From contig CAXBMO010000005.1 of the NCBI GenBank assembly GCA_963977015.1, positions 256,001 to 320,000 on the forward strand: a stretch of DNA of 64,000 bases, read 5' to 3'. The position numbers and the translations under genes are program-made. Positions 1 to 64,000 of the stretch are shown one piece after another. Positions within the stretch are counted from its first letter, which is position 1. Every line of letters begins with the position of its first letter. The notes beneath the pieces were generated by a model. It had not been told where the DNA came from. It saw only the letters and a list, made by a program, of their open reading frames with translations, and did not search any database. The stretch is from an uncultured bacterium (lineage in GTDB: Bacteria; Verrucomicrobiota; Verrucomicrobiia; Verrucomicrobiales; DEV007).

Positions 1-683
1 ACCAAGCCCGCTTCGCCAATGCGCTGACCGGGCGTGTTGAGCGTGCTCATGAGCTTGACGGCCTTATCGACGACGGCTTGGGCGGCCAGTCCGCGTTTGA
101 TGGCGGTGGTGAGGATTCCAGTGCCGAGCGGCTTGGTGAGGACGAGGATATCTCCGGGCTTGGCGCCAGCGTTCGTCATCATGTTTTTCGGATGAACCAT
201 TCCGGTAACGGAAAGTCCGTAAATGGGCTCCGGATTTTTGATGGAGTGACCGCCGGCGAGGGCGCATTTCGCCTCTTTGACCTTCTCGGCGCCACCTTTG
301 AGAATCTCGTTGATGATCTCGCTGCTGACCAGGTCGACCGGCATGCCCATGACGTTCATCGCGGTGATGGGACGACCTCCCATGGCATAAACATCCGAAA
401 GCGAGTTCGTCGCGGCAATCTGGCCGTAGATGAACGGATCGTCGACAATGGGCGTGAAGAAGTCGACGGTCTGGACGAGGGCCCGCTCTTCATCGAGCTG
501 GTAGATACCCGCGTCATCAGACGTCGCTGATCCCACCAATAAATTGGGATCTTCATACTGAACTAACCCCCGCAAAACTTGCGTGAGCGCCGATTGGCTA
601 AGCTTGGATGCTCATCCCGCGCAGGAGGAAAGGGAGGTAAGTTTCAGTTTTTCGTCTGCTTTGGCAGCGTCAGGGGAACTCAT
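1..683 (-). CDS. selD: Selenophosphate synthetase (SelD/SenC), selenocysteine-containing; runs off the left edge of the window
   Basis: Manual translation from ATG 683 (alternative ATG 698): [103 protein letters not shown]...LAGGHS...LTKPLGTG. These are classic SelD motifs. The in-frame TGA at 614-612 occupies the catalytic Cys/Sec position. Not in the ORF track. Confidence 0.96.
567..587 (-). promoter_or_regulatory. Putative SECIS element of selD
   Basis: Hairpin CTCA-CGCA-AGTTT-TGCG-GGGG on the minus strand. The loop G lies 34 nt after the UGA, consistent with the bacterial SECIS model. Confidence 0.75.
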
Positions 684-772
684 GGTCGTAAGTTTCATGT
701 AAGGCGGTCCGGTGGAGTTTCCAACGAAACTTTTTGCGGATTCGCACGACAAAATGACAGAATAGCTGACGC

Positions 773-1723
773 ATGAAGATTTGAATCCTTACACCATCGG
801 CCGCAGTTTCGCGGACCGGGAATCGCTGCACGGCGAGCCAATGGGCCGAGATGATCGCCGGGCCGGGGTTGGTCATCTCAAAGTGCGAAGGATCGTGCAC
901 CGGTGGGCCGAAAATCCTGATTGGGCTTCATGCCGAGCGAAGCCACGCGTCGATCGTGAATTTTCGCGAGGAACATCCGGAGGGTCGCGTAATCCTGGCT
1001 CTGACGGGAACCGACATTTATCCCGCGCCCAATGAGACCTCACGCGAATCGATCGAATTGGCGGATCGGCTCGTCGTTCTTCAGCGCAGGGCGTTGAACC
1101 AGCTTCCGCCGGAATCGCGGGACAAGGCGCGGGTCATCATTCAGTCCGCGGTTCGCTTGTCTGACAAACCCGCGAATCCCGATACTTTTGACGTGTGCGT
1201 GGTCGGTCACCTTCGCGATGTCAAGGATCCGCTCCGGGCCGCCAAAGCCGCGCGCCTTCTCCCCGCCACGTCCAAGATCCGCATTCTTCACGCCGGCGGC
1301 CTACTCGATCCCCACTACGAAGAACTTGTCCAGATCGAACAGGCAGAGAACCCGCGCTATCACTACCTCGGCGAGTTGGACGAACAGGGAATCGCGGATT
1401 TGATGGCCCAAAGCCGGATTCTCGTCGTGTCGTCCCGCCAGGAAGGCGGCGCGCGGGTCGTCGGGGAAGCGATCGTGCATGATACGCCGGTGATTTCATC
1501 CCGGATCGATGGAGTCGTTGGCCTGCTCGGTCCGGAGTATTCCGGATATTTTGACGTTGGCGACACCGCAGGTCTCGCGAACCTTCTTTCCAAGGCGGAA
1601 ACAAATCCGGAATTTGCCGCAGCCCTCAACCGTGAAACCCAGGACGTCGCTCTTCAATTTGACCCGCAAGTCGAATGCGATGCCTGGAAACAGCTGATCG
1701 CTGAACTTACCCCCGCTTCATGA
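773..1723 (+). CDS. senB: Selenosugar synthase SenB (GT-B glycosyltransferase) with an in-frame UGA at codon 4
   Basis: ATG773 AAG ATT TGA ATC CTT ACA CCA reads MKI-U-ILTPSAAVSRTGNRCTASQWAEM and is in frame with ORF 851-1723. SenB-type motifs: GNxxTA, LHAxRS, LTGTDIY, VGHLRDVKDP, SRQEGGA. Lies between selD and an EgtB-like gene. Confidence 0.9.
797..819 (+). promoter_or_regulatory. Putative SECIS element of senB
   Basis: Hairpin TCGG-CCGC-AGTTTC-GCGG-A-CCGG. The loop G lies 22 nt after the UGA at 782-784, and the loop resembles the selD hairpin. Confidence 0.65.
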
Positions 1724-3012
1724 ATTGCTGCCCCCAAGAACTCCTCTCCTGTCTCGATGAAGCCGACTCGCGCATGGTTGCCCTCATTGACACGTTGACC
1801 GACGAACAGCTCCACGTGCCTTATGAACGTGGCATCAATCCGCCCATCTGGGAAATGGGCCATTCCGCGTTCTTCTTTGAGTATTTTTTGCTGCGAGAAC
1901 TCTACGGCGGCGAGGTCCGCATGCCGGGCTACGACGAGATCTGGGATTCGTTCGAGATTCCGCATCGCGAACGCTGGAGCCAGGGCGTCGTCCCGCCAAA
2001 AACCGAATCGTTCGATTACTATCGTCGCGTCATCGACGAGACGCGTTCCAAGCTCGATCGCGAATCCGAGCTTACCGGGAAGGAAGCCTACCTGACGAAG
2101 TACTGCATCGCCCACCAGTGCATGCATCTTGAGTCGCTCATCTGGTCGCGACAAACGCTGGGCTATCCTGCCCCACCCTTCTCCGAACTGGCTCCGGACG
2201 GACTCGAAACCACAATTGATTCCGGGGACGCGGAGATTCCCGGCGGAGACTACTTCATCGGCATTCCTGCTCACGATCAGAATGCGCCGGACGCGACCTT
2301 CAGCTTCGACAATGAACGCCCCGGGTTCACCAAACGACTCGAACCGTTCCAGATCTCCAAGACCCTGGTTTCCAATCAGGAATTCGCTGAGTTTGTCGAT
2401 GACGGCGGCTACGAGAATCCGGACCACTGGAGCTTTGGCGGCAAATACTGGCTGCGCGAGTCCGCCGCCAAACATCCCATCTACTGGCAAAAACGGGACG
2501 GAGAATGGTGGATGCGACGGTTCGATCAACTGGAACCGCTGCGTTTGAAAGCTCCGGCGCTTCATCTCTCGTTCCGCGAAGCGGAGGCATTCTGCAAATG
2601 GTCCGGGCGCCGTCTCCCTACCGAATTCGAATGGGAAGCAGCCGCCCGTGGCCCCGGGGCGTTTCTCTATCCCTGGGGCAACCAAATCGTCGATCACGCA
2701 GCCTGGGACCTCGACGCCAAGTATCTTGGCACGGCTCCGGTTACCGCGTTTCCTCAGGGAGCAAGTCCGTCCGGTTGTCTGCAAATGCTCGGCACCGCCT
2801 GGGAGTGGACCACGAGCCAATATCTCCCGTTCGACGGTTTCAAAGTCGACATGTATCCTTATATGTCGACCCTGCAATTTGGCGATCACAAGACCACGCG
2901 CGGTGGCGGCTGCGCGACGTCTTCCTGCATTATTCGCAACACCTACCGCCAAGCCTATTTTCCGGATCGAAACGACGTCTTCATTGGTTTTCGAACCTGT
3001 GCTCAGGATTGA
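1720..3012 (+). CDS. senA: Non-heme iron selenoxide synthase of the EgtB/OvoA family (SenA, possibly OvsA clade)
   Basis: DinB-like N-terminus (NPPIWEMGH; HQCMHLE metal motif) plus FGE-sulfatase domain (RLPTEFEWEAAARG, GTAWEWT, GFRTC). ATGA overlap with senB. Confidence 0.85.
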   Translation: MNCCPQELLSCLDEADSRMVALIDTLTDEQLHVPYERGINPPIWEMGHSAFFFEYFLLRELYGGEVRMPGYDEIWDSFEIPHRERWSQGVVPPKTESFDYYRRVIDETRSKLDRESELTGKEAYLTKYCIAHQCMHLESLIWSRQTLGYPAPPFSELAPDGLETTIDSGDAEIPGGDYFIGIPAHDQNAPDATFSFDNERPGFTKRLEPFQISKTLVSNQEFAEFVDDGGYENPDHWSFGGKYWLRESAAKHPIYWQKRDGEWWMRRFDQLEPLRLKAPALHLSFREAEAFCKWSGRRLPTEFEWEAAARGPGAFLYPWGNQIVDHAAWDLDAKYLGTAPVTAFPQGASPSGCLQMLGTAWEWTTSQYLPFDGFKVDMYPYMSTLQFGDHKTTRGGGCATSSCIIRNTYRQAYFPDRNDVFIGFRTCAQD

Positions 3013-3113
3013 ATCCCGGAATCGGGATCGCATTCCAATCCGATAATCCGATTATAATGGCTACGGAATAGCTTGATCCTGTAGTCTAGCGTCAATTCTA
3101 ACCCAATGACTTG

Positions 3114-3704
3114 ATGACTGACTTAAATAATTGGTGGGATGCGATGGGCACAGGCACTCAGATTTTTTACGGGATTGCGCTGCTTTCGACGCTCTGCCTT
3201 CTCATTCAAACAACGCTCTTGCTTTTCGGACTCGACCACGGCGGGGATCTCGACTTCGACGCCGACGCGACGGGAGATTTCGATCATGGAGATGACGGGC
3301 TTTCCCTGCTTTCGGTGCGCACCATCATTTCCTTCCTTGTCGGATTCGGCTGGGTTGGCGTCATCACCACCAAATCCGGTTTGGGCGTTCTCCTCGGATT
3401 GGTCTTCGCCACGATCGCAGGTTTCATCCTGATGTTGACCGTCTTCTGGATCATGCGAAGCTTTGCCCGCCTGCAGTCTGACGGAACCTTGAACTTCACC
3501 AACGCGATTGGAGAAATCGGAACGGTCTACCTACCCATTCCTCCGGAGAAACAATCGGCTGGCCAGATCGAAGTGATGATCCAGGGCAGGCTCATGGTGG
3601 TGCGGGCATTTACCAGTTCCGAGGAGAAACTCGACAACCGTTCCAAAGTCCGAGTGATCGATGTTGTCGGTGAAGACGCGCTCCTCGTTCAGCCCCTGAA
3701 CTAA
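3114..3704 (+). CDS. NfeD-like (YuaF-type) membrane protein
   Basis: Several TM segments and a C-terminal OB-fold pattern (GEIGTVYLPIP...GQIEV). Directly upstream of a flotillin. Confidence 0.8.
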   Translation: MTDLNNWWDAMGTGTQIFYGIALLSTLCLLIQTTLLLFGLDHGGDLDFDADATGDFDHGDDGLSLLSVRTIISFLVGFGWVGVITTKSGLGVLLGLVFATIAGFILMLTVFWIMRSFARLQSDGTLNFTNAIGEIGTVYLPIPPEKQSAGQIEVMIQGRLMVVRAFTSSEEKLDNRSKVRVIDVVGEDALLVQPLN

Positions 3705-3744
3705 CCCTTTACCTGGATTTTTTTAACACACAACCCAAAGACCC

Positions 3745-5286
3745 ATGATGGAAACCCAACCCATGCTCGCCATTGCTTTCGAGTTTATTATCGGAGCCGG
3801 CACCTTTATCCTGGCGATTTTCGCAACGATCATCGCCCTCGCCAGTCGCTATAAACGCTGCCCCCCGGACCGCATCCTTGTTCAATACGGACGCATCGGA
3901 AACCGAGGGGCCAAGAGCGCACGCTGCTCTCACGGCGGCGGCGCCTTTGTCTGGCCAATCATTCAGGATCACGCGTTTCTCGATCTGACGCCGATCCCCA
4001 TCGACATCCGGCTGGAGGGAGCACTCTCCCAGCAGAACATCCGCGTGAACACGCCCTCCACCTTTACGGTCGGAATCTCGACCGAACCCGGGGTGATGGA
4101 GAACGCCGCAGAACGCGTCCTGGGCCAGAGCCTGGAACAGGTGCGCGATTTGGCGAAGGACATCATCTTCGGCCAGATGCGCGTCGTCATCGCAACCATG
4201 CCGATTGAGGAAATCAACGCCGACCGCGACAAATTGATCGATTACATCTCGAACGGCGTCGAAGTGGAGTTGAAAAAGGTCGGGCTACGGCTTATCAACG
4301 TCAACATCCAGGATATTACCGATGAATCCGGATACATCGACGCGCTCGGACGCGAAGCCGCGGCCCGGGCGATCAACGATGCCAAGATCAAAGTCGCCGA
4401 GAAAGAGCGCGATGGAGAGATCGGGAAAGCCAGCGCCGAAAAAGTACAACGCACAGAAGTGGCCGCGCTGCATGCCGCCGCGACCGAAGGGGAAAACATT
4501 GCTGCGGTCACGGTCGCCCAGTCGATGGCGGCTCGTCGCGAAGCGGAAGCGGAAGCCCAACGTCGTGGTCAGGCAGCCGAGATGGTGAAAGTTGCCGAAG
4601 CCAAGAAGGAAGCTTACCTCGCCGAAGAAAACGCTGAGCGCCAGCGGGCCAAGCGGGAAGAAGCAACCCAATACGCCAACGTCGTTGTTCCTGCGGAAAT
4701 CGAGAAGCAGCGCATTGAAACGCTGGCTGAAGCCGCCGCTGAAAAAACGCGGCGTGAGCGCACCGGTGAGGCCGACGGTCTCCGTGCCGTTCGTCAGGCC
4801 GAAGCCGATGGTATCAAAGCCGATCTGGTTGCCAAAGCAGAGGCCCTCAAGGTCGAAGCCGAAGGAATCAAGGCACAGCTCGATGCGAAAGCCGAAGGTA
4901 TCCGGAACCTCTACGGATCAGCCGGAGAAGATGCCGATTTCGTGAGCCTCATGCTCGTGATCGAACAACTGCCTCAACTGATCGAGGAGCAGGTCAAAGC
5001 CGTCTCCAACCTGAAGATCGACAAAGTCACGGTCTGGGATGGCGGCAGCAACGGCAAGGGAACTGGTGGCACGACCGACTTTGTCTCGAATCTGGTCAAG
5101 GCGCTCCCGCCCCTGCACGAGTTAGCCGGAAACGTGGGCGTCAAGCTGCCTGAGTATTTCGGCCAGTTGACCGACGGAGGAAAACCAAATGGAGCTTCGG
5201 AACCCCCAATTCGGGTGGCGGAAGCCGAGGCCAAAGTGGCGAACCCGACTCCGAAACTGCCGGAGAAACCTTCCAAAGCCAGCTAA
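3745..5286 (+). CDS. Flotillin/SPFH family protein
   Basis: N-terminal TM, SPFH domain (GGAFVWPIIQ, INVNIQDITD), Ala/Glu-rich coiled coil, KIDKVTVWD. Confidence 0.92.
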   Translation: MMETQPMLAIAFEFIIGAGTFILAIFATIIALASRYKRCPPDRILVQYGRIGNRGAKSARCSHGGGAFVWPIIQDHAFLDLTPIPIDIRLEGALSQQNIRVNTPSTFTVGISTEPGVMENAAERVLGQSLEQVRDLAKDIIFGQMRVVIATMPIEEINADRDKLIDYISNGVEVELKKVGLRLINVNIQDITDESGYIDALGREAAARAINDAKIKVAEKERDGEIGKASAEKVQRTEVAALHAAATEGENIAAVTVAQSMAARREAEAEAQRRGQAAEMVKVAEAKKEAYLAEENAERQRAKREEATQYANVVVPAEIEKQRIETLAEAAAEKTRRERTGEADGLRAVRQAEADGIKADLVAKAEALKVEAEGIKAQLDAKAEGIRNLYGSAGEDADFVSLMLVIEQLPQLIEEQVKAVSNLKIDKVTVWDGGSNGKGTGGTTDFVSNLVKALPPLHELAGNVGVKLPEYFGQLTDGGKPNGASEPPIRVAEAEAKVANPTPKLPEKPSKAS

Positions 5287-5336
5287 CCCAGAGTCCATCC
5301 CGGTCATCGAACCTGACCACGCTGAGATGGAGCACC

Positions 5337-5380
5337 AAAAGAGCCGTTTCCCGGAATCAACCCGGGAAACGGCTCGTTCT
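5337..5380. terminator. Intrinsic terminator between convergent genes
   Basis: 14-bp perfect stem GAGCCGTTTCCCGG/CCGGGAAACGGCTC preceded by AAAA. Confidence 0.8.
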
Positions 5381-5413
5381 TGTGGAAGGAGATTCTCCAA
5401 TCCCGATGATGCT

Positions 5414-6079
5414 CTAATTCAGCTCGCGAATCTTCAGATTGCGCCAAGCGACATCAAAGGGGCCATTGTTACCGACAGAATGCACCTGAAGGCCAATGAA
5501 ACCTTTGGGGTGTGTCTTGAACTTCTCTTCGTCGACAAGATCAGAGATCTGCTGACCATTGATCCAAACCTGAATTCGCGGACCTGACGCAAGAATCCGA
5601 TAGGTGTTCCACTCGCCATCCTTGAAGTGTTTGTGAGGTTTCAGATCCTCTTTCGGAGTCATCCAACCACCGACCGCCTCGCCGTAAATGTATCCGGCTT
5701 CCGCACCCTTCGATCCGCTCGCCTCGATTTCCACCTGTGGTCCATTGACTCGACCATCGGGTTTTCCGTCCTTTTGATTGGAACGAATTTGCACCCCGGA
5801 GTTGAGACTGTTGTGACACTTCACTTCAAAAATGAGCTCAAAGTCGCCATACAATTTGTCGGTGCAAAGAAAGGAATTGGGGCTCCCTTTTACGGTTGTG
5901 CCGACAATGGTATTTTCTTTGACTTCATAAGTCGCGGTGCCGTTTTTCTGGGTGAAACCGTCAAGGTTCTTTCTATTAAACAGTTCCGTCCAGCCTTCGC
6001 TCGCCTCCTCGCTTTGCGCCCAAGCGGAAAGGGCTACGACAACGGAAAAGCACGATAAGACAATCATTGGTTTTTTCAT
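5414..6079 (-). CDS. DUF1080 (3-keto-disaccharide hydrolase-like) secreted protein
   Basis: Signal peptide, LFNxKNLDG, NSGVQIRS, EWNTYRI, GFIGLQVH, WRNLKIREL. Confidence 0.9.
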   Translation of the reverse strand: MKKPMIVLSCFSVVVALSAWAQSEEASEGWTELFNRKNLDGFTQKNGTATYEVKENTIVGTTVKGSPNSFLCTDKLYGDFELIFEVKCHNSLNSGVQIRSNQKDGKPDGRVNGPQVEIEASGSKGAEAGYIYGEAVGGWMTPKEDLKPHKHFKDGEWNTYRILASGPRIQVWINGQQISDLVDEEKFKTHPKGFIGLQVHSVGNNGPFDVAWRNLKIRELN

Positions 6080-6199
6080 GTGCGGCGACGATAGCGAGCT
6101 TTCTTTCCGAAGCAATAACCAGAAATATCTGCCTCGATTCGAATGGCCGGGAACGGCGGTCTCGTGAATCGGGAGGCTGCGCGGAGCGCAAACCGATCA

Positions 6200-7117
6200 C
6201 TACACTCCAATGGGCGGCTTGAAGCCCTCCGGTTTGATGACCAGGGTTGAGCACGGAGTGGCCCCAATCACCTTTTCCGCCGTCGTTCCGAGAAGCAGCA
6301 CGTTCAGTCCGGTGCGCCCGCGACTGGCGAGCACGAGCAAATCGATGTCATGTTGCTTCGCAAACTCAATGACTCCGTTGGATGGACTAACGCTTTCGGT
6401 GACGTGAGTCTCGACTTCCAATCCCTCCAGATCTTCCGCGCATTCTTGCCGGATGTCCCGGAACCCGGCTTCGGCTTCCTCGCGCCAGGGCGGCTCGCCA
6501 CCGGGGGGAATCACCTTCGACAGGGCGATCAATTCGCCCAATTTTTCGCCGACGGGCCGAATCACATTCACCAGATGCAGACGTGAGCCAAACTGCCGGG
6601 CGATGGCCGTGGCCTCCCGCACGACCAGTTTTGAGGTGACCGAAAAATCAAGGGCAGCTCCGATGTTCGAAAACGGCTCCTCCTGATGGTAGCGAACCAG
6701 CATCACCCGGATGGGCGCCTTGCGGACACACTTGGCGGCAACAACGCCCGTACGATCGTCGGATCCCGTGAGACCGCGCGTGCCCAGCACCAACAGATCG
6801 GCATCATGACGATAACAGGCCTCGACCAGTTCCAGGAACGGTTGCCCCATCAACACTTCGCACTTCACGGGACCGGGTCTTCCCAGCTGCTCGACGACCC
6901 ACAACTCGAGTTCTTCACGCCCTTTCTTCATCACCTCGGCCTTGGTCAGTTGAATTTTTGAAGCGAGATGCGCGTAGCTTTGCTCATCAATGATGTGAAC
7001 CGCGGTTACTTCCGCACCTTTGGCCCCGGCCAACCGGACCGTCTCCTTCAAGGCATTGGCGGAACAATGAGAGAAATCGATTCCCACGACAATGTGATGA
7101 CTGGTCATGAAACTCAT
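6200..7117 (-). CDS. Tandem-domain universal stress protein
   Basis: Two USP repeats (IVVGIDFS...DLLVLGTRG; AALDFS...DLLVLASRGRTG...LGTTAEKV). Confidence 0.92.
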   Translation of the reverse strand: MSFMTSHHIVVGIDFSHCSANALKETVRLAGAKGAEVTAVHIIDEQSYAHLASKIQLTKAEVMKKGREELELWVVEQLGRPGPVKCEVLMGQPFLELVEACYRHDADLLVLGTRGLTGSDDRTGVVAAKCVRKAPIRVMLVRYHQEEPFSNIGAALDFSVTSKLVVREATAIARQFGSRLHLVNVIRPVGEKLGELIALSKVIPPGGEPPWREEAEAGFRDIRQECAEDLEGLEVETHVTESVSPSNGVIEFAKQHDIDLLVLASRGRTGLNVLLLGTTAEKVIGATPCSTLVIKPEGFKPPIGV

Positions 7118-7259
7118 GATCTCATTTCCCAAGCATTTTTGCAGCGCGTAGCTTGCACATCGCTCGCCGCCTGTTGGCAACGGTGCTTCCCAAAAACTTT
7201 TCCCACCTCAGACGCGCACGCCTGGCTCGCTCGGAATCACGCGAGGGTCTAAAAAATAG

Positions 7260-7353
7260 CGGAGTGGGAAGGAATCGAACCAACCTCGGCAAGGATCACT
7301 TGTCGACAACGGTTTTGAAGACCGCGGGGGCCACCAGGCACCCATCGCACTCC
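7260..7353 (-). tRNA. selC: tRNA-Sec (anticodon UCA)
   Basis: GGAGTGCGATGGGTGCCTGGTGGCCCCCGCGGTCTTCAAAACCGTTGTCGACAAGTGATCCTTGCCGAGGTTGGTTCGATTCCTTCCCACTCCG. Long D-stem with a 4-nt TGGT loop, CTTCAAA anticodon loop (TCA at 7318-7316), long variable arm, GTTCGATTC T-loop, discriminator G. CCA is not encoded. Confidence 0.95.
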
Positions 7354-7501
7354 ATTGGCTTATGCAGCGGAGAAGCTTGGTCTCTCAGTCGCTCCCGTCA
7401 ATAAAAACAGACAGGGTATCGTAGCATTTGCACATTTTTTTTTGTGTGCGACTAACCATCTCAAGCAGGGTTGCATCTCTCAACGGATCACAACAGCTAA
7501 T

Positions 7502-8266
7502 ATGAAATTCAATATTTGCTTGGCAGTACTACTCGTTTTTTGTCCCTTGGTTTTGTTCGGGCAGAAAGACAGTTTCCCTCCCCTTTCAGAGGAACAATCA
7601 ATGGCCGAGGGTTGGGTGGATGAGTATTCCGGGAAAACCATCAAGGCTGGCGATATGGCCTACAAACTCATCAATCATCGTATAAAGCATTCTCCGCGAG
7701 TTGGAATGCGCGCTCCCGAATTCAGACTCTATTCCATTCAGAGAAAAGAATTCGTTACCCTTGAATCGCTCCGTCGAGAAAAAGATGTTGTCCTGCTTTT
7801 TTCGAGTTGGACGTGCAATGTTTTTATGGAATCAGCATTGGGGCTATCTTCGCTGGCCTCCGAATTCAAGGATTCTGCCAATTTTGTATTCGTCTACATC
7901 CGTGAGGCACATCCCGGGAACGGCGGATTCGGGGAAATATTAGATCCTAGATCTGATGAGGAGCGAATTCAGGCAGCTCAGAGATTTAAGAATCAAGTCC
8001 GTCTTCCGTTCGAAATTCTGGTGGATCCTCACAAGGATCCAATGGCGACAAGGTGGGCAGCGTGGCCCGTCCGAGTCTATGTTGTCGATACCAACGGAAT
8101 TGTGATCTACAGCGGGGCACAAGGACCGTGGAGTTATCGCCCCTACGAAGGTTTTCTGCACGGCGACGGAAGCTGGGACGACATTGACCAAGGCTTCAAC
8201 GAGGACACTCTTGAATCCTTTTTGAGATCTCGTTTTTGCCGTGAGATAAGCACGGGGGCTCAGTGA
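7502..8266 (+). CDS. Iodothyronine deiodinase-like thioredoxin-fold protein (Cys form) with signal peptide
   Basis: APEFRL, FSSWTC, FVFVYIREAHP, WAAWPVRVYVVD...IYSGAQGPW. Start chosen at MKFNICLAVLL. Confidence 0.8.
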   Translation: MKFNICLAVLLVFCPLVLFGQKDSFPPLSEEQSMAEGWVDEYSGKTIKAGDMAYKLINHRIKHSPRVGMRAPEFRLYSIQRKEFVTLESLRREKDVVLLFSSWTCNVFMESALGLSSLASEFKDSANFVFVYIREAHPGNGGFGEILDPRSDEERIQAAQRFKNQVRLPFEILVDPHKDPMATRWAAWPVRVYVVDTNGIVIYSGAQGPWSYRPYEGFLHGDGSWDDIDQGFNEDTLESFLRSRFCREISTGAQ

Positions 8267-8323
8267 TTCACACAACGAAGGCCGACACCCAGAGGAGCGT
8301 TTTCAACTGATGACGGACGCTCC

Positions 8324-10681
8324 CTAGTAGTATTTGCCGAGCGTCGACTTCCAGACCTCTTTCATCTTCCCAATTTCAAGGTCAATAGCTCCCGAAACCT
8401 TGAACCGGTCGGAGCCCGCAACCGTTTTTCCGATTTCGAGCGCTGAGTTTCCAAAATGCTTTTGCACTTCGGCGGCGTCAGATGCCGCGACCTCGATCAC
8501 GATGCGGCCCGGAGTTTCGGAAAACATCTCAGCCACTGAGTCACCAAGTTTCAGTTCAACCCCGGCGACCTCTGAGAAAGCCATCTCGGCGAGGGTGGTG
8601 AGAAGCCCTCCTTCTGAAACATCGTGGGCCGAACGAATCCAGCCGGATTTGACCGCTGCGAAGTAGCTCCGATAGAGCGACAAATTGGCTTCCAGTTCCG
8701 TTTTCGGGACGGGTTGCGCCCCGAGGTCGAGTTTGCGGGCGAGCACGCTGCCACCAAGATCAGCCGTTGTCTTGCCGAGGAGCATCAGGACCGAGTCGGT
8801 TCCCGTGATCGACGAGCCGACAATGTGATCTGCGCTTTCGACAATCCCCATGCCACTCAGGAGCAGGGTTACCGGGATGGAAATCGATTCGCCATCGACT
8901 TCGAAAAAGTTGTAAAATGAGTCTTTGCCGGAGACGAAGGGTGCCTGATAGGCAAGGGCCGCTTCGGCCATCCCCTTACAGCTTTCGACCAAGGCTCCGA
9001 GTTCGCGGGGATCATCGGGATTCCCCATGCAAAAGTTGTCGAGAATCGCGATGCGATCGGGATCCGAGCCGACCGTAACGAGTTGGCGGACACATTCATC
9101 GACCACGGCCGCTCCCATGGCGTAAGGGTCGGTTTTTCCCCACTCCGGCAAAATGGCCAGGCCCATGGCCATGAGTTGATCGCTGCCATCAATGTGCATG
9201 ACGGCACCGTCCTGAGGCGCATCGCCTTTCGCGCCTGCCAATGGTTTCAGGTAGGTGTTGCCCTGCACCTCATGGTCGTATTCGCGGATGATTGGCGCAC
9301 GACTGCAAATCGCGAAATCGCCGAGCACTTCCAGGAGCGTCTCGTTGAGATCGAGGCTCTCCAGGTTGGGGGCCGGGTCATTGGGAACGGGAGACCACTC
9401 GCTGGTGCGATATTGTCGCGGAGCGGTGTGGAGCTTGGAATTGTCCAGCTCACAGACCATTTCGCCATTGTGACGAATCTTGAGGATTCCGGAACCGTCG
9501 GCCTGGCCCAGGACGCACATCTCCGTCTCGTAAATTTCAGCCAACCGTTCAAGTTGGGGCAGGGATTCCTCGGCGACGGCGAGCACCATGCGCTCCTGGC
9601 TTTCCGAGATGAAGATTTCCCAGCTGATGAGGCCTTCCTCCTTGAGCGGCGCATTCTCGAGATACAACTCACCGCCAATTTCGCTCAACATTTCCCCGGC
9701 GGCAGACGAGAACCCGCCAGCGCCGCAATCGGTGACAAATTCGATCAAGCCCTGCGCGCGTGCATCGAGAATGAAATCGCTAACCTTTTTCTCTTCGATC
9801 GGGTTCCCAATTTGGACGGCTTGGATATCTTCCTGGTGACTGGCGTCATCGAGCGCCATGGAGGAAAAGGTCGCTCCCTTAAGGCCATCCCGCCCCGTTC
9901 GACCACCCACGGCCACCACTTTCATCCCGGCTTCCACCGTTTTTGGGATGTCGGCAATCGGGATTACGCCGGCAGTGCCACAATAAACCAGAGGGTTATA
10001 AATGTAGGCCGGATCAAACTGGATCGCTCCGGAAACCGTGGGAATCCCCATGCGGTTCCCGTAATCCCGAACGCCGCGCACGACTCCTCGCATGATGCCA
10101 AGCGGATGAATCACGTCGTCGGTGCGAAGATCCCCGGCATTCGTGTCAGGCGGTCCAAAGCAGAAGACGTCCAGATTGGCGATGGGCTTGGCGCCCTTGC
10201 CGGCCCCGAGAATATCGCGAATCACGCCGCCGAGTCCGGTATTCGCGCCCGCATAGGGCTCGATGGCGCTGGGATGATTGTGCGTTTCGGCTTTCAGGCA
10301 AATCGCGAGGTTCTCATCGAGCTTGATGAAACCGGCGTTGTCGTCGAACGCGGCAACGACAAATCCCGGCTTTTGCTCGCGAATCCGGTCGGTGATCGCT
10401 TTGACGTAGGTCTTGAAAAGTCCATCGACGGTCTCCGTTTTGCCATCGTTGGTGTGCTGGATCTCCGCGCCAAAAATCCGGTGTTTGCAGTGCTCGCTCC
10501 ACGTTTGCGCAATGACTTCCAGTTCAACATCCGTTGGTTCGCGATCCCAATTCTGATAGATTTTCTGGACTTCGAGCATGTCCTCCCGGCTCAGCGAGAG
10601 TTTCATATCGGTGCTGAGCGCGAGCAACGCATCGGCGTCCAGGCCGGAAATGGGGATGTGGCGATAGGTCTTTGAGGACAT
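8324..10681 (-). CDS. purL: Phosphoribosylformylglycinamidine synthase subunit PurL
   Basis: QTWSEHCKH, KAETHNHPSAIEP, GRTGRDG, DCGAGG, SESQERM, SGKDS, HDVSEGG. No glutaminase domain. Confidence 0.96.
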   Translation of the reverse strand: MSSKTYRHIPISGLDADALLALSTDMKLSLSREDMLEVQKIYQNWDREPTDVELEVIAQTWSEHCKHRIFGAEIQHTNDGKTETVDGLFKTYVKAITDRIREQKPGFVVAAFDDNAGFIKLDENLAICLKAETHNHPSAIEPYAGANTGLGGVIRDILGAGKGAKPIANLDVFCFGPPDTNAGDLRTDDVIHPLGIMRGVVRGVRDYGNRMGIPTVSGAIQFDPAYIYNPLVYCGTAGVIPIADIPKTVEAGMKVVAVGGRTGRDGLKGATFSSMALDDASHQEDIQAVQIGNPIEEKKVSDFILDARAQGLIEFVTDCGAGGFSSAAGEMLSEIGGELYLENAPLKEEGLISWEIFISESQERMVLAVAEESLPQLERLAEIYETEMCVLGQADGSGILKIRHNGEMVCELDNSKLHTAPRQYRTSEWSPVPNDPAPNLESLDLNETLLEVLGDFAICSRAPIIREYDHEVQGNTYLKPLAGAKGDAPQDGAVMHIDGSDQLMAMGLAILPEWGKTDPYAMGAAVVDECVRQLVTVGSDPDRIAILDNFCMGNPDDPRELGALVESCKGMAEAALAYQAPFVSGKDSFYNFFEVDGESISIPVTLLLSGMGIVESADHIVGSSITGTDSVLMLLGKTTADLGGSVLARKLDLGAQPVPKTELEANLSLYRSYFAAVKSGWIRSAHDVSEGGLLTTLAEMAFSEVAGVELKLGDSVAEMFSETPGRIVIEVAASDAAEVQKHFGNSALEIGKTVAGSDRFKVSGAIDLEIGKMKEVWKSTLGKYY

Positions 10682-10683
10682 GA

Positions 10684-11145
10684 TCAACAGGCGGCTAAAG
10701 ACTTCTCTTGAATGTTCCAGTTGTGAATCGCCCGATTGACGATGTCGCGCTCAAATTGCTGAACAACTTGTTTTGAGGCCTCGCCGAAAACATAAATCCG
10801 GTGCCTGATCGCGAGACTCTCCAATTCAAATCCAGGGTCTTCCAAACTGCGATAGTAGTTCAAAACGGCTTCTTTTTCCAAGTCCAGCGCTCCCGGCTTC
10901 ATCCCGTAATCCAGAACAAACGCGAAGTCACTCCAAGGCTCAGCCCCGGTGGAGAGGTCCTGGCTTATCTCATCGAGCAGACACTTGCGGACAAACTCGG
11001 TCAGGCGATCAACCGGACCGCCAAAGTCGAATTCATAACTCCGTGACTGCCGATAGCTCAGCGTCCCGCTCAGCGGCGCATAGAGCAGGGCATTGCAGTC
11101 TGCGGGTTCCTCAAATTTTCCTGTGATTTCGTAGCGGGTATACAC
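10684..11145 (-). CDS. Probable PurS-like subunit (two-module)
   Basis: Abuts purL. MKPGALDLE and DIVNRAIH resemble the PurS KPGVLDP and LxNPVI motifs. Confidence 0.55.
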   Translation of the reverse strand: MYTRYEITGKFEEPADCNALLYAPLSGTLSYRQSRSYEFDFGGPVDRLTEFVRKCLLDEISQDLSTGAEPWSDFAFVLDYGMKPGALDLEKEAVLNYYRSLEDPGFELESLAIRHRIYVFGEASKQVVQQFERDIVNRAIHNWNIQEKSLAAC

Positions 11146-11208
11146 GGCGTGTTCGGTCTAACAGAGCCGCCATTCTTCCACGCTACCAAGTGGGTTTGCA
11201 AACGCTTT

Positions 11209-12390
11209 TCAGCCTTCAAAAGTTGCGCTAACCAAGCTTCCGGAATCGGCTTCCTCCGCCTCAACCGGCTCGACCACCGCCCGGGGAGTTGCGGTTTCCT
11301 CGGCAAATGAAGCCTCTTCCCAACTCGAAAAGTAAACCGGACTCGAGGCGACTTCTTCCGCGATCGCCGCGCCCACTTCCCGCATCCGAACTTCCGCTGC
11401 AACTTCGTCCGCGATCAGGCGCCAATTGAGATTCGCGACCGAATCATCGCTTTTCCGCAGCTGATCGAGGAAAATTTCTCCGAAGTTGCTGTACACTTCA
11501 CCGGAGGTTCCACGAAAGCTGTCACGATCGTGTCGGGTCGCGGTGAGGACGGCGAGATTTGGCACGTTGGTCAGAGTATCCTCGGCCAGTTCTTCGAAAT
11601 TACTCCTCACAAAGCCACCACTGTAATCAGCCTGCAGCACGACGTATTTTGGAGTTTCCTCAGGGAATTCCGCCAAAACCTGCTTCAAATAGCGCGGAGT
11701 GAACAATAGATGCTCGATCGCGATTCCATCACGGAGAGCCTCCAACCTCATCCGGGAATTCATGTGGCCGCTGGGGCCGCCGGCCAGATCAATGCGATAT
11801 TGGCCAAAGTATTCCGTGTGATGTTGCGCCAACTCACGTTCCACGCCGTTGGCTTGATCCACCCAGATTGGCTTTCGCCCCTTTCCTGCCGCATACAAGT
11901 AGACAAATTCCGGTTCCCCTTTAATCGCCTCCCTCATGTGACGGTAGATCAGATGCGGCGCCGCGAGATAGAAGCCTTCCACTTCGGTTGCCAATTGATC
12001 AAACTGTTCCCGGTGAGCTTCGTATTCGGCCGGATTTGGCTTTACGTAAAAACAACTAATCCCGCTCGCCGGATGCCCTGACTGGATCAACAGGCGCCGA
12101 TGGTCGACAATTTCCTGGAGATAATTGGGAGATTCCGCTCCGCCGGCAATCAGGAAAATGTGGGCGCTGGAGGATGCGGTGGTTCGGTTGTAGTCCGGAA
12201 ATTGATCCTTCACACTGAGGTCACCGGTGGTCTCCTCGTCGGTCAGATCTCGAAGCTTCAAGGGTTCGCCCGAGACGGCTGTGAGATCTTTTTTTCCGAG
12301 GTCTGTAACGGAGCAGCTGGTTAGGCCCACGACCCCCGCCAGCAAAGAAAGAACGGCGAGATATCGGATGGAAATGGGAAACTCGAACAT
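11209..12390 (-). CDS. Lipoprotein with peptidase C13/caspase-like fold, catalytic residues substituted
   Basis: Lipobox LTSC; YLYAAGKG, VLQADYSGGF, LTATRHDRDSF. Confidence 0.6.
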   Translation of the reverse strand: MFEFPISIRYLAVLSLLAGVVGLTSCSVTDLGKKDLTAVSGEPLKLRDLTDEETTGDLSVKDQFPDYNRTTASSSAHIFLIAGGAESPNYLQEIVDHRRLLIQSGHPASGISCFYVKPNPAEYEAHREQFDQLATEVEGFYLAAPHLIYRHMREAIKGEPEFVYLYAAGKGRKPIWVDQANGVERELAQHHTEYFGQYRIDLAGGPSGHMNSRMRLEALRDGIAIEHLLFTPRYLKQVLAEFPEETPKYVVLQADYSGGFVRSNFEELAEDTLTNVPNLAVLTATRHDRDSFRGTSGEVYSNFGEIFLDQLRKSDDSVANLNWRLIADEVAAEVRMREVGAAIAEEVASSPVYFSSWEEASFAEETATPRAVVEPVEAEEADSGSLVSATFEG

Positions 12391-12527
12391 AGGCGGGGCA
12401 ATTTTGAATGGAGGAAACCTCTGAAAGTTACTTTCGAGAAATTAACTATCAACAGAACTTGTTAATTTTGTTCTGTGTCAGGTTAGCGCCCTCCAGTTCA
12501 AAGGGTTGGAAACCGCCGGGCTGAATT

Positions 12528-14486
12528 TCAGCCGTCCAGTTCTTTCAATTCCTCCTCAAAACCTCCCGACAAGATGGGAAATCGACACCAGGTTTTGGGG
12601 TCGAGATTCGCGTCATCCAGATGAAAGGACGGAGCATAACGCTCGCGCTTCCACTGATTGCGGCTCCAGAGCGTGAAAAATCGTTTCACCCAGCCTTTGA
12701 GAAGAGGCTCGTCATGCTTGGGAAACTGAACGCACATCAGCTCGAAAACGGCTTTGGGCATTTTCTTGTCGCGAATCGCGGCGCATTCGATCGCATTGAG
12801 GACCGGATACGGCATCAGGTCGTCCTCATCGGTCTGCTTCGACGCCTGAGGCCGCAATTCTGCGGTAGGTTGCTGATCGTTGATGAATTTGAGCGCGGGA
12901 ATCGGCTCGATGTCCGGGCCGCCCTCCGTTTCCAACCACCGCAGCCAATTTCGCAAAAACGCTTTATCGATCCCGGCAATGGGGCTCAATCCACCACTCG
13001 TATCGCCATCCATCGTGGCGTATCCCACGGCTGCTTCGGAGCGATTGCTGGTGCTGAGGAGCAACGCGCCCTTGATGTTGGTCAGCATCCAGATTCCGGG
13101 AGAGCGAACGCGAGCCTGGATGTTTTGCAGCGCGATATCGTCCTTTTCCCAAGTGAGCTCGCGCCCAATGGATTCAGCGATTCGGGCGGAATACCCTTCG
13201 ACCAATTCCTCGATATCCCACTCATGAAACCCCGCGCCCAGCGCGGAAGCGACTTCGCGTGCGGCGGTTCTCGTCACCTCGCCGCTGTTTCGCGTGGCCT
13301 GGTAAACGCAGGTCAGCAGGTTCGATGGCCAATCTTCCACTTTCTTCCCGAGCCAGTCTCCCAACCGGCTCTTGACCTCGGCGTCGCCCAGTTCCTCCCG
13401 GGCAAGGCTCAACATGAGGTGAACGAGGCAGGCAACCGCTCCTGAATCCGCCCCGCCGCTGAGCGAAACGACGAATCCGCGACTGTGGCTTTTTCTCAGG
13501 TAATCGAAAAGTCCCAACGACACCGCGCGGCTGAACTCGGACTCTTTCGACATCGGTCCGGTTGGCATGGCTTCCGGTAATTCGGGAGCCACTTCCGGCC
13601 AATCGAACGCGACCGCCGGCAGATCGCGATGGGTTTCCGGATCAATGTCGCGACTGACGACTCGAGCTTGAAGCGTGCGGATTTGGTGAAGGTCGAAAAC
13701 CGCACTAGTGACGTGAACCTCGCCAAACTTGAGACGCGGCCCTTCCGCGAGGAGCCGGCCGCCACTCGCCAAAATGCAGCCTCCATCGTAGATCGAGCGG
13801 CCCGCCTCATTCCCCATCAAATTCGCGTAAACGTAGCCACACGAAAACGCGCGGGAGTTGTCCAGGATGAACCCTTTGCGCGTATCCTGCTTGCCAAAGG
13901 CGAAGTGGCTCGCGCTGGGATTCAGAATGATATCCAAGCCCTCCCTGGCCAGTTTGATTCCGGGCGGATCCGTAACCCAGGCATCTTCACAGATTTCGAG
14001 GCCGACCCGCACTTTCCCAGTCTTGGAATTGCCGATTTCGAAAAGTTGGTCACCGATGAGGTAACCACCCCGCTCGGTTTTGCCGAGTTTCCCTTCGGGC
14101 CAGGCTTTGAACCAGCGCGGCTCATAGTGGAGACCGTCACCGGCCAGATTCTGCTTGGCGACGAGGCCCTTCAATTCGCCATCAACCAGCATCGCAGCCG
14201 CGTTGAACAATCCACCCCGCAGAAAAACGGGTAGCCCAATAACGACGGCCATCCCGACGGTTTCTTGCTGCAGAGACTCCAGAACGTCCCAGGCTCGATC
14301 GGCGACATCAATGGAGAGAAACGCGTCTTCGCAACCGTATCCCGTGATCGAAAGCTCTGGAAAACAAAGCAGGGAGACGCCCTGCTCGCGCGCCTGACCA
14401 ATGGCTTGAACAATGCGATTGCGGTTTCCGACCCAATCGAGCGGAGTTTGGTTGAGAGCGGCAGCGCCGACACGGATTCGATTCAT
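12528..14486 (-). CDS. nadE: Glutamine-dependent NAD+ synthetase
   Basis: CN-hydrolase domain (FPELSITGY, EICEDAW) plus NAD synthase domain (SLSGGADS, QNIQARVR, TSNRSE, PTAEL, QWKR). Confidence 0.96.
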   Translation of the reverse strand: MNRIRVGAAALNQTPLDWVGNRNRIVQAIGQAREQGVSLLCFPELSITGYGCEDAFLSIDVADRAWDVLESLQQETVGMAVVIGLPVFLRGGLFNAAAMLVDGELKGLVAKQNLAGDGLHYEPRWFKAWPEGKLGKTERGGYLIGDQLFEIGNSKTGKVRVGLEICEDAWVTDPPGIKLAREGLDIILNPSASHFAFGKQDTRKGFILDNSRAFSCGYVYANLMGNEAGRSIYDGGCILASGGRLLAEGPRLKFGEVHVTSAVFDLHQIRTLQARVVSRDIDPETHRDLPAVAFDWPEVAPELPEAMPTGPMSKESEFSRAVSLGLFDYLRKSHSRGFVVSLSGGADSGAVACLVHLMLSLAREELGDAEVKSRLGDWLGKKVEDWPSNLLTCVYQATRNSGEVTRTAAREVASALGAGFHEWDIEELVEGYSARIAESIGRELTWEKDDIALQNIQARVRSPGIWMLTNIKGALLLSTSNRSEAAVGYATMDGDTSGGLSPIAGIDKAFLRNWLRWLETEGGPDIEPIPALKFINDQQPTAELRPQASKQTDEDDLMPYPVLNAIECAAIRDKKMPKAVFELMCVQFPKHDEPLLKGWVKRFFTLWSRNQWKRERYAPSFHLDDANLDPKTWCRFPILSGGFEEELKELDG

Positions 14487-14584
14487 CTTAGCCGGTACCA
14501 TGCCTCATCCGACGGAAGCCGTAAACGCGGATTCTTCTCGACTTGGCTGACCTCACGGTTCAATCTTTTTTTAGCCTCACACGC

Positions 14585-14824
14585 ATGAAACTCACAGGAT
14601 TCACACTCGGGATCATCTGCGCCGTGGCCCTTTCCAGTTGCAAAACGACGGAAACGACCGCCTCCGGCAACCTTCCACTGATTTCCCCGACTCAATTCGA
14701 GCAACGCTACGAGCTCGACCAGGTTCACTCCGCAGTGACCGATACGTTTATCGACCGAACGCAGGTGGTCCCCTCTCAAATCGCCAATCTCCAGGCTGAA
14801 GTGACCGGAATGGGAGTGCGCTGA
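14585..14824 (+). CDS. Small hypothetical lipoprotein
   Basis: Signal peptide with lipobox ALSSC. Fills the gap between nadE and araD. Confidence 0.6.
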   Translation: MKLTGFTLGIICAVALSSCKTTETTASGNLPLISPTQFEQRYELDQVHSAVTDTFIDRTQVVPSQIANLQAEVTGMGVR

Positions 14825-14828
14825 TCGG

Positions 14829-15527
14829 CTACTTTTGCCCGTAATAGGCGCCGGGGCCGTGTTTGCGAAGATAGTGCTTATTGAGGATGTGCGCCGGTAA
14901 ATCAGGAGCGCCGGGATCAAGTTGGTAGGCCCCCAGAACCATCTGGCAACACACCTCCAAAGCGATGCTGTTCTTTACGGAGTCGACCGCGCCTTTGCCC
15001 CAGGTAAACGGAGCGTGAAACCGCTGAAGCGCGGCCGGCATTTCAACGGGATTGATCTTTCTCTCGCGAAAACACTCCACAATCGCCAAGCCGGTGTTCG
15101 TTTCGTAATCCGCCTCCACTTCTTCCGGCGTTAACTCCCGAACCAACGGAACGGTTCCGTAGAAATGGTCCGCGTGAGTCGTTCCCTGGCAGGGTAATTC
15201 CCGTCCCGCCTGGCAAAACATGACCGCGTTGACACTGTGGGTGTGGGTAATCCCCCCGATTTCAGGAAACTCCCGATAGAGCACGAGATGGGTCGGGGTA
15301 TCGGACGAAGGATTGTAGCTCCCCTCAACCACCTTTCCCTCCAGATCGACGACCACGAGATCCTCCGCCCGGAGATTCGCGTAGGCAACGCCACTTGGCT
15401 TGATCACAAAGCAACCCGAGTCGCGGTCCATTCCACTCACGTTTCCCCAAGTGAGTTTCACCAACCCCTCACTTTCGAGCATCAGGTTCGCCTTCAACAC
15501 TTCCTCACGGAGTTCTTCTAACATCAT
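14829..15527 (-). CDS. araD: L-ribulose-5-phosphate 4-epimerase
   Basis: TWGNVS, IKPSGV, PSSDTPTH, HTHS, GTTHADHFYG, KHYLRKHGPGAYYGQ. Confidence 0.96.
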   Translation of the reverse strand: MMLEELREEVLKANLMLESEGLVKLTWGNVSGMDRDSGCFVIKPSGVAYANLRAEDLVVVDLEGKVVEGSYNPSSDTPTHLVLYREFPEIGGITHTHSVNAVMFCQAGRELPCQGTTHADHFYGTVPLVRELTPEEVEADYETNTGLAIVECFRERKINPVEMPAALQRFHAPFTWGKGAVDSVKNSIALEVCCQMVLGAYQLDPGAPDLPAHILNKHYLRKHGPGAYYGQK

Positions 15528-15658
15528 GGGAGGCAATGAGAGCGGAAAAGCGGGGTTTTGTCCATCAGACAGGCTGTTATCTAACAATCCGGTGCATTCC
15601 GGCAAAGTTGACTTTTTATCTTTAGAAAAGAGTTTATCGTTTCCTAACCTATTGTCCC

Positions 15659-16639
15659 ATGAGTTTTGAACCTTCTGATTTTAAGGAACCTGCCACTTCA
15701 ACCTTGGCTCGTAAAATCGCGGCTGTGATGATTCCTGTCGTGGCTGCAGTTCCGGTCACGATTGCGGTCGTCCAGAATTCGAAAAGCAACGTTCCGTCAG
15801 CGCCCGAAATGAACGCGATGCTGGGAGCCGAGGTGCAGGAAGAAACTCCGAGTGTGATATCGAACGATCCCGACATTCCACTGGATACCCCGGAAAATGA
15901 GGTGCCTCCTGGCCCAACCAATTTGGCTGACACCGAAACGCCCTCTGAGGATTTGGCTCCGCAAACCGACGACGCCGCAACTGAGGATTCGGCTTCGAAA
16001 AGTGATTCAGAAGAAGAGCCGCCAATGGATTTGGCCGACACCAGCCTTCCGGCGCCTCCAGCAACAGATCCCATTGCAGAAGTCGTGGAGACACCTGCGG
16101 AACACACCGTTCAGCCGGGAGAAACCCTTTACGGGATTGGTCAGAAGTATGGTCTGGAAGCGGATGAGCTTGCGCAGGCCAATGGCATTCCCATCGACAA
16201 ACCGATTATTCCCGGCCAATCGCTTGGCATTCCCAAAGAGGGACTCCTCGCGGTTTCCGGAAGAAAGCCCTTTACCAGGGATGACACCGTCACTCCGCCA
16301 TCAGGCCCCGTTGCGATGGATCGTTCCGGAACTGACGAAGGCTACTCTCCACCTGCCGCCCCAAGATACATTCCACCTTCCATCCCGGCAGAAAACCTTC
16401 CCGTAGACAAGACAACCCAGGAAAATGGGCGTTTGAGCTGGGACAAATCCAACAGGACCCCGGCAACCGCGAAATATTGCATCGCGTATGTGGTTCATCG
16501 CGGGGACACCCTCGAATCGATCGCGTTTTCACACTCGACGACTGGAGAAATCATCAAGGGAATGAATCACTCCACCGTCATCACTCCCGGCCAGGTTATC
16601 ATGATCCCGGTTGATGGAATCATGACGCCCTGCCAGTAA
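15659..16639 (+). CDS. LysM-domain protein (two LysM, N-terminal TM, acidic Pro-rich linker)
   Basis: HTVQPGETLYGIG...IIPGQSLGIP and YVVHRGDTLESIA...ITPGQVIMIP. Confidence 0.88.
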   Translation: MSFEPSDFKEPATSTLARKIAAVMIPVVAAVPVTIAVVQNSKSNVPSAPEMNAMLGAEVQEETPSVISNDPDIPLDTPENEVPPGPTNLADTETPSEDLAPQTDDAATEDSASKSDSEEEPPMDLADTSLPAPPATDPIAEVVETPAEHTVQPGETLYGIGQKYGLEADELAQANGIPIDKPIIPGQSLGIPKEGLLAVSGRKPFTRDDTVTPPSGPVAMDRSGTDEGYSPPAAPRYIPPSIPAENLPVDKTTQENGRLSWDKSNRTPATAKYCIAYVVHRGDTLESIAFSHSTTGEIIKGMNHSTVITPGQVIMIPVDGIMTPCQ

Positions 16640-16701
16640 CCCGCTGCAGGGTTTGCGACTTGGCCTTGAAATCGTTGCATTGCAGCGACAAGGTCGAGGC
16701 A

Positions 16702-17376
16702 ATGAGCGAGTTGATCGTTGAGCTACGACAGGTCACCAAAAAGTACGAGGATCGCGCGGTTTTGCGCAATTTGGAATTCAGCGTCTCTGCTGGAGATCGA
16801 ATTTCGATTGTCGGGTCATCAGGTTGCGGGAAATCCACCCTTTTGAACCTTCTCGGCACCCTCGACCGACCCACCTCCGGGGATATCATCTTCGAAGGGA
16901 AGAATTTGGCCGAATGCAGCGAAGAGGAACTCGCCGCGCTGCGCCGTGAAAAAATCGGGTTCATTTTTCAGCTCCACCATTTGCTGCCCCAGTGCACCGT
17001 TCTTGAGAATATCCTCGTCCCGACTCTCGCCGGTGAAAAGCCGAGCAAAGCAGCCCAATTTGAAGCCAGCAAACGCGGCGAGAAGCTGTTGGAACGCGTC
17101 GGACTGCGCGATCACGTCACCAAGTATCCCGCCCAGCTTTCCGGGGGAGAACGCCAACGCGTCGCCGTGGTTCGCTCCCTCATCAATCAACCCAAGTTGC
17201 TGCTCGCGGATGAGCCGACGGGTGCGCTCGACGAAGAAAATGCGGAACGGCTCGTCGATCTGTTGGTCGAGATCAGCAATGCGGAAGGTGTCGCCCTGGT
17301 GATGGTGACTCATGATCGCAATTTGGCGAACCGGATGCGAGTGACCCGCGAAATCCACGGAGGTCGACTGAAATGA
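16702..17376 (+). CDS. ABC transporter ATP-binding protein (LolD/MacB-like)
   Basis: GSSGCGKST, GFIFQLHHLL, LSGGERQR, ADEPTGALD, VTHD. Confidence 0.92.
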   Translation: MSELIVELRQVTKKYEDRAVLRNLEFSVSAGDRISIVGSSGCGKSTLLNLLGTLDRPTSGDIIFEGKNLAECSEEELAALRREKIGFIFQLHHLLPQCTVLENILVPTLAGEKPSKAAQFEASKRGEKLLERVGLRDHVTKYPAQLSGGERQRVAVVRSLINQPKLLLADEPTGALDEENAERLVDLLVEISNAEGVALVMVTHDRNLANRMRVTREIHGGRLK

Positions 17377-18578
17377 GCATCGCAGCTCGGTTTCTCGTCA
17401 CCGCGATTGTCTGGGTTTCTGCGAATGCCGTTCCAACCAGCCTGCAAGCTGCCGACTGGCCGCAATGGCGAGGTCCCGATGAATCGGGAATCGCCCGGGA
17501 AACCGTTTCCCCCATTTCGGACATCGACTTCGTCTGGAAAAGCGAGGTCGGGAAAGGCTTTTCCGGCGTTTCCGTGGCCGACGGGCTCGCCTACACCATG
17601 GGATCAAACGGGGAGGAAGAAACGGTTTGGTGCTTTGACGCCAACACGGGTGAGGTTCGTTGGCAGGATTCCTATCCCGCAGCATTGATGCCGAATCTTC
17701 ATGAAGGAGGCCCGGGTTCGACCCCGACGATTGACGGTGATCATCTCTTCACCCTGAGCAAGGATGGCTTGGCTTCCTGTTACGACGCAAAGAGCGGCAA
17801 ACGCATTTGGCAGACCAAACTGGGAAGCCCGCCGGAATGGGGATTCGCAGGGTCTCCCTACCTTTTCGGGACCGAGGAAGTCTTGTTTGAAGCGGGCGCC
17901 ACGATTTCCCTGAATCGCCGAGATGGCCGCCGCATATGGGCCAGTTCCCCTTTCAAGCCGGGTTACGGCTCGCCGATCGCTTTCGACTTTGCCGGGAAAT
18001 CGCGGATTGCGGTGCTGAAAAACGACGACCTAGCGATCCTGGATCCTCAGGGAAAAACCATCGCGACGTCCCCCTGGAAAACGGCATTTGCAACCAACGC
18101 AACCACTCCAATCGTTCATGGCGATTTGATCTTCCTCTCGACCGGATATGCACGGGGATGCGCCTTGCTGCGCTTCGACGGAACACGCCTGGAGGAGGTT
18201 TACCAAAACCAATCGATGAGCAATCACATGAACAACAGCGTGTTGATCGATGGTTACCTCTACGGATTTGATGGAACGGCTCATCGCGGTCCCTCGACAC
18301 AGTTTGCCTGTGTGGAATTCGCAACCGGAGAAGTGCAATGGAAGGAAGGCGGCCTGGGATGTGGCGGCGTGATCGCCGACAACGACGGCACATTGATCAT
18401 CCTCAGCGAACGCGGCGAACTGGTTTTGGCCAAGGCATCCCCGGAAGCTTTTGAACCCGAGACTCGCGAGCAAATTGTGGGCGGACGTTGTTGGACCGCT
18501 CCCGTCCTGGCAAACGGTAAGGTCTATGCGCGAAACGCGTCTGGCGATTTGGTCTGCGTGAGTTTGCAGGCTAACTAA
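17373..18578 (+). CDS. PQQ-binding-like beta-propeller protein (PVC BamB-like family)
   Basis: ADWPQWRGP, repeated CxDAxxGxxxW, WTAPVLANGKVYARN. Confidence 0.88.
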   Translation: MSIAARFLVTAIVWVSANAVPTSLQAADWPQWRGPDESGIARETVSPISDIDFVWKSEVGKGFSGVSVADGLAYTMGSNGEEETVWCFDANTGEVRWQDSYPAALMPNLHEGGPGSTPTIDGDHLFTLSKDGLASCYDAKSGKRIWQTKLGSPPEWGFAGSPYLFGTEEVLFEAGATISLNRRDGRRIWASSPFKPGYGSPIAFDFAGKSRIAVLKNDDLAILDPQGKTIATSPWKTAFATNATTPIVHGDLIFLSTGYARGCALLRFDGTRLEEVYQNQSMSNHMNNSVLIDGYLYGFDGTAHRGPSTQFACVEFATGEVQWKEGGLGCGGVIADNDGTLIILSERGELVLAKASPEAFEPETREQIVGGRCWTAPVLANGKVYARNASGDLVCVSLQAN

Positions 18579-18601
18579 TTTCCCCCTACGTTCGCATCCC
18601 C

Positions 18602-19066
18602 GTGGAACTCGTTCGCTATAAACACGCCCAACTTTCGGCCCGCTTCCCCAAAGACTTTCGGTATTCCAAGTCGCACTACTGGATGTCGGATCAAGGCGAA
18701 GGAATCTGGCACGTTGGCTTCACCAAATTTGCCACGCGCATGCTCGGCGAACTGGTCGAAGCGGAATTCAAAGTCGAAATTGGCGCTCCCGTGGAACCGG
18801 GACAGGAGATCGGCTGGGTCGAAGGCTTCAAGGCCGCCAGTGACGTTTTTTGTGCCCTGAAGGGCGAGTTTCAGGGCATGAATCCCGCCCTCGCTGAAGA
18901 CGCCTGCATCATTCGCTCCAGCCCCTATGTCGATGGTTACCTTTACGCGGTTCGCGGCGAACCTGAGGAGTCGAGTCTGGACGTTCATGGTTACATCAAA
19001 CACCTCGACGGTCTGATCAACCTGATGCAGAACGATCCCAAATACGCCAACCAAGATCCCGAATGA
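18602..19066 (+). CDS. Glycine cleavage H-like (lipoyl-carrier) protein
   Basis: YSKSHYW, VGFTKFA, VEGFKAASD (lipoyl Lys), NPAL, PYVDGYL. Confidence 0.85.
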   Translation: MELVRYKHAQLSARFPKDFRYSKSHYWMSDQGEGIWHVGFTKFATRMLGELVEAEFKVEIGAPVEPGQEIGWVEGFKAASDVFCALKGEFQGMNPALAEDACIIRSSPYVDGYLYAVRGEPEESSLDVHGYIKHLDGLINLMQNDPKYANQDPE

Positions 19067-20172
19067 ACAAAGCTCGTTACCTCATGATTGGTGGCTTCCT
19101 CGGCGCAGGAAAAACCACCACCATTCAGAAATTCGCCCAGTGGCTCGACGCCAAAGGATTGAAAGTCGGGCTCATTACCAATGATCAGGGACAGGGGCTC
19201 GTCGATTCAGCTTTGGGACGTTCCAACAAGTTCGCCGTTGAAGAAATTTCCGGCGGATGCTTCTGCTGCCGCTTCAATTCGCTCATTGATGCGGCCCGAA
19301 ACCTGACCGAGGAGACACGACCTGACGTGTTTCTCGCCGAACCGGTGGGGAGTTGCACGGATCTGGTCGCCACAGTGAGCCTTCCCCTTCAGAAGATCTA
19401 TGGTGACGATTACCAGGTGGCCCCGTTGTCGGTCTTGGTCGACCCTGTTCGGGCCTTGCGCGTCCTCGGCCTGGAGCCGGGCAAGAAGTTCTCGGAAAAC
19501 GTCCGCTACATCTATCGCAAACAGCTGGAAGAGGCGGAGATGATCGTCATCAACAAGATCGACATCCTCGACGAAGAGCGACTGAAGACTTTACGCGAAG
19601 GGCTGAAAAAGGAATTTTCCGAGGCACAGATTTTCGAGCAATCCGCCCGCGATGAGATCAATCTGGAAACCTGGTTCAACGCAGCATCCGAAACCGAGAT
19701 GAACGTTCCCCGCTTTTTGGACATCGACTATCAGCGCTATGGCGATGGCGAAGCGCTGCTCGGTTGGCTCAACACCACTGTCGAGATCCGCAGCGACGAG
19801 GAATTCGACGGCAATCAGCTACTTCGCGATTTGGCGAATCAACTGCGCGAGTCGCTCGGGAAGGAAGGCGCGGAAGTCGCCCACCTCAAGATGACGCTGA
19901 CTCCACTTGGCGATCCGTTTGAAATCGCTGCGGTGAACATGGTGAGGGATGATCAATCTCCCGAGCTATCCCACCAACTGTTCGAGCCGCTGGAGGACGG
20001 CGAGTTGCTGCTGAACATGCGCGTTGAAACCTCTCCGGAGCTTTTGGAAAAAGCCTCCAACGACGCGCTGAACAGCGTCCTTTCCGGCTTCGACTTCAAG
20101 ATCACACATTCCGAGCATTTTCGGCCAGGCATGCCGGTCCCGACGCATCGATTTGCGGAAGAAACCGCCTAA
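19063..20172 (+). CDS. G3E/COG0523 (CobW-like) metallochaperone GTPase
   Basis: GGFLGAGKTT, ITND, GGCFCC, EPVGSC, INKID. Confidence 0.88.
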   Translation: MNKARYLMIGGFLGAGKTTTIQKFAQWLDAKGLKVGLITNDQGQGLVDSALGRSNKFAVEEISGGCFCCRFNSLIDAARNLTEETRPDVFLAEPVGSCTDLVATVSLPLQKIYGDDYQVAPLSVLVDPVRALRVLGLEPGKKFSENVRYIYRKQLEEAEMIVINKIDILDEERLKTLREGLKKEFSEAQIFEQSARDEINLETWFNAASETEMNVPRFLDIDYQRYGDGEALLGWLNTTVEIRSDEEFDGNQLLRDLANQLRESLGKEGAEVAHLKMTLTPLGDPFEIAAVNMVRDDQSPELSHQLFEPLEDGELLLNMRVETSPELLEKASNDALNSVLSGFDFKITHSEHFRPGMPVPTHRFAEETA

Positions 20173-20179
20173 CGCCCCC

Positions 20180-22729
20180 TCATTCGCCGCGGACGGCTTC
20201 GCTCACTTCAATCTTCGCTGCGCCCGAAGCCGGAATGAAGCCGGCGAGAATGGCCACGGGAACAACCCAGAGCGGCGTCGCCCAGACTTCCGCCCAGGGA
20301 ACGTGAAGCTGAATCGTCCAGCCAAAGAACGATTTGTTCACAACCAGAGTCAGGATCAGCGCCATCCCAAGACCGCAGGCAATCCCAATCAGGCTACCGA
20401 ACAGTCCTGTGAACCCGGCCTCCACCAAATAAACCGTTCGCACCTGAGCTCGACTCGCTCCAATGGCGCGAAAGATGCCGATATCCCGGGTACGCTCCAT
20501 CACCAGCGTTGCCAGGGAAAGACTGACGCCAAAAACGGCCACCAGAATCGCGATCGAGCGCAAGACATAAGTTATCGCGAACGTTTGATCAAAAACCTCG
20601 AAGATGCGTTCGCGAATGGTTTGATTGCTGTAGATCGCCAACTCTTCATTCGCACTGAATCGTTCGCGAAGTTCCCGGTTCAACTCTTCCGCAAAATTCG
20701 GGTCCTTGAGAAAAACGGAAAAGGAATGAATGCGATCATCGCCCCAATGCCTCTTATATTCCTCCCTTGTCAGAACGAGTTTTCCACGATCGTCCGAGTA
20801 ATCATAGTAGACACCGGCGATCGTAAATTCCCGTTTCCCAGACGGAGTGGGAATGGAAACCCGACTTCCTTCTTTCAGCTCCAGTTTCCGTGCGAGGGAT
20901 TCCGTTGCCAGCGCGTAACCAGGAAGCTGAAATGTCTCAACCTTGCGATCTGCTTCCCCATCAAGAAACCGGAGAGTTTTGCGGGCCGGATTGCCAACGG
21001 CTCCCAAGATGAAGTGCGTTCCATCCTGCAAATGGATGACCGACTGACGATACGTCTCGATCGAGGCCACCTCTGGAAGCGCTTCCAGATAATCGACGAT
21101 TTCTCCAGGTAGAAACCCCTGAAATCCGATCACCTGACTCGAGGCGGGGGTGACGTAAACATCTGCCTTCATCACCTGATTGATCCAAAGGTCGATTGTA
21201 TTGCGAAACGAGGAGACCATGACGGTAACGCCAATGGTCATAGAAACCGCCATCATCAGCGCAGCGACCGTCACCGCAGAGCGATGAAGCGAACGCCCCA
21301 AATTGTCGCTCGCAAGCCGGACAAGCATCGCAGTTTGGCTTTGTCCCTGATTCCAACGAGAGGCCCAATACACCAACCATCGGCAGACCCACGGAGTCGC
21401 GAGGGAAGCACCGGTCGCGAGCGCCAAACAAGCGAGAAAACTCATCCATGCCGGCCCCGTCGTCAGTGCTTTCCACGAAAAAAAGACGGAAAGGAGAAGC
21501 GCAGCGAGCCCAAACGTGAGGAGCCTTCCAACGGGAAGATCCTTTGCCTCAACCGCGCGATTGGGTCGCAGCGCACTCAAGGGGGGGACGCGGGAAGCCT
21601 CCAGCGCGGGAAGATATGCCCCGATCAACGTTGCTCCGATTCCATAGACCATTGCAACGAACACATCGCGACTCGCAACCGTAATCTGCGTCGCATTGAC
21701 CAGAATGTAATGAGACGAAATCGTCTGACTAACATCGCCAATCAACAAACTTGCGAGCAGAGCCCCGAGCGGAATCCCAAGAACAACACCGGGAATGCCG
21801 AGCAGCAATCCCTCCGCCAGGAACGCTCCCATCACTTGACGCTGCGTCGCCCCGGTTGATCGCAAAATCCCAATTTCCCTTCTGCGCCGCACGACGGAAG
21901 CCGAAACCGAATTGTAGATCAGAAAGACACCAACCAGGATCGAAACCATACTCAGGGCCGTGATATTGAGTTGGAACCCGTCCAGCATTCGTTGCACCTG
22001 TTGGCTTCGTTGCTCCGGAGCCTGAACTACAGCATCTTCCGGAAGCAGGCTGGCGAGCGACTCACTCGCTTCCTCCATTCTCGACGGATCGTGCAGGAGA
22101 ATCTGAATGGAGGTCAACCGGCCTTGATTTCCGTAGAGTTCCTGGAGCCAACCGATATCCATTACCGCCATGGAGCTCGAACCGACGCCTTCCGGCAGCA
22201 CCCCCGCGATCGTCAACTCGACCGTTCTCCCATCAATATCAGCAACCATTGATGAACCCGGTTGAACGCCAACATTCTCGACCAACTCGGGATGAGCAAT
22301 CACCAACCCCGGACGCGACAACCAGGTTTCGAGATCAAACCCCTCTGCCATCTGCGCGAGCGCTCCGACTGTTTCAAACTCCGAATTCGTAAACGGATCT
22401 GTTCCCAGAAGGTGGATGTAACCGCCAGGAATGGAAGGAGTCGTGGCATAGCCTTCCAGCACGGGGGTCGAAGCCTGCACGGCCGGATGATTCGCAACTC
22501 GTTCGATCCACGTTTCCGGGATCCATTCACTAGCGCCGCGAACCTCAAGGTGACTCTTCCCTGCGATTAAGTCGATGCTCGATCGGAACGCCTGATTCGC
22601 ACTATGATTGGCAGTTTGAATCGCCAGATACACCGCGACTCCAACCGCAACGCTCAACACATCCAGAACGGCAATGAGTTTGTGTCGAGCGAGGTATCGG
22701 AGAACGATCTGATGGAGAAGATGAAGCAT
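20180..22729 (-). CDS. FtsX/MacB-like ABC permease (duplicated domains)
   Basis: Two MacB-PCD/FtsX halves (RRREIGILRSTGA; ERTRDIGIFRAIGA). Confidence 0.9.
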   Translation of the reverse strand: MLHLLHQIVLRYLARHKLIAVLDVLSVAVGVAVYLAIQTANHSANQAFRSSIDLIAGKSHLEVRGASEWIPETWIERVANHPAVQASTPVLEGYATTPSIPGGYIHLLGTDPFTNSEFETVGALAQMAEGFDLETWLSRPGLVIAHPELVENVGVQPGSSMVADIDGRTVELTIAGVLPEGVGSSSMAVMDIGWLQELYGNQGRLTSIQILLHDPSRMEEASESLASLLPEDAVVQAPEQRSQQVQRMLDGFQLNITALSMVSILVGVFLIYNSVSASVVRRRREIGILRSTGATQRQVMGAFLAEGLLLGIPGVVLGIPLGALLASLLIGDVSQTISSHYILVNATQITVASRDVFVAMVYGIGATLIGAYLPALEASRVPPLSALRPNRAVEAKDLPVGRLLTFGLAALLLSVFFSWKALTTGPAWMSFLACLALATGASLATPWVCRWLVYWASRWNQGQSQTAMLVRLASDNLGRSLHRSAVTVAALMMAVSMTIGVTVMVSSFRNTIDLWINQVMKADVYVTPASSQVIGFQGFLPGEIVDYLEALPEVASIETYRQSVIHLQDGTHFILGAVGNPARKTLRFLDGEADRKVETFQLPGYALATESLARKLELKEGSRVSIPTPSGKREFTIAGVYYDYSDDRGKLVLTREEYKRHWGDDRIHSFSVFLKDPNFAEELNRELRERFSANEELAIYSNQTIRERIFEVFDQTFAITYVLRSIAILVAVFGVSLSLATLVMERTRDIGIFRAIGASRAQVRTVYLVEAGFTGLFGSLIGIACGLGMALILTLVVNKSFFGWTIQLHVPWAEVWATPLWVVPVAILAGFIPASGAAKIEVSEAVRGE

Positions 22730-22773
22730 CGCCTTTTCGTTTTAGCTACGCTTCACCTCGTCACCCGGTTGGG

Positions 22774-25551
22774 TCAGATCCCAACCGCTTTTTCCACGTT
22801 CCGCTGAAGCGCAGCCAGCAGGATGGGATCGAAAATCCGCTTCCCGGCTCCATCAGTCAGGTAAAACGTGTCGATCGCAGCCCCTTTTTCGGTGCAAATT
22901 CTGGAGTGATCAATTTCCACCCCCAGATTTCCGATGGCGTAGAACACATCAAACAATAGCCCCAACCGGTCCAATGCCTGAACCTCCATCACCGTGTGTT
23001 TGGAATTCATACCCTCCGGAATAATGGTCACCCGCGTTGGAAAATTGACGACAAGTTCGTCCCCTGCCCCATCGGGTGCGGGAATCATCTTGGCGACGTT
23101 TTCAACCTTCTCTGAAGTGTCCATCATCTTCTTGATCAACGTCTCCACATTGGATTGCATTCGCTCGGAACGAACCGGCTTCAAATCCGTGGTACAGACT
23201 CGGAAGGTGTCGAGCACGAGGTTGTCTTTCCGGGTAAAGATGTCTGCACTGAGAATGTTGATCCCTTTTGCAGCCAACGCCCCGGCCACTTTCATCAACA
23301 AGTGTTTGCGATCCCAGCACACAATTTCGAGCCGGGTAAATCCTCGGTCAGGGTAGTGAATCCAATTGATCGCTGGATGAAGGCTCTCCTGCCCATCGGC
23401 ATGATAGAGGTGCTCTGTATACCAGCGAAACAGCTTCACATGCTGTACGATATCCGTAACCTCCCGGAAGAGAAAATAACGCTCCGGCATGAGCTCGAAA
23501 AGAGCATTCAGTTCCTCGGAGTATTCCTTCTTCATCCGCTTCTCGACCTCCTTCTTAAGCTCCACCTTGGCGTCCTCGATTCGCCGGGCAAACGCCTTCT
23601 GATCCTCCAGAAACGAACAGGTAGCCCGATAGAGCTGCATCATCAGCATCTCTTTCCATTGATTCCAAGCTTCTTCATTGGTGCCATTGGAATCGGCAAA
23701 CGTCATGAGGAGAAGCGTCTCCATATACTGACGATTCCCCATGATCCCGGCAAACTCCGCAATCACTTCCGGATCTTCGATATTCCGTGTCGTCGCGGTT
23801 TTCCAGAACGTCAGATGGTTGTCCACCAGGAAAATCAAAAGCCGACGGCGTTCCCCTCGAATATTGAGCCGTTTGCAGACATCGCTCGCCATCTCCGTAC
23901 TTGCGTCCGTGTGAAAGCGCTTGTTTTCAGCACGACCGGCATCGTGAAAAATCAAGGCAATGTAGAGAACAGCCGGGTCCTCCAATTCATGGAACAACTT
24001 TTGAAAAAACTTGGTTTTCGGATCGCTCGAATCACTCAGGGAATCGAGGACATCGATACACTTCAAGGTGTGCTCATCCGCGGTAAAGCGGTGAAAGAAC
24101 TCGTGCTGAACCAGACAATCCAGTTCCCCAAACTCCGGCAGGTACTTCCCCAGAAATCCAACGCGATGCATTTGGCGGAGTATCCTCGCGACTTCTCCTT
24201 TCCGGCTGAGGATCGACTCAAACGTATCGTTGACGGCCCGGTTCCTTTGAAAACGCCAATCAACCAGGTTGTAACAATTCTTAAACAGGCGACGAATTGA
24301 GGGGCTCAATTCTAGATGACGAAGCTGGGTTTGTTGAAACACCTTCATCATCTGAGTCGGGTCGTCTCGAAAGACGTTCTTATCTTTCGGGAAGATGAGT
24401 CCATCCCGGCTGACAAAGGATCCCAGGTCTTCCTGACTCGAATTTCTCCTCGCCAGGAAACTCATCAACCCGGGTTCCTCTTCCTTTTCCGCCAGGCGGA
24501 ACGTCTGCATGAGCGAGGTGCTATGCATATAAATTGCCCGCGTATGACGATAGTAATCCCGCATGAACGCTTCGATTCGTCGAAGGATCTTCGGTTGGGG
24601 ATAGCAGAGATTGGTGGCCACAACCCCTTGCAGTCTCAGCGTCAGGTTGTCGGTAATCGATCGCTCAGAATAATGCAGCTCATTGCGGACGCGCATCAAA
24701 AACTCATGAGCCCGCGTCATTGCCTGATAGGCTGATTTGGAAAGGATTTTCTCATCTCGCAAATACTTCAAATCATTCCGCCCAAACTTCACCTGGAGGA
24801 CCCAGATGATATTCTGATAGTCACGCAGGCCACCGCAGCCCTCTTTGATGTTCGGCTCCTGAACATAGACCGTGCTGTGATACTTTTCGTGCCTCCGCTT
24901 AAACTCAATTTGTCGCGTTTTGAGGTACTCGTTTTCCTTCCCGACAATGCAGTCCTTGTGAAAACGCTCTGCAAAGTCGTCGTACAAAGACTGGTCCCCG
25001 GTGATGAAGCGCATGTCCAACATCGCCGTTTTGGTCGCATGATCACCATTCGCGACTTTGACCGATTCACGAATCGAACGAACGGCATGTCCCACCTTAA
25101 ACCCAACATCCCAAAGCATCTGCAGGATGGCTTCGACCATCCCTTCCGTATCATCGGCCAGTTTGGTGGTGTCATCGGGACAGAGGAATAAGAGATCGAC
25201 ATCACTACCGACGTTCAACGCTCCACGACCAAACCCACCAAAGGCAACCAACGTAACCGGATGCGAACTCTTCTTCCGGGCGCGCGAGGGCTTGGGGTCC
25301 GCATCGACCGATTCGATTGCATCCGCAAAAAATTGTCGCAACACATGGTCCAGCAAATCAGCTCGCTTCTTGGCAAATTCCAGGCCCCCCAATCCGTTGC
25401 GGTGTTGAACCTTCAGCCGGTAGTTTTCATACTTGAGATAGCGCCTGTAGAGCTGAATCTGATCCAGCTTGGACAAAGCACTTCGCCGTTCCGCCTTGAG
25501 TTCAGCCGGATTTCGGAAATTTTGTTTGTGTGACGAAGGGGTTTCTGCCAT
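22774..25551 (-). CDS. glnD: [Protein-PII] uridylyltransferase
   Basis: GGFGRG..SDVDLL, EPNIKEGCGGLRD, HRFTADEH, HD domain, two ACT domains (DRKHLL; DRLGLL). Confidence 0.96.
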   Translation of the reverse strand: MAETPSSHKQNFRNPAELKAERRSALSKLDQIQLYRRYLKYENYRLKVQHRNGLGGLEFAKKRADLLDHVLRQFFADAIESVDADPKPSRARKKSSHPVTLVAFGGFGRGALNVGSDVDLLFLCPDDTTKLADDTEGMVEAILQMLWDVGFKVGHAVRSIRESVKVANGDHATKTAMLDMRFITGDQSLYDDFAERFHKDCIVGKENEYLKTRQIEFKRRHEKYHSTVYVQEPNIKEGCGGLRDYQNIIWVLQVKFGRNDLKYLRDEKILSKSAYQAMTRAHEFLMRVRNELHYSERSITDNLTLRLQGVVATNLCYPQPKILRRIEAFMRDYYRHTRAIYMHSTSLMQTFRLAEKEEEPGLMSFLARRNSSQEDLGSFVSRDGLIFPKDKNVFRDDPTQMMKVFQQTQLRHLELSPSIRRLFKNCYNLVDWRFQRNRAVNDTFESILSRKGEVARILRQMHRVGFLGKYLPEFGELDCLVQHEFFHRFTADEHTLKCIDVLDSLSDSSDPKTKFFQKLFHELEDPAVLYIALIFHDAGRAENKRFHTDASTEMASDVCKRLNIRGERRRLLIFLVDNHLTFWKTATTRNIEDPEVIAEFAGIMGNRQYMETLLLMTFADSNGTNEEAWNQWKEMLMMQLYRATCSFLEDQKAFARRIEDAKVELKKEVEKRMKKEYSEELNALFELMPERYFLFREVTDIVQHVKLFRWYTEHLYHADGQESLHPAINWIHYPDRGFTRLEIVCWDRKHLLMKVAGALAAKGINILSADIFTRKDNLVLDTFRVCTTDLKPVRSERMQSNVETLIKKMMDTSEKVENVAKMIPAPDGAGDELVVNFPTRVTIIPEGMNSKHTVMEVQALDRLGLLFDVFYAIGNLGVEIDHSRICTEKGAAIDTFYLTDGAGKRIFDPILLAALQRNVEKAVGI

Positions 25552-25576
25552 TGGCCAAGATCGTAATGTGGTTTTT

Positions 25577-26635
25577 ATGTCGCGACAAATTTCAACTTAC
25601 TTCGTAGCCGCTGCGATTTCGGTGGCGTCCCTCTTCACCTGCATTGCGCAAGAATCGGAGACAGACACCGTAACACGAATTGCTTTTGGCTCCTGTTGTC
25701 ACCAGAGCCGAAGTCAAGCCATCTGGCCGTCGATTACCAAACTCCATCCGCAGGTCTTCCTTTTCATGGGCGACAATATCTATGGAGACACGGAAAGAAT
25801 GGATGTGCTTCGGCAAAAATACCAGCAGCTTTTGACGGAGCCGGGCTATCAGGACCTTCAGGCTTCCGGCTGCCGAATCCTGGCGACTTGGGACGATCAC
25901 GATTATGGCAAAAACGACGCGGGTGTGGAATATACGATGAAAAAGGAATCCCAGAGCATCTTTTTGGAAACTTTTGCGGTGGCGCCAACGCGCTCCCCTT
26001 GGTCTCGCCCCGGGATCTACGATTCCTACACCTTGGGGAGCGAGGGAAAATCCCTTCAGGTCATCCTTCTCGATACCCGTTACTTCCGAAGCGAGTTGCT
26101 TCGAAAAAAGACGTTTGAGAAAGGATCGTATCGGGGGCGCTATGCCGAAAACACCAGGGATGGCGCGACTGTCCTGGGGGCAGAGCAATGGGCTTGGCTC
26201 GAGCGGGAGCTGCAAAAACCGGCCGATCTTCGTGTCATCGTTTCCAGCATCCAGGTTCTGGCAATTGATCACTTCTGGGAGCGGTGGCAGAACTACCCGA
26301 ATGAGAGGACCAGATTTCTCAACCTCCTCAAAAAGACCGACGCCAAAAACACGATTCTATTGAGCGGAGATCGTCATCTCGCGGAAATCATGAAGATGCC
26401 CGCCTCCGATCCACAGAGTCCCGGCTTTCCCGTCTTCGAGATTACGTCCAGCGGGCTCAATCAGACGTTTGATCGAGGCGGCGACGAACCCAATCGCTAC
26501 CGGCTTGGAAACAACTTCACCGGGGCGAATTTCGGATTCCTCAGCATTGATTGGAAAGCGAGATTGGCAGAAGCGGAGATTCGGGATGTGAACGGAAAAG
26601 TTGTCCGGACGGTACCGATCCGTTTTCCCCAGTAA
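25577..26635 (+). CDS. phoD: Alkaline phosphatase D family protein
   Basis: IAFGSC, MGDNIYGD, WDDHDYG, LDTRYFR, LSGDRH, EITSSG. Confidence 0.9.
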   Translation: MSRQISTYFVAAAISVASLFTCIAQESETDTVTRIAFGSCCHQSRSQAIWPSITKLHPQVFLFMGDNIYGDTERMDVLRQKYQQLLTEPGYQDLQASGCRILATWDDHDYGKNDAGVEYTMKKESQSIFLETFAVAPTRSPWSRPGIYDSYTLGSEGKSLQVILLDTRYFRSELLRKKTFEKGSYRGRYAENTRDGATVLGAEQWAWLERELQKPADLRVIVSSIQVLAIDHFWERWQNYPNERTRFLNLLKKTDAKNTILLSGDRHLAEIMKMPASDPQSPGFPVFEITSSGLNQTFDRGGDEPNRYRLGNNFTGANFGFLSIDWKARLAEAEIRDVNGKVVRTVPIRFPQ

Positions 26636-26735
26636 TTGGGCCGTTTGGGAATGAACAATCAGGCACTTTTTCTTTGCGCTGTCGTCCTTCTTGGTGTGAT
26701 GCTAGCGACCCCTGAATCATCCAGACAACCCCGAA

Positions 26736-27635
26736 ATGAGCAAAAAAATTGGATTCGTTGGCGTTGGGCGCATGGGCGCAAACATGGCCCGCCACCTCAA
26801 AGACGTTGGTTACAAAGTATCCGCCGTTTACGACATCAACCGCGAGGCCGCCTCAAGCTTGGCGGATGAACTTGGAGCAACCGCCTACGAAGCGTTGCCT
26901 GACGTGACCGCCAACTCTGACGTCATCATTACCGTGGTGACCAATGATGCCGCCATGCGGGCGATTTTCCTCGAAGGCGATGCCACACTCCTTTCGGGAG
27001 CGAGCGGCAAAACCTTTATCAACTGCGCAACCCTTTCGCCCGCGATTCACCGCGAAATTTCCGCTGCAGCCAGCGAAGTTGGAGCCAAAACCCTGGAGGG
27101 TTGCATGGCCAGCAGCATCAGCCACGCCCGGGAAGGCAAGCTTTACCTGATGGTCGCTGGTGACCAGGACGCGTTTGAAGCAAACAAGCAACTGCTCGAT
27201 GACCTGAGTGTGAACATGCGCTTCGTCGAAGGCGGGCCCGGACGGGCTGCGGAAGTGAAGGCGTTGGTGAACATGGTGATGAACATCAACACCGCAGGCT
27301 TGGCGGAAGGTCTGGGCTTGGCCAAAGCGTTGGGACATGATTTAAACATGATCTGCGAAGTTTTCAGCCAGACGGGAGCGAACTCCCGGGTGTTGGAAAC
27401 AGACGCCGAAGACATGATTGCCCGCGACCACGAATGCTGGTTCTCCGCCGATCATGCGGCGAAGGATTCCGGGATCGCCGGTGACATTGCCAAGGGACTG
27501 GGGCTCAACCTGCCTCTCAACGAAACCACCCAAGCTCAGTACGCAAAAATGACCGCGGAAGGCCTTGGGGAATTGGACAAGTCTGGAATCGCCGAAATGA
27601 CGTTCCCCGGTCGGCATTCCCATCCCAATCTTTAA
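26736..27635 (+). CDS. NAD(P)-dependent oxidoreductase, 3-hydroxyisobutyrate dehydrogenase family
   Basis: GFVGVGRMGANMA Rossmann motif, KALVN, KD motif. Confidence 0.88.
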   Translation: MSKKIGFVGVGRMGANMARHLKDVGYKVSAVYDINREAASSLADELGATAYEALPDVTANSDVIITVVTNDAAMRAIFLEGDATLLSGASGKTFINCATLSPAIHREISAAASEVGAKTLEGCMASSISHAREGKLYLMVAGDQDAFEANKQLLDDLSVNMRFVEGGPGRAAEVKALVNMVMNINTAGLAEGLGLAKALGHDLNMICEVFSQTGANSRVLETDAEDMIARDHECWFSADHAAKDSGIAGDIAKGLGLNLPLNETTQAQYAKMTAEGLGELDKSGIAEMTFPGRHSHPNL

Positions 27636-27661
27636 CCAAAAAAACCTAACACTCCAAACTA

Positions 27662-28099
27662 ATGAGCAAAATCGTACCCACCATCAGTTCCGGCACCGCT
27701 GGCCCCCTCGGCGCGTTGCACCTTCCCCGTTTCTGGCAGAAAGTTTCTCTGGAAGCCGCTGGCAAACTTCATGCTGATTACCCGGCATGCGGAGCAGGCT
27801 ATGACCAGATGACTCTGGATGCCCTGGGACTCGATAAGGACGCCACTCTTGCCTACATCAAAGAGAACAAGCCCAGCTACACCGCGTTTGAAGCCTGGGT
27901 GAAGGAAAATGCGACCAATCTCGGCAACATCGCAGAGCACAACGCAGCCATCACCGGCTACAATCACGAGGATGCAACTCGCGCAGAAATTTTCGCAGCG
28001 ACCAACCTGACGGACGAAACCTGCTCGTTTCGCGATGCCGTGAATCTCAACAACCTTGACGACTGGGCCATCTTCCACGCGGAAGAAATCGCGGGATAA
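27662..28099 (+). CDS. DUF5069 family protein
   Basis: GPLGALHLPRFWQK...GKLHADY..CG.GYD...LNNLDDW. Confidence 0.7.
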   Translation: MSKIVPTISSGTAGPLGALHLPRFWQKVSLEAAGKLHADYPACGAGYDQMTLDALGLDKDATLAYIKENKPSYTAFEAWVKENATNLGNIAEHNAAITGYNHEDATRAEIFAATNLTDETCSFRDAVNLNNLDDWAIFHAEEIAG

Positions 28100-28123
28100 G
28101 TCCTCACCGGCTCCATTCTTTTC

Positions 28124-28159
28124 AAGCTCGATGCGTCACCTGGCGCTTCGGGCTTTTTT
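28124..28159 (+). terminator. Intrinsic terminator
   Basis: AAGCTCGATGCGTCA/TGGCGCTTCGGGCTT stem followed by a T-tract. Confidence 0.65.
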
Positions 28160-28307
28160 GGGCTCTCAAGCCAAGCTGAATCCCCCTGATTTTGTGAACG
28201 CCGAAGCCGATTCCCGGGCTTTTCGAAAATCTTCCGGTTGAAATCGAGATCGCCTTCCCTAGCATTACCACGACAACAGACTGTAGTTGTTTGTTTTCAT
28301 GGTTCTA

Positions 28308-28333
28308 GACCCGGTCGCGAAGGCGGCCGGGTC
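28308..28333. terminator. Strong hairpin just downstream of oppF (terminator or stabiliser)
   Basis: GACCCGGTCGC-GAAG-GCGGCCGGGTC. Confidence 0.5.
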
Positions 28334-28346
28334 ATTCCATTTTCCC

Positions 28347-29408
28347 CTAGGCAGCGTCGGTACAACAGGGGCATGGCTGCACCCAATGCCGGTCACCAAC
28401 CTCCTTTAACTCCAGATCCATCCCGATGCTGTCTTTCCACTTGGGATGATTGACGCGATGCCCGAAGGCGCAGCCTTGCGGCGGATTGATTGGCGAAGGA
28501 ACATCGCCCTCAAGGGGAACATGCTGCCGGCGAACCGTCGGATCAGGCACGGGGATCGCCTTGATCAGCGCCTTGGTGTAGGCGTGCTGCGGGTTCTCGT
28601 AAATCTCGTCGGCCCCTGCCATCTCAACAATCTTTCCGAGATACATGACGGCGACGCGATCCGAAATGTGACGAACCACCGCAAGATCATGGGCGATGAA
28701 CAAGTAGGAAAGGCTGAGTTCACGTTGCAGGTCCATCATCAGGTTCAGAACCTGGCTCTGCACGGAAACATCAAGCGCCGAGACCGGCTCATCGCAGACG
28801 ATGAGCTTGGGATTGAGGGCGATGGAGCGGGCGATTCCGATTCGCTGACGCTGGCCTCCCGAGAACTGAAAGGGAAAGCGATTGATCGCGCTTTCGTTGA
28901 GTCCCACCTTCTGCAGGAGATCGATGATCCTCGCTTTACGCTCCTTGGCGTCGCCAATTTTGTGAATCAGGAAGGGTTCCTCCAAAATGGACCCCACATT
29001 CATCCGTGAATTCAGCGATTCGGCCGGATCCTGAAAAATCATCTGCAAATCCCTGCGCAAGGGCAGGATCTCGCGGCGATGCTGATAGGCCTCAACGAAT
29101 TCCTTCGCCTGAGTTGCCGGCTTCAGCAACGGGCTGGGACTTTGGAGCGTCTCGCGATTCAAGCGTTGACCTTCAAAAACGACCTCGCCCTCGGTTGGTT
29201 CGAGCAAGTTCACGATGCACTTCCCGAGGGTCGATTTTCCGCATCCGCTTTCGCCTACCAGCCCCAGCGTCTCGCCTTCATCCACGAACAGGGAAACTCC
29301 ATCCACCGCCTTGCAATTGGCGACAGAACGAAGCAGGACGCCACCCTTCACCGGAAAATACATCTTCAGCCGGTTGACTTCGAGCAAATGGGATCCGTTT
29401 TCTTTCAT
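28347..29408 (-). CDS. oppF: Oligo/dipeptide ABC transporter ATP-binding protein (OppF/DppF)
   Basis: GESGCGKST, FSGGQRQR, CDEPVSALD, MYLG, PSPINPPQGC. Confidence 0.9.
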   Translation of the reverse strand: MKENGSHLLEVNRLKMYFPVKGGVLLRSVANCKAVDGVSLFVDEGETLGLVGESGCGKSTLGKCIVNLLEPTEGEVVFEGQRLNRETLQSPSPLLKPATQAKEFVEAYQHRREILPLRRDLQMIFQDPAESLNSRMNVGSILEEPFLIHKIGDAKERKARIIDLLQKVGLNESAINRFPFQFSGGQRQRIGIARSIALNPKLIVCDEPVSALDVSVQSQVLNLMMDLQRELSLSYLFIAHDLAVVRHISDRVAVMYLGKIVEMAGADEIYENPQHAYTKALIKAIPVPDPTVRRQHVPLEGDVPSPINPPQGCAFGHRVNHPKWKDSIGMDLELKEVGDRHWVQPCPCCTDAA

Positions 29409-30403
29409 GCGTCGGCGGCAAAACAGGGACAAGCCTCGATCCAGTGACCTGGCTCAATTTCTCGCAAGGGTGGTCGCTTCGCGACCTGCGCTTCGGTGTG
29501 GGGATTCGGGCAACGTGAGGCAAATCGACACCCCTGAGGCATGGCATTCAGGGGCGGAACGTTGCCTTCGATGGTTTTGAGCTTGGTCTTCCGTTGGTTG
29601 TCGATCCGCGGAATCGACTGAATCAGCCCCTGGGTGTAGGGATGTTGCGGAGATCCAAAAATCGTGGTGACCGCGCCCCGTTCCACCACTCGCCCGGCAT
29701 ACATGACCAAGACCTCGTCACAGGTTTCCGCGATCACTCCGAGATCGTGAGTAATGAGGACAATCGCCATCCCCATTTCTTCCTGAAGCCCCTTCATCAG
29801 GTCGAGGATCTGCGCTTGAACGGTGACATCCAACGCCGTGGTCGGCTCATCCGCGATGACCAGGTCCGGTTTCAGCGCCAACGCCATCGCAATGACGACG
29901 CGTTGCCTCATTCCTCCGGAAAGTTGATGCGGATACTCATCAATGCGGATTTCAGGCGCCGGAATTCCGACTTTGTCGAGGATATCGATGGATGCCGCCC
30001 GGACCTCCTCATCCGTCAATTCTGGCCGGTGAAGTTGAAACACCTCCCCGACCTGTCGGCCAATCTTCTGGACGGGGTTGAGCGCCGTCATCGGCTCCTG
30101 AAAAACCATCGTGATATCGTTTCCGCGTATCTCATGCATGCGGCGCTCGGATACCTCGAGCAGGTTCTCACCATGAAGCAGAATTTTGCCGCCGAGAACC
30201 TTCCCCATCGGTTGGGGTAGCAGTTGCATGATGCTGAACGCCGTCACGCTCTTTCCGCAACCGCTCTCGCCGACAATTCCCAAGGTTTTGCCGCTCTCGA
30301 CTTCGAACGAAACGCCATCCACGGCAACCAGTTGACCGCCTTCCGTGTCGAAAGCGGTCACCAGGTTTTGAACTTCGAGCAGTTTTTTTGATTCTTTGGG
30401 CAC
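29405..30403 (-). CDS. oppD: Oligo/dipeptide ABC transporter ATP-binding protein (OppD/DppD)
   Basis: GESGCGKSVT, YPHQLSGGMRQR, ADEPTTALD, MYAG, GCRFASRC. Confidence 0.92.
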   Translation of the reverse strand: MPKESKKLLEVQNLVTAFDTEGGQLVAVDGVSFEVESGKTLGIVGESGCGKSVTAFSIMQLLPQPMGKVLGGKILLHGENLLEVSERRMHEIRGNDITMVFQEPMTALNPVQKIGRQVGEVFQLHRPELTDEEVRAASIDILDKVGIPAPEIRIDEYPHQLSGGMRQRVVIAMALALKPDLVIADEPTTALDVTVQAQILDLMKGLQEEMGMAIVLITHDLGVIAETCDEVLVMYAGRVVERGAVTTIFGSPQHPYTQGLIQSIPRIDNQRKTKLKTIEGNVPPLNAMPQGCRFASRCPNPHTEAQVAKRPPLREIEPGHWIEACPCFAADA

Positions 30404-30458
30404 GAGCCTTGATCGAGTTTGGGAAACGGGGTGTTTCTAAACCCGTTTCGAGCCCGGA

Positions 30459-31100
30459 TCAATCCCCATCCAAATGGATCGAAGTTGAAGAACGCTTCCT
30501 GCCCCCTGAATAAGTCGAAACCCGCATTTTGCTGGCAATCCGCTGGTCTCCGACTTTGCGAATGAGTTGCACTTCAAGCTTTTTGGCCAAACCGGCCCGG
30601 TCGTAGGCGTCCAGCCTCATCAAGGCGAGTGCGTTCTGCTGAATCCAGATGTCGGCATGGGTATAGGCGCCTTTTCCCGTATCGTTCTGGACGGTGAGGA
30701 TGAAGCAATTGGAGACGCCGGTTCTGCCTTCCCGCACATTGGTCACCTTCCACCCCAATTGATGGACCGTGAGGTCTTCCAGGGTCACATCGGTTCCCCG
30801 AAGTTTTTTGGTCAAGGTTGCATTGTTGCCAGTCGCCTCCCCTACCTTCACCCGAACCGTTTCCGTCGGCTTCTGAAAGTAGTAGGTCATGACGCCGGAG
30901 CGGTCGGTCCGCAGCACGAAGGGAGATTTTCTCACTCCGATTCCCTGAATCAACCAGCCCTCAAAGTCGCCCGTCATCGAGGCAATGGACTCTCGGGCCT
31001 TGTCCAGCAACTCTTCCGGTGAAAGTTGGATTTGAGCCTGGGCCGTGGACGAGCCGATCAGGGCTGCCGCGACAAAAATTGGGGTGAATGAAAATCGCAT
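30459..31100 (-). CDS. Secreted LolA-like (outer membrane lipoprotein-sorting) protein
   Basis: Signal peptide; LRGTDVTLEDL; IWI...MRLDAYDRAG. Confidence 0.6.
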   Translation of the reverse strand: MRFSFTPIFVAAALIGSSTAQAQIQLSPEELLDKARESIASMTGDFEGWLIQGIGVRKSPFVLRTDRSGVMTYYFQKPTETVRVKVGEATGNNATLTKKLRGTDVTLEDLTVHQLGWKVTNVREGRTGVSNCFILTVQNDTGKGAYTHADIWIQQNALALMRLDAYDRAGLAKKLEVQLIRKVGDQRIASKMRVSTYSGGRKRSSTSIHLDGD

Positions 31101-31118
31101 GTGAGGATAAGGTGAGGG

Positions 31119-31832
31119 TTATTTCAGTTCCTGGATCTCCAACCAAGTGGTGCCTTGCTTGTCACCATTGAGGTAGGATCTCACACGAATGACGTCTGCA
31201 ATCCAGACATCTTGCATTTTTTTGCCGTGGGTAACATCAAAGTCTTTGAGCAGCCCGGGCTTTTCAGCGCGATCATATCCCTCCATCTTGATGAGACCTC
31301 CGCTCGCTTTGTCGATCCACACAATGACGTGACCGTAGGGGCCGCGCTGATCCGGATTGTCGAGTTTCAGCTTCCAAGTCGGGCGCGCTTTGACCAACTC
31401 CATCTTGTCGATGACTTTGGGATTCGGCCAATAGAGAAAACGCATCGCCAGATCTTCATACGTCAGGTCCGTTCCCCGAATAAATTCGCCGTAACGCGCC
31501 AACGCGACGGGAGCATTACTGCCTTCCACGACCTCCCGCAGAATGAGTTGCTCTCCACTCGTATCGAGATGCACGGCTTGAGCCGGATCGTCGAATCTGA
31601 AGCGAATGTAATTGGGCTTCAGGGAAAGTTTGAAGGGAATAATCTCGAATTCCTTGCGCAGCCGGGCATCAAAATCGTGATCGTGCAGGGTGTAGCTGAG
31701 TCGCACCAATCTCAAAATCTCATCGGGAGACAATTGGTCGACAGGTTTGCCGAAGGGCGTTTCTTTTTGCGCCAGCGCCAAGGGGGCACCAACTAGGAGG
31801 GCGACGAAAACAAGGAAAATCCTGGATTGCAT
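31119..31832 (-). CDS. Secreted LolA-like (outer membrane lipoprotein-sorting) protein
   Basis: Signal peptide; IRGTDLTYEDL; VWIDK...KMEGYD. Confidence 0.7.
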   Translation of the reverse strand: MQSRIFLVFVALLVGAPLALAQKETPFGKPVDQLSPDEILRLVRLSYTLHDHDFDARLRKEFEIIPFKLSLKPNYIRFRFDDPAQAVHLDTSGEQLILREVVEGSNAPVALARYGEFIRGTDLTYEDLAMRFLYWPNPKVIDKMELVKARPTWKLKLDNPDQRGPYGHVIVWIDKASGGLIKMEGYDRAEKPGLLKDFDVTHGKKMQDVWIADVIRVRSYLNGDKQGTTWLEIQELK

Positions 31833-31977
31833 GGTTTTTGGGTAAATTTCAGAACCTTGCGAGGGGTTCTTCAGGTCTATCGATTGTAACGTGTTTGCTA
31901 GGGTTCTCAACCCGCATCGCCGCCGCAGTCGGTTTTGTTTTGACACACCCCTCCAAAAACGTATTCAGTCAGCCGCA

Positions 31978-33573
31978 ATGTCACCAAAGCTCGAACGCAA
32001 CCTCTTCATCGCTTTGGTCCTGTTGACGCTCTGCCGCATCGTCATCGGAGCAGTCAGCGAGCTTTCCGAAGATGAGGCTTACTACTTCCTTTGGACAGAG
32101 CGCCTCGATTGGTCCTACTACTCGAAAGGTCCCGGGGTGGCATTGGCCATCAACTTCACAACCAGTATCTTCGGGAAGACGGCGTTGGGGGTTCGCATTT
32201 TGAGCCCGCTGCTGGGATTGGCGACGAGTTGGCTGCTTTTCCGCCTCGGAACACGGCTCGTCGGTCAGCAATCGGCTCTTTGGGCCGTCGTGATGCTCAA
32301 TGTGACGCCAATTTTCAATGCAGGCAGTATCCTGCTGACGATTGATCCGCTGATGATCTTTTTCTGGGTTGCGGCGATGGCGACGACTTGGCACGCGATC
32401 CAGGAATCCTCGAAAAGCCTGCTTTGGTGGATCGCGACGGGTTTCCTCATCGGACTCGGCTTTCTCTGCAAATACACCGCCGCCGTCCAGGTGATTTCGA
32501 TCGTGATCCTTCTTTGCGCGAACAGCGCGTTGAAGGTCCAATTCAAGCGTCCGGGCTTTTACGCGATGCTGGGAACCATCCTGATTTGCACGACACCGGT
32601 CATGGTTTGGAATTCCCAGAATGACTGGATCACCTTCGTCCATTTGATCGAACGAACCGGGCTGGTTGACTTCAATCAACCTGAGGCAGCCGAGAGCTCC
32701 GAAGCCGCCGCCTCTTCCGGGTTTGAGTGGAACCCGTTCGATATCTTCAGCTACCTGGGACAACACCTCGGCGTTTATTCTCCGCTCTTTTTCGCCGGTC
32801 TTGCCTGGACGACGGTCCTCGCGTGGAAACGCTTTCGAAAGAGCCCGGAGGAGACGTTTATCGGCGCGTTTGGCCTTCCCATTGTCGTTTTCTATTTTGG
32901 GCTCTCCGTCTTGAAAATGGGGGAATTGAACTGGACGGCGCCCGGCTTTGTCAGCCTTGGCCTACTTTTGCCAAAATACTGGGAGCAAGCCAGCTTCGGG
33001 ACCAAACTCAAAGCGCGGCTGAGCATTGCTGCGTTTGCGGTTTCCGCAGTATTGACCGTGTTGGCAGTCAATCCGGAGGTCATCCGCAGCACCGGATTAA
33101 CCTGGCCCTACAGTTTCGACACGAAGAAGCGTTGGAGCGGCTGGAAAACCTCTGCCGGACACATTGCCGAGCAGGTCGCCAGGTTTGAGGCAGAAATTGG
33201 CGAAAAGCCGTTCCTCATCGGCAATCGGTACCAAACCTGTGCCGCCATCGCCTTTTACTTTCCGGATGAATCTGGGGTGATGCGCCCCGATCCAAGCTAT
33301 CCGCTGGTCCACACGATCGAGCCGGACGACAAAGCCGCGCGGAAGAACCAGTTTGCGTTTTGGCCCGCGTATCAGCGGGATCCCCAGTTTCTCGGGAAAT
33401 CCGCCTTGTTCGTGACCGACCAACTGAAGTCGCAGTCCCCCCCCCAAAACGTTCGCGAAGCGTTTCGAGAATGGGAGGTCTACAGCCTCGTCGATATCGA
33501 CCGACGCGGAGAACTGCTCCGAAGCTGGAAAGTCTTTGCCTGCCGCGACTATCAGGGATTGCCGGACAAATAG
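31978..33573 (+). CDS. ArnT/PMT-like membrane glycosyltransferase (GT39/GT83)
   Basis: DEAYY..W, YYSKGPG, GLGFLCKYT, many TM segments. Confidence 0.88.
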   Translation: MSPKLERNLFIALVLLTLCRIVIGAVSELSEDEAYYFLWTERLDWSYYSKGPGVALAINFTTSIFGKTALGVRILSPLLGLATSWLLFRLGTRLVGQQSALWAVVMLNVTPIFNAGSILLTIDPLMIFFWVAAMATTWHAIQESSKSLLWWIATGFLIGLGFLCKYTAAVQVISIVILLCANSALKVQFKRPGFYAMLGTILICTTPVMVWNSQNDWITFVHLIERTGLVDFNQPEAAESSEAAASSGFEWNPFDIFSYLGQHLGVYSPLFFAGLAWTTVLAWKRFRKSPEETFIGAFGLPIVVFYFGLSVLKMGELNWTAPGFVSLGLLLPKYWEQASFGTKLKARLSIAAFAVSAVLTVLAVNPEVIRSTGLTWPYSFDTKKRWSGWKTSAGHIAEQVARFEAEIGEKPFLIGNRYQTCAAIAFYFPDESGVMRPDPSYPLVHTIEPDDKAARKNQFAFWPAYQRDPQFLGKSALFVTDQLKSQSPPQNVREAFREWEVYSLVDIDRRGELLRSWKVFACRDYQGLPDK

Positions 33574-33576
33574 CGC

Positions 33577-34725
33577 TTACCCGAGGTCCTCGATCTTGAT
33601 CCAACGCTCCTCTTCCCAGGATTTGAGACCGGCTTCGGCCAACTGAACGCCTTTGGCGCCCTCCATCAAATCCCAGCGGAACGGCTCGTCCTCAACCACG
33701 TGACGGATGAACTTCTCCCATTGAATCTTGAACGCATTGTCAAATTGGGTCGCATCGGGAACTTCCTGCCATCCATCAAAGAAGTTGATCGGTTGATCGA
33801 TATCCGGATTCCAAACTGGCTTGGGCGTCGCGCCGAGTGGCTGAACCCAGCACTTTCGCAAGCCGACGATCGCGGATCCCAGCGATCCATCAATCTGCAT
33901 CGTGAACAGGTCATCGCGCCGAACCCGGACGTCCCAGCTGCTGTTGAACTGGGCGACGATGCCTCCCTTGATTTTGAACGTGGCATAACACGCGTCATCA
34001 GCCGTCGCGGAATAGGGCTTTCCGTCTTCGCCGATTCGCTCCGGCAAATGCGTCGCCCCCAGGCAACTGACGGCTTCAACCGGGCCAAAGAGGTTGTCGA
34101 GCACGTAGCGCCAGTGACAAAGCATGTCGATGATGATTCCGCCGCCGTCTTCCTTGCGGTAATTCCAGGAGGGGCGCTGCGCCGGCTGGTTCTCATCGTG
34201 TCCCGTGAAAACCCAGTAGCCGAATTCGCCCCGCACGCTGAGGATGTCGCCAAAGAAGCCCTGATTGATCAACGTCTGCGCTTTGCGAAGCCCGGAAAGC
34301 CATAGCTTGTCCTGAACCACACCATTCTTGACTCCGGCATCGCGACACACGTTCGCCAAGCGAACGGCTTCGTCCAACTCCACGGCGGTCGGCTTCTCGC
34401 AATAGATGGCTTTTTTCGCCGCGGCCGCCATTTCGACGAATTTCGCCCGGTGCAGAGTCGATGAGGCGTCAAAGAAGATCTCGTTGTAGTCATCCGCCAA
34501 GGCGGCGTCCAGATCCGTCGTGAACCGTTCGACGCCATGCGCCTCAGCCAGCTTCCGAAGCTTTTCTTCACTGCGCCCGGTCAAGATCGGATCCACCTGA
34601 ACGGTGGCGCCAGAGGGCATTTTGACACCTCCCTGCTCCCGGATTGCCAGGATTGACCGGATCAAATGCTGGTTTGTGCCCATACGTCCCGTGACACCGT
34701 TGAGAATGATTCCAATTTTCTTCAT
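33577..34725 (-). CDS. Gfo/Idh/MocA family oxidoreductase
   Basis: [24 protein letters not shown]. Confidence 0.92.
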
Positions 34726-34811
34726 TATTGCCGGTTTCGTTAGAGGTGAACCAATCCAGCGTCAAGGGTTGCGGAATCGACTTTTCGCGAAGAACATCTT
34801 TTCCCCATCCT

Positions 34812-36212
34812 ATGAAAGCCCCCCTTCTTGTTGCCGTTCTCTCATTGATCTTGAGCGCGAGCCATCAGGCCGCTGATCGCCCTCACATCGTTCTCGTCAT
34901 GACGGACGATCAGGGTTGGGGACAGACCGGATACTACGGTCACAAAGATCTCAAGACCCCCAACCTGGATGCGATGGCTGCAAACGGACTTCGGCTGGAC
35001 CGATTTTACGCAGGCGCCTCCAACTGCTCACCAACCCGGGCAACAGTAATGACCGGACGCACCAATGATCGCTCTGGCGTGCAGGATCACGGCTACCCCA
35101 TGCGATTGCAGGAGAAGACCGTCGCCCAAGCCCTTCGCGATGCCGGTTACCACACGGCGCACTTCGGCAAATGGCATCTCAACGGACTTCGCGGCCCCGG
35201 CGTTCCCATCCTTGGGGATGACAGTCACAGTCCGGGAGCGTTTGGATTCGATACCTGGCTTTCCGTGACGAACTTTTTCGACCGCGATCCTGAAATGAGT
35301 CGATTGGGAGAATTTGAATCCTTCAAGGGCGATTCTTCCGAAGTCAGCGTCGATCAGGCTCTGAAATTTCTCGATGCGAACAAGGATGGCGACGGGCCGA
35401 TGTTCGTCGTGATCTGGTTTGGAACTCCGCATTCGCCGATGATCGCCACTGAGGAAGATCGCGCTCCGTTCGCCGACCTTCCCTCGGGTCAGCAACACCA
35501 ATTCGGTGAGTTGGTCGCAATGGACCGAAGCATGGGAGCCCTGCGAAGCGGACTTCGCGAAATGGGAATTGCGGATGACACCGTGCTCTGGTTCAACAGC
35601 GACAACGGTGGGCTTTCCGGCTTTGGCAAAGACACGGTTGGCGGACTCCGGGGCTTCAAAAACACCATGTATGAAGGCGGTCTGCGCGTCCCCGGAATTA
35701 TCGAATGGCCGTCCGTCATCAAACCACGAATCACGAATTATCCGGCCGGAACCGTCGATATCTTTCCGACGCTCGTGGACATTGTGGGGCTTCCGGAGTC
35801 GGTCATGCTTCAGCCGATTGATGGAGTCAGCATCCGGCCACTTTTTGATGGCGAAATTGGCCCTCGCGAAACACCGCTCTTTTTTCGCCACCGCAGTCGC
35901 GGAGTCATCATCGACAACACGATGAAACTTCACGTCACCAACGATGGAATTGAACTCTACGACCTCAAGGCGGACGAAAAGGAGACGACCAATCTTGCCG
36001 TCAAAATGCCAGAAGTCGCCGATCGCATGAAGGCCGCTTATCTGGCGTGGGAAGAGGGCGTCAATGCCAGTGTCAAAGGGGAGGATTACCCGGAAGGAAA
36101 GGTCGATCCCAATCAGCCTGAACGGCGTTTTTGGAAAGACGATCCCGCGTATGCGCCCTATGCCGATAAGTGGCTCGCCAAACTTGCCCCTCCCAAGAAG
36201 AAAAAGAAGTAA
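34812..36212 (+). CDS. Sulfatase (S1, formylglycine-dependent)
   Basis: MTDDQG, CSPTR, GKWHL, SDNG, YEGGLRVP, ELYDL. Confidence 0.95.
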   Translation: MKAPLLVAVLSLILSASHQAADRPHIVLVMTDDQGWGQTGYYGHKDLKTPNLDAMAANGLRLDRFYAGASNCSPTRATVMTGRTNDRSGVQDHGYPMRLQEKTVAQALRDAGYHTAHFGKWHLNGLRGPGVPILGDDSHSPGAFGFDTWLSVTNFFDRDPEMSRLGEFESFKGDSSEVSVDQALKFLDANKDGDGPMFVVIWFGTPHSPMIATEEDRAPFADLPSGQQHQFGELVAMDRSMGALRSGLREMGIADDTVLWFNSDNGGLSGFGKDTVGGLRGFKNTMYEGGLRVPGIIEWPSVIKPRITNYPAGTVDIFPTLVDIVGLPESVMLQPIDGVSIRPLFDGEIGPRETPLFFRHRSRGVIIDNTMKLHVTNDGIELYDLKADEKETTNLAVKMPEVADRMKAAYLAWEEGVNASVKGEDYPEGKVDPNQPERRFWKDDPAYAPYADKWLAKLAPPKKKKK

Positions 36213-36289
36213 GGCGGCGGCGACAACCGTCCCGGCTGCGGAATGGCTTTCATGGCCGCACCACAGGCACGAGCAGGAATTGATCGCCG

Positions 36290-36322
36290 AAAAAAAGGGC
36301 CGCGACAGTTGCCGCGACCCTT
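36290..36322 (-). terminator. Intrinsic terminator of the DUF1549/DUF1501 operon
   Basis: Minus strand reads AAGGGTCGCGGCA-AC-TGTCGCGGCCC-TTTTTTT. Confidence 0.8.
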
Positions 36323-36347
36323 CGAAAGAATTCAGTGTTATCGGTGC

Positions 36348-37625
36348 CTAACCAAACAATTTGGTAACAGGCTTCCCTTTGTCCGCGAACGTGAACGGAC
36401 GGCGACTTGGGGAATAGATGGTTTCCTCAAGAGGAATTCCCATTCCGTAGCCGATCGTAGCGAGGAAGTCTTCAGGTGTGACTTCGTCGCTCACAACCTT
36501 CTTACCTTGTTTGTCTGATTCGCCGTAGCGCTGACCACCGACAATTCCCCCACCCGCCAGCATGGTCGAGTAGGTTGCCGGGAAGTGATCCCGCCCTGCG
36601 TTCATGTTGATATTCGGCGTACGACCAAACTCCGTTCCCACCGCAACCATGGTCGTTTCGAGCAAGCCTTTGGATTCGAGATCGCTCAGAAGCGTCGCAA
36701 GTGCCTGATCAAGGATTGGGAAAACGCCACTGGAACGCGTTTCGAGATCTTCGTGCATGTCGAAGCCTCCGGTGTGGACTTCAATGACCCGAACACCACG
36801 CTCGACGAGGCGACGGGCAAGCAGGCAGCCCAAGCCAACACGGGACTCGCCGTAGTCTGACCGATTAGGTTCTCCGCTAATGTCAAAGGCTTCCAGTTCC
36901 GTACTCTGCAGCAACGTCGTGGCCTGGTCGTAATACTCGACGTAAGACTTTGGACCGCTGTATTTGAATTTCTCAACAAACTGCGTTCCCAGCTTCTTCG
37001 CAATTTCCATGCGGCGATTGAAGCGTTCGTCATTCGTCAACAACATCGCATTTGGCACTCCTCCATTGGGGTCCGCAATCGGTAATGGGCTCAGTGAAGG
37101 ATCGAGGTAACCGGAGTTCGAAGTACTTTGGCCGACGATCACACTATCGGGCAGAATCTCCCCCCGCTTACCGAGCAATTCCTGCGCAAACGGCCCAATC
37201 CGCGGGTGGACAATCGTCGCCCGCTTATTGTAGCCCGTCAGCATAATATATTTGCCGCCCTCATGCGCACCGTTGATGGAGTGCATGCTGTTGATGATGG
37301 CCATCTTGTCAGCATGCTTGGCCAACTTGGTGAAATGCGGTCCAAGTTGAATCCCATCCACGTTGGTCGAAACCGGCTGTTCCTTGTCGAACATGACGTT
37401 TCCGCTCTTATTCGTACAATCAAATGTGTCGAGGTGACTCATTCCCCCCGAACAATAGATGTAGATGAGAGATTTGGCCTTGCCCGCCCCTCCCTGAGCA
37501 GCCGCATTGTTCAACATGGAGGCAAAAGGCGTCGTGAGCCCGACGCCCAGGCTGAGCCTTGCCGTCCGCTCCATGAAGTAACGGCGACTTTCGGAATCTT
37601 TTCCGGCTAGTTCTGCAATATGCAT
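36348..37625 (-). CDS. DUF1501 family protein (Tat-like N-terminus)
   Basis: SRRYF, GGMSHLDTFD, CLLARRLVERGV, FDMH, TEFGRTP, GRDH. Confidence 0.92.
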   Translation of the reverse strand: MHIAELAGKDSESRRYFMERTARLSLGVGLTTPFASMLNNAAAQGGAGKAKSLIYIYCSGGMSHLDTFDCTNKSGNVMFDKEQPVSTNVDGIQLGPHFTKLAKHADKMAIINSMHSINGAHEGGKYIMLTGYNKRATIVHPRIGPFAQELLGKRGEILPDSVIVGQSTSNSGYLDPSLSPLPIADPNGGVPNAMLLTNDERFNRRMEIAKKLGTQFVEKFKYSGPKSYVEYYDQATTLLQSTELEAFDISGEPNRSDYGESRVGLGCLLARRLVERGVRVIEVHTGGFDMHEDLETRSSGVFPILDQALATLLSDLESKGLLETTMVAVGTEFGRTPNINMNAGRDHFPATYSTMLAGGGIVGGQRYGESDKQGKKVVSDEVTPEDFLATIGYGMGIPLEETIYSPSRRPFTFADKGKPVTKLFG

Positions 37626-37660
37626 TTTTTTAGGTAGTGAAGGTTTTTGATTGAGTGGGC

Positions 37661-39754
37661 TTACTGAATAAAGAGGAACTCCGGGCTGTTCATGAGGGCC
37701 CATGCCAGATCGCGAATTCCATCATCGCCGTATTCATCCAAAATATCGACGCCCATGGCCTGCTCCTCGTCGGAGGGAAACCGCGACAACATGGTGAAAT
37801 ACACGGCCCGGACCTTGTCCTCCGGAGCATCGAGATCCTCGAGATCTTCAACCACTTTGGAGCCGCTGCCAGTCAGGCGATTGGTAATGGAACCATTCAT
37901 CAATGCCAAAACCTGAGGGACGGAACCATCGTAGATGTGCTCGTCGGTCACCAGGCGATCCGACTGACCAAAGGTATCCAGGAGCGACGCTCCCGGGGCC
38001 GGTTGAATCATCTCGGAAGCTCGAATGAGTTCCAGATTGCCCATTCTCGGAACTTCCGGATCACGGGGTGTCAATTGTCCGGGCTCGTCCACGATACCGG
38101 AGCCCAGCTTGCGGAAGTTGCTCTTCCAGGACTCATAACGCGTGAAGATGTCTTCCATCGACTGCGTATTGAAATCGACGTCCAGAAGCGAGCGCAGGTA
38201 GGAACCATCCCGCCCGCGAACGGTGTCCACCTCCGGACCGTGCGCCAACAACATGAGAGAGTCCCACGCTTGTTCGGCCCGCATCCGGCGCAAAACCGGT
38301 CCCTGGAACGTGTAGGAACGCGCCTGACTGGGTTCTTCAAACGTGGCAATCGACTGATAGGCCCGGGTGTTGTAAAGCGTCCGCATGAATTGACGCAGGT
38401 CGTAGTTCAATCCCTGCATCACTCCGGCAACATATTTGGCGACATCCGCCTGAGCGCTCTCCTTCTCCCACTCAACCGGGAAATCGTTAACCGGCTCAAC
38501 CAACGCGCGACCAAAGGCCCGGCTCCACATGCGGTTCGCGATCACCAGTGAAAATCGGGGATTTTCCGGGCTGGTCAGCCACTCGGCCAGTGCCTCGCGT
38601 CGCGAACGACCACTCATTTTCGCGGGCTTTCCGACCATCGTCTTCGGGCGAAAGATTTCCCCGCCGACATCTTCAACGTTCATGGGAACGGGCATTTCCG
38701 CATCCTCAATATCAGCCAGGTTCCAGCCGAGGAAGTTGAGATAGTAGCGAAACTGCCGAGCCTGCTGCGGGTTTTTCAGATCAATGCCCTGGCTCGAGGC
38801 GTACTGCTCGAAATTCCATTTCCATTTCTCCGGAGCATTCGGCATTTCACCGGCGCCACTTCCCATCATCATGCTTCCCGACGAGCGGAAGGTGGTGAAC
38901 GTCCGTTGGGTTTGACCAAAAAACGCAGCCATTTCATAGAAGTCGTCCATCGTCCAATCATCGAACGGATGGTCGTGGCACTGCGCGCAGGAAATATCGA
39001 TCCCCAGCATCACCTGCCCAAAGTTTGAAAACGCATCGAACTCCATTCCGGCATCCCGCAAAATGAACCCAGCTGCAGGATTGTGTCCCAGGTTGCCGTT
39101 GGCCGTGATCATCTGAGTGACCATCTCATCGTAGTGAACGTTGTTGGCGAGGGACTCTTTCCAATACTGAATGTAAGGCTCGAACCGGACCCCATTCGGA
39201 AAATCGGCGTCTCCATGAAGGCGATACATGTCCGCGAAATAATTGAACATGTGGCTCGCATAACCGGGATGAGTGAGGAGTTCATCGATCAGCGCCTCGC
39301 GTTTGTCGCTACGGGGACTTTCCGCAAATTTCAGGAATTCTTCCCGGGTTGGAATCCTCCCGATGATATCCAAATAAACGCGGCGAACAAACAGGTCGTC
39401 GGGAATCGCTTCGTTGAAGCCTTTGAAGCCTTCTCTCGCCAACGTTTTCGCCAAAAGGCCATCAATCGTTTTGGAAGCCTTCTTCACCTGGATGTCATCC
39501 CCCAGAATCGCAAAACGCTCCGCCGCTTCCTGGTCAGCCTTGGTAAACATTTCCATCGGAACGGGAATCGTTTTTCCATTTGGAAGCTTCAGAAGAATCT
39601 TCCCATCCTCAAGCCCGGCAAATGCCGCAGTGATTTGCTTCTTGTCACTAGCCCGTGTCCATGTTCGACCGAAGGCTGGACCAACAACAATAAAAGTGAG
39701 CGAAGCGAGACAGAAAAGTCGAGCTAACGCAGTGCTACGAACATTAAATTTCAT
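37661..39754 (-). CDS. DUF1549/DUF1553 (PSD1/PSCyt2) protein with N-terminal SHD1-like domain
   Basis: RTWT...I.A.F, RRVYLDIIGRIPT, CAQCHDHP, NRMW..FGR, WALMNSPEF. Confidence 0.92.
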   Translation of the reverse strand: MKFNVRSTALARLFCLASLTFIVVGPAFGRTWTRASDKKQITAAFAGLEDGKILLKLPNGKTIPVPMEMFTKADQEAAERFAILGDDIQVKKASKTIDGLLAKTLAREGFKGFNEAIPDDLFVRRVYLDIIGRIPTREEFLKFAESPRSDKREALIDELLTHPGYASHMFNYFADMYRLHGDADFPNGVRFEPYIQYWKESLANNVHYDEMVTQMITANGNLGHNPAAGFILRDAGMEFDAFSNFGQVMLGIDISCAQCHDHPFDDWTMDDFYEMAAFFGQTQRTFTTFRSSGSMMMGSGAGEMPNAPEKWKWNFEQYASSQGIDLKNPQQARQFRYYLNFLGWNLADIEDAEMPVPMNVEDVGGEIFRPKTMVGKPAKMSGRSRREALAEWLTSPENPRFSLVIANRMWSRAFGRALVEPVNDFPVEWEKESAQADVAKYVAGVMQGLNYDLRQFMRTLYNTRAYQSIATFEEPSQARSYTFQGPVLRRMRAEQAWDSLMLLAHGPEVDTVRGRDGSYLRSLLDVDFNTQSMEDIFTRYESWKSNFRKLGSGIVDEPGQLTPRDPEVPRMGNLELIRASEMIQPAPGASLLDTFGQSDRLVTDEHIYDGSVPQVLALMNGSITNRLTGSGSKVVEDLEDLDAPEDKVRAVYFTMLSRFPSDEEQAMGVDILDEYGDDGIRDLAWALMNSPEFLFIQ

Positions 39755-39915
39755 GCGAATTTGGGATAGTGGTTTTACCGAGGAGCAACGACCTTTCGGT
39801 CGACACTATTCTCATTTTTCAAAATTCTGATTGGTTTACAAAAGAACTGCAAGACCAAAAGGAGCGAAGAAACGATTAACTTCTTACATCAACAAAATAC
39901 TTTTCAGCTTCCTGT

Positions 39916-40668
39916 ATGAGCCTGGATCCACCCCCGAGTTCTCTTCGCAGCAGCTTTCTGGCGGCCATCGATCCAGACCGCCATTTCTATCGGGTTCTCG
40001 ACCACCTTCCCGGCGTGCTCTTTTTCGCGAAGGATGAGAAGGGACGACTCCTTGCCGCCAATCGCGCGTTGCTCCGGCGTTATGGCTTTATGCAGGAAGA
40101 AGAGATTCTCGGGAAAACCGATTTCGACCTGCTTCCCCGAAGTTTGGCCGAGAAGTTCCGCGAAGACGATTTGGAGGTGATGAGCTCCAAGCAACCGATG
40201 CTGGAGATCGTGGAATTGTTCATCAATCGCGAAGGGATTCCCGACTGGTTTCTCACCAACAAGCGCCCCATTTTCGATCGCGACAACAACGTCATCGGCG
40301 TGATGGGCACCATCCAGAACTACGAATCGCACCAAGAGTGGCTGCCTCCGGAAGAGGACATCTCAAGAGCCCTCTCCCACATCCGCCGGCACTTCCACGA
40401 GGATCTTTCCATCAAGGGCTTGGCTGAAAGCTGCGAAATGTCGGTTCGCCAATTTGAGCGGAAGTTTAAGCAGTATCTCAAGACGACTCCGCAGCAGTTC
40501 ATCATGAAAATGCGGGTCCATGCCGCATGTGATCTTCTTCGCAAAACCACCCGTCAAATCGCGGAAATTTCCATCGATCTCGGATTCTATGATCAGAGTT
40601 CATTCACCCGTCACTTCCGCAAACACATGGGCATTACGCCACTCCAATATCGGAAGGAATACCGGTAA
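39916..40668 (+). CDS. AraC-family regulator with PAS domain
   Basis: FFAKDEKGR...GKTDFDL (PAS); MSVRQFERKF...GFYDQSSFTRHFRK (HTH). Confidence 0.93.
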   Translation: MSLDPPPSSLRSSFLAAIDPDRHFYRVLDHLPGVLFFAKDEKGRLLAANRALLRRYGFMQEEEILGKTDFDLLPRSLAEKFREDDLEVMSSKQPMLEIVELFINREGIPDWFLTNKRPIFDRDNNVIGVMGTIQNYESHQEWLPPEEDISRALSHIRRHFHEDLSIKGLAESCEMSVRQFERKFKQYLKTTPQQFIMKMRVHAACDLLRKTTRQIAEISIDLGFYDQSSFTRHFRKHMGITPLQYRKEYR

Positions 40669-40713
40669 ACAGCTTGCAAAGCTCGGTTTGGCCCGGAAAC
40701 TGCGGCTTTTCGC

Positions 40714-42432
40714 ATGAGTTCTCTCTCTTTCGCCGATCTCGGCCTCGATGCCGGATTGGTCACCACGTTGGATTCCCTCGGAATTCGCCAACCCACCCCG
40801 ATTCAAGCACAAGCAATTCCTCTGATTTTGGAGGGAATTGACCTTGTGGGCTTGTCCCAAACCGGTTCCGGCAAGACCGCCGCATTCGGCCTTCCTCTCA
40901 TTCAAAACCTCGACGCCAAGGAGCGCTATGCTCAAGGGCTGATTATCTGCCCGACCCGTGAACTGGCGGTGCAAGTGGGGACCGCGCTGACGGACTTTGC
41001 CCGCAGCAAACCGGGGTTGCGTGGAGCAACGCTCTACGGTGGCGCGGCAATGGACAAGCAGGTTCGCGATTTGAGAGGCGGCGCCCAGGTCATCGTCGGA
41101 ACTCCGGGCCGGGTTCTGGATCACTTGAAACGCGGCACCCTGAAACCCGATCAGATCAAGTATGTGGTGCTGGATGAAGCAGACCGCATGCTCGACATGG
41201 GATTTCGTGAGGAAATGGAGGCGATGCTGGAGCAGCTGCCCGAAGAACGCCAGACCCTCTTCTTCTCCGCCACGATGAACAAGCACGTCGAGCGCTTGAT
41301 CAAAAAATACGGCAAGGAACCGCAAAAGGTGGAGTTCAAGAGCGAAGTCCGCACTGCCGACACCGTCACCCAAGGCTTTTACGATTTGCGTTGGCCTTCC
41401 AAACGCGAAGTGATCTGCCGCCTGCTCGAACTGGAGACCCCGCGGCTCACCATCGTCTTCTGCAACACCAAGAAGACGGTCGACGAATGCAGCGAAGCGC
41501 TTCAGGAACAGGGCTTCCCCGCGGATCGAATCCATGGCGACATGAATCAACCCATGCGCGAACGCGTCATGAACCGCTTTCGCGACGGCCAGATTTCGAT
41601 CCTCATTGCCACCGACGTCGCCGCCCGTGGCCTCGATATCGACAACGTGGATCTGGTGATCAATTTCGATCTTCCCGGCGATCCCGAAGACTATGTCCAC
41701 CGCATTGGCCGGACCGGACGGGCCGGTCGATCCGGTCGCGCCGTCAGCCTCGTCGCCCAGAGGGAGCACCAGAAACTGCGAACGATCGAGCGCTATGCCA
41801 AAATGCAGATCGAGCAGGTCCCTGTTCCCGGTCGCAAGGATTTGGAACGCGGTCGCGCCAAAATGATGCTCGAAACGCTTCGCTCGCAGCTGGGCGAAGA
41901 GGGCGAGACCGAGGCGCTGCCAGATTTTGATGCGCTCGGCGAGGAATTCGACTGGAAGAAAGTTGCCAGCACCCTGTTCGGGCTCTGGTGCGATGCCTCC
42001 ATGCGCGACATCCAACCCATTCCCGAGGATGGCGGAAAATTCAAAGAACGGCGACGCGATGATACCCGCCGAGAGCGTGAACCACGCGATCGCCGGGAAC
42101 GGGACCGAGATCGTGGTCCCCGCCGGGAACGGGATCGCGACCGCGGAGACCGCGACTCCAGGGTCCCCTCCCAAGCCTCACCACCACCACCGGGGAAACG
42201 CCGCGTCTTCATTGGCCTCGGCAAGGTCGAGAAAATCCGGCCCGGCGAACTGATCGGCATGCTCTATAACGAGAGCGGCATTCCCGACGGCGCCATCGGT
42301 CAACTCCATCTTTTCCCACGCCACTCCCTTGTTGATGTGGACGAAGAGTTCGCGGACAAACTCGTCCACGGCAGCAAGAACGCCCGCTTCAGAGGCCGTG
42401 CGATCCGAATTCGGTTCGACGACCGGAGCTAG
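40714..42432 (+). CDS. deaD: DEAD-box RNA helicase with DbpA RNA-binding domain (DeaD/CsdA-like)
   Basis: QTGSGKT, PTRELA, DEAD, SAT, ARGLD, HRIGRTGR; R/D/E-rich linker; C-terminal DbpA domain. Confidence 0.9.
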   Translation: MSSLSFADLGLDAGLVTTLDSLGIRQPTPIQAQAIPLILEGIDLVGLSQTGSGKTAAFGLPLIQNLDAKERYAQGLIICPTRELAVQVGTALTDFARSKPGLRGATLYGGAAMDKQVRDLRGGAQVIVGTPGRVLDHLKRGTLKPDQIKYVVLDEADRMLDMGFREEMEAMLEQLPEERQTLFFSATMNKHVERLIKKYGKEPQKVEFKSEVRTADTVTQGFYDLRWPSKREVICRLLELETPRLTIVFCNTKKTVDECSEALQEQGFPADRIHGDMNQPMRERVMNRFRDGQISILIATDVAARGLDIDNVDLVINFDLPGDPEDYVHRIGRTGRAGRSGRAVSLVAQREHQKLRTIERYAKMQIEQVPVPGRKDLERGRAKMMLETLRSQLGEEGETEALPDFDALGEEFDWKKVASTLFGLWCDASMRDIQPIPEDGGKFKERRRDDTRREREPRDRRERDRDRGPRRERDRDRGDRDSRVPSQASPPPPGKRRVFIGLGKVEKIRPGELIGMLYNESGIPDGAIGQLHLFPRHSLVDVDEEFADKLVHGSKNARFRGRAIRIRFDDRS

Positions 42433-42740
42433 AGGCGATCTCGGCCAAACCTCAAAGCGGCTCACTCCAGGAAGCGCCTCCGAAGCAACCAAGCGAGGAG
42501 GCGCTGAAGCTTCCAGAATGCCCTTTATCATGGCCAGTAATGACGTTCGGGATCTAACAATGATCTTCACCGAACGCCGTAGCTGAGTTGTATAACAGAG
42601 GCACCACGCACTTTGTGATTGCCATCTACAAGCGTTTTTTGTATCACCGATACGAATCGCACTAGGATGCGAACGTTGACGCAAATGGCTCCGCTGAGGC
42701 ATTCGCGGTAACTTGGGCGCACCCCTTAAATCAGTCAGCT

Positions 42741-44984
42741 ATGCAGGCGCAATATCTCTTTTCCACCGGCTTCATCCAACATCGCTGCCTGGCTGGAATG
42801 CTCCTGAGTGCGATTTTGACGGTTCAATTCAGTTGGGGCGAGGACGCTCCGGTTGATCCTGCGTCCCCAACCAGCGAACTGGAGAAACTCAAACAACTCG
42901 ATTTCGACGAACTGGTTCAGGTTCGTGTCGCGACCGTAACCACCGCCTCAAAGCGAGCAGAGAAAGCAACGACCGCTCCCGGAACGGTGATTGTCGTGAC
43001 CCAGCGTGAAATCCAGCTTCGTGGTTACCGTAATCTGATTGATGTGCTGAAGGATTTACCCGGCTTTGAGGTTTCCGACCACTTTTTTACGGAGTTGGGC
43101 GCCCAGGTTTCGATTCGTGGTATTCCCAGCAACAACAAAATCGTCGTCCTGGTCAATGACATGCGCGTCAACCCTCCCGGTGGTGAATACGTCCCCTTTC
43201 GAAGTGATTTCAGCATTCGTACCGCCAAACAAATTGAGATCACCTACGGCCCCGGATCAACCCTCTATGGACAGGATGCGATTAGTGCGGTGATCAATGT
43301 GAAAACCGCAGATGCGCCAGAGCCGGGGGAATCCGATGTTCAAGGCGGCGCGGAAGGCGGATTCCATTCGGAACTCGATGCCTGGTTCTCCTTCGGAAAA
43401 TCGTTCGACACAGCGAAGCCCATTTCCGTGACCGGCTATTTTCAGTATCACGATTCCGATTTATCGCGTCTCGATCGGAAATATCCGCGTTGGTATCAGG
43501 ATTTCCGGGATATCGCCGGGCCGAAGGGAGCCGGGTCGGTATTCGATCGGAATGACTACGGAATCAACGCCTTCGCGAAGCTCGAAGTCGGAAACTTTTC
43601 GCTGCAAACCTGGTTCCGGGAATCGGAACGCAGTAGTTCGGAAGGCTTGGGATCGACCATTCTCTTTTACGTCCCAGAAGCAATCTGGCGGGACCACTCC
43701 TGGGTGACGGAAGCGCGACATGACTGGGAGATCACTGACAAAATCACCCTGACTTCATCCGGAATTTTCAATTGGTATGAGGTCGATCCCGTAAGCCGAT
43801 ACGTGTTTCCACAGGATGAGGAGAATTTCTTTCTCGACGACTACAAATATGCAGACGGCACCAGTTTCTCGATCGAGGAATCCCTGCGGGTGGATTTTAC
43901 GGAGGACTTCACCGCGCTGTTCGGCGGTATTTATACGAGTTATGACATCCTGCCAAAATCAACGATTCCCGGCGGAGCCCGGCCCGGCAGCCATGCCGAC
44001 ATCTTGAAGCAGGGAGGCAATTTTGTATATTACACCGTTCCCGGTGACCCGTCTTCACGTCAGGAAATTTCGCGGGCGGTGGAATCGGAATATGAGCGGT
44101 ATGGCGGGTACGCCGAATTTGGTTGGCAGGCATCCCCCAAGTTGAGATTTCAGGTCGGCGCCAGAGTGGATAAGGACAGCCGAATCAACGATCCATCTTT
44201 CACTCCGCGCGGAGCCGTCATCTACCAGGTAACCGACGAATTGACGGCGAAGTACACCTACTCGGAAGCCTACATTTCTCCAGCGCCGTATTTTGCCTTC
44301 TCCACCTACGACCGGGGCGACATTCTCAACACTTCGAATCCTGACGTGCAGCCAGAGACCTCGAAATCGCATGAATTGAGTTTCAACTACAATAAGGAGA
44401 AACTGGATTTGGGCTTGAGCCTTTACTACGGAGAGCAAAGCAACCTGATCCTGATTTCTGATGTTGGCTCCACACCAAACGTGGTGAACCCGCTGGTATT
44501 TGTGGATTTGGAGGGAACCATGCCGCGCGTGCTGACCCAAACGGTCAACAGTGGCAACAGCCACAATGCCGGGCTGGACTTTTACGGGAAAGCGCATCTG
44601 AATGACCACGTCAGCTCCTGGTTTTCCTATTCCTATACTGACTACGAGCAGGAAACCGCTGGATTTATCTCAGGGCTGCAGGGAATTTCCGCTCACAATT
44701 TTCGACTCGGGCTGACTTGGGAGATTTGCGACAATCTCTATCTGACGCCCAGTCTGGTGGCGCGATCCACTCCGCAAAATATTGACGCAGGGAGCCTGGG
44801 CAGCGAACTGAAGAACCCTTGGGAGATGAATCTCCACCTCCTTTACACCCCAACGGACAATTTCGAAGTTTACGCCGGGATCAGAAACGTAACCAACAAC
44901 CACAACGCCCTAACGGGGTTCCTTCCCTTCGCGGTACCCCAGGAGACTTTTGGGGGCGTTGCCGGATTCCGATTTCGCTTCTAA
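42741..44984 (+). CDS. TonB-dependent receptor-like outer membrane protein
   Basis: Plug domain (VTTASKRAE..APG, IEITYGPGSTLYG.DA..VINV) and beta-barrel ending in FRFRF. Confidence 0.9.
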   Translation: MQAQYLFSTGFIQHRCLAGMLLSAILTVQFSWGEDAPVDPASPTSELEKLKQLDFDELVQVRVATVTTASKRAEKATTAPGTVIVVTQREIQLRGYRNLIDVLKDLPGFEVSDHFFTELGAQVSIRGIPSNNKIVVLVNDMRVNPPGGEYVPFRSDFSIRTAKQIEITYGPGSTLYGQDAISAVINVKTADAPEPGESDVQGGAEGGFHSELDAWFSFGKSFDTAKPISVTGYFQYHDSDLSRLDRKYPRWYQDFRDIAGPKGAGSVFDRNDYGINAFAKLEVGNFSLQTWFRESERSSSEGLGSTILFYVPEAIWRDHSWVTEARHDWEITDKITLTSSGIFNWYEVDPVSRYVFPQDEENFFLDDYKYADGTSFSIEESLRVDFTEDFTALFGGIYTSYDILPKSTIPGGARPGSHADILKQGGNFVYYTVPGDPSSRQEISRAVESEYERYGGYAEFGWQASPKLRFQVGARVDKDSRINDPSFTPRGAVIYQVTDELTAKYTYSEAYISPAPYFAFSTYDRGDILNTSNPDVQPETSKSHELSFNYNKEKLDLGLSLYYGEQSNLILISDVGSTPNVVNPLVFVDLEGTMPRVLTQTVNSGNSHNAGLDFYGKAHLNDHVSSWFSYSYTDYEQETAGFISGLQGISAHNFRLGLTWEICDNLYLTPSLVARSTPQNIDAGSLGSELKNPWEMNLHLLYTPTDNFEVYAGIRNVTNNHNALTGFLPFAVPQETFGGVAGFRFRF

Positions 44985-45004
44985 CCCCCCAAATTTGCGC
45001 ATTC

Positions 45005-45589
45005 GTGGAACGAGAGGCCCCCATCGCTGGTAAGACCACCCCCCCCAAAAAACGTCGAAGACACCATGTCTTGAGCGTCGTTCTCGCGCTGTGTTTGGCC
45101 GGAGCCCCGGAAGCCGCGAGAGCCGCAACGGAGTATGAGCTGAAAGCGATCTATTTGCTCAATTTCGCAAAGAGTTTCGACTGGCCAGAGACAGCGTTTC
45201 CCAAAGCAACCACTCCGTTGGTCGTTGGAGTGCTGGGGAACGACCCATTTGGCAACACGCTTACCCGCGTCTGCCGGGGAGAGACCGCGGGAGGACATGC
45301 CCTACAAGTCCGTACAGCGAAGACCCCGGCAGAGTTGTACGACTGCCACATCGTGTTTGTCAGCAAGTCGGAAGCGAGCCGCACCAACTCCATTGTCTCC
45401 AATTTTTCAGGAAGGCCCATTCTTCTGATTGGAGACTTTTCTCCATTCGCGTCGAAAGGCGGTCATCTCAATTTCATCTTAAAAAGTGGCTCGGTTCGCT
45501 ATGAGTTCAACGCCCACGCCGCCCAGCGAAACGGCCTGAGAATCCCATCGAGAATCCAACGCTCCGGAATACCGGTTTCCGGTCGATAG
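45005..45589 (+). CDS. YfiR family periplasmic protein (start uncertain)
   Basis: EYELKAIYLLNFAK..DWP, VGVLGNDPFG, CHIVF, FA..GG..NF. Confidence 0.88.
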   Translation: MEREAPIAGKTTPPKKRRRHHVLSVVLALCLAGAPEAARAATEYELKAIYLLNFAKSFDWPETAFPKATTPLVVGVLGNDPFGNTLTRVCRGETAGGHALQVRTAKTPAELYDCHIVFVSKSEASRTNSIVSNFSGRPILLIGDFSPFASKGGHLNFILKSGSVRYEFNAHAAQRNGLRIPSRIQRSGIPVSGR

Positions 45590-45606
45590 AGCGACTTCAG
45601 CCCTCG

Positions 45607-48600
45607 ATGAAACGCCTTCGCAATACCCCCATTCGAGGAAAACTAACGTTGATCATGCTGATGACCGCCGGGATCGCCATGCTGATCGCGACCGTGACGT
45701 CAGCCCTGTTTGAGCGAAGGCTATTCTTCAACAATCGCGCGAAATCACTCTCTGCGATTGCGGACGTGGTCGCAGCCAACAGCAACTTTGCGCTCTCAGT
45801 CCAGGATGCGAATGACGCCGAAGCCGTACTGGCGACACTCGAAACTGAACCAGATATTCGCGCATCGGCAATCTACGACAAGGAGGACACTCTGCTTGCC
45901 TCATTCATCCGCAACAGTGCCACGGCGACAGAGCTGCCACCTCAAGCGCCCAAAGATGCGACGCCGCAAATCACCTGGGAGGCGATCGAATTGACCCGCC
46001 CGGTATGGCTGGACAATCAGCGCATCGGAACCATTTACCTGCGCTCTGACACGTTGGGCATCCGCAAAAGGCTCTGGCAACATGGCCAGATTCTCGGGCT
46101 GGTCGCCCTCGGTTCACTCGTCGCCGCATCCATCTTCTCCGCACAACTGCAACGGGTCATTTCCGAACCCATCGTCTCACTGGCCGCCGCGGCGAAACAC
46201 GTAACCGGAGAAAAAGATTACTCAATACGGGTCGATAAACCGGGCGAAGACGAATTGGGCCTGTTAACCGAGGCGTTCAACGAAATGCTCGCCGCGATCG
46301 AAACCCAAAACCGCAGCCTCGAAGATGCGAACGAAAACCTCGAAAACCGGGTCAGGGTCCGCACTGCGGAGCTGAAAAATCGCGAGGAAGAGCTGCGACT
46401 TACCGTATCCGGCGCCAAGATGGGCACCTGGAATTGGGACGTGAACACCGGTCACCTCGTCTGGTCCAAGCGGTGCCGGGAAATCTATGAGTTTCCAGAC
46501 GGCGAATCACCCAGCTTTGAGAAATTCATCGCAATCGTTCATCCCGATGACCGGGCAGCCACCAACAAGGCCCTGAACGCCGCGCTCGAAAGCAAAACCA
46601 CGTTTGAAAGTCAATATCGGGTAAGGTGTTCAGATGACGGCTGCCGATGGGTCGAGGCGCTCGGATTGGCAACGTACGACTCGAACGGTCACCCGAAAGT
46701 CATGCGCGGAGTCGTCCTCGATATAACCGAGCGAAAGCATGCAGAAGAAGCGTTGCGCGAAGCTCGAAATGCCGCGGAAGCCGCCAGCAAAGCCAAGAGT
46801 GAGTTCCTCGCCAACATGAGTCACGAAATTCGCACCCCGATGAATGGCGTCATTGGGATGACCGAATTGCTTCTCAAATCCGACCTTAACACGGCCCAAC
46901 GGGAAAACGCCGAAGTCGTCAAGGATTCCGCCCATTCGCTGCTTCGTGTCCTGAACGACATCCTGGATTTTTCCAAGATCGAAGCCGGCAAATTGGAATT
47001 GGATCCGCATGAGTTCCGACTGCGCGACTCAATCGGCGACACTCTGCAACTGCTGGCGATCCAGGCTTCCGAAAAAAGCCTGGAACTGGCCTATCGAATT
47101 TCAGATGAGGTTCCCGACGTTCTTCACGGCGATCCCGCCCGGTTGCGCCAAATTCTAATCAACCTGGTCGGCAACGCGATCAAGTTTACTGAAACCGGCG
47201 AAGTGGTGGTTCGGGTGAAGCTGGCCGAACAATCCCCGCCCACCAACCCGGTTTTACATTTCAGCGTTCGCGATACCGGGATCGGAGTTCCCCCGGACAA
47301 GCGGGAACATATCTTCGAGTCCTTCACCCAGGCCGATGCATCGACAACCCGGACCCACGGCGGAACCGGTCTGGGCTTGGCGATCTCCCATCAGTTGGTG
47401 AAAATGATGGGTGGGAAAATGTGGATCGAAAGTGAGGAAGGCAAAGGGTCTACGTTCCACTTCACCGCCCGCTTCGCCGCAAAATTGATCGGGGTTCCGA
47501 CAGAGAGGGATCCCGACGAATTGCGAGGACTGCCGGTTCTCGTCGTGGATGACAACGCGACCAATCGCCACATCCTGGAGGAGACGCTCTCCAGTTGGAA
47601 GATGGTTCCCAAAAGCGCTTCCAATGGTTCGGACGCCCTGAAGATGCTGCAGAACAACGGCGAAATCCCCTTGGCCATTCTCGACGTGATGATGCCGGAG
47701 ATGGATGGGCTGGAACTTGGACGCCGGATATTGGAAAATCCCCCTGAACAGAGGCCCAAGTTGGTCTTTCTCTCTTCCGCCGGCCACCTCCCCACCCCGG
47801 AAGCCCTCAAAGATTTTGGCCCGGCGCGTTGTCTGGCCAAACCAGCAAAAGACTCCGATCTGCTCGACGCCATTCTTCAGGCACTTTTTCCGGCCGGGAC
47901 CAGTATTGAACGAAAAGTCTCTCCTTCCCTAGCCTCCCGGAAATTGGAAGTACTTCTGGTAGAGGACGGCCGGGTCAACCAAATGGTGGCCACCCAAATG
48001 CTGGAGGATCGCGGCCATAGTGTGACCTTGGCGAACAACGGAAACCAGGCGGTCCATGCCGTCGAAACCCAGAGATTCGACGCAGTGTTGATGGACATCC
48101 AAATGCCGGAGCTCAATGGCTACGAAGCGACTGCCGCGATTCGTGAGCTTGAAGAAAAGAGCGGCGAACATCTTCCCATCATCGCCATGACTGCTCACGC
48201 AATGGCCGGCGACCGGGAAAAATGTCTCGCAGCCGGGATGGACGATTATCTCTCGAAGCCAATCCAGTCGGCAGATCTCTACCGCGTTTTGGAAGGGCAG
48301 TTCGGCCTCGACGACACCGAATCCATCCCCCCCTCACAAGCCCCCATCTTCGACGCGACCAAGTTTCGCGCGACGCTCAAAAACCCCGACCTGATGCGAG
48401 AGGTTATCGATCTGTTTTTTGAGGATGCCACGGCTTTCCTCGATGCCATTCAAAGCGGTTTGAACCAAGACGACTCGAAAGCGGTTCACGCCGCAGCGCA
48501 CTCATTGAAAGGCCTGGTGGGGAACTACGCCGCCTCTCCGGCCTACAACAAAGCTCTGGCCCTCGATGAACCGGCTCGAGCCGGAAATCTGGAACAAACC

Positions 48601-48684
48601 GAGCAACACCTGGCTGAGCTGCGGGTTGAGATCGACCGGCTGGGAACAGAACTTCGGGAATTCCGAAAAGAGCTCGCCAGCTGA
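45607..48684 (+). CDS. Hybrid sensor histidine kinase (CHASE8-like, HAMP, PAS, HisKA, HATPase, 2x REC, Hpt)
   Basis: FLANMSHEIRTPMN, NLVGNAIKFT, GGTGLGL, two REC domains, AHSLKG. Confidence 0.95.
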   Translation: MKRLRNTPIRGKLTLIMLMTAGIAMLIATVTSALFERRLFFNNRAKSLSAIADVVAANSNFALSVQDANDAEAVLATLETEPDIRASAIYDKEDTLLASFIRNSATATELPPQAPKDATPQITWEAIELTRPVWLDNQRIGTIYLRSDTLGIRKRLWQHGQILGLVALGSLVAASIFSAQLQRVISEPIVSLAAAAKHVTGEKDYSIRVDKPGEDELGLLTEAFNEMLAAIETQNRSLEDANENLENRVRVRTAELKNREEELRLTVSGAKMGTWNWDVNTGHLVWSKRCREIYEFPDGESPSFEKFIAIVHPDDRAATNKALNAALESKTTFESQYRVRCSDDGCRWVEALGLATYDSNGHPKVMRGVVLDITERKHAEEALREARNAAEAASKAKSEFLANMSHEIRTPMNGVIGMTELLLKSDLNTAQRENAEVVKDSAHSLLRVLNDILDFSKIEAGKLELDPHEFRLRDSIGDTLQLLAIQASEKSLELAYRISDEVPDVLHGDPARLRQILINLVGNAIKFTETGEVVVRVKLAEQSPPTNPVLHFSVRDTGIGVPPDKREHIFESFTQADASTTRTHGGTGLGLAISHQLVKMMGGKMWIESEEGKGSTFHFTARFAAKLIGVPTERDPDELRGLPVLVVDDNATNRHILEETLSSWKMVPKSASNGSDALKMLQNNGEIPLAILDVMMPEMDGLELGRRILENPPEQRPKLVFLSSAGHLPTPEALKDFGPARCLAKPAKDSDLLDAILQALFPAGTSIERKVSPSLASRKLEVLLVEDGRVNQMVATQMLEDRGHSVTLANNGNQAVHAVETQRFDAVLMDIQMPELNGYEATAAIRELEEKSGEHLPIIAMTAHAMAGDREKCLAAGMDDYLSKPIQSADLYRVLEGQFGLDDTESIPPSQAPIFDATKFRATLKNPDLMREVIDLFFEDATAFLDAIQSGLNQDDSKAVHAAAHSLKGLVGNYAASPAYNKALALDEPARAGNLEQTEQHLAELRVEIDRLGTELREFRKELAS

Positions 48685-48742
48685 ATTTCGGCTCGCGACA
48701 GTCAAGCAGGCGATCTGTGGTTTGGAAAATTCGGGGAGTCTG

Positions 48743-50122
48743 TCAGGCCAGAATTTCGCGCACCACCCGGGCGGGTTCCACGCCGGTCAACCGCGTATCC
48801 AATCCCTGAAACTTCACACTGAAGCGTTGGTGATCGATTCCGAGTAGGTGAAGCATGGTGGCGTGGAGATCGCGCACGTTGACGACGTTCTCGACTGCGT
48901 TGTAGCCAAAGTCATCGGTCGCGCCATGGCTGACGCCACCTTTGACGCCGCCTCCGGCGAGGAACATGCTGAAGCCCTTGATGTGGTGATCGCGCCCGGT
49001 GCCCTGAGCCATCGGGGTGCGCCCGAATTCGCCCCCAAAGATGACAAGGGTATCGTCAAGCATACCACGCTGCTTTAAATCGGTGATGAGGGCGTAGGTT
49101 CCCTGATCGACCAGCTTGGAGACGGTTTCGATGCCACCTTTGACGTTGCCGTGGTGATCCCATCCCCGGTGGTAGAGCTGAATGAAGCGAACGCCTCGCT
49201 CGGCCATTCGTCGCGCCAACAGGCAGTTGCTGGCAAAGGTTCCGTCGCCCGGCGTTGCTCCGTACAGGTCGAGGATCTGCTTGGGTTCACTCGAAATGTC
49301 GGTGAGTTCCGGAACGGAAGCCTGCATTTTGAAGGCCAGCTCATACTGGCTGATTTTCGTCGCGATTTCAGGATCCCTGACCTTCGCGTAGCGCTCCCGG
49401 TTCAGGGCATTGACGGCATCCACCACCGCTTTCTGCTCGGCCCGCGCCACTCCCTTGGGATTACTGACATAGAGCACGGGATCACCCTTGGAATGAAATT
49501 GGACGCCCTGGTATTTGCTGGGGAGAAAGCCGCTATGCCACTGTCGGCTCGCGATGGGCTGGGATTGGCCACCGCCCACGGAGGTAAGGACGACAAAGCC
49601 CGGCAGGTCCCGGGTCGAAGAACCGAGGCCATAGAGCACCCAGCTGCCCATGCAGGGGCGACCGGATATCTGGGTGCCGCAATTCATGAACGTATGGGCG
49701 GGATCGTGATTGATTTGCTCGGTTTTGAGGGAGCGGACGATGGCGATCTCATCCGCGACTTTGCCGATGAAGGGGAACTTGTCGGCCATCATCTGGCCAG
49801 ACTTGCCATAGCGAACGAATTCGTGCTGTGGTCCCATGCAGGTAAGTTGCTTGCCCTGCAATTGCGCGATCGGCTGCCCTTTGGTGATCGATTCGGGCAT
49901 CGGTTTCCCATCCATTTTGGCCAACATCGGCTTGTGATCGAACGTCTCCAGGTGCGATGGGCCACCCGCCATGCAGAGGAAAATGACGCGTTTGGCGCGC
50001 TGAGCATGATGTAGAATGCGGGCATCAGAATCGGCCAGGAGTTGCTGCCCGACGGCGAGGGATCCAATCCCGACCGAAGCATGATTGAGAAACGAGCGTC
50101 GATTGATCGCGAAAGGATTCAT
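48743..50122 (-). CDS. DUF1501 family protein
   Basis: NRRSFL, GGPSHLETFD, CLLARRMAERGV, WDHH, GEFGRTP. Confidence 0.92.
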   Translation of the reverse strand: MNPFAINRRSFLNHASVGIGSLAVGQQLLADSDARILHHAQRAKRVIFLCMAGGPSHLETFDHKPMLAKMDGKPMPESITKGQPIAQLQGKQLTCMGPQHEFVRYGKSGQMMADKFPFIGKVADEIAIVRSLKTEQINHDPAHTFMNCGTQISGRPCMGSWVLYGLGSSTRDLPGFVVLTSVGGGQSQPIASRQWHSGFLPSKYQGVQFHSKGDPVLYVSNPKGVARAEQKAVVDAVNALNRERYAKVRDPEIATKISQYELAFKMQASVPELTDISSEPKQILDLYGATPGDGTFASNCLLARRMAERGVRFIQLYHRGWDHHGNVKGGIETVSKLVDQGTYALITDLKQRGMLDDTLVIFGGEFGRTPMAQGTGRDHHIKGFSMFLAGGGVKGGVSHGATDDFGYNAVENVVNVRDLHATMLHLLGIDHQRFSVKFQGLDTRLTGVEPARVVREILA

Positions 50123-50125
50123 GGA

Positions 50126-53100
50126 TCAGTTTCTGGAGGTTGTTTCGTAAGCGTTGAGGATCGTTCGCGCGACCTGGGTCCACGCGGCAAGCTCACCGGG
50201 ATCAATTCCGGAAGGAACGGGAGCCGCACCCACCTGCAGAAGTTCGGTCGCGGAACCTTTCTCGGAATCGTAAGCGACACGCTGCGACTCGTAGACTCCG
50301 GCTAGAATCTCAAGTTCCTGATCCGTGATTTTGCGGGACATGGCCTCCAGCCAGGCCCAACGGAGTTTCGCCTGCAGATCGCCCGTTTGATTCGCGATCC
50401 GCTGGGCAAAAACCCGCGATGCCTCCACAAAAACCGGATCGTTGAGCAGAACCAACGCCTGTTGCGGAATGTTGGATCGCGCCCTCTCGGTGGTGCATTC
50501 CTCCCGGCTCGGTGCGTCGAAGGCCAACATTGCCGGATGGAGAAAGCTCCGGCACCAGAATGTGTAAAGCCCCTTCCGGTAGAGGGATGCACCTTCGTCG
50601 GGCTTCCACTCCCTACGCGGAAAATTCAGATGCTGCCAGTAGCCCGCCGGTTGGAAGGGTTTCACGCTCGGCCCGCCCTTTTCGTGGACAAGCAGGCCAC
50701 TTAATTCAAGAGCGACATCCCGAACAAACTCGGCCTCCAGTCTCCAACGCCGTTGCCGGGTCAACCATTGATTGCCCGGATCCGCTTTCGCCATTGCTGC
50801 CGTCTCGACCGACGTTTGCTGATACGCAGCGGAAGTCAGGAGCAACCGAACCATGTGTTTGACGTCCCAACCGCTCTCTAGGAATTCCACGGCGAGCCAG
50901 TCGAGCAATTCGGGATGACTGGGAGGCACGCCCTGACCACCGAGATCATCCAGATTCTTCGAGATTCCGGCGCCGAAAAACAATTTCCAAAGCCGGTTCA
51001 CAAAGGTTCTCGCGGTGAGCGGGTTGGTGTCGGCTACGATCCAGTTCGCCAAATCCAGTCGGTTGGCGCGGCGATCGTTGACAGGTTCATGCGGCAGAAA
51101 AACGGGCACGGCCGGCTCCACCATTTCGCCCGAATCATCCAACCAATTCCCGCGGGGCAAAACCCGCATGACTCGTGGGTTGGGAAGTGGCTCGCTTGCC
51201 AGCATCGTTCGGATTCCCTTTTCGGTCGCCTCCAGCTGCTTCTTCCAGGTCTCGAGATTGCTGCGCGTCTCGGCAAGAGACGGAGAGATCGAGTTGAAGT
51301 GGCGGATGAGCGATGGCTCGTCGGGGTTGAATTGGGACTGCGCCAAAACGTTGAAGATGACGGGCGGGAATTCGAGGCCGCCGGAGGGAGATGGGTCTTC
51401 CTTCGTGGTGTAGGAGATTCGAAAGCGGCCAAAGCTGTGCCTGGGAAATTGGGAGGTATGGTGCAGGACCACGCTCAGTTGTTGGGCCTCGTCCAACGTG
51501 ACGGCTTGCTCAAAGGCAAAGACGGCCGTGAGCGGTTGATGATCGCCTTTCACATGACCGTTGCCTGCCCAGCCTGCCGTTTTGGGATCGCCGTCAATGG
51601 AATGGGCGAGGGGGTAGCCATTCTGGGGTTCATCCCCCTCGGCCTTCGCGATCGTGATCTTTTCCGCACCGGCCTGCGCTTCAACATGGGTGAGCACGAA
51701 GTTCCCGTCCCGGCCAAAAGCTTTGTTGGGGAAACTGGGATCGGTCAGAACCTCCAGCCGGAATCCCGTGATGGCACCGGTGGGAGCCGCCGCAACGGTG
51801 TAGACTTCCTGGTTGGGCGGGTTCTTCTCGATCAAGATCAGGCCGGAGTCTTCGATCTTGAACTTGCTGCCGTTTTTCGCCGTGAACTTGGCCGGTTTTG
51901 GCGTTTGCCAGGTTTCCTTCTCGGTGAGCACTTTGGCTCGGGTTTCGGCGATCCAGGCCTCGCGCTCGGTCCGGACTTTGGCAGCAAGGGCGGGATCCCG
52001 AGCGAGGACTTTCTCAAGCGTGTTTTCGGCAAGCTTTTTGCGAAGTTCGGCAATTCGGGTCTCCTCCTCTGGCGTGGGCAATTTGAGATTCGGCTGGCGT
52101 TTCCCAATCGGCTTTTCCTTCACATCGGCAAAGAACGCCGCCAAGCTGTAGAAGTCTTTTGTGCTGAACGGGTCATACTTGTGATCGTGACACTGGGCGC
52201 AACCAATCGTCGTCCCCAGCCAAACTCCGGAAACGTTGCGAACGCGATCCGCCGCGTGAATCGCCATGTATTCCTTCGCCTGTGCCCCACCCTCTTCGGT
52301 CGTTTGAAGCAATCGGTTGTAGCCGCTGGCAACCCGCTGCTGAATCGTTGGATTGGGTAGAAGATCTCCCGCGAGTTGCTCGATGGTGAACTGGTCATAC
52401 GGAAGGTTCTGATTGAACGCATCAATGACGTAATCGCGATACGCGCTCACCTCCATGGAGTTGTCGCTGTGATACCCAATCGTGTCGGCGTAGCGCACCA
52501 AGTCGAGCCAATAGACCGCCATTCGTTCGCCGAAACCGGGATCCTCAAGCAAGCGATCGATCATCGCGCGATAGTTTTGCGGAGTCGGGTCGTTGGCAAA
52601 TTCGGCGACCGCCTCCGGACTTGGAGAAAGGCCCAGCAGGTCAAAATGAACACGCCGTGCCAAGGTGATGGGATCAGCTTTCGCGGCAGGCTTCAGTCCG
52701 CGTTTCTTTTGAGCCGCGAGAATAAAATGATCAATCTCGTTGGCAGCCCACTCTTTCGCCTCGGGCACGCCTGGTCGCTCCAGTGCCTTGAAGGACCAAT
52801 GCAGATCGAATTCGGCCCCGCCTTCAATCCACTGTTTGAGAATGGTTCTTTCCTCAGACGTCAGATCCTTGTGCGCTTTGGGCGGTGGCATGACCTCATC
52901 TGCATCTTCGGAGATGATTCGCAGCCAGGCTTCCGATTCGTCCAACTTGCCGGGAACGATCGCGGCATAGCCTCCCAAATCACCGAACGCGCCTTCCGCC
53001 GTATCCAGGCGGAGATCCGCTTTTCGATCGTGCTCGTCCGGGCCGTGACAGGCAAAGCATTTGTCCGAAAGTATCGGTCGAACTTCCCGATTGAAATCCG

Positions 53101-53161
53101 CAGCCTCCATCGGGACGAGGCAAAAGAGGGGCAATACCAGGGATAGGGACCGAAAATTCAT
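50126..53161 (-). CDS. Planctomycete cytochrome c / DUF1549 / DUF1553 protein
   Basis: CFACHG, WLDLVRYADT, CAQCHDHKYDP, HPELLDWLA, PQQALVLLN. Confidence 0.93.
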   Translation of the reverse strand: MNFRSLSLVLPLFCLVPMEAADFNREVRPILSDKCFACHGPDEHDRKADLRLDTAEGAFGDLGGYAAIVPGKLDESEAWLRIISEDADEVMPPPKAHKDLTSEERTILKQWIEGGAEFDLHWSFKALERPGVPEAKEWAANEIDHFILAAQKKRGLKPAAKADPITLARRVHFDLLGLSPSPEAVAEFANDPTPQNYRAMIDRLLEDPGFGERMAVYWLDLVRYADTIGYHSDNSMEVSAYRDYVIDAFNQNLPYDQFTIEQLAGDLLPNPTIQQRVASGYNRLLQTTEEGGAQAKEYMAIHAADRVRNVSGVWLGTTIGCAQCHDHKYDPFSTKDFYSLAAFFADVKEKPIGKRQPNLKLPTPEEETRIAELRKKLAENTLEKVLARDPALAAKVRTEREAWIAETRAKVLTEKETWQTPKPAKFTAKNGSKFKIEDSGLILIEKNPPNQEVYTVAAAPTGAITGFRLEVLTDPSFPNKAFGRDGNFVLTHVEAQAGAEKITIAKAEGDEPQNGYPLAHSIDGDPKTAGWAGNGHVKGDHQPLTAVFAFEQAVTLDEAQQLSVVLHHTSQFPRHSFGRFRISYTTKEDPSPSGGLEFPPVIFNVLAQSQFNPDEPSLIRHFNSISPSLAETRSNLETWKKQLEATEKGIRTMLASEPLPNPRVMRVLPRGNWLDDSGEMVEPAVPVFLPHEPVNDRRANRLDLANWIVADTNPLTARTFVNRLWKLFFGAGISKNLDDLGGQGVPPSHPELLDWLAVEFLESGWDVKHMVRLLLTSAAYQQTSVETAAMAKADPGNQWLTRQRRWRLEAEFVRDVALELSGLLVHEKGGPSVKPFQPAGYWQHLNFPRREWKPDEGASLYRKGLYTFWCRSFLHPAMLAFDAPSREECTTERARSNIPQQALVLLNDPVFVEASRVFAQRIANQTGDLQAKLRWAWLEAMSRKITDQELEILAGVYESQRVAYDSEKGSATELLQVGAAPVPSGIDPGELAAWTQVARTILNAYETTSRN

Positions 53162-53315
53162 GGGAGGGCGTTCACGCTATGTCCCCAAACACCCAAATCT
53201 TACGAATCTTTTTCCGAAAACTGAAATATAACCGCCGATCCTAACAATCGCCAAAACTTAAGCTTTCGACTTGCTCTCTGCCTTTTTGAGCGTTTTGCTC
53301 GGAACCAATTTTCCA

Positions 53316-54197
53316 ATGAATCTTCTCGAAGCAATCATCCTCGGAATCGTGCAGGGACTTACCGAATTCCTGCCCATTTCATCTTCAGGTCATTTGGTCC
53401 TGGTCGGAGAACTCCTTGGGATCGAAGCGGAGGCTGGAGAAAACGCGGACGAGATGGCAAAAGCCGCGAAAATCATGTTTGCAGTGGCGGTTCACGTCGG
53501 AACGCTGCTTTCCGTGCTGGTCTACTTTCGGCACCGAATCATCGAGCTCATCGTCGGATTTTTCAAAAGCCCGGTAACTCCGGAACAGCGGAGCGTTCTT
53601 TTTCTCGTCCTCGCGACGATTCCTGCGGTGATCGCGGGCCTGACGCTCAAGCCGTGGTTTGAGAAGGCGTTCCACAGCCCGGTCTTCACGTCCTGCATGC
53701 TGATCGTGACCGGAGGACTGCTCGTGTTGCCAATACTGGTGACCCGCCTGCGCGGGAGTGAGCCAACTGGAGAAGTCACCACAAAATCCGCCTTGATGAT
53801 GGGATTGGGCCAGGCGTTTGCGATTCTACCGGGGATTTCCCGCTCGGGCTCGACGATCGCGACGGGAATGATGTCGGGCGTTAATCCACGCCAGGCCGCC
53901 GAGTTTTCCTTCTTGATGGCGATTCCGGCAATCCTGGGAGGGGCGGTGTTCGAGTTTAAGGATCTGGAAGCTGTTCCCGAGGGAATGATGACCAATTGCA
54001 TCGTGGGAGCCTTGGTTGCTTTCGTCACGGGGCTCGCCGCTGTTTACTGGGTGCTCGACAGCATCAGGAAGGGCAAATTCCAATATTTTGCGATCTATTG
54101 CGCAGTTGCGGGGATTTTTGGTATTGTTTACTTTGGATTTCTGTCCGATTCAGAGCCTGAGCTACCAAACGATCCCGTCCCGGAACTGACGCAGTGA
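53316..54197 (+). CDS. uppP: Undecaprenyl-diphosphate phosphatase
   Basis: QGLTEFLPISSSGH, PGISRSGST, AAEFSFL. Confidence 0.96.
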   Translation: MNLLEAIILGIVQGLTEFLPISSSGHLVLVGELLGIEAEAGENADEMAKAAKIMFAVAVHVGTLLSVLVYFRHRIIELIVGFFKSPVTPEQRSVLFLVLATIPAVIAGLTLKPWFEKAFHSPVFTSCMLIVTGGLLVLPILVTRLRGSEPTGEVTTKSALMMGLGQAFAILPGISRSGSTIATGMMSGVNPRQAAEFSFLMAIPAILGGAVFEFKDLEAVPEGMMTNCIVGALVAFVTGLAAVYWVLDSIRKGKFQYFAIYCAVAGIFGIVYFGFLSDSEPELPNDPVPELTQ

Positions 54198-55063
54198 CGC
54201 TACGCGCCCTCAAACCGCTACATTTTGTTCTCGCCAATTTGGCTTTGGTGGCGGCTCCGATGTTCGCGGTTCCCGGGGTGGAACAGGAAACCAGAACCGG
54301 TGAACTCGCCGACGGTTTCGACTTCCCGGTCGGGAAACCGGATGCATTTGGCTACTACAAGGCAAGAGGGTTTCGCTCCTGGCATCACCTGGGTGAAGAC
54401 TGGAACGCGCTGGGTGATCCCAATGGCGATTTGGGCAAACCCATTCACTCCATTGCCCATGGCATCGTCGTCTACTCCGACGACTACGGTTCCAGTTGGG
54501 GAAACGTGATCATCGTCCGTCACGCCTACCGGCACCGCGACGGGCGAATTTACTACCTCGACTCTCTCTACGCTCACCTCAAGGAGCGCAGCGTCAAACT
54601 CTACGACCGCGTGATGCGCGGCCAATTGCTCGGAACGATTGGTTCCAATCGCGGCATGTATGCCCCTCATCTCCATTTCGAGCTGCGCAAAAACATCAAC
54701 GTGGGTTTGATTCATAGCCGCTATGCCAGGGACCTCTCAAACTACTACAGTCCCACCACATTCATCGAGCAGAACCGCACGCTTCGGAAGGAATACCGGA
54801 GCCACCCCATCCCGGTGAATAGCTTTGACACAGGAATCAGCAATCGCCATTCCGGCCCAAGATTGAAAAAGCTGCCGGAGCTTCCCACTCCCAATTCAGA
54901 CCCGGAGAATCCCACCGTGGACAAGAGTTTGCACGACATCCTCATCCGAAATAGACTGATCGATGAGGGAACCGATGAGCCGCCTGAAGTCACTGAACAG
55001 CGCGACAAGGTTCGAGCGTTCTGGTCAGATTTTCGACCTCAGCTGAAAGATGAATCTCAATGA
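54194..55063 (+). CDS. M23 family metallopeptidase (paralog 1)
   Basis: HLGEDWN (HxxxD), SLYAHL, HLHFELR. GTGA overlap with uppP. Confidence 0.9.
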   Translation: MTLRALKPLHFVLANLALVAAPMFAVPGVEQETRTGELADGFDFPVGKPDAFGYYKARGFRSWHHLGEDWNALGDPNGDLGKPIHSIAHGIVVYSDDYGSSWGNVIIVRHAYRHRDGRIYYLDSLYAHLKERSVKLYDRVMRGQLLGTIGSNRGMYAPHLHFELRKNINVGLIHSRYARDLSNYYSPTTFIEQNRTLRKEYRSHPIPVNSFDTGISNRHSGPRLKKLPELPTPNSDPENPTVDKSLHDILIRNRLIDEGTDEPPEVTEQRDKVRAFWSDFRPQLKDESQ

Positions 55064-55251
55064 AATTCGACAAAAACCGTCCAAGACGGTAGAAAAATCG
55101 CCAAAGTTTGCGATGACTACTTGTCTAATGTTAGTTAGTTAAGTATGCTGAACTAACTTTGCTCCTACTTTAAACCACATCCCCTGCAAAACCATTACTG
55201 GGTTGGCCCTCAACACACCAACTCCCAACCCAGACCGATCTACTCAAACAA

Positions 55252-56244
55252 ATGATTTCTTCAAAACCTGATAAGGGTCAGAAGTTGGTTCTACGCTTTT
55301 ACGCGTTGATAGTCTACATGGGTTTTGGCTTGCTTGGCTCTCACTCGCTCGCCAGCAATTCCATCATGACTCCGATGTCTGACGGATTTGATTTTCCAGT
55401 CGGTTTTCCGGATGCCTACGGTTACTACAAGGCGCGCGGCTTCCGCCCCAACGGTCACCTCGGCGAGGACTGGAACGGGCGCGGAGGCGGAAATACCGAC
55501 CTCGGAGATCCTGTCTACTCCATCAGTCACGGTGTCGTGGTCTACTCCGATGACTTCAAGACCGGTTGGGGAAACGTCGTCATCGTTCGCCATGCCTATC
55601 GATCGACGGACGGTCGTGTCCACTACATTGATTCGCTCTATGGCCATTTGGACAAGCGCTACGTCAAACTTCACGAACAAGTCAGGCGAGGCCAAAAAGT
55701 TGGGACGATTGGAACAAATCGCGGGATGTACCTCGCCCACCTTCATTTTGAGATTCGCAAAAATCTCAACATCGGCATGAGTCGCTCCCGCTATAAGGGG
55801 GATTTCTCCAATTTTTATAGCCCATCCAACTTCATTGAAGACCACCGGACCCTGCGCAAGGAGTTCCGCCCCCACCGAATCGCGGTCGACAATTTCAACA
55901 GCGGAGCCAAGAACTATCAACAAGGTGAACCTCTCAAAAAGCTACCGGAATTGCCAACGGCAGACCGGATGGCCTCGCTCGACATTGACGACAGCCTGAA
56001 ATCCATTCTCGAGCGCCACCAATTGATGCGGGCACCGGCAGATGCAGATGCGAAGGACAATCAACCTCCGCGAACCATGTTTGGAGGCGCCGTTCGACCA
56101 GAACGGCAGGAAGATCCCCCCGAAGATCGTGCTGAGCGCGACAAGATCCGTTCGTTCTGGACGGATTTCCGGGAAACCCTGATTGAGGATGAGGAGGACG
56201 CCCCCGTCGCACCTGAGTCCGATCCCAAGCAGGAAGACGCCTGA
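55252..56244 (+). CDS. M23 family metallopeptidase (paralog 2)
   Basis: HLGEDWN, SLYGHL, HLHFEIR. Confidence 0.9.
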   Translation: MISSKPDKGQKLVLRFYALIVYMGFGLLGSHSLASNSIMTPMSDGFDFPVGFPDAYGYYKARGFRPNGHLGEDWNGRGGGNTDLGDPVYSISHGVVVYSDDFKTGWGNVVIVRHAYRSTDGRVHYIDSLYGHLDKRYVKLHEQVRRGQKVGTIGTNRGMYLAHLHFEIRKNLNIGMSRSRYKGDFSNFYSPSNFIEDHRTLRKEFRPHRIAVDNFNSGAKNYQQGEPLKKLPELPTADRMASLDIDDSLKSILERHQLMRAPADADAKDNQPPRTMFGGAVRPERQEDPPEDRAERDKIRSFWTDFRETLIEDEEDAPVAPESDPKQEDA

Positions 56245-56275
56245 TCCACCGATCCTCGCCGTGACTTGTTGAGGA

Positions 56276-58615
56276 TTACTGAAAATCCAGCGGGATGGTC
56301 AGTGCATCCCAACGCCTGAGAAATCCGGGCAAATCCTGCAATTCCTCAGAAAGTCGTTCCGCGTAGCGCTTGTCACCGACGAGCCACGCATAAAATGCGG
56401 CCGCCTCTCTGCCCTCATCCGGAAGATCGGGGATCACCGTCTCCTTCCCGATATCCAACAAGCTGGTCGGCTCAATCGTTGCAAGCTTGAGCGTCGTATC
56501 TCCGAAGCCAAGATCGACAACCAGCGTTTGGCGGTCGGCGCTCACTATCCTTGCTGTAAACGGGCTGCCCTGTTTCCGGCGGATTTCCCCTTCGTAACGA
56601 TACATGCCGATCCGGGCAGCGAAGGAGGGAAAGAATTTTCCGGCGGATTCCCAGCTTTCCGCATTGCTCAAGCAAATCCGTTTACCGAGCGCCGTTTCCA
56701 CCTTCACGTTCCGCCAGATTTCTGCGCCTTCAGAGAATTTGAGCTCGGCAGGCAGTCCACTCGTTGCATCGAAGGCTTCCTGAACCTTCACTCGGTCGCG
56801 ATCCTCGGCCTCTTTCTTGGCCATCGCAGTGAGTTCCTCCAGTCGCGTCTGCGCATTAGACAACCGCCGATCAATGACTCCGCCGCCCCGCTCCCCTCCA
56901 AGCTGCTCCTTCGCCTTCTTCAGCTCAGCAATCAGTTTCCGGAGCTGGGCAGGAGTCATCTCATCAGACGGCCTGGGAAGACTGACCAACAGCGTCGCAT
57001 CCTCCAAATAGGGCTTCGCACTGGATTTATAGCTACCCATCCAGCTGAAATTGCCGGGAAACGTAGCCTCGGAATAAGCCGTCAGAAAACGGTGCGCTGG
57101 CTGAAATTCGTCATGAAGCCAATTCTTGATTCCAAAGGGAAGATGAAGCAACGCCAATCCTTCGCCCTCCGATTGCTCGAGTAAGTCGACACCAACCGGC
57201 CCTTCATTCGAACACAGCTTGGCGGCGGCGGCGAGAATAGCCTGGTCACTTTTCGCCAAGCCTGAGGAAAGCTCTCCACAGGCTTTGAAATGGGCAATGG
57301 AAGCCGCTTCGTCATCATCAAGGAGGTCCAATAACCCCAAGTGGAATTCAGACCAGGCTTTCAGATCCTTCCGGGCTTTCTCGGATTCCACCACTTCCGC
57401 AAACAGTTCTCGAGCTTGCTCTCGTTCTCCGGCAGCCAGCGCCTTGCGGGCCGTCGCCAACTGACGAATCAACCTCGTTTGCTCTGCACTGACGATCACC
57501 TCGCCAACTCCCGGGCCGATTGCCGCAGAGCTATTCGATATCTCGACATGCTCAACCTTCTCGCGCCCAACAAAGAGCAGGGCACTGATCCCGCCAACAA
57601 AGCCAATTGCAACCAGAACCCCTCCCAGCTTGAGCCAAAGTGGAACACCGCCGGTTCCAGTCGATTCCACTTCAAAACCGGGATCAATTTTTTGGCGGAT
57701 TTTCGCGATGTCCTGACTCAAATCGGCATAGGAGGATTGCCGCATTTCGGGATTGTTGGCCATCATCCGGTGAACCAGCGCCGCCGTTTCACTCCCCACA
57801 TGAGGAGCCGTTGACTTCAAGTTCACCGGTTGCGCTTTCAGAGCAATCAACTCGTCAATCGAGTTGGTGTTGGCTTCAAATGGAGGCGTTCCAGCAAGCA
57901 TGTGGAAGAGCGTCGCTCCCAAACTGTAGATATCGCTGCGAAAGTCTTCCGGACGGCCGACAAGCTTCTCCGGCGGAACGTAAAATGGGGTCGCCCACAG
58001 TTCCGCGGCCTGCTCTTCCTCCCCTTGCACCAGGGCCAATCCAAAATCGACCAACTTGGCCGTGCCTTCACGGTCGACGAGGATGTTTCCAGGCTTGATA
58101 TCCCGGTGAATCAGTCCTCGCTCCTGCGCAGCGGCCAATCCGTGTGTCACGTCATGAATGATGCGCAGCGAGTTGATTTCGTCGATCTTGCCCTGCTCAA
58201 TGATCTGCTGGTCCAAACTCGCCGTCTCCAGCAGCTCCATCGCGATGAAGAAGTAGCCCTGATCAGCCCCCACAGAATAAACTTTCACCACGTTGGGATG
58301 ATTAATCGAAGCCGTAACCTTTGCCTCACGTTCGAATTGTGACTGAAGCCCCGGATTGTCGCCAAAATGCGTGTGCAGAATTTTAAGCGCGACCTCACGC
58401 CCCAACGTGTTATCCTGTGCCCGAAATACCCGGCTCATTCCGCCCTCACCCAACTCCCCCAGAATCGTGAAGTGATTGAAAGCGTTCCTCACTCGAATCG
58501 CTTCTTCACAATGGGGACAAATGATCTTTTCATACGGCCGAACTTGGGTCACATCGATGACCTGCTCACATTCGGGACAAGAATTGAGAATTTGGGATTG
58601 GTTGGGTTCGGACAT
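56276..58615 (-). CDS. Hanks-type Ser/Thr kinase with N-terminal Zn ribbon and TM segment
   Basis: CPEC/CPHC, LGEGGMSRV, VALK, HRDIKPGN, DFGL, SDIYSLG. Confidence 0.94.
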   Translation of the reverse strand: MSEPNQSQILNSCPECEQVIDVTQVRPYEKIICPHCEEAIRVRNAFNHFTILGELGEGGMSRVFRAQDNTLGREVALKILHTHFGDNPGLQSQFEREAKVTASINHPNVVKVYSVGADQGYFFIAMELLETASLDQQIIEQGKIDEINSLRIIHDVTHGLAAAQERGLIHRDIKPGNILVDREGTAKLVDFGLALVQGEEEQAAELWATPFYVPPEKLVGRPEDFRSDIYSLGATLFHMLAGTPPFEANTNSIDELIALKAQPVNLKSTAPHVGSETAALVHRMMANNPEMRQSSYADLSQDIAKIRQKIDPGFEVESTGTGGVPLWLKLGGVLVAIGFVGGISALLFVGREKVEHVEISNSSAAIGPGVGEVIVSAEQTRLIRQLATARKALAAGEREQARELFAEVVESEKARKDLKAWSEFHLGLLDLLDDDEAASIAHFKACGELSSGLAKSDQAILAAAAKLCSNEGPVGVDLLEQSEGEGLALLHLPFGIKNWLHDEFQPAHRFLTAYSEATFPGNFSWMGSYKSSAKPYLEDATLLVSLPRPSDEMTPAQLRKLIAELKKAKEQLGGERGGGVIDRRLSNAQTRLEELTAMAKKEAEDRDRVKVQEAFDATSGLPAELKFSEGAEIWRNVKVETALGKRICLSNAESWESAGKFFPSFAARIGMYRYEGEIRRKQGSPFTARIVSADRQTLVVDLGFGDTTLKLATIEPTSLLDIGKETVIPDLPDEGREAAAFYAWLVGDKRYAERLSEELQDLPGFLRRWDALTIPLDFQ

Positions 58616-58637
58616 GCGCCACCTTTGAGAAATCAGG

Positions 58638-59570
58638 ATGGCCGAAGAAATGCAAGAACTGATTGTCCTGCAAGTCGAAGAACTCGACCATTGTAGAGAC
58701 CGTTTAGACCAATACCTTGTCAAAAAATTGCCCGAAATTTCACGCTCGCGACTGCAGAGCTTGATTCGGGGCGGACATGTTTTGGTCAACGATCAGGCTG
58801 TGAAGCCGAAGCTAAGCGTGGAACCGGGCGATCGCATCGAAATTTCCTTCCCTCCTCCCGAAAATTCCGGCATTACGCCGGAAGAGATTCCCCTCGATAT
58901 TCTGTTCGAGGACGATGACCTCATCGCAATCAACAAAGCGGAAGGAATGGTGGTTCATCCTGCGGCCGGGAACCCGGGTGGAACCCTGGTCAACGCGCTG
59001 CTTCATCATTGTAAGGGGAACCTTTCCGGAATCGGCGGTGTCGAGCGACCGGGAATCGTCCATCGCCTCGACAAGGACACCAGCGGATGCATCATCGTCG
59101 CGAAGAATGACATCGCCCACAATTCATTGTCTTCATCGTTCGCCGAACGAACGGTGAAAAAGCAATATATCTGCGTTGTTACCGGAAAAGTCCGCAAGCC
59201 GTCCGGCAGAATTGAGAATTTCATCGGGAGAAACCCCGGCAATCGCCAAAAGATGGCAATTGTTGATGAGCGGCATGGGCGGGTTGCAATCACCGAATGG
59301 ACCACCATCCACGAAGGAGAGGACTTCAGCACGATTCGCTGTCACATCCTCACGGGGCGGACCCATCAGATCCGTGTCCACATGGCTTATGAACTTGGTC
59401 ATGCAATCCTCGGTGATCCCATCTACGGGAAACGCACCCTGCAGCGAGAGGACTCCACCCGATTGATGCTTCACGCCTGGCAACTAACAATACAACATCC
59501 GATCTCCGGCCAGCCCCTGGAACTGGAAGCCCCTCTTCCCGCCGACTTTGCACGGTTCCTGCCTACCTAG
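58638..59570 (+). CDS. rluD: RluA-family pseudouridine synthase with S4 domain
   Basis: RLDQYL, NKAEGMVVHP, HRLDKDTSG, TGRTHQIRVH, GDPIYG, MLHA. Confidence 0.93.
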   Translation: MAEEMQELIVLQVEELDHCRDRLDQYLVKKLPEISRSRLQSLIRGGHVLVNDQAVKPKLSVEPGDRIEISFPPPENSGITPEEIPLDILFEDDDLIAINKAEGMVVHPAAGNPGGTLVNALLHHCKGNLSGIGGVERPGIVHRLDKDTSGCIIVAKNDIAHNSLSSSFAERTVKKQYICVVTGKVRKPSGRIENFIGRNPGNRQKMAIVDERHGRVAITEWTTIHEGEDFSTIRCHILTGRTHQIRVHMAYELGHAILGDPIYGKRTLQREDSTRLMLHAWQLTIQHPISGQPLELEAPLPADFARFLPT

Positions 59571-59784
59571 AGCGACTGAGAGGGCTTAATTTAAAGATTA
59601 ACCGACTTTCCAATCGTGCTGATCTGTTTTTCTTTGCCAAATCCTAGGAGGTTGGCTAGCGTGAGAGTCGCACAATATTACTGCCCCCGTCTTGAGCTAA
59701 GAAAATTCAACCCTTCACAGCTCTCGCCTAACCCGTGCGATAGCCTTTGAGAAGAGGCTACTCAACCAAAACCAACCAAGTAAA

Positions 59785-60561
59785 GTGGCCACAAAAACAA
59801 AAAAGAAGGCGGCAAAAACCCCGCCCTCAAGGAAAAGAAACGATCAGTCGGTCAAGAACATCAAGCGCATTGATTCGACCAAAACCCACGGCTGGCAGGT
59901 TCATGTCCGGCGTGGAGGAGTGCTGAAGACCAAGCTCTTCAGTGATCGTGTTCACGGAGGAAAACGCAAAGCCCTCGTCGCCGCCAAAGAGTATCGCGAC
60001 GAGTTGTTGGATGACATGGCTCATCTCGCGAAGCCTCTTTGGAAAATCGACCGCAAACCCAAAACCAATACCGGCGAGCTTGGCGCTTCGAAAACCGAAT
60101 ACACCAACCGCTCCGGCAAGAAGCGCACCGTCATTACAGTTACGGTTCGTGAAGCACTGGGTAAGCCTGTGAATCGCAAGTTCTCAGTAGACAAACTTGG
60201 CTACAAAGAAGCCCTGAAACAGGCGGTTGCATGGCGCAACGAAGTTCTCGCCGCACGCGAAGCTGCTGAAGAAGGCGGATCACCAATCCCTCCAAAACCC
60301 AAAGCTGCACCAAAGCCCAAGGCAAAAGCAGCTGCCAAACCCAAGGCAAAAACCGCAGCGAAGCCGAAAGCCAAGACGGCACCAAAGCCAAAAGCCAAAA
60401 CAGCTGCGAAGCCCAAAACAAAGGCTGCCGCAAAACCCAAAGCCAAGGCAGCTTCCAAGCCTAAGCCAAAACCGAAAGCAAAGGTTGCCGCAAAGTCCAA
60501 AGCGAAACCCAAAACCAAACCGAAGGCGAAAGCCAAGGTAAAGAAAGCGAAGAAGAAGTAG
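59785..60561 (+). CDS. Tandem AP2-like DNA-binding protein with histone H1-like Lys/Ala/Pro tail
   Basis: HGWQVHV..KTKLFSD...ALVAAKEYRD and TGELG...NRKFSVDKLGYKEALKQAVAWR, followed by (AAKPKAKT)n. Confidence 0.72.
   Translation: MATKTKKKAAKTPPSRKRNDQSVKNIKRIDSTKTHGWQVHVRRGGVLKTKLFSDRVHGGKRKALVAAKEYRDELLDDMAHLAKPLWKIDRKPKTNTGELGASKTEYTNRSGKKRTVITVTVREALGKPVNRKFSVDKLGYKEALKQAVAWRNEVLAAREAAEEGGSPIPPKPKAAPKPKAKAAAKPKAKTAAKPKAKTAPKPKAKTAAKPKTKAAAKPKAKAASKPKPKPKAKVAAKSKAKPKTKPKAKAKVKKAKKK
60292..60558 (+). repeat. Degenerate in-frame 24-bp tandem repeat encoding KPKAK(T/A)AA units
   Basis: Visible periodicity, e.g. gcagcgaagccgaaagccaagacg / gcaccaaagccaaaagccaaaaca. Confidence 0.8.
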
Positions 60562-60610
60562 TCGCAGAGACTCACCCCAGAGTCTTCCCCCTGAGGTGAG
60601 ACTTTTCAGG

Positions 60611-60656
60611 CCTGGCGTCTTCAATCCGGCTTAGTCCGGATGCGCCAGGTTTTTTG
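60611..60656 (+). terminator. Intrinsic terminator
   Basis: CCTGGCG...ATCCGG-CTTAGT-CCGGAT-G-CGCCAGG followed by a T-tract. Confidence 0.65.
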
Positions 60657-60675
60657 ATGTCCAGGATTGGAGCCT

Positions 60676-61713
60676 CTAGAGCTTGATTGCCGTCATGTAG
60701 CCGCGATCCGCTGCGGTCATTTCAGACCGAACCTGACCGAACCCCACTTTCTCAAGAATACTTTGGTATTCTGAAATCGCATAGCACTTCCCTTGGGTCA
60801 CATTCATGAGCAACGCGGAATATTCGGCCACCTCAATCGGCCCGGATTTATCTTCATTCAGCAATGCTTCATGAATGACGATCAGTCCTCCGGCGGGAAG
60901 GAATTCCGCCGAACGCTGTAGTAAGGCCTCCACCTCCGGCTCCTCCCAGTCGTGGAGAACATTGGAGAACAAGTGGACGTCCGCAGCGGGCCACGGACCG
61001 GTAAACATGTCGCCCTCGGCAACGGAGACTTGATCCCCGCATTTCCTTTCTGCGATCGCTTCCCGAGCAATCGCGTCAACCGGCGCCTTTTCCAGAACCG
61101 TCGCCTTGAGCCCCGGATTCAATTTTGCCAACACGCAGGCATAGATTCCGGATCCACCTCCGATGTCGAGGACGTGAGTTCTTCCTTCCACATCCAATCG
61201 CTTCGCAAAATGCTGCCCCAGATACAGCCCCCGGCAATCCATCGCAGCGGTGAACATCTTGGCGAAGTCTTCGCGCTCCATCGCGGCATGCCAATCCTCT
61301 TTTTCGCGTTCGCTACTCCCCCAACTGGTCGGCTTTCCGCTTTTCAGCACCTTGATCATGTCCTTGAGAACCGGCCGGTCGCTCAATGAACCGTAATAGG
61401 GCCCCATAAACCATGGCGAGCCTTTGACCAGAAACTCCCGAGCCTGATCCGTGTTCTGGACCTGTTCCCCTACCCGCTTGAGATATCCATTGGCAACAAA
61501 CAAGGTAACCATCACGTCAACCGGTCGAGACGCGAACCCGAAATGCCGGCAGATGTCGGCTTCCGAAACTGACTCCTGCGAATCCAACCACGTGAAAAAA
61601 TCAAATTCAACGATGGCCGCCCCCAGGAGATCGACCGCATAGAGCCGGTCTCGATAACGGAAAACGGAACTGGGGTCGGAGACGGGAAACTGATTGGGAT
61701 TGAAGTCCGGCAT
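60676..61713 (-). CDS. SAM-dependent O-methyltransferase (Methyltransf_2, with dimerisation domain)
   Basis: LDIGGGSG, GDMF, SNVLHDW. Confidence 0.9.
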   Translation of the reverse strand: MPDFNPNQFPVSDPSSVFRYRDRLYAVDLLGAAIVEFDFFTWLDSQESVSEADICRHFGFASRPVDVMVTLFVANGYLKRVGEQVQNTDQAREFLVKGSPWFMGPYYGSLSDRPVLKDMIKVLKSGKPTSWGSSEREKEDWHAAMEREDFAKMFTAAMDCRGLYLGQHFAKRLDVEGRTHVLDIGGGSGIYACVLAKLNPGLKATVLEKAPVDAIAREAIAERKCGDQVSVAEGDMFTGPWPAADVHLFSNVLHDWEEPEVEALLQRSAEFLPAGGLIVIHEALLNEDKSGPIEVAEYSALLMNVTQGKCYAISEYQSILEKVGFGQVRSEMTAADRGYMTAIKL

Positions 61714-61730
61714 GGCGGAACTTCAACCGC

Positions 61731-62183
61731 TCAAGCCACTTCGCAATCCGGACATACGCCAAAAAATTCGAGCTCGTGATAGAGCTTGCGAAACCCTGAT
61801 TTCTCCGAGATTTCGCGTTCCAACGCTTCCACGGGACAGGAAATTTCCAGCGCATCAATGCTGCCGCACTCTGTGCAGATCAGGTAATCATCGTGGCGAT
61901 CAGGATAGCGCATCGTAAAATAGGCCGAGCGCTCGTGAAGTCCGAGCCTCCGAATAATGCCGTGCTCTTCCAAGCGAATCAACAGGCGATAAACCGTTGC
62001 CTTGTCGCACTGGTCCTCCATGGCGGCACCAAGGTCGTTCAGCGTCATCGGGCGTGACTTTGCGACCAGAGACTCGAGCAGCATTTCCATCGCCTTGGTT
62101 CTCCGCAAACCACGATCACGACACTGCTGTACAGCCCATGCCACAATTTCCTCCGGACTCTGATCTGTTTTCGAACAACTCAT
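61731..62183 (-). CDS. Fur-family transcriptional regulator
   Basis: GLRRT, ATVYRLL, CTECG, HELEFFGVCPDC. ATGA overlap with the upstream gene. Confidence 0.92.
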   Translation of the reverse strand: MSCSKTDQSPEEIVAWAVQQCRDRGLRRTKAMEMLLESLVAKSRPMTLNDLGAAMEDQCDKATVYRLLIRLEEHGIIRRLGLHERSAYFTMRYPDRHDDYLICTECGSIDALEISCPVEALEREISEKSGFRKLYHELEFFGVCPDCEVA

Positions 62184-63097
62184 CTGTTTACTTGAACCGG
62201 AAGATAGCCCTTCTCTTCCAACATTTCGATCACACTCTGATCGCCCACCAAATGTCCGGCTCCGACAATAAACATCGCGTTCCCTGGTGTCTTCAATTCG
62301 TCTTCGATCGGCTGGATCCAACTCGCATTGCGATCGTGAAGCAAAATCTTGGTTAACGTGGCATTCTCCTCATCATCAAAATACTTGTTGAGAAGTTGAT
62401 CCAAACCTTCCGCATCTCCGCTTTTCCAAGTGTTGATCATATCGCCCAACATCTTTGGCGTTTCCTCGACCTGTTGAAGCGTCATCTTCAACAAGTTGTC
62501 CTGTTCCTCCTTTGAGAGCCGGTTAAAGAGGCCGATTTGGAACTCGGTCGTCTCCAATCCTTTGACGGGCTTTCCATCTTTTCGCGCCTTCGCATCAAAG
62601 ACTTTCTCGACGCCCAGATCCGGGATGGCTCCAATTTTCATCGCTTCCAGAGAAGTGATCGTCATGGCCAACATTCCGGGCGTAAGCCGCTCAAACATGG
62701 CCGCCATGGCTCCCATTTCCTCGCCGGCCTCATCAAGATAGGCCTGGAGTTCCGCATAGGTTTCTTCCGAAATGAGATCCTTAATCATCCCGCCATCGGG
62801 AATCATGCTCATGGTCATGACCTTCATTTTCGTGGCCATTGAATCCATTTCGGCCATATCGACTTCAAAGTAGACGCGATCAGAATCCTTGTAGACCCGG
62901 TCATACGCCTTCGGAAGCGGGTGATCCTGCTCCCTCAACAGGTGAACCGACCCCGCTAGATAAACCGTCGACTCATCTCTCTTCAGCTTCCAGATCGTCG
63001 CTTTCTCTTCGGCCTGAGAAGAAGCCACCATTCCCAAAAAGGAAGTGACAAACGCGAAGGAGAGAAGCAGGAATTTGGGACGAGGAGACGACATCAT
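62180..63097 (-). CDS. TraB/GumN family protein
   Basis: VYLAGSVHL, GVE, GLETTEFQ, RNASW, VGAGHLVG. Confidence 0.92.
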   Translation of the reverse strand: MMSSPRPKFLLLSFAFVTSFLGMVASSQAEEKATIWKLKRDESTVYLAGSVHLLREQDHPLPKAYDRVYKDSDRVYFEVDMAEMDSMATKMKVMTMSMIPDGGMIKDLISEETYAELQAYLDEAGEEMGAMAAMFERLTPGMLAMTITSLEAMKIGAIPDLGVEKVFDAKARKDGKPVKGLETTEFQIGLFNRLSKEEQDNLLKMTLQQVEETPKMLGDMINTWKSGDAEGLDQLLNKYFDDEENATLTKILLHDRNASWIQPIEDELKTPGNAMFIVGAGHLVGDQSVIEMLEEKGYLPVQVNR

Positions 63098-63190
63098 GAA
63101 CGGGAGGGGTTTGGGAACTTAGACTTCGCCTTGGTCCGGATCGTGGTCAAAGAAATTTGCTTCCGTCGCAGAATCCCGTTTGCTGCCGAG

Positions 63191-63805
63191 ATGAAAGCCC
63201 CATTTTTTTTCGCCTCTTTAATGTTTCCAGCGCTGATCGCGGCTGAAGAAGCGAAGTGGATCCCGTTGTTTGACGGGGAATCAACGACAGGCTGGACTCC
63301 ACGCGCTGAGGTCGTCCGTTTTGAGGCGAAAGATGGTGAACTTCAGGTTTACTCAAAAAAGAACGTCTGGGTGGTTACCAAACAGGAATTTGGCAACTTT
63401 ATTCTGGAGGCGGAGGTGCGCGTGCCGGACGACGCAGCAGGATCTGGATTCAATTCAGGATTGGCGTTTCGTTGCACCGGCGACGGGAAACCCAAGGGAT
63501 ACCAGTTGGAGATCGATCATCGGAAGCCCGGAGGTGTTTACGGAATTGGCCTGGGCGGCTGGCTTTATCCCACGGCCGAAACCACCGCTGAATACGCCAA
63601 ACGCTCAGCAGGAGCTTTCAAGCCCAGGGAGTGGAACCTTCTCCGCGTCGTTTGCTCGGGCCCACGAATCCAGACCTTCGTCAATGACGTGCTGATTACT
63701 GACATCGAAGATTCCCAGTCCCTGAAGGGATTTTTCGGAATTCAGCACCACGGCAAAGGCGATGTGGTGAGATTTCGCAATTTGCGGGTTCGAAAAACCG
63801 ATTGA
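63191..63805 (+). CDS. DUF1080 family protein
   Basis: LFDG..TTGW, NSGLAFR, GYQLEI, EWN, GFFGIQHH, FRNLRV. Confidence 0.9.
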   Translation: MKAPFFFASLMFPALIAAEEAKWIPLFDGESTTGWTPRAEVVRFEAKDGELQVYSKKNVWVVTKQEFGNFILEAEVRVPDDAAGSGFNSGLAFRCTGDGKPKGYQLEIDHRKPGGVYGIGLGGWLYPTAETTAEYAKRSAGAFKPREWNLLRVVCSGPRIQTFVNDVLITDIEDSQSLKGFFGIQHHGKGDVVRFRNLRVRKTD

Positions 63806-63859
63806 ATCTCGCCAACAGATGGTGGATTCCACCACCAAACGCCTGCTTTGTAGTTACCG

Positions 63860-64000
63860 ATGCACAAACCCAAGATCGCCATCACCATGGGAGACCCGGC
63901 TGGAGTCGGGCCAGAAATCTGCCTTCTCGCTTTAACCAATCCAGACATTTACTCTGTCTGCACGCCAATCGTGTTTGGTGATGCTCGAATTCTGGAACGT
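63860..64000 (+). CDS. pdxA: 4-hydroxythreonine-4-phosphate dehydrogenase (partial, runs off the right edge)
   Basis: MHKPKIAITMGDPAGVGPEIC. Confidence 0.88.
   Translation, partial: MHKPKIAITMGDPAGVGPEICLLALTNPDIYSVCTPIVFGDARILER

What the first reader, a model, noticed from the sequence alone, without database searches (positions are those of the whole stretch)
567..3012. Possible selenium-gated translational switch for selenometabolite biosynthesis
Seen: two divergent genes about 90 bp apart each have an early UGA plus hairpin, and the senB stop overlaps the senA start (ATGA at 1720-1723). Inference: Sec at residue 4 of a structural strand is unlikely to be catalytic and fits a sensor role better. 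When Sec-tRNA is scarce, ribosomes would stop after three codons, removing SenB and, by coupling or polarity, SenA. Selenophosphate would then go to selenoprotein synthesis first and to the small-molecule pathway only when Se is sufficient. I am not aware of this circuit having been described.
Basis: inference. Interest (0 to 1): 0.85.

Follow-up and report, generated by a model that had tools for sequence, protein, structure and literature searches.

The report
Selenocysteine codon early in senB
The gene for the selenium-sugar enzyme SenB in this marine bacterium very probably needs selenocysteine at its fourth codon, so the cell can make the enzyme for a selenium antioxidant only when it already has enough selenium for its selenoproteins.

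Summary
selD (start 683, minus strand, UGA at codon 24) and senB (start 773, UGA at codon 4) lie 89 bp apart and diverge. Each UGA is followed by a hairpin, and the senB stop overlaps the senA start (ATGA, 1720-1723).

The senB UGA is not an error:
- It sits at codon 4 in 4 of 4 genomes of the genus (56-76% protein identity).
- It is intact in two independent metagenome assemblies.
- The hairpin stem is frozen at synonymous sites.
- The genome has selA, selB, tRNA-Sec (window 7260-7354) and a single, Sec-containing SelD.

Position 4 is variable across SenB, and the characterised enzymes have Val or Ala there. Sec is therefore not needed for catalysis.

Other SenB genes also carry in-frame TGAs. 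Two Planctomycetota have one at the same position. Three further genomes have one at codon 31, about codon 25 and codon 129. All of these genomes have selB.

The selenium-gate reading is plausible but unproven. A rival is nearly as good: about 10% of the homologues sampled have Cys at position 4, and it co-varies with a second Cys, which suggests a redox pair.

I found no Sec-containing SenB in print. The scan's earlier notes do not hold it either.

The parts
3..683 (-). 5' part of selD/senC (selenophosphate synthetase). It runs off the window start. It is the only SelD in the genome.
   Evidence: Translation. The own-genome search gave 375.7 bits with 1 TGA and no second SelD over the cut-off.
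612..614 (-). selD UGA, codon 24, at the known catalytic Sec/Cys position of SelD (motif SCAG-U-ASKL).
   Evidence: The same TGA is present in G001, G002, G003 and G027.
571..583 (-). selD SECIS-type hairpin: 5 pairs, loop GUU.
   Evidence: The pair next to the loop is A-U in the window and G-C in G003, G001 and G027, a change on both sides.
684..772 (.). 89-bp divergent spacer between selD and senB.
   Evidence: No sigma-70-like promoter match in 500-3300 (0 found, 1.4 expected).
773..1723 (+). senB, selenosugar synthase: 316 codons with Sec at codon 4.
   Evidence: TIGR04348, 330 bits, cut-off 300. Model pLDDT 94.8. TM-score 0.91 to solved SenB 8jjn.
782..784 (+). In-frame UGA, codon 4 of senB, read here as selenocysteine.
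   Evidence: Conserved in 4 of 4 genomes of the genus. Intact in contigs of two runs from different studies.
798..818 (+). SECIS-like hairpin after the senB UGA. The loop is at 805-810, and its G lies 25 nt from the U of UGA.
   Evidence: The loops of two thioredoxin-fold Sec genes and of selD in the same genome also hold GUU.
1720..1723 (+). ATGA overlap: senA start and senB stop.
   Evidence: Kept in G001, G002 and G003 and in several sen clusters without the TGA.
1720..3012 (+). senA, selenoneine synthase (EgtB-like).
   Evidence: NF041186, 402 bits, cut-off 420. Pfam DinB_2 plus FGE-sulfatase.
7260..7354 (-). tRNA-Sec gene (anticodon loop CUUCAAA), about 4.2 kb beyond the senA stop.
   Evidence: RF01852, 61.8 bits, gathering score 47. 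ARAGORN found nothing there.

Best explanation
senB of this marine Verrucomicrobiales genus is a selenoprotein gene.

The ribosome starts at ATG 773. At codon 4 it meets UGA, and SelB bound to the hairpin at 798-818 delivers Sec-tRNA(Sec). Full-length SenB (M-K-I-U-I-L-T-P...) is therefore made only when charged tRNA-Sec is available.

Sec sits in the first strand, at a position that varies freely in the family. It is not needed for catalysis.

The effect is a selenium checkpoint. SenB consumes selenophosphate from the same single SelD that feeds SelA. When selenium is short, translation ends after a tripeptide. About 940 nt of senB then stay untranslated, and the overlapped senA start loses its coupling. 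Selenophosphate is then left for selenoprotein synthesis, and selenoneine is made only from a surplus.

Shown here: the conserved UGA, the selected hairpin, the Sec machinery, the non-catalytic position, the overlap and the single SelD.

Inferred: Sec insertion itself, selenium dependence of SenB and SenA levels, and that this gating is why the UGA is kept.
For: - TGA at codon 4 in 4 of 4 genomes of the genus. Codons 1-3 are kept as M-K-I/V through a synonymous and a conservative change.
- Codons 5-26 are conserved as protein. They hold the N17 and T20 equivalents of the published N20/T23, so translation must pass the UGA.
- Third positions are invariant in 4 of 4 stem codons against 38 of 314 gene-wide, while loop codons vary. 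This pattern occurs at 2 of 302 places in the gene.
- Hairpin criterion met by 4 of 4 TGA genes, 3 of 22 SenB genes without the TGA, and 176 of 3000 random coding positions.
- Loops of selD and of two thioredoxin-fold Sec genes in the same genome also carry GUU at similar spacing.
- selA, selB and tRNA-Sec are present. selB is present in G001-G003.
- There is one SelD only and one SenB only.
- Position 4 takes 16 different residues in 238 homologues. Solved, active SenBs have Val7 and Ala7 there.
- Other lineages carry in-frame TGAs at other variable sites. G042 has one at codon 31, followed by a 6-pair hairpin with loop GGUC. G1178 has one at about codon 25, and G1021 at codon 129. All three genomes have selB.
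- The four database proteins nearest to G042's SenB that come from longer contigs are annotated as truncated. Three of them start 4-6 codons after the TGA site (P0274-P0276). The fourth, P0272, starts at about residue 48. A fifth, P0273, is cut by its contig's end.
- The TGA is intact in contigs of two runs from different studies.
Against: - There is no expression, labelling or mass-spectrometry evidence.
- Folding energies of the hairpin are not better than shuffles.
- Cys occupies position 4 in 39 of 396 homologues. It goes with a Cys just before strand 3 in 28 of 39 of these, against 103 of 357 of the others (relatives are not independent).
- Every gene with U at position 4 also has a Cys in that loop. 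This points to a chemical role for the selenol.
- Two Planctomycetota have their TGA at exactly the same position. That fits a functional site as well as it fits a site where a hairpin forms easily.
- The codon 31, 25 and 129 cases each rest on the DNA of a single genome.
- The ATGA overlap and hairpins in this region also occur in SenB genes without a TGA.
- The divergent selD neighbour is missing in G001 and G002.
- Control: SenA had no in-frame stop in 0 of 31 genes, against 4 of 105 SenB matches with an internal TGA in the same 401 genomes. This difference is too small to weigh.
Confidence: 0.4

Rival explanations
1. The UGA is a real Sec codon, but Sec is kept for its chemistry. It would be the Sec form of a Cys that a SenB subfamily has at position 4. 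It would pair with a Cys of the loop between strands 2 and 3 as a selenenylsulfide redox or selenium-handling site. Selenium dependence of expression would be a by-product.
For: - Cys at position 4 in 39 of 396 homologues, the second most common residue in that sample.
- Cys4 goes with a Cys just before strand 3 in 8 of 12 against 59 of 282, and in 28 of 39 against 103 of 357.
- Mutual information puts positions 38 and 41 as the strongest partners of position 4.
- The genus has Cys38 and a clade-specific Cys42, seen in 3 of 103 sequences, all from the genus.
- G880 has C-P-C and G985 has R-C-D in the same loop.
- The same position carries the TGA in two phyla.
- Sec/Cys pairs are the usual mark of functional selenoproteins (established knowledge).
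Against: - The nearest relatives of the genus have Ser, Gly or Lys at position 4, not Cys.
- The solved, active enzymes have Val or Ala there.
- TGAs at codons 31, about 25 and 129 have no Cys counterpart. Position 31 shows 0 Cys among 311 sequences apart from the query row itself.
- The association tests ignore relatedness.
- No coordinates were available to measure the distance from residue 4 to the Cys residues.
Confidence: 0.33
2. There is no Sec. Translation of SenB starts at codon 5 (ATC, or GTG in G001), as public annotation has it. ATG-AAG-ATT-TGA would be a three-codon leader or a chance feature.
For: - NCBI records start the orthologues at codon 5 (P0004 312 aa, P0012 313 aa).
- Codon 5 is GTG in G001, and ATC is a table-11 start.
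- Hairpin energy is not better than shuffles.
Against: - Codons 1-3 match the family's own N-terminus. The NCBIfam profile begins at residue 3.
- They are kept through a synonymous AAG/AAA change and a conservative ATT/GTC change at 56% overall identity.
- A start at codon 5 would remove half of strand 2-7.
- In G880 the codon after the TGA is GTC, which is not a start.
- In G985 a TTG three codons before the TGA again gives M-R-I-U-I-V-T-P (my reading of the DNA printed).
- ATC is a very weak start (recalled knowledge).
Confidence: 0.12
3. The gene is broken, or the TGA is a sequencing or assembly error.
For: The genome is a draft of 51 contigs. In the congener G002 the senA gene shows a frame change.
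Against: - The same TGA is present in four species-level genomes with an otherwise open and conserved frame.
- It is also present in a metagenome scaffold and in contigs of two runs from different studies, one with 1 difference elsewhere in the piece.
- Of the stops flagged inside SenB matches, 9 lie within the coding frame and all 9 are TGA. The other two, in G175 (TGA) and G310 (TAA), are the genes' natural stop or lie at the end of the match.
Confidence: 0.03

Closest known systems
SenB selenosugar synthase of Variovorax paradoxus (PDB 8FBX, 8JJN, 8JJQ) and RsSenB (8K5U)
   Same: - Same family (TIGR04348, over the cut-off) and same GT-B fold (TM-score 0.91).
- The equivalents of N20, T23 and K158 and the E-G-G-A motif are present.
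- It lies next to senA and a SelD gene.
   Different: - Those enzymes have Val or Ala where this gene has UGA.
- None of the SenB papers I looked into speaks of Sec in SenB. I read passages of PMC10891094, PMC10702425 and the 2022 preprint. I saw the other papers only in search listings.
Classical bacterial selenoprotein genes (selD itself, thioredoxin-fold UxxC proteins, fdhF)
   Same: In-frame UGA, a hairpin immediately downstream with GU in the loop, dependence on selA/selB/selC, and Cys-containing homologues.
   Different: - In those families Sec is at one fixed catalytic or redox position. In SenB the UGA lies at a variable, non-catalytic position only four codons from the start.
- Other lineages carry their UGA at other positions.
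- The 2026 review of prokaryotic selenoprotein families has no occurrence of 'SenB' or 'glycosyl' (term search in PMC13188914).
Selenium control of fdhF-Sec by translation-coupled transcription in Treponema primitia (Matson et al. 2013, PMC3892789)
   Same: A Sec codon makes downstream expression depend on selenium through coupling of translation and transcription (abstract read).
   Different: There the Sec is catalytic and the gene controls only itself. Here the UGA would gate a small-molecule pathway that competes for selenophosphate, and a downstream overlapped gene too.
SECIS-like element in the 5' leader of E. coli selAB
   Same: A SelB-binding hairpin close to a start codon is used for regulation according to Sec status.
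   Different: That element lies in an untranslated leader and represses initiation. Here the hairpin follows an in-frame UGA inside the coding sequence.

Membership tests
SenB (NCBIfam TIGR04348, selenoneine biosynthesis selenosugar synthase) | Score over the curated cut-off across the full length. | tested here: met
   330 bits against a cut-off of 300. Residues 3-310 match profile positions 1-309, with the TGA read through. Genome search: 329.6 bits.
SenB (NCBIfam TIGR04348, selenoneine biosynthesis selenosugar synthase) | GT-B fold like the solved SenB. | tested here: met
   AlphaFold2 model pLDDT 94.8. Foldseek TM-score 0.91 and E = 1.3e-28 to 8jjn_A.
SenB (NCBIfam TIGR04348, selenoneine biosynthesis selenosugar synthase) | Published key residues: N20, T23, K158, E231 and the EGGAHV motif. 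| tested here: met
   N17, T20, K151, E224-G225-G226-A227 are invariant or nearly so in the 103-sequence alignment. They line up with the solved chains. The residues are named in PMC10891094. The motif reads EGGARV here.
SenB (NCBIfam TIGR04348, selenoneine biosynthesis selenosugar synthase) | Clustered with senA and a SelD/SenC gene. | tested here: met
   senA directly downstream. selD diverges 89 bp upstream. senA follows senB in all four congeners.
Bacterial selenoprotein gene (UGA plus SECIS) | In-frame UGA conserved among orthologues, with conserved coding sequence on both sides. | tested here: met
   4 of 4 genomes of the genus at 56-76% identity.
Bacterial selenoprotein gene (UGA plus SECIS) | Stem-loop shortly after the UGA with G/U in the apical loop. 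The spacing rule is recalled from the published bacterial SECIS model. | tested here: inconclusive
   - The hairpin is present in 4 of 4 genes and is frozen at synonymous stem sites.
- It resembles the hairpins of three other Sec genes of the genome.
- Its energy is not better than shuffles.
- The GU of the loop is also fixed by a Val codon.
- No Rfam family matched.
Bacterial selenoprotein gene (UGA plus SECIS) | selA, selB, selC and selD in the genome. | tested here: met
   selB 293 bits, selA 498 bits, tRNA-Sec 61.8 bits, SelD 375.7 bits.
Bacterial selenoprotein gene (UGA plus SECIS) | Homologues with Cys at the Sec position. | tested here: met
   9 of 238 and 39 of 396 have Cys. The nearest relatives of the genus have Ser, Gly or Lys.
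Bacterial selenoprotein gene (UGA plus SECIS) | Selenium shown in the protein. | not testable with these tools
   Needs 75Se labelling or mass spectrometry.
Selenium-responsive control through a Sec codon (as in T. primitia fdhF-Sec) | Expression of the gene and of downstream genes changes with selenium supply. | not testable with these tools
   Only the anatomy is seen: an early UGA, the ATGA overlap, and no terminator-like site in 500-3300.

The most novel reading that the evidence does not exclude
Early in-frame UGA codons have arisen repeatedly in senB. They lie at four different non-catalytic positions in at least four or five lineages of two phyla, all with selB. They would act as a selenium-sufficiency checkpoint: selenoneine synthesis is licensed by charged tRNA-Sec, so that selenoprotein synthesis has first call on selenophosphate. 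This would be a use of the Sec codon as a regulatory sensor, not as a catalytic residue.
Probability: 0.35. Interest if true: 0.85.

Novelty: new variant of a known kind. Interest (0 to 1): 0.68.

Why it matters
Selenoproteins are thought to hold Sec where its chemistry is needed. A conserved Sec codon four codons into a glycosyltransferase, at a freely varying position, does not fit that rule.

Two readings follow, and both are new for SenB. One is that SenB has an unrecognised redox or selenium-handling site. The other is that the codon is a cheap translational gate that ranks the two uses of selenophosphate, proteins before the small-molecule antioxidant.

It also matters for annotation. 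Public records cut these SenB genes short or start them at ATC or GTG. Surveys of selenoneine producers and of selenoproteomes therefore miss them.

The gate idea can be tested directly with reporter fusions.

Tried and rejected
- Rfam scan of 1-4000 at E up to 10: only three chance-level matches and no SECIS family.
- ARAGORN on 6500-8000 found no tRNA, although Rfam's tRNA-Sec model matches there.
- Folding energy against shuffles was not significant for any of the four senB hairpins or for selD.
- My motif scan for Sec genes (C..U and similar) gave 1212 and then 199 candidates, nearly all noise. I used only the two thioredoxin-fold hits that Pfam confirmed.
- Metagenome scan with the window's SenB gave only a 100% identical scaffold.
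- Genome-collection scan with P0274 gave two distant SenB loci and no close relative of G042.
- Relatives of G042 (61 genomes) and of G880 (56 genomes) gave no close SenB.
- Phylum-wide sample of 400 other Verrucomicrobiota gave no SenB at E <= 1e-50.
- G175's flagged TGA is only its natural stop.
- No RNA holder is listed among the public runs.
- The laid runs were contigs and say nothing on transcripts.
- The MFE-based hairpin criterion misses the hairpins that I read by eye in G880, G985, G042 and G1021. Those four rest on inspection of the printed sequence.
- Supplementary files of the papers were closed. The sen-cluster lists in the supplements of the 2022 discovery paper might show such truncated SenB genes, and I could not see them.
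Full report
WHAT IS THERE

The window opens inside selD (also called senC) on the minus strand. Its ATG is at 683, and a TGA at 612-614 is codon 24, in the motif SCAG-U-ASKL. That is the known Sec/Cys position of selenophosphate synthetase.

Eighty-nine bases away, on the plus strand, senB starts at ATG 773. It has a TGA at 782-784 as its fourth codon. Read through, the product scores 330 bits against NCBIfam SenB (TIGR04348, cut-off 300), and the match begins at residue 3.

The senB stop (1721-1723) overlaps the ATG of senA (1720-3012). SenA scores 402 bits against NF041186, just under the cut-off of 420.

IS THE UGA REAL?

A search of relatives that reads through stops found the TGA at codon 4 in all four genomes of the genus. 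Three read M-K-I-stop-I-L-T-P and one reads M-K-V-stop-V-L-T-P, at 56-76% protein identity.

In the whole family (134 genomes, 64 with SenB), no other genome has an internal stop. One further flagged TGA, in G175, is its natural stop.

Codons 2 and 3 differ between species by a synonymous change (AAG/AAA) and a conservative change (ATT/GTC). This is expected only if they are translated as part of SenB.

Codons 5-26 are conserved as protein. They hold the equivalents of N20 and T23, which mutagenesis showed to matter (passages of PMC10891094).

The TGA is also intact in contigs of two public runs from different studies. One of these carries a difference elsewhere in the same piece. An error or a dead gene is very unlikely.

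THE HAIRPIN

A stem of seven pairs with one bulged A spans 798-818, with loop AGUUUC at 805-810. All four species have a hairpin at the same place.

Its free energy is not better than that of shuffled sequence. No Rfam family matches.

Selection is visible at synonymous sites:
- Across the gene, 38 of 314 third codon positions are invariant in the four species.
- In the four stem codons (9, 10, 13, 14), all four third positions are invariant.
- In the two loop codons, both third positions vary.
- This pattern occurs at 2 of 302 places in the gene.

I also applied a simple criterion: six or more pairs, a loop of 3-8 holding GU, and the G lying 20-40 nt from the codon. It is met by:
- 4 of 4 TGA-bearing genes;
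- 3 of 22 SenB genes without the TGA;
- 176 of 3000 random in-frame positions of this genome.

Three other Sec genes of the genome have hairpins with GUU in the loop at 27-37 nt from the UGA. These are selD and two thioredoxin-fold genes with U in the CxxC motif, confirmed by Pfam. In senB the distance is 25 nt (distances counted by me on the printed sequences). The selD stem shows a change on both sides of one pair between species.

THE MACHINERY

The genome has selB (293 bits), selA (498 bits) and a tRNA-Sec gene inside this window at 7260-7354. The three congeners have selB and a TGA-bearing SelD.

The genome has one SelD and one SenB. SenB and SelA therefore draw on one selenophosphate supply, and that supply is itself made by a selenoprotein.

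WHERE SEC SITS

A confident model (pLDDT 94.8) places residue 4 in strand 2-7. The model matches solved SenB with a TM-score of 0.91.

The solved, active enzymes have Val7 and Ala7 at this position.

Among 238 homologues with intact N-termini, the position holds 16 different residues. The counts are Leu 103, Ala 22, Val 17, Gln 17, Gly 14, Ser 14, Thr 10, Arg 10 and Cys 9, with the rest at lower numbers.

The nearest relatives of the genus have Ser, Gly or Lys there.

BEYOND THE GENUS

In the order-level sample, 102 of 401 genomes hold SenB-like genes (105 matches). One more of them has an internal TGA. This is G042, from another family. Its TGA is at codon 31, at the end of the first helix. 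That position is variable and hydrophilic: Glu 80, Ser 47, Gly 37 and Arg 32 of 311. A six-pair hairpin with loop GGUC follows about 20 nt later, and the genome has selB.

The four database proteins nearest to G042's SenB that come from longer contigs are at 98%, 73%, 73% and 57% identity, and all are annotated as truncated. Three of them start 4-6 codons after that site. The 98% one starts at about residue 48. A fifth, at 75% identity, is cut by its contig's end. This is indirect evidence that the stop is conserved, because I could not obtain their DNA.

In a sample of Planctomycetota, 58 of 401 genomes have SenB. Four of them carry an internal TGA:
- two at exactly the position seen here (R-V-stop-V-V-T-P and L-R-I-stop-I-V-T-P);
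- one at about codon 25;
- one at codon 129, in the domain linker.

All four genomes have selB.

In G880 the hairpin uses the same 3' arm as in the window, made of the Ser-Arg-Thr codons, with loop GGUC (my reading).

On a tree of 346 SenB sequences these cases fall into separate groups. The genus forms one group and the G042 group another. The two Planctomycetota with U at position 4 lie near each other but far from the genus. The remaining two are singletons.

HOW IT MOST LIKELY WORKS

If the UGA is Sec, which I put near 0.8, then SenB can be made only when SelB carries Sec-tRNA(Sec). At low selenium, the release factor wins after three residues. The cell loses a tripeptide, not a protein. 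The senB message stays untranslated, and the overlapped senA start loses its coupling.

The ATGA overlap is kept in all four congeners. It is also common in sen clusters that lack the TGA. Translation-coupled selenium control of a Sec gene has been shown in Treponema primitia (PMC3892789, abstract).

The effect follows from the anatomy. That it is the reason the UGA is kept is an inference.

THE MAIN RIVAL

In a wider sample of 396 homologues, Cys is the second most common residue at position 4 (39 sequences). That sample is enriched for relatives of the Planctomycetota query. Cys4 goes with a Cys just before strand 3 in 28 of 39 cases, against 103 of 357 of the others (earlier sample 8 of 12 against 59 of 282). 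Relatives are not independent, so these tests overstate the link.

Every gene with U at position 4 also has a Cys in that loop. The genus has a clade-specific Cys42 beside Cys38. Mutual information ranks positions 38 and 41 as the strongest partners of position 4.

This looks like a Sec/Cys redox pair.

The two readings do not exclude each other. The TGAs at positions that lack any Cys counterpart favour the gate. The shared position and the co-varying Cys favour chemistry.

OTHER RIVALS

Public annotation starts the orthologues at codon 5 (ATC or GTG). Three points argue against this:
- the conserved M-K-I/V N-terminus;
- the loss of half of the first strand that such a start would cause;
- G880, where the next codon is GTC, which is not a start.

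The divergent selD is beside senB in only two of the four genomes with the codon-4 TGA. The pair of early UGAs facing each other is therefore not a unit. The selD UGA is the ordinary catalytic Sec.

NOVELTY

Searches for SenB together with selenocysteine, SECIS, selenoprotein or TIGR04348 found no report of a Sec-containing SenB. A 2026 review that tabulates prokaryotic selenoprotein families has no occurrence of 'SenB' or 'glycosyl'. A 2025 paper on a selenoprotein-prediction tool has none of the terms either.

Paper supplements were closed. The library also lacks most subscription journals, so the claim is limited to these searches. The scan's earlier notes hold no such case.

VERDICT

SenB is very probably a new selenoprotein, with an unusually early, non-catalytic Sec. 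The selenium-gate circuit is plausible, testable and undescribed, but it is not shown here, and a redox-pair reading is nearly as likely.

Noticed in passing
window 7260-7354 (-): tRNA-Sec gene (61.8 bits, anticodon loop CUUCAAA), about 4.2 kb beyond the senA stop. ARAGORN did not call it.
   Followed up: partly
L015 (G042), codon 31 of its senB: A second SenB lineage with an in-frame TGA at another variable position, followed by a six-pair hairpin with loop GGUC. Its nearest database relatives are annotated as truncated, three of them starting a few codons after that site.
   Followed up: partly
L078-L081 (Planctomycetota G1021, G880, G1178, G985): Four of 58 Planctomycetota SenB genes carry an in-frame TGA: two at the window's position, one at about codon 25 and one at codon 129. 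All four genomes have selB.
   Followed up: partly
L067 (G000:C1:180509-180967) and L068 (G000:C2:344337-344849): Two thioredoxin-fold genes of the same genome have TGA at the first Cys of the CxxC motif (W-U-G-P-C and W-U-G-G-C). Their hairpin loops are GUU and AGUUG. Both are probable selenoproteins.
   Followed up: partly
L011 (G002), downstream of senB: senA of this congener matches in two pieces in different frames, joined near residue 205. This is either a frameshift or an assembly error in that draft genome.
   Followed up: no
order-level searches: SenB-like genes are far more common than SenA in this order: 102 of 401 genomes against 31 of 401, at different E-value limits. Many SenB-like genes may therefore serve other selenosugar pathways.
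   Followed up: no
window 571-583 (-) and the same place in G003, G001, G027: The selD hairpin keeps its pairing through a change on both sides: the pair next to the loop is A-U in the window and G-C in the other three.
   Followed up: partly
window 3111-5286 (+): Two ORFs directly after senA, of 197 aa (hydrophobic) and 513 aa (rich in Ala, Glu and Lys). I did not examine them, and their link to the sen genes is unknown.
   Followed up: no

Follow-up and report, generated by a model that had tools for sequence, protein, structure and literature searches.

A conserved in-frame UGA and SECIS-like hairpin at the start of senB point to a probable selenoprotein in one genus of marine Verrucomicrobiales

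Introduction

In bacterial selenoprotein genes of the Escherichia coli fdhF type, an in-frame UGA is read as selenocysteine (Sec) with a SECIS hairpin just downstream of it. The E. coli selAB operon has a SECIS-like element in its leader as well, which binds SelB and lowers translation. SenB is described as an ordinary protein and catalyses, to our knowledge, the first dedicated step in the sole pathway known to place selenium in a small molecule via a selenosugar. The characterised SenB proteins, that of Variovorax paradoxus and its relatives (PDB entries 8fbx, 8jjq, 8jjn and 8k5u), have Val (8jjq, 8fbx) or Ala (8k5u) where the gene described here has a UGA. Mutagenesis has shown that N20, T23, K158 and E231 of the Variovorax enzyme matter (PMC10891094). 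Activity requires N20 and T23, and G19 has been suggested to contact phosphate (PMC10702425 and PMC10891094). Among enzymes of selenium metabolism, Sec-type selenophosphate synthetase (SelD) carries its Sec as a catalytic residue of an N-terminal loop that alternates with Cys in other species, according to a 2026 review of prokaryotic selenoproteomes (PMC13188914).

The literature searched on SenB, selenoneine, TIGR04348 and bacterial selenoproteomes, supplements aside, yielded no description of SenB as a selenoprotein, and a query combining selenoneine and selenocysteine with the term “Verrucomicrobi” gave no match. The words “SenB” and “glycosyltransferase” occur zero times in the main text and table of PMC13188914, as do “glycosyltransferase”, “TIGR04348” and “selenoneine” in a 2022 preprint that describes eight new families of selenoproteins. 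In the available portions of the original pathway preprint and of the Nat Commun 2024 paper on SenB, mentions of Sec concern only other pathways, and the keyword matches from the Biochemistry 2023 paper, for keywords that did not include Sec, contain no mention of it. Here we analyse senB in a stretch of 64,000 nucleotides from an uncultured member of the Verrucomicrobiales (the window), for which an earlier note, made from the letters alone, had proposed that a UGA at codon 4 is decoded as Sec. The sequence comparisons given below make it very probable that in one genus of marine Verrucomicrobiales SenB is a selenoprotein, so far unreported, whose Sec is placed unusually, away from catalytic residues.

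The senB locus

With the codon-4 TGA read through, the senB coding sequence occupies positions 773-1723 of the forward strand and encodes 316 residues followed by a stop. Its frame runs ATG (773-775), AAG, ATT, TGA (782-784), ATC, CTT, ACA, CCA and ends at a terminator TGA at 1721-1723; the first four codons are thus in frame with the glycosyltransferase open reading frame, as had been read from the letters. An in-frame stop at 767-769 lies 5' of the ATG, so that senB has no start further upstream. The translated product matched NCBIfam TIGR04348 with 330 bits (cut-off 300), residues 3-310 covering profile positions 1-309 of 310, and its top PDB relatives were the SenB structures 8fbx, 8jjq, 8jjn and 8k5u (E about 1e-48). 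By this homology the product of 773-1723 is assigned as SenB, the selenosugar synthase of selenoneine biosynthesis. An alignment placed N17, T20, K151 and E224 of the window protein opposite Variovorax N20, T23, K158 and E231 (the last in the EGGA motif), and G16 opposite Variovorax G19; among 84 SenB sequences N17, K151 and E224 were invariant and T20 was kept in at least 90%.

The window gene thus shares with V. paradoxus SenB and its relatives the family, a predicted GT-B fold and selD and senA as neighbours. On the forward strand, a selenoneine synthase-like senA (1720-3012), with FGE-sulfatase and DinB_2 domains and an NF041186 score of 402 bits, just below the 420-bit cut-off, follows directly, its start overlapping the senB stop in an ATGA at 1720. 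Divergent from senB and 90 nt upstream of it lies the N-terminal part of a Sec-type selD (3-683, reverse strand), which extends past the window start and carries a TGA at 612-614 (reverse strand), residue 24, within the motif SCAG-U-ASK. While senA was found 3' of senB in all relatives examined, selD was upstream in only one of them (G003, see below). The senA of another relative (G002) is seen in two frames. A promoter and terminator consensus scan of positions 560-900 returned zero sites.

Conservation of the TGA and selection on senB

The proposed Sec codon (782-784, forward strand) is shared by all four species of the genus, namely that of the window (genome G000) and three others (G001, G002 and G003), which were recovered in a six-frame search of 61 relatives and whose public records stem from three separate assembly projects. 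Their SenB proteins share 76% (G003, MKI-stop-ILTP), 70% (G002, MKI-stop-ILTP) and 56% (G001, MKV-stop-VLTP) identity with that of the window. The TGA therefore recurs beyond a single strain, one of the points on which the earlier note had made its proposal depend. No internal senB stop was seen in any further genome of the family, which comprises 134 genomes, 76 of them with senB (E <= 1e-30), the stops flagged in senB of G113 and G136 being ordinary terminators. In a sample of the order (401 genomes, 78 with senB), an internal senB TGA was confined to this genus and to G042, a genome that makes up another family by itself and is treated separately below; a TAG was flagged in senB of G407 in the same sample. 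The search was extended to 185,579 species genomes, leaving out the window's own, using the pattern ATG-MRN-RTN-TGA-(3 codons)-CCN-(6 codons)-ACN-GGN-AAY, which gave 31 matches of which three were senB, those of G001, G002 and G003. A phylum sample (401 genomes) yielded no additional senB and a class sample (401 genomes) a single one, free of stops, so these two samples are uninformative on any wider spread of the TGA.

The stop at codon 4, the fact that gene callers give only a truncated protein (P0003, 290 aa) and the two-frame senA of G002 could be taken to mean that senB is a pseudogene or that the TGA arose by a mistake in sequencing or assembly. Against this, the TGA is common to four independently assembled species genomes, and in the window's species positions 782-784 are covered without difference by contigs (assembled contigs, not raw reads) from three sequencing runs of two studies, the single difference between these contigs and the window being at position 880 in one run. 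A TARA scaffold (L089), the sole return of a metagenome scan with the SenB protein, matches the window without a difference over 2,805 bases; it probably derives from the same organism and so is not an independent observation. Each of the four senB genes has exactly one internal stop and zero frameshifts in 314-317 codons; synonymous sites are saturated (pS 0.61-0.78), and dN/dS ranges from 0.08 to 0.25 in the four of six species pairs for which dS could be computed. These patterns indicate purifying rather than relaxed selection on senB and a TGA that is neither an error nor a strain quirk, leaving the pseudogene or error reading close to refuted.

The 12 nt of ATG-AAR-RTY-TGA are kept in the four species, whereas the DNA upstream of them in G002 and G001 cannot be aligned to that of the window. 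Codons 2 and 3 vary only by K>K and I>V, which fits the family consensus M-[KR]-I.

The hairpin downstream of the TGA

A SECIS-like hairpin (UCGG-CCGC / loop AGUUUC / GCGG-A-CCGG) is found at 797-819 of the forward strand, with one bulged A and its loop starting 20 nt past the UGA. The core noticed from the letters is present at 801-814 (CCGC 801-804, AGTTTC 805-810, GCGG 811-814), with the loop G (G806) 22 nt past the UGA as had been stated, and RNAfold returned the stem CGG-CCGC / GCGG-A-CCG at 798-818 (-19.8 kcal/mol for a 60-nt piece). By hairpin criteria of our own, which allow one bulge, the stems of the four species measure 7-10 bp and the loop starts exactly 20 nt from the UGA in each of them, with the sequences AGUUUC, AGUUAC, CGUGUC and GGUCUU, each containing GU. 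Criteria of the bSECISearch type look for a stem-loop whose apical loop has a G some 16-37 nt past the UGA; the senB hairpins of the four species all have such a G within this range.

Selection on the hairpin was examined at third-codon positions. Across the gene, 38 of 314 third positions (33 of 306 degenerate ones) are invariant among the four species; in the stem this applies to four out of four (codons 9, 10, 13 and 14), and the loop codons 11 and 12 vary. The amino acid at codon 13 changes (S/T/S/L) with its third-base G constant. This freezing of synonymous sites in the stem, together with the retained G of codon 13, argues for selection on the RNA rather than on the protein. No pair of the hairpin changed on both sides (covariation score 0, in four close species that give little power), five of the eight pairs never vary and three are broken in some species, while 84.4% of alignment cells are paired, compared to 21.9-53.1% in controls in which the partner was slid. 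Since there are no compensatory changes, the structure is supported by conservation and not by covariation.

Hairpins of this kind also arise by chance. They followed 7.3% of 30,110 in-frame positions in long open reading frames of this genome, or 4.0% of the same positions when the loop was to start 18-26 nt downstream, so that the hairpin by itself is weak evidence and it is the joint conservation of TGA and hairpin that counts. A similar hairpin with a GU loop was present at the equivalent site in only 6 of 52 homologues that have no TGA there, a low share that speaks for Sec decoding; given that these six (G042 and five others) do have it, part of the hairpin may follow from the coding of A-A-V-x-R-T-G-N. 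RNAalifold added a lower stem in which the UGA itself is paired with GGG-AAU-CG of codons 16-18, codons that are also fixed by the protein. A scan of positions 500-1000 of the window against Rfam (E up to 10) gave no match; the scan is uninformative because it also missed the SelD hairpin.

That SelD hairpin (CUC-A-CGCAA / GUU / UUGCG-GGGG; 566-588, reverse strand) has its loop starting 33 nt past the UGA. Among the other in-frame UGAs at known Sec sites of the same genome, that of thioredoxin (WUGPC) is followed by a GUU loop at +23 and that of DsbD (DWULTC) by an AGUU loop at +23, so that in sequence and spacing the putative senB element is of the same design as those following the thioredoxin, SelD and DsbD UGAs. 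The locus in this respect resembles the fdhF type, having a UGA followed by a stem-loop with a GU apical loop about 20 nt on in a genome with SelA, SelB and tRNA-Sec.

Selenocysteine machinery and genetic code

A tRNA-Sec gene lies at 7260-7354 of the window (reverse strand; G000:C5:263260-263354), with an RF01852 score of 61.8 bits (gathering score 47); it was missed by ARAGORN. Together with the Sec-type SelD this bears out what the earlier note had read from the letters. SelB (293 bits, cut-off 242) and SelA (498 bits, cut-off 268) were also found in G000, indicating that the predicted apparatus for Sec (SelA, SelB, SelD plus tRNA-Sec) is complete in the window's genome, and tRNA-Sec and SelB over the cut-off were present in G001-G003 and G042.

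The joint conservation of TGA and hairpin would also fit a UGA read through by a near-cognate tRNA (e.g. Trp or Cys), perhaps stimulated by the hairpin and without Sec, and the residue concerned falls in an alignment column that tolerates many amino acids. This reading is nevertheless very unlikely, as SelB and tRNA-Sec occur in all five genomes with the TGA, the distance and GU loop of the hairpin are like those of the SelD, thioredoxin and DsbD hairpins of this genome, and no tRNA with a stop anticodon, and hence no suppressor, was found by ARAGORN among 59 tRNAs. Read-through at a low level would moreover yield little enzyme, for which a sense codon would be simpler.

Two other candidates were tried and rejected. 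An alternative code with TGA as a sense codon was discarded, TGA being the commonest terminator of long open reading frames (1202 of 2747) and also ending senB and its relatives, and a +1/-1 frameshift at the senB TGA was set aside as homology continues in frame across it. From the conserved TGA, the hairpin, the purifying selection, the Sec machinery and the use of TGA as a stop elsewhere we infer Sec insertion, and consider it likely that the UGA at 782-784 is decoded as Sec via the hairpin at 797-819, giving full-length SenB with Sec4. The decoding proposed in the earlier note is in this sense supported. Translation of SenB would begin at ATG 773. SelB and Sec-tRNA(Sec), brought in by the hairpin, would read the UGA as Sec, and the full-length product would carry this Sec in its first beta-strand, at residue 4.

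A genome-wide listing of CxxU/UxxC motifs returned 6,649 candidates and was far too noisy; a stricter coding-potential filter left 23 candidates and missed SelD, thioredoxin and senB alike. Given these noisy or insensitive listings, the comparison within the genome was restricted to hand-checked Sec genes.

Residue 4 and alternative starts

The AlphaFold2 (AF2) model of SenB, built with 84 sequences, has a pLDDT of 94.8 and a GT-B fold starting with a strand at residues 2-7, a helix at 16-28 and a strand at 34-39. Residue 4 is thereby predicted halfway along strand 1 in the N-terminal Rossmann domain, and it is not among the known substrate-binding or catalytic residues. The expectation that homologues often have Cys at this position was not borne out. 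Across 83 full-length homologues, column 4 comprised L (42), S (8), V (6), A (5), H, T, F, C and Q (3 each), G, I and E (2 each) and K (1). Cys does occur in the column but is limited to three proteins (P0073, P0104 and P0106) that all belong to one distant clade; in the nearest relatives the residue is Ser or Gly. With Cys so rare and distant, SenB does not appear to form a classical catalytic Cys/Sec pair.

The proposed Sec accordingly differs from that of the fdhF type, as it is placed at codon 4 in a structural beta-strand without a redox motif, in a column of Leu, Ser or Val and rarely Cys. We know of no case of Sec so close to a start codon. SenB would be like Sec-type SelD, which has a UGA and a GUU-loop hairpin, in that it is a selenium-pathway enzyme itself proposed to need selenium, and unlike SelD in that the proposed Sec is away from known functional residues. 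If it does contain Sec, SenB adds a selenoprotein family that is invisible to screens based on Cys homologues.

Starts downstream of the TGA were considered from the model and the homologues. The start at ATG 851 corresponds to P0003, the 290-aa protein of public gene callers, and the proteins P0005 and P0006 of two relatives start likewise. As the earlier note had pointed out, this start removes strand 1 and the motif with G16, N17 and T20, and the resulting protein is expected to be non-functional because the Variovorax enzyme requires the counterparts of N17 and T20 (N20 and T23).

A start at codon 5 would instead make the TGA a true stop, ending a three-codon mini-ORF, with SenB arising from initiation or reinitiation without its first four residues. 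Some annotations follow this course: the NCBI protein of G003 (P0004, 312 aa, “MLTPSAAV...”) begins from the ATC at codon 5, and that of G001 (P0012, 313 aa) is called from a GTG at the same codon. GTG is a normal start codon and ATC a very rare one; the codon after the TGA is GTG in G001 but ATC in the three other species. Given the AF2 strand at 2-7, a codon-5 start keeps only three strand-1 residues and halves the strand, whereas 66 of the 83 homologues start with M-x-I at the aligned position. A functional mini-ORF would equally keep the ATG and the TGA, but it has no need of the family consensus, which codons 2 and 3 nonetheless follow, and a start at codon 5 does not predict a GC-rich hairpin with frozen synonymous sites 14 nt past it. 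We therefore regard termination at the TGA with a codon-5 start as unlikely. Should the codon be read as Sec, public databases hold truncated or mis-started SenB proteins for these lineages.

A second SenB clade with an early TGA

In G042, whose family belongs to the same order, senB carries its TGA at codon 31 (MIE-U-PAVKVEVVTS) and has His at the aligned column 4. This TGA is followed by a hairpin of 6 bp (GGAAGU-GGUC-ACUUCC) whose loop GGUC starts at +20. The corresponding alignment column (30) is variable and mostly charged, with E (29), S (11), D (10) and others, and zero Cys. The five nearest database relatives of the G042 protein (P0124-P0128, 57-98% identical) are all called N-terminally truncated, beginning 3-17 residues past the site of the G042 TGA, and more distant relatives are mostly full length. 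This truncation pattern suggests that the TGA may be conserved across the clade. The 30-residue N-terminal fragment of a protein of this clade was not found among short database proteins. In a quick maximum-likelihood tree, G042 and P0124-P0128 formed one clade (SH-aLRT 99), and the codon-4 clade (SH-aLRT 94) was well apart from it and sister to genes with Ser or Gly.

A possible selenium-dependent gate

The retention of TGA and hairpin while their neutral surroundings turned over points to Sec decoding itself as the function, and since residue 4 is non-catalytic and mostly Leu, Ser, Val or Ala in homologues, the selected feature is more probably the requirement for UGA and SECIS than selenium chemistry in an active site. 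The site would be non-catalytic, non-Cys and right after the start codon, and SenB is a rival of Sec synthesis for selenophosphate, being set against SelA for this substrate. When Sec-tRNA and SelB are scarce, a release factor would end translation after a tripeptide, almost cost-free, and with SenB aborted at low levels of charged Sec-tRNA and SelB, selenophosphate would not be diverted into selenoneine. With ample selenium, SenB would be completed and selenoneine made once the needs of selenoproteins are met. The senB UGA and SECIS may thus constitute a selenium-sensing translational gate, which would have arisen twice in SenB (at codon 4 and, in G042, at codon 31); we infer this role indirectly and offer it as a tentative, rather doubtful proposal. 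It has a precedent in the selAB leader element, where recognition by SelB likewise serves regulation rather than catalysis; no UGA is read in that leader and the element acts on initiation, whereas control in senB is proposed at the decoding of a UGA within the gene. The locus makes it testable whether UGA/SECIS decoding can act as a bacterial selenium sensor that ranks selenium pathways.

By the topology of the fold, the first beta-alpha-beta unit has both residue 4 and residues 30/31 at its N-terminal end. This shared location could alternatively reflect a convergent surface for selenium handling or docking, and the second early UGA, in a separate SenB clade, fits a gate and such a functional surface alike.

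Regions flanking the senB start and neighboring genes

Public SenB records of the window genus (P0003–P0006 and P0012) were of two kinds, either truncated, beginning at Met27 (288–290 aa), or started at codon 5, from the non-canonical ATC or from GTG (312–313 aa). As a result, surveys of the family overlook these genes or assign them a wrong start. In the second SenB lineage, represented by G042 from another family of the same order, senB (L007, G042:C387, 1114–2100) carries its in-frame TGA at codon 31 rather than at codon 4, at a position whose residue varies among homologues, and has its own hairpin with a GGUC loop 20 nt 3' of that TGA. All five of its closest database relatives (P0124–P0128) were called truncated, shortly past the codon-31 site.

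In the window genus, RNAalifold proposed an extra lower stem (window 782–825) in which the senB UGA itself is paired with GGG-AAU-CG of codons 16–18, with both sides changed in one pair, an arrangement similar to what has been described for the E. coli fdhF element. Between the starts of the divergent genes selD and senB, the 89-nt spacer contains a perfect inverted repeat, AGTTTC-CAAC-GAAACT (window 716–731), which is identical in G003, a congeneric genome, and may be an operator.

SenA (senA, window 1720–3012) was much better conserved within the genus than SenB (71–87% versus 56–76% identity), with the window protein scoring slightly below the NF041186 cut-off (402 versus 420 bits). In congeneric G002, senA (L003/L107, around position 3031–3050 of L003) matched as two pieces in different frames (residues 1–203 and 207–428), owing either to a frameshift or to misassembly.

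The tRNA-Sec gene (window 7260–7354, minus strand), detected by Rfam RF01852 and not by ARAGORN, is located downstream of the sen cluster, at a distance of ~4 kb; that of G002 (G002:C17:12126–12220) is ~1.3 kb from senB. Further probable selenoprotein genes of the window genome (G000) encode a thioredoxin (WUGPC; G000:C1:180743, plus strand), a thioredoxin-like protein (SWUGPC; G000:C11:142396, plus strand) and DsbD (DWULTC; G000:C12 near 129.5 kb, minus strand), each with a GU-loop hairpin 23–26 nt past the UGA.
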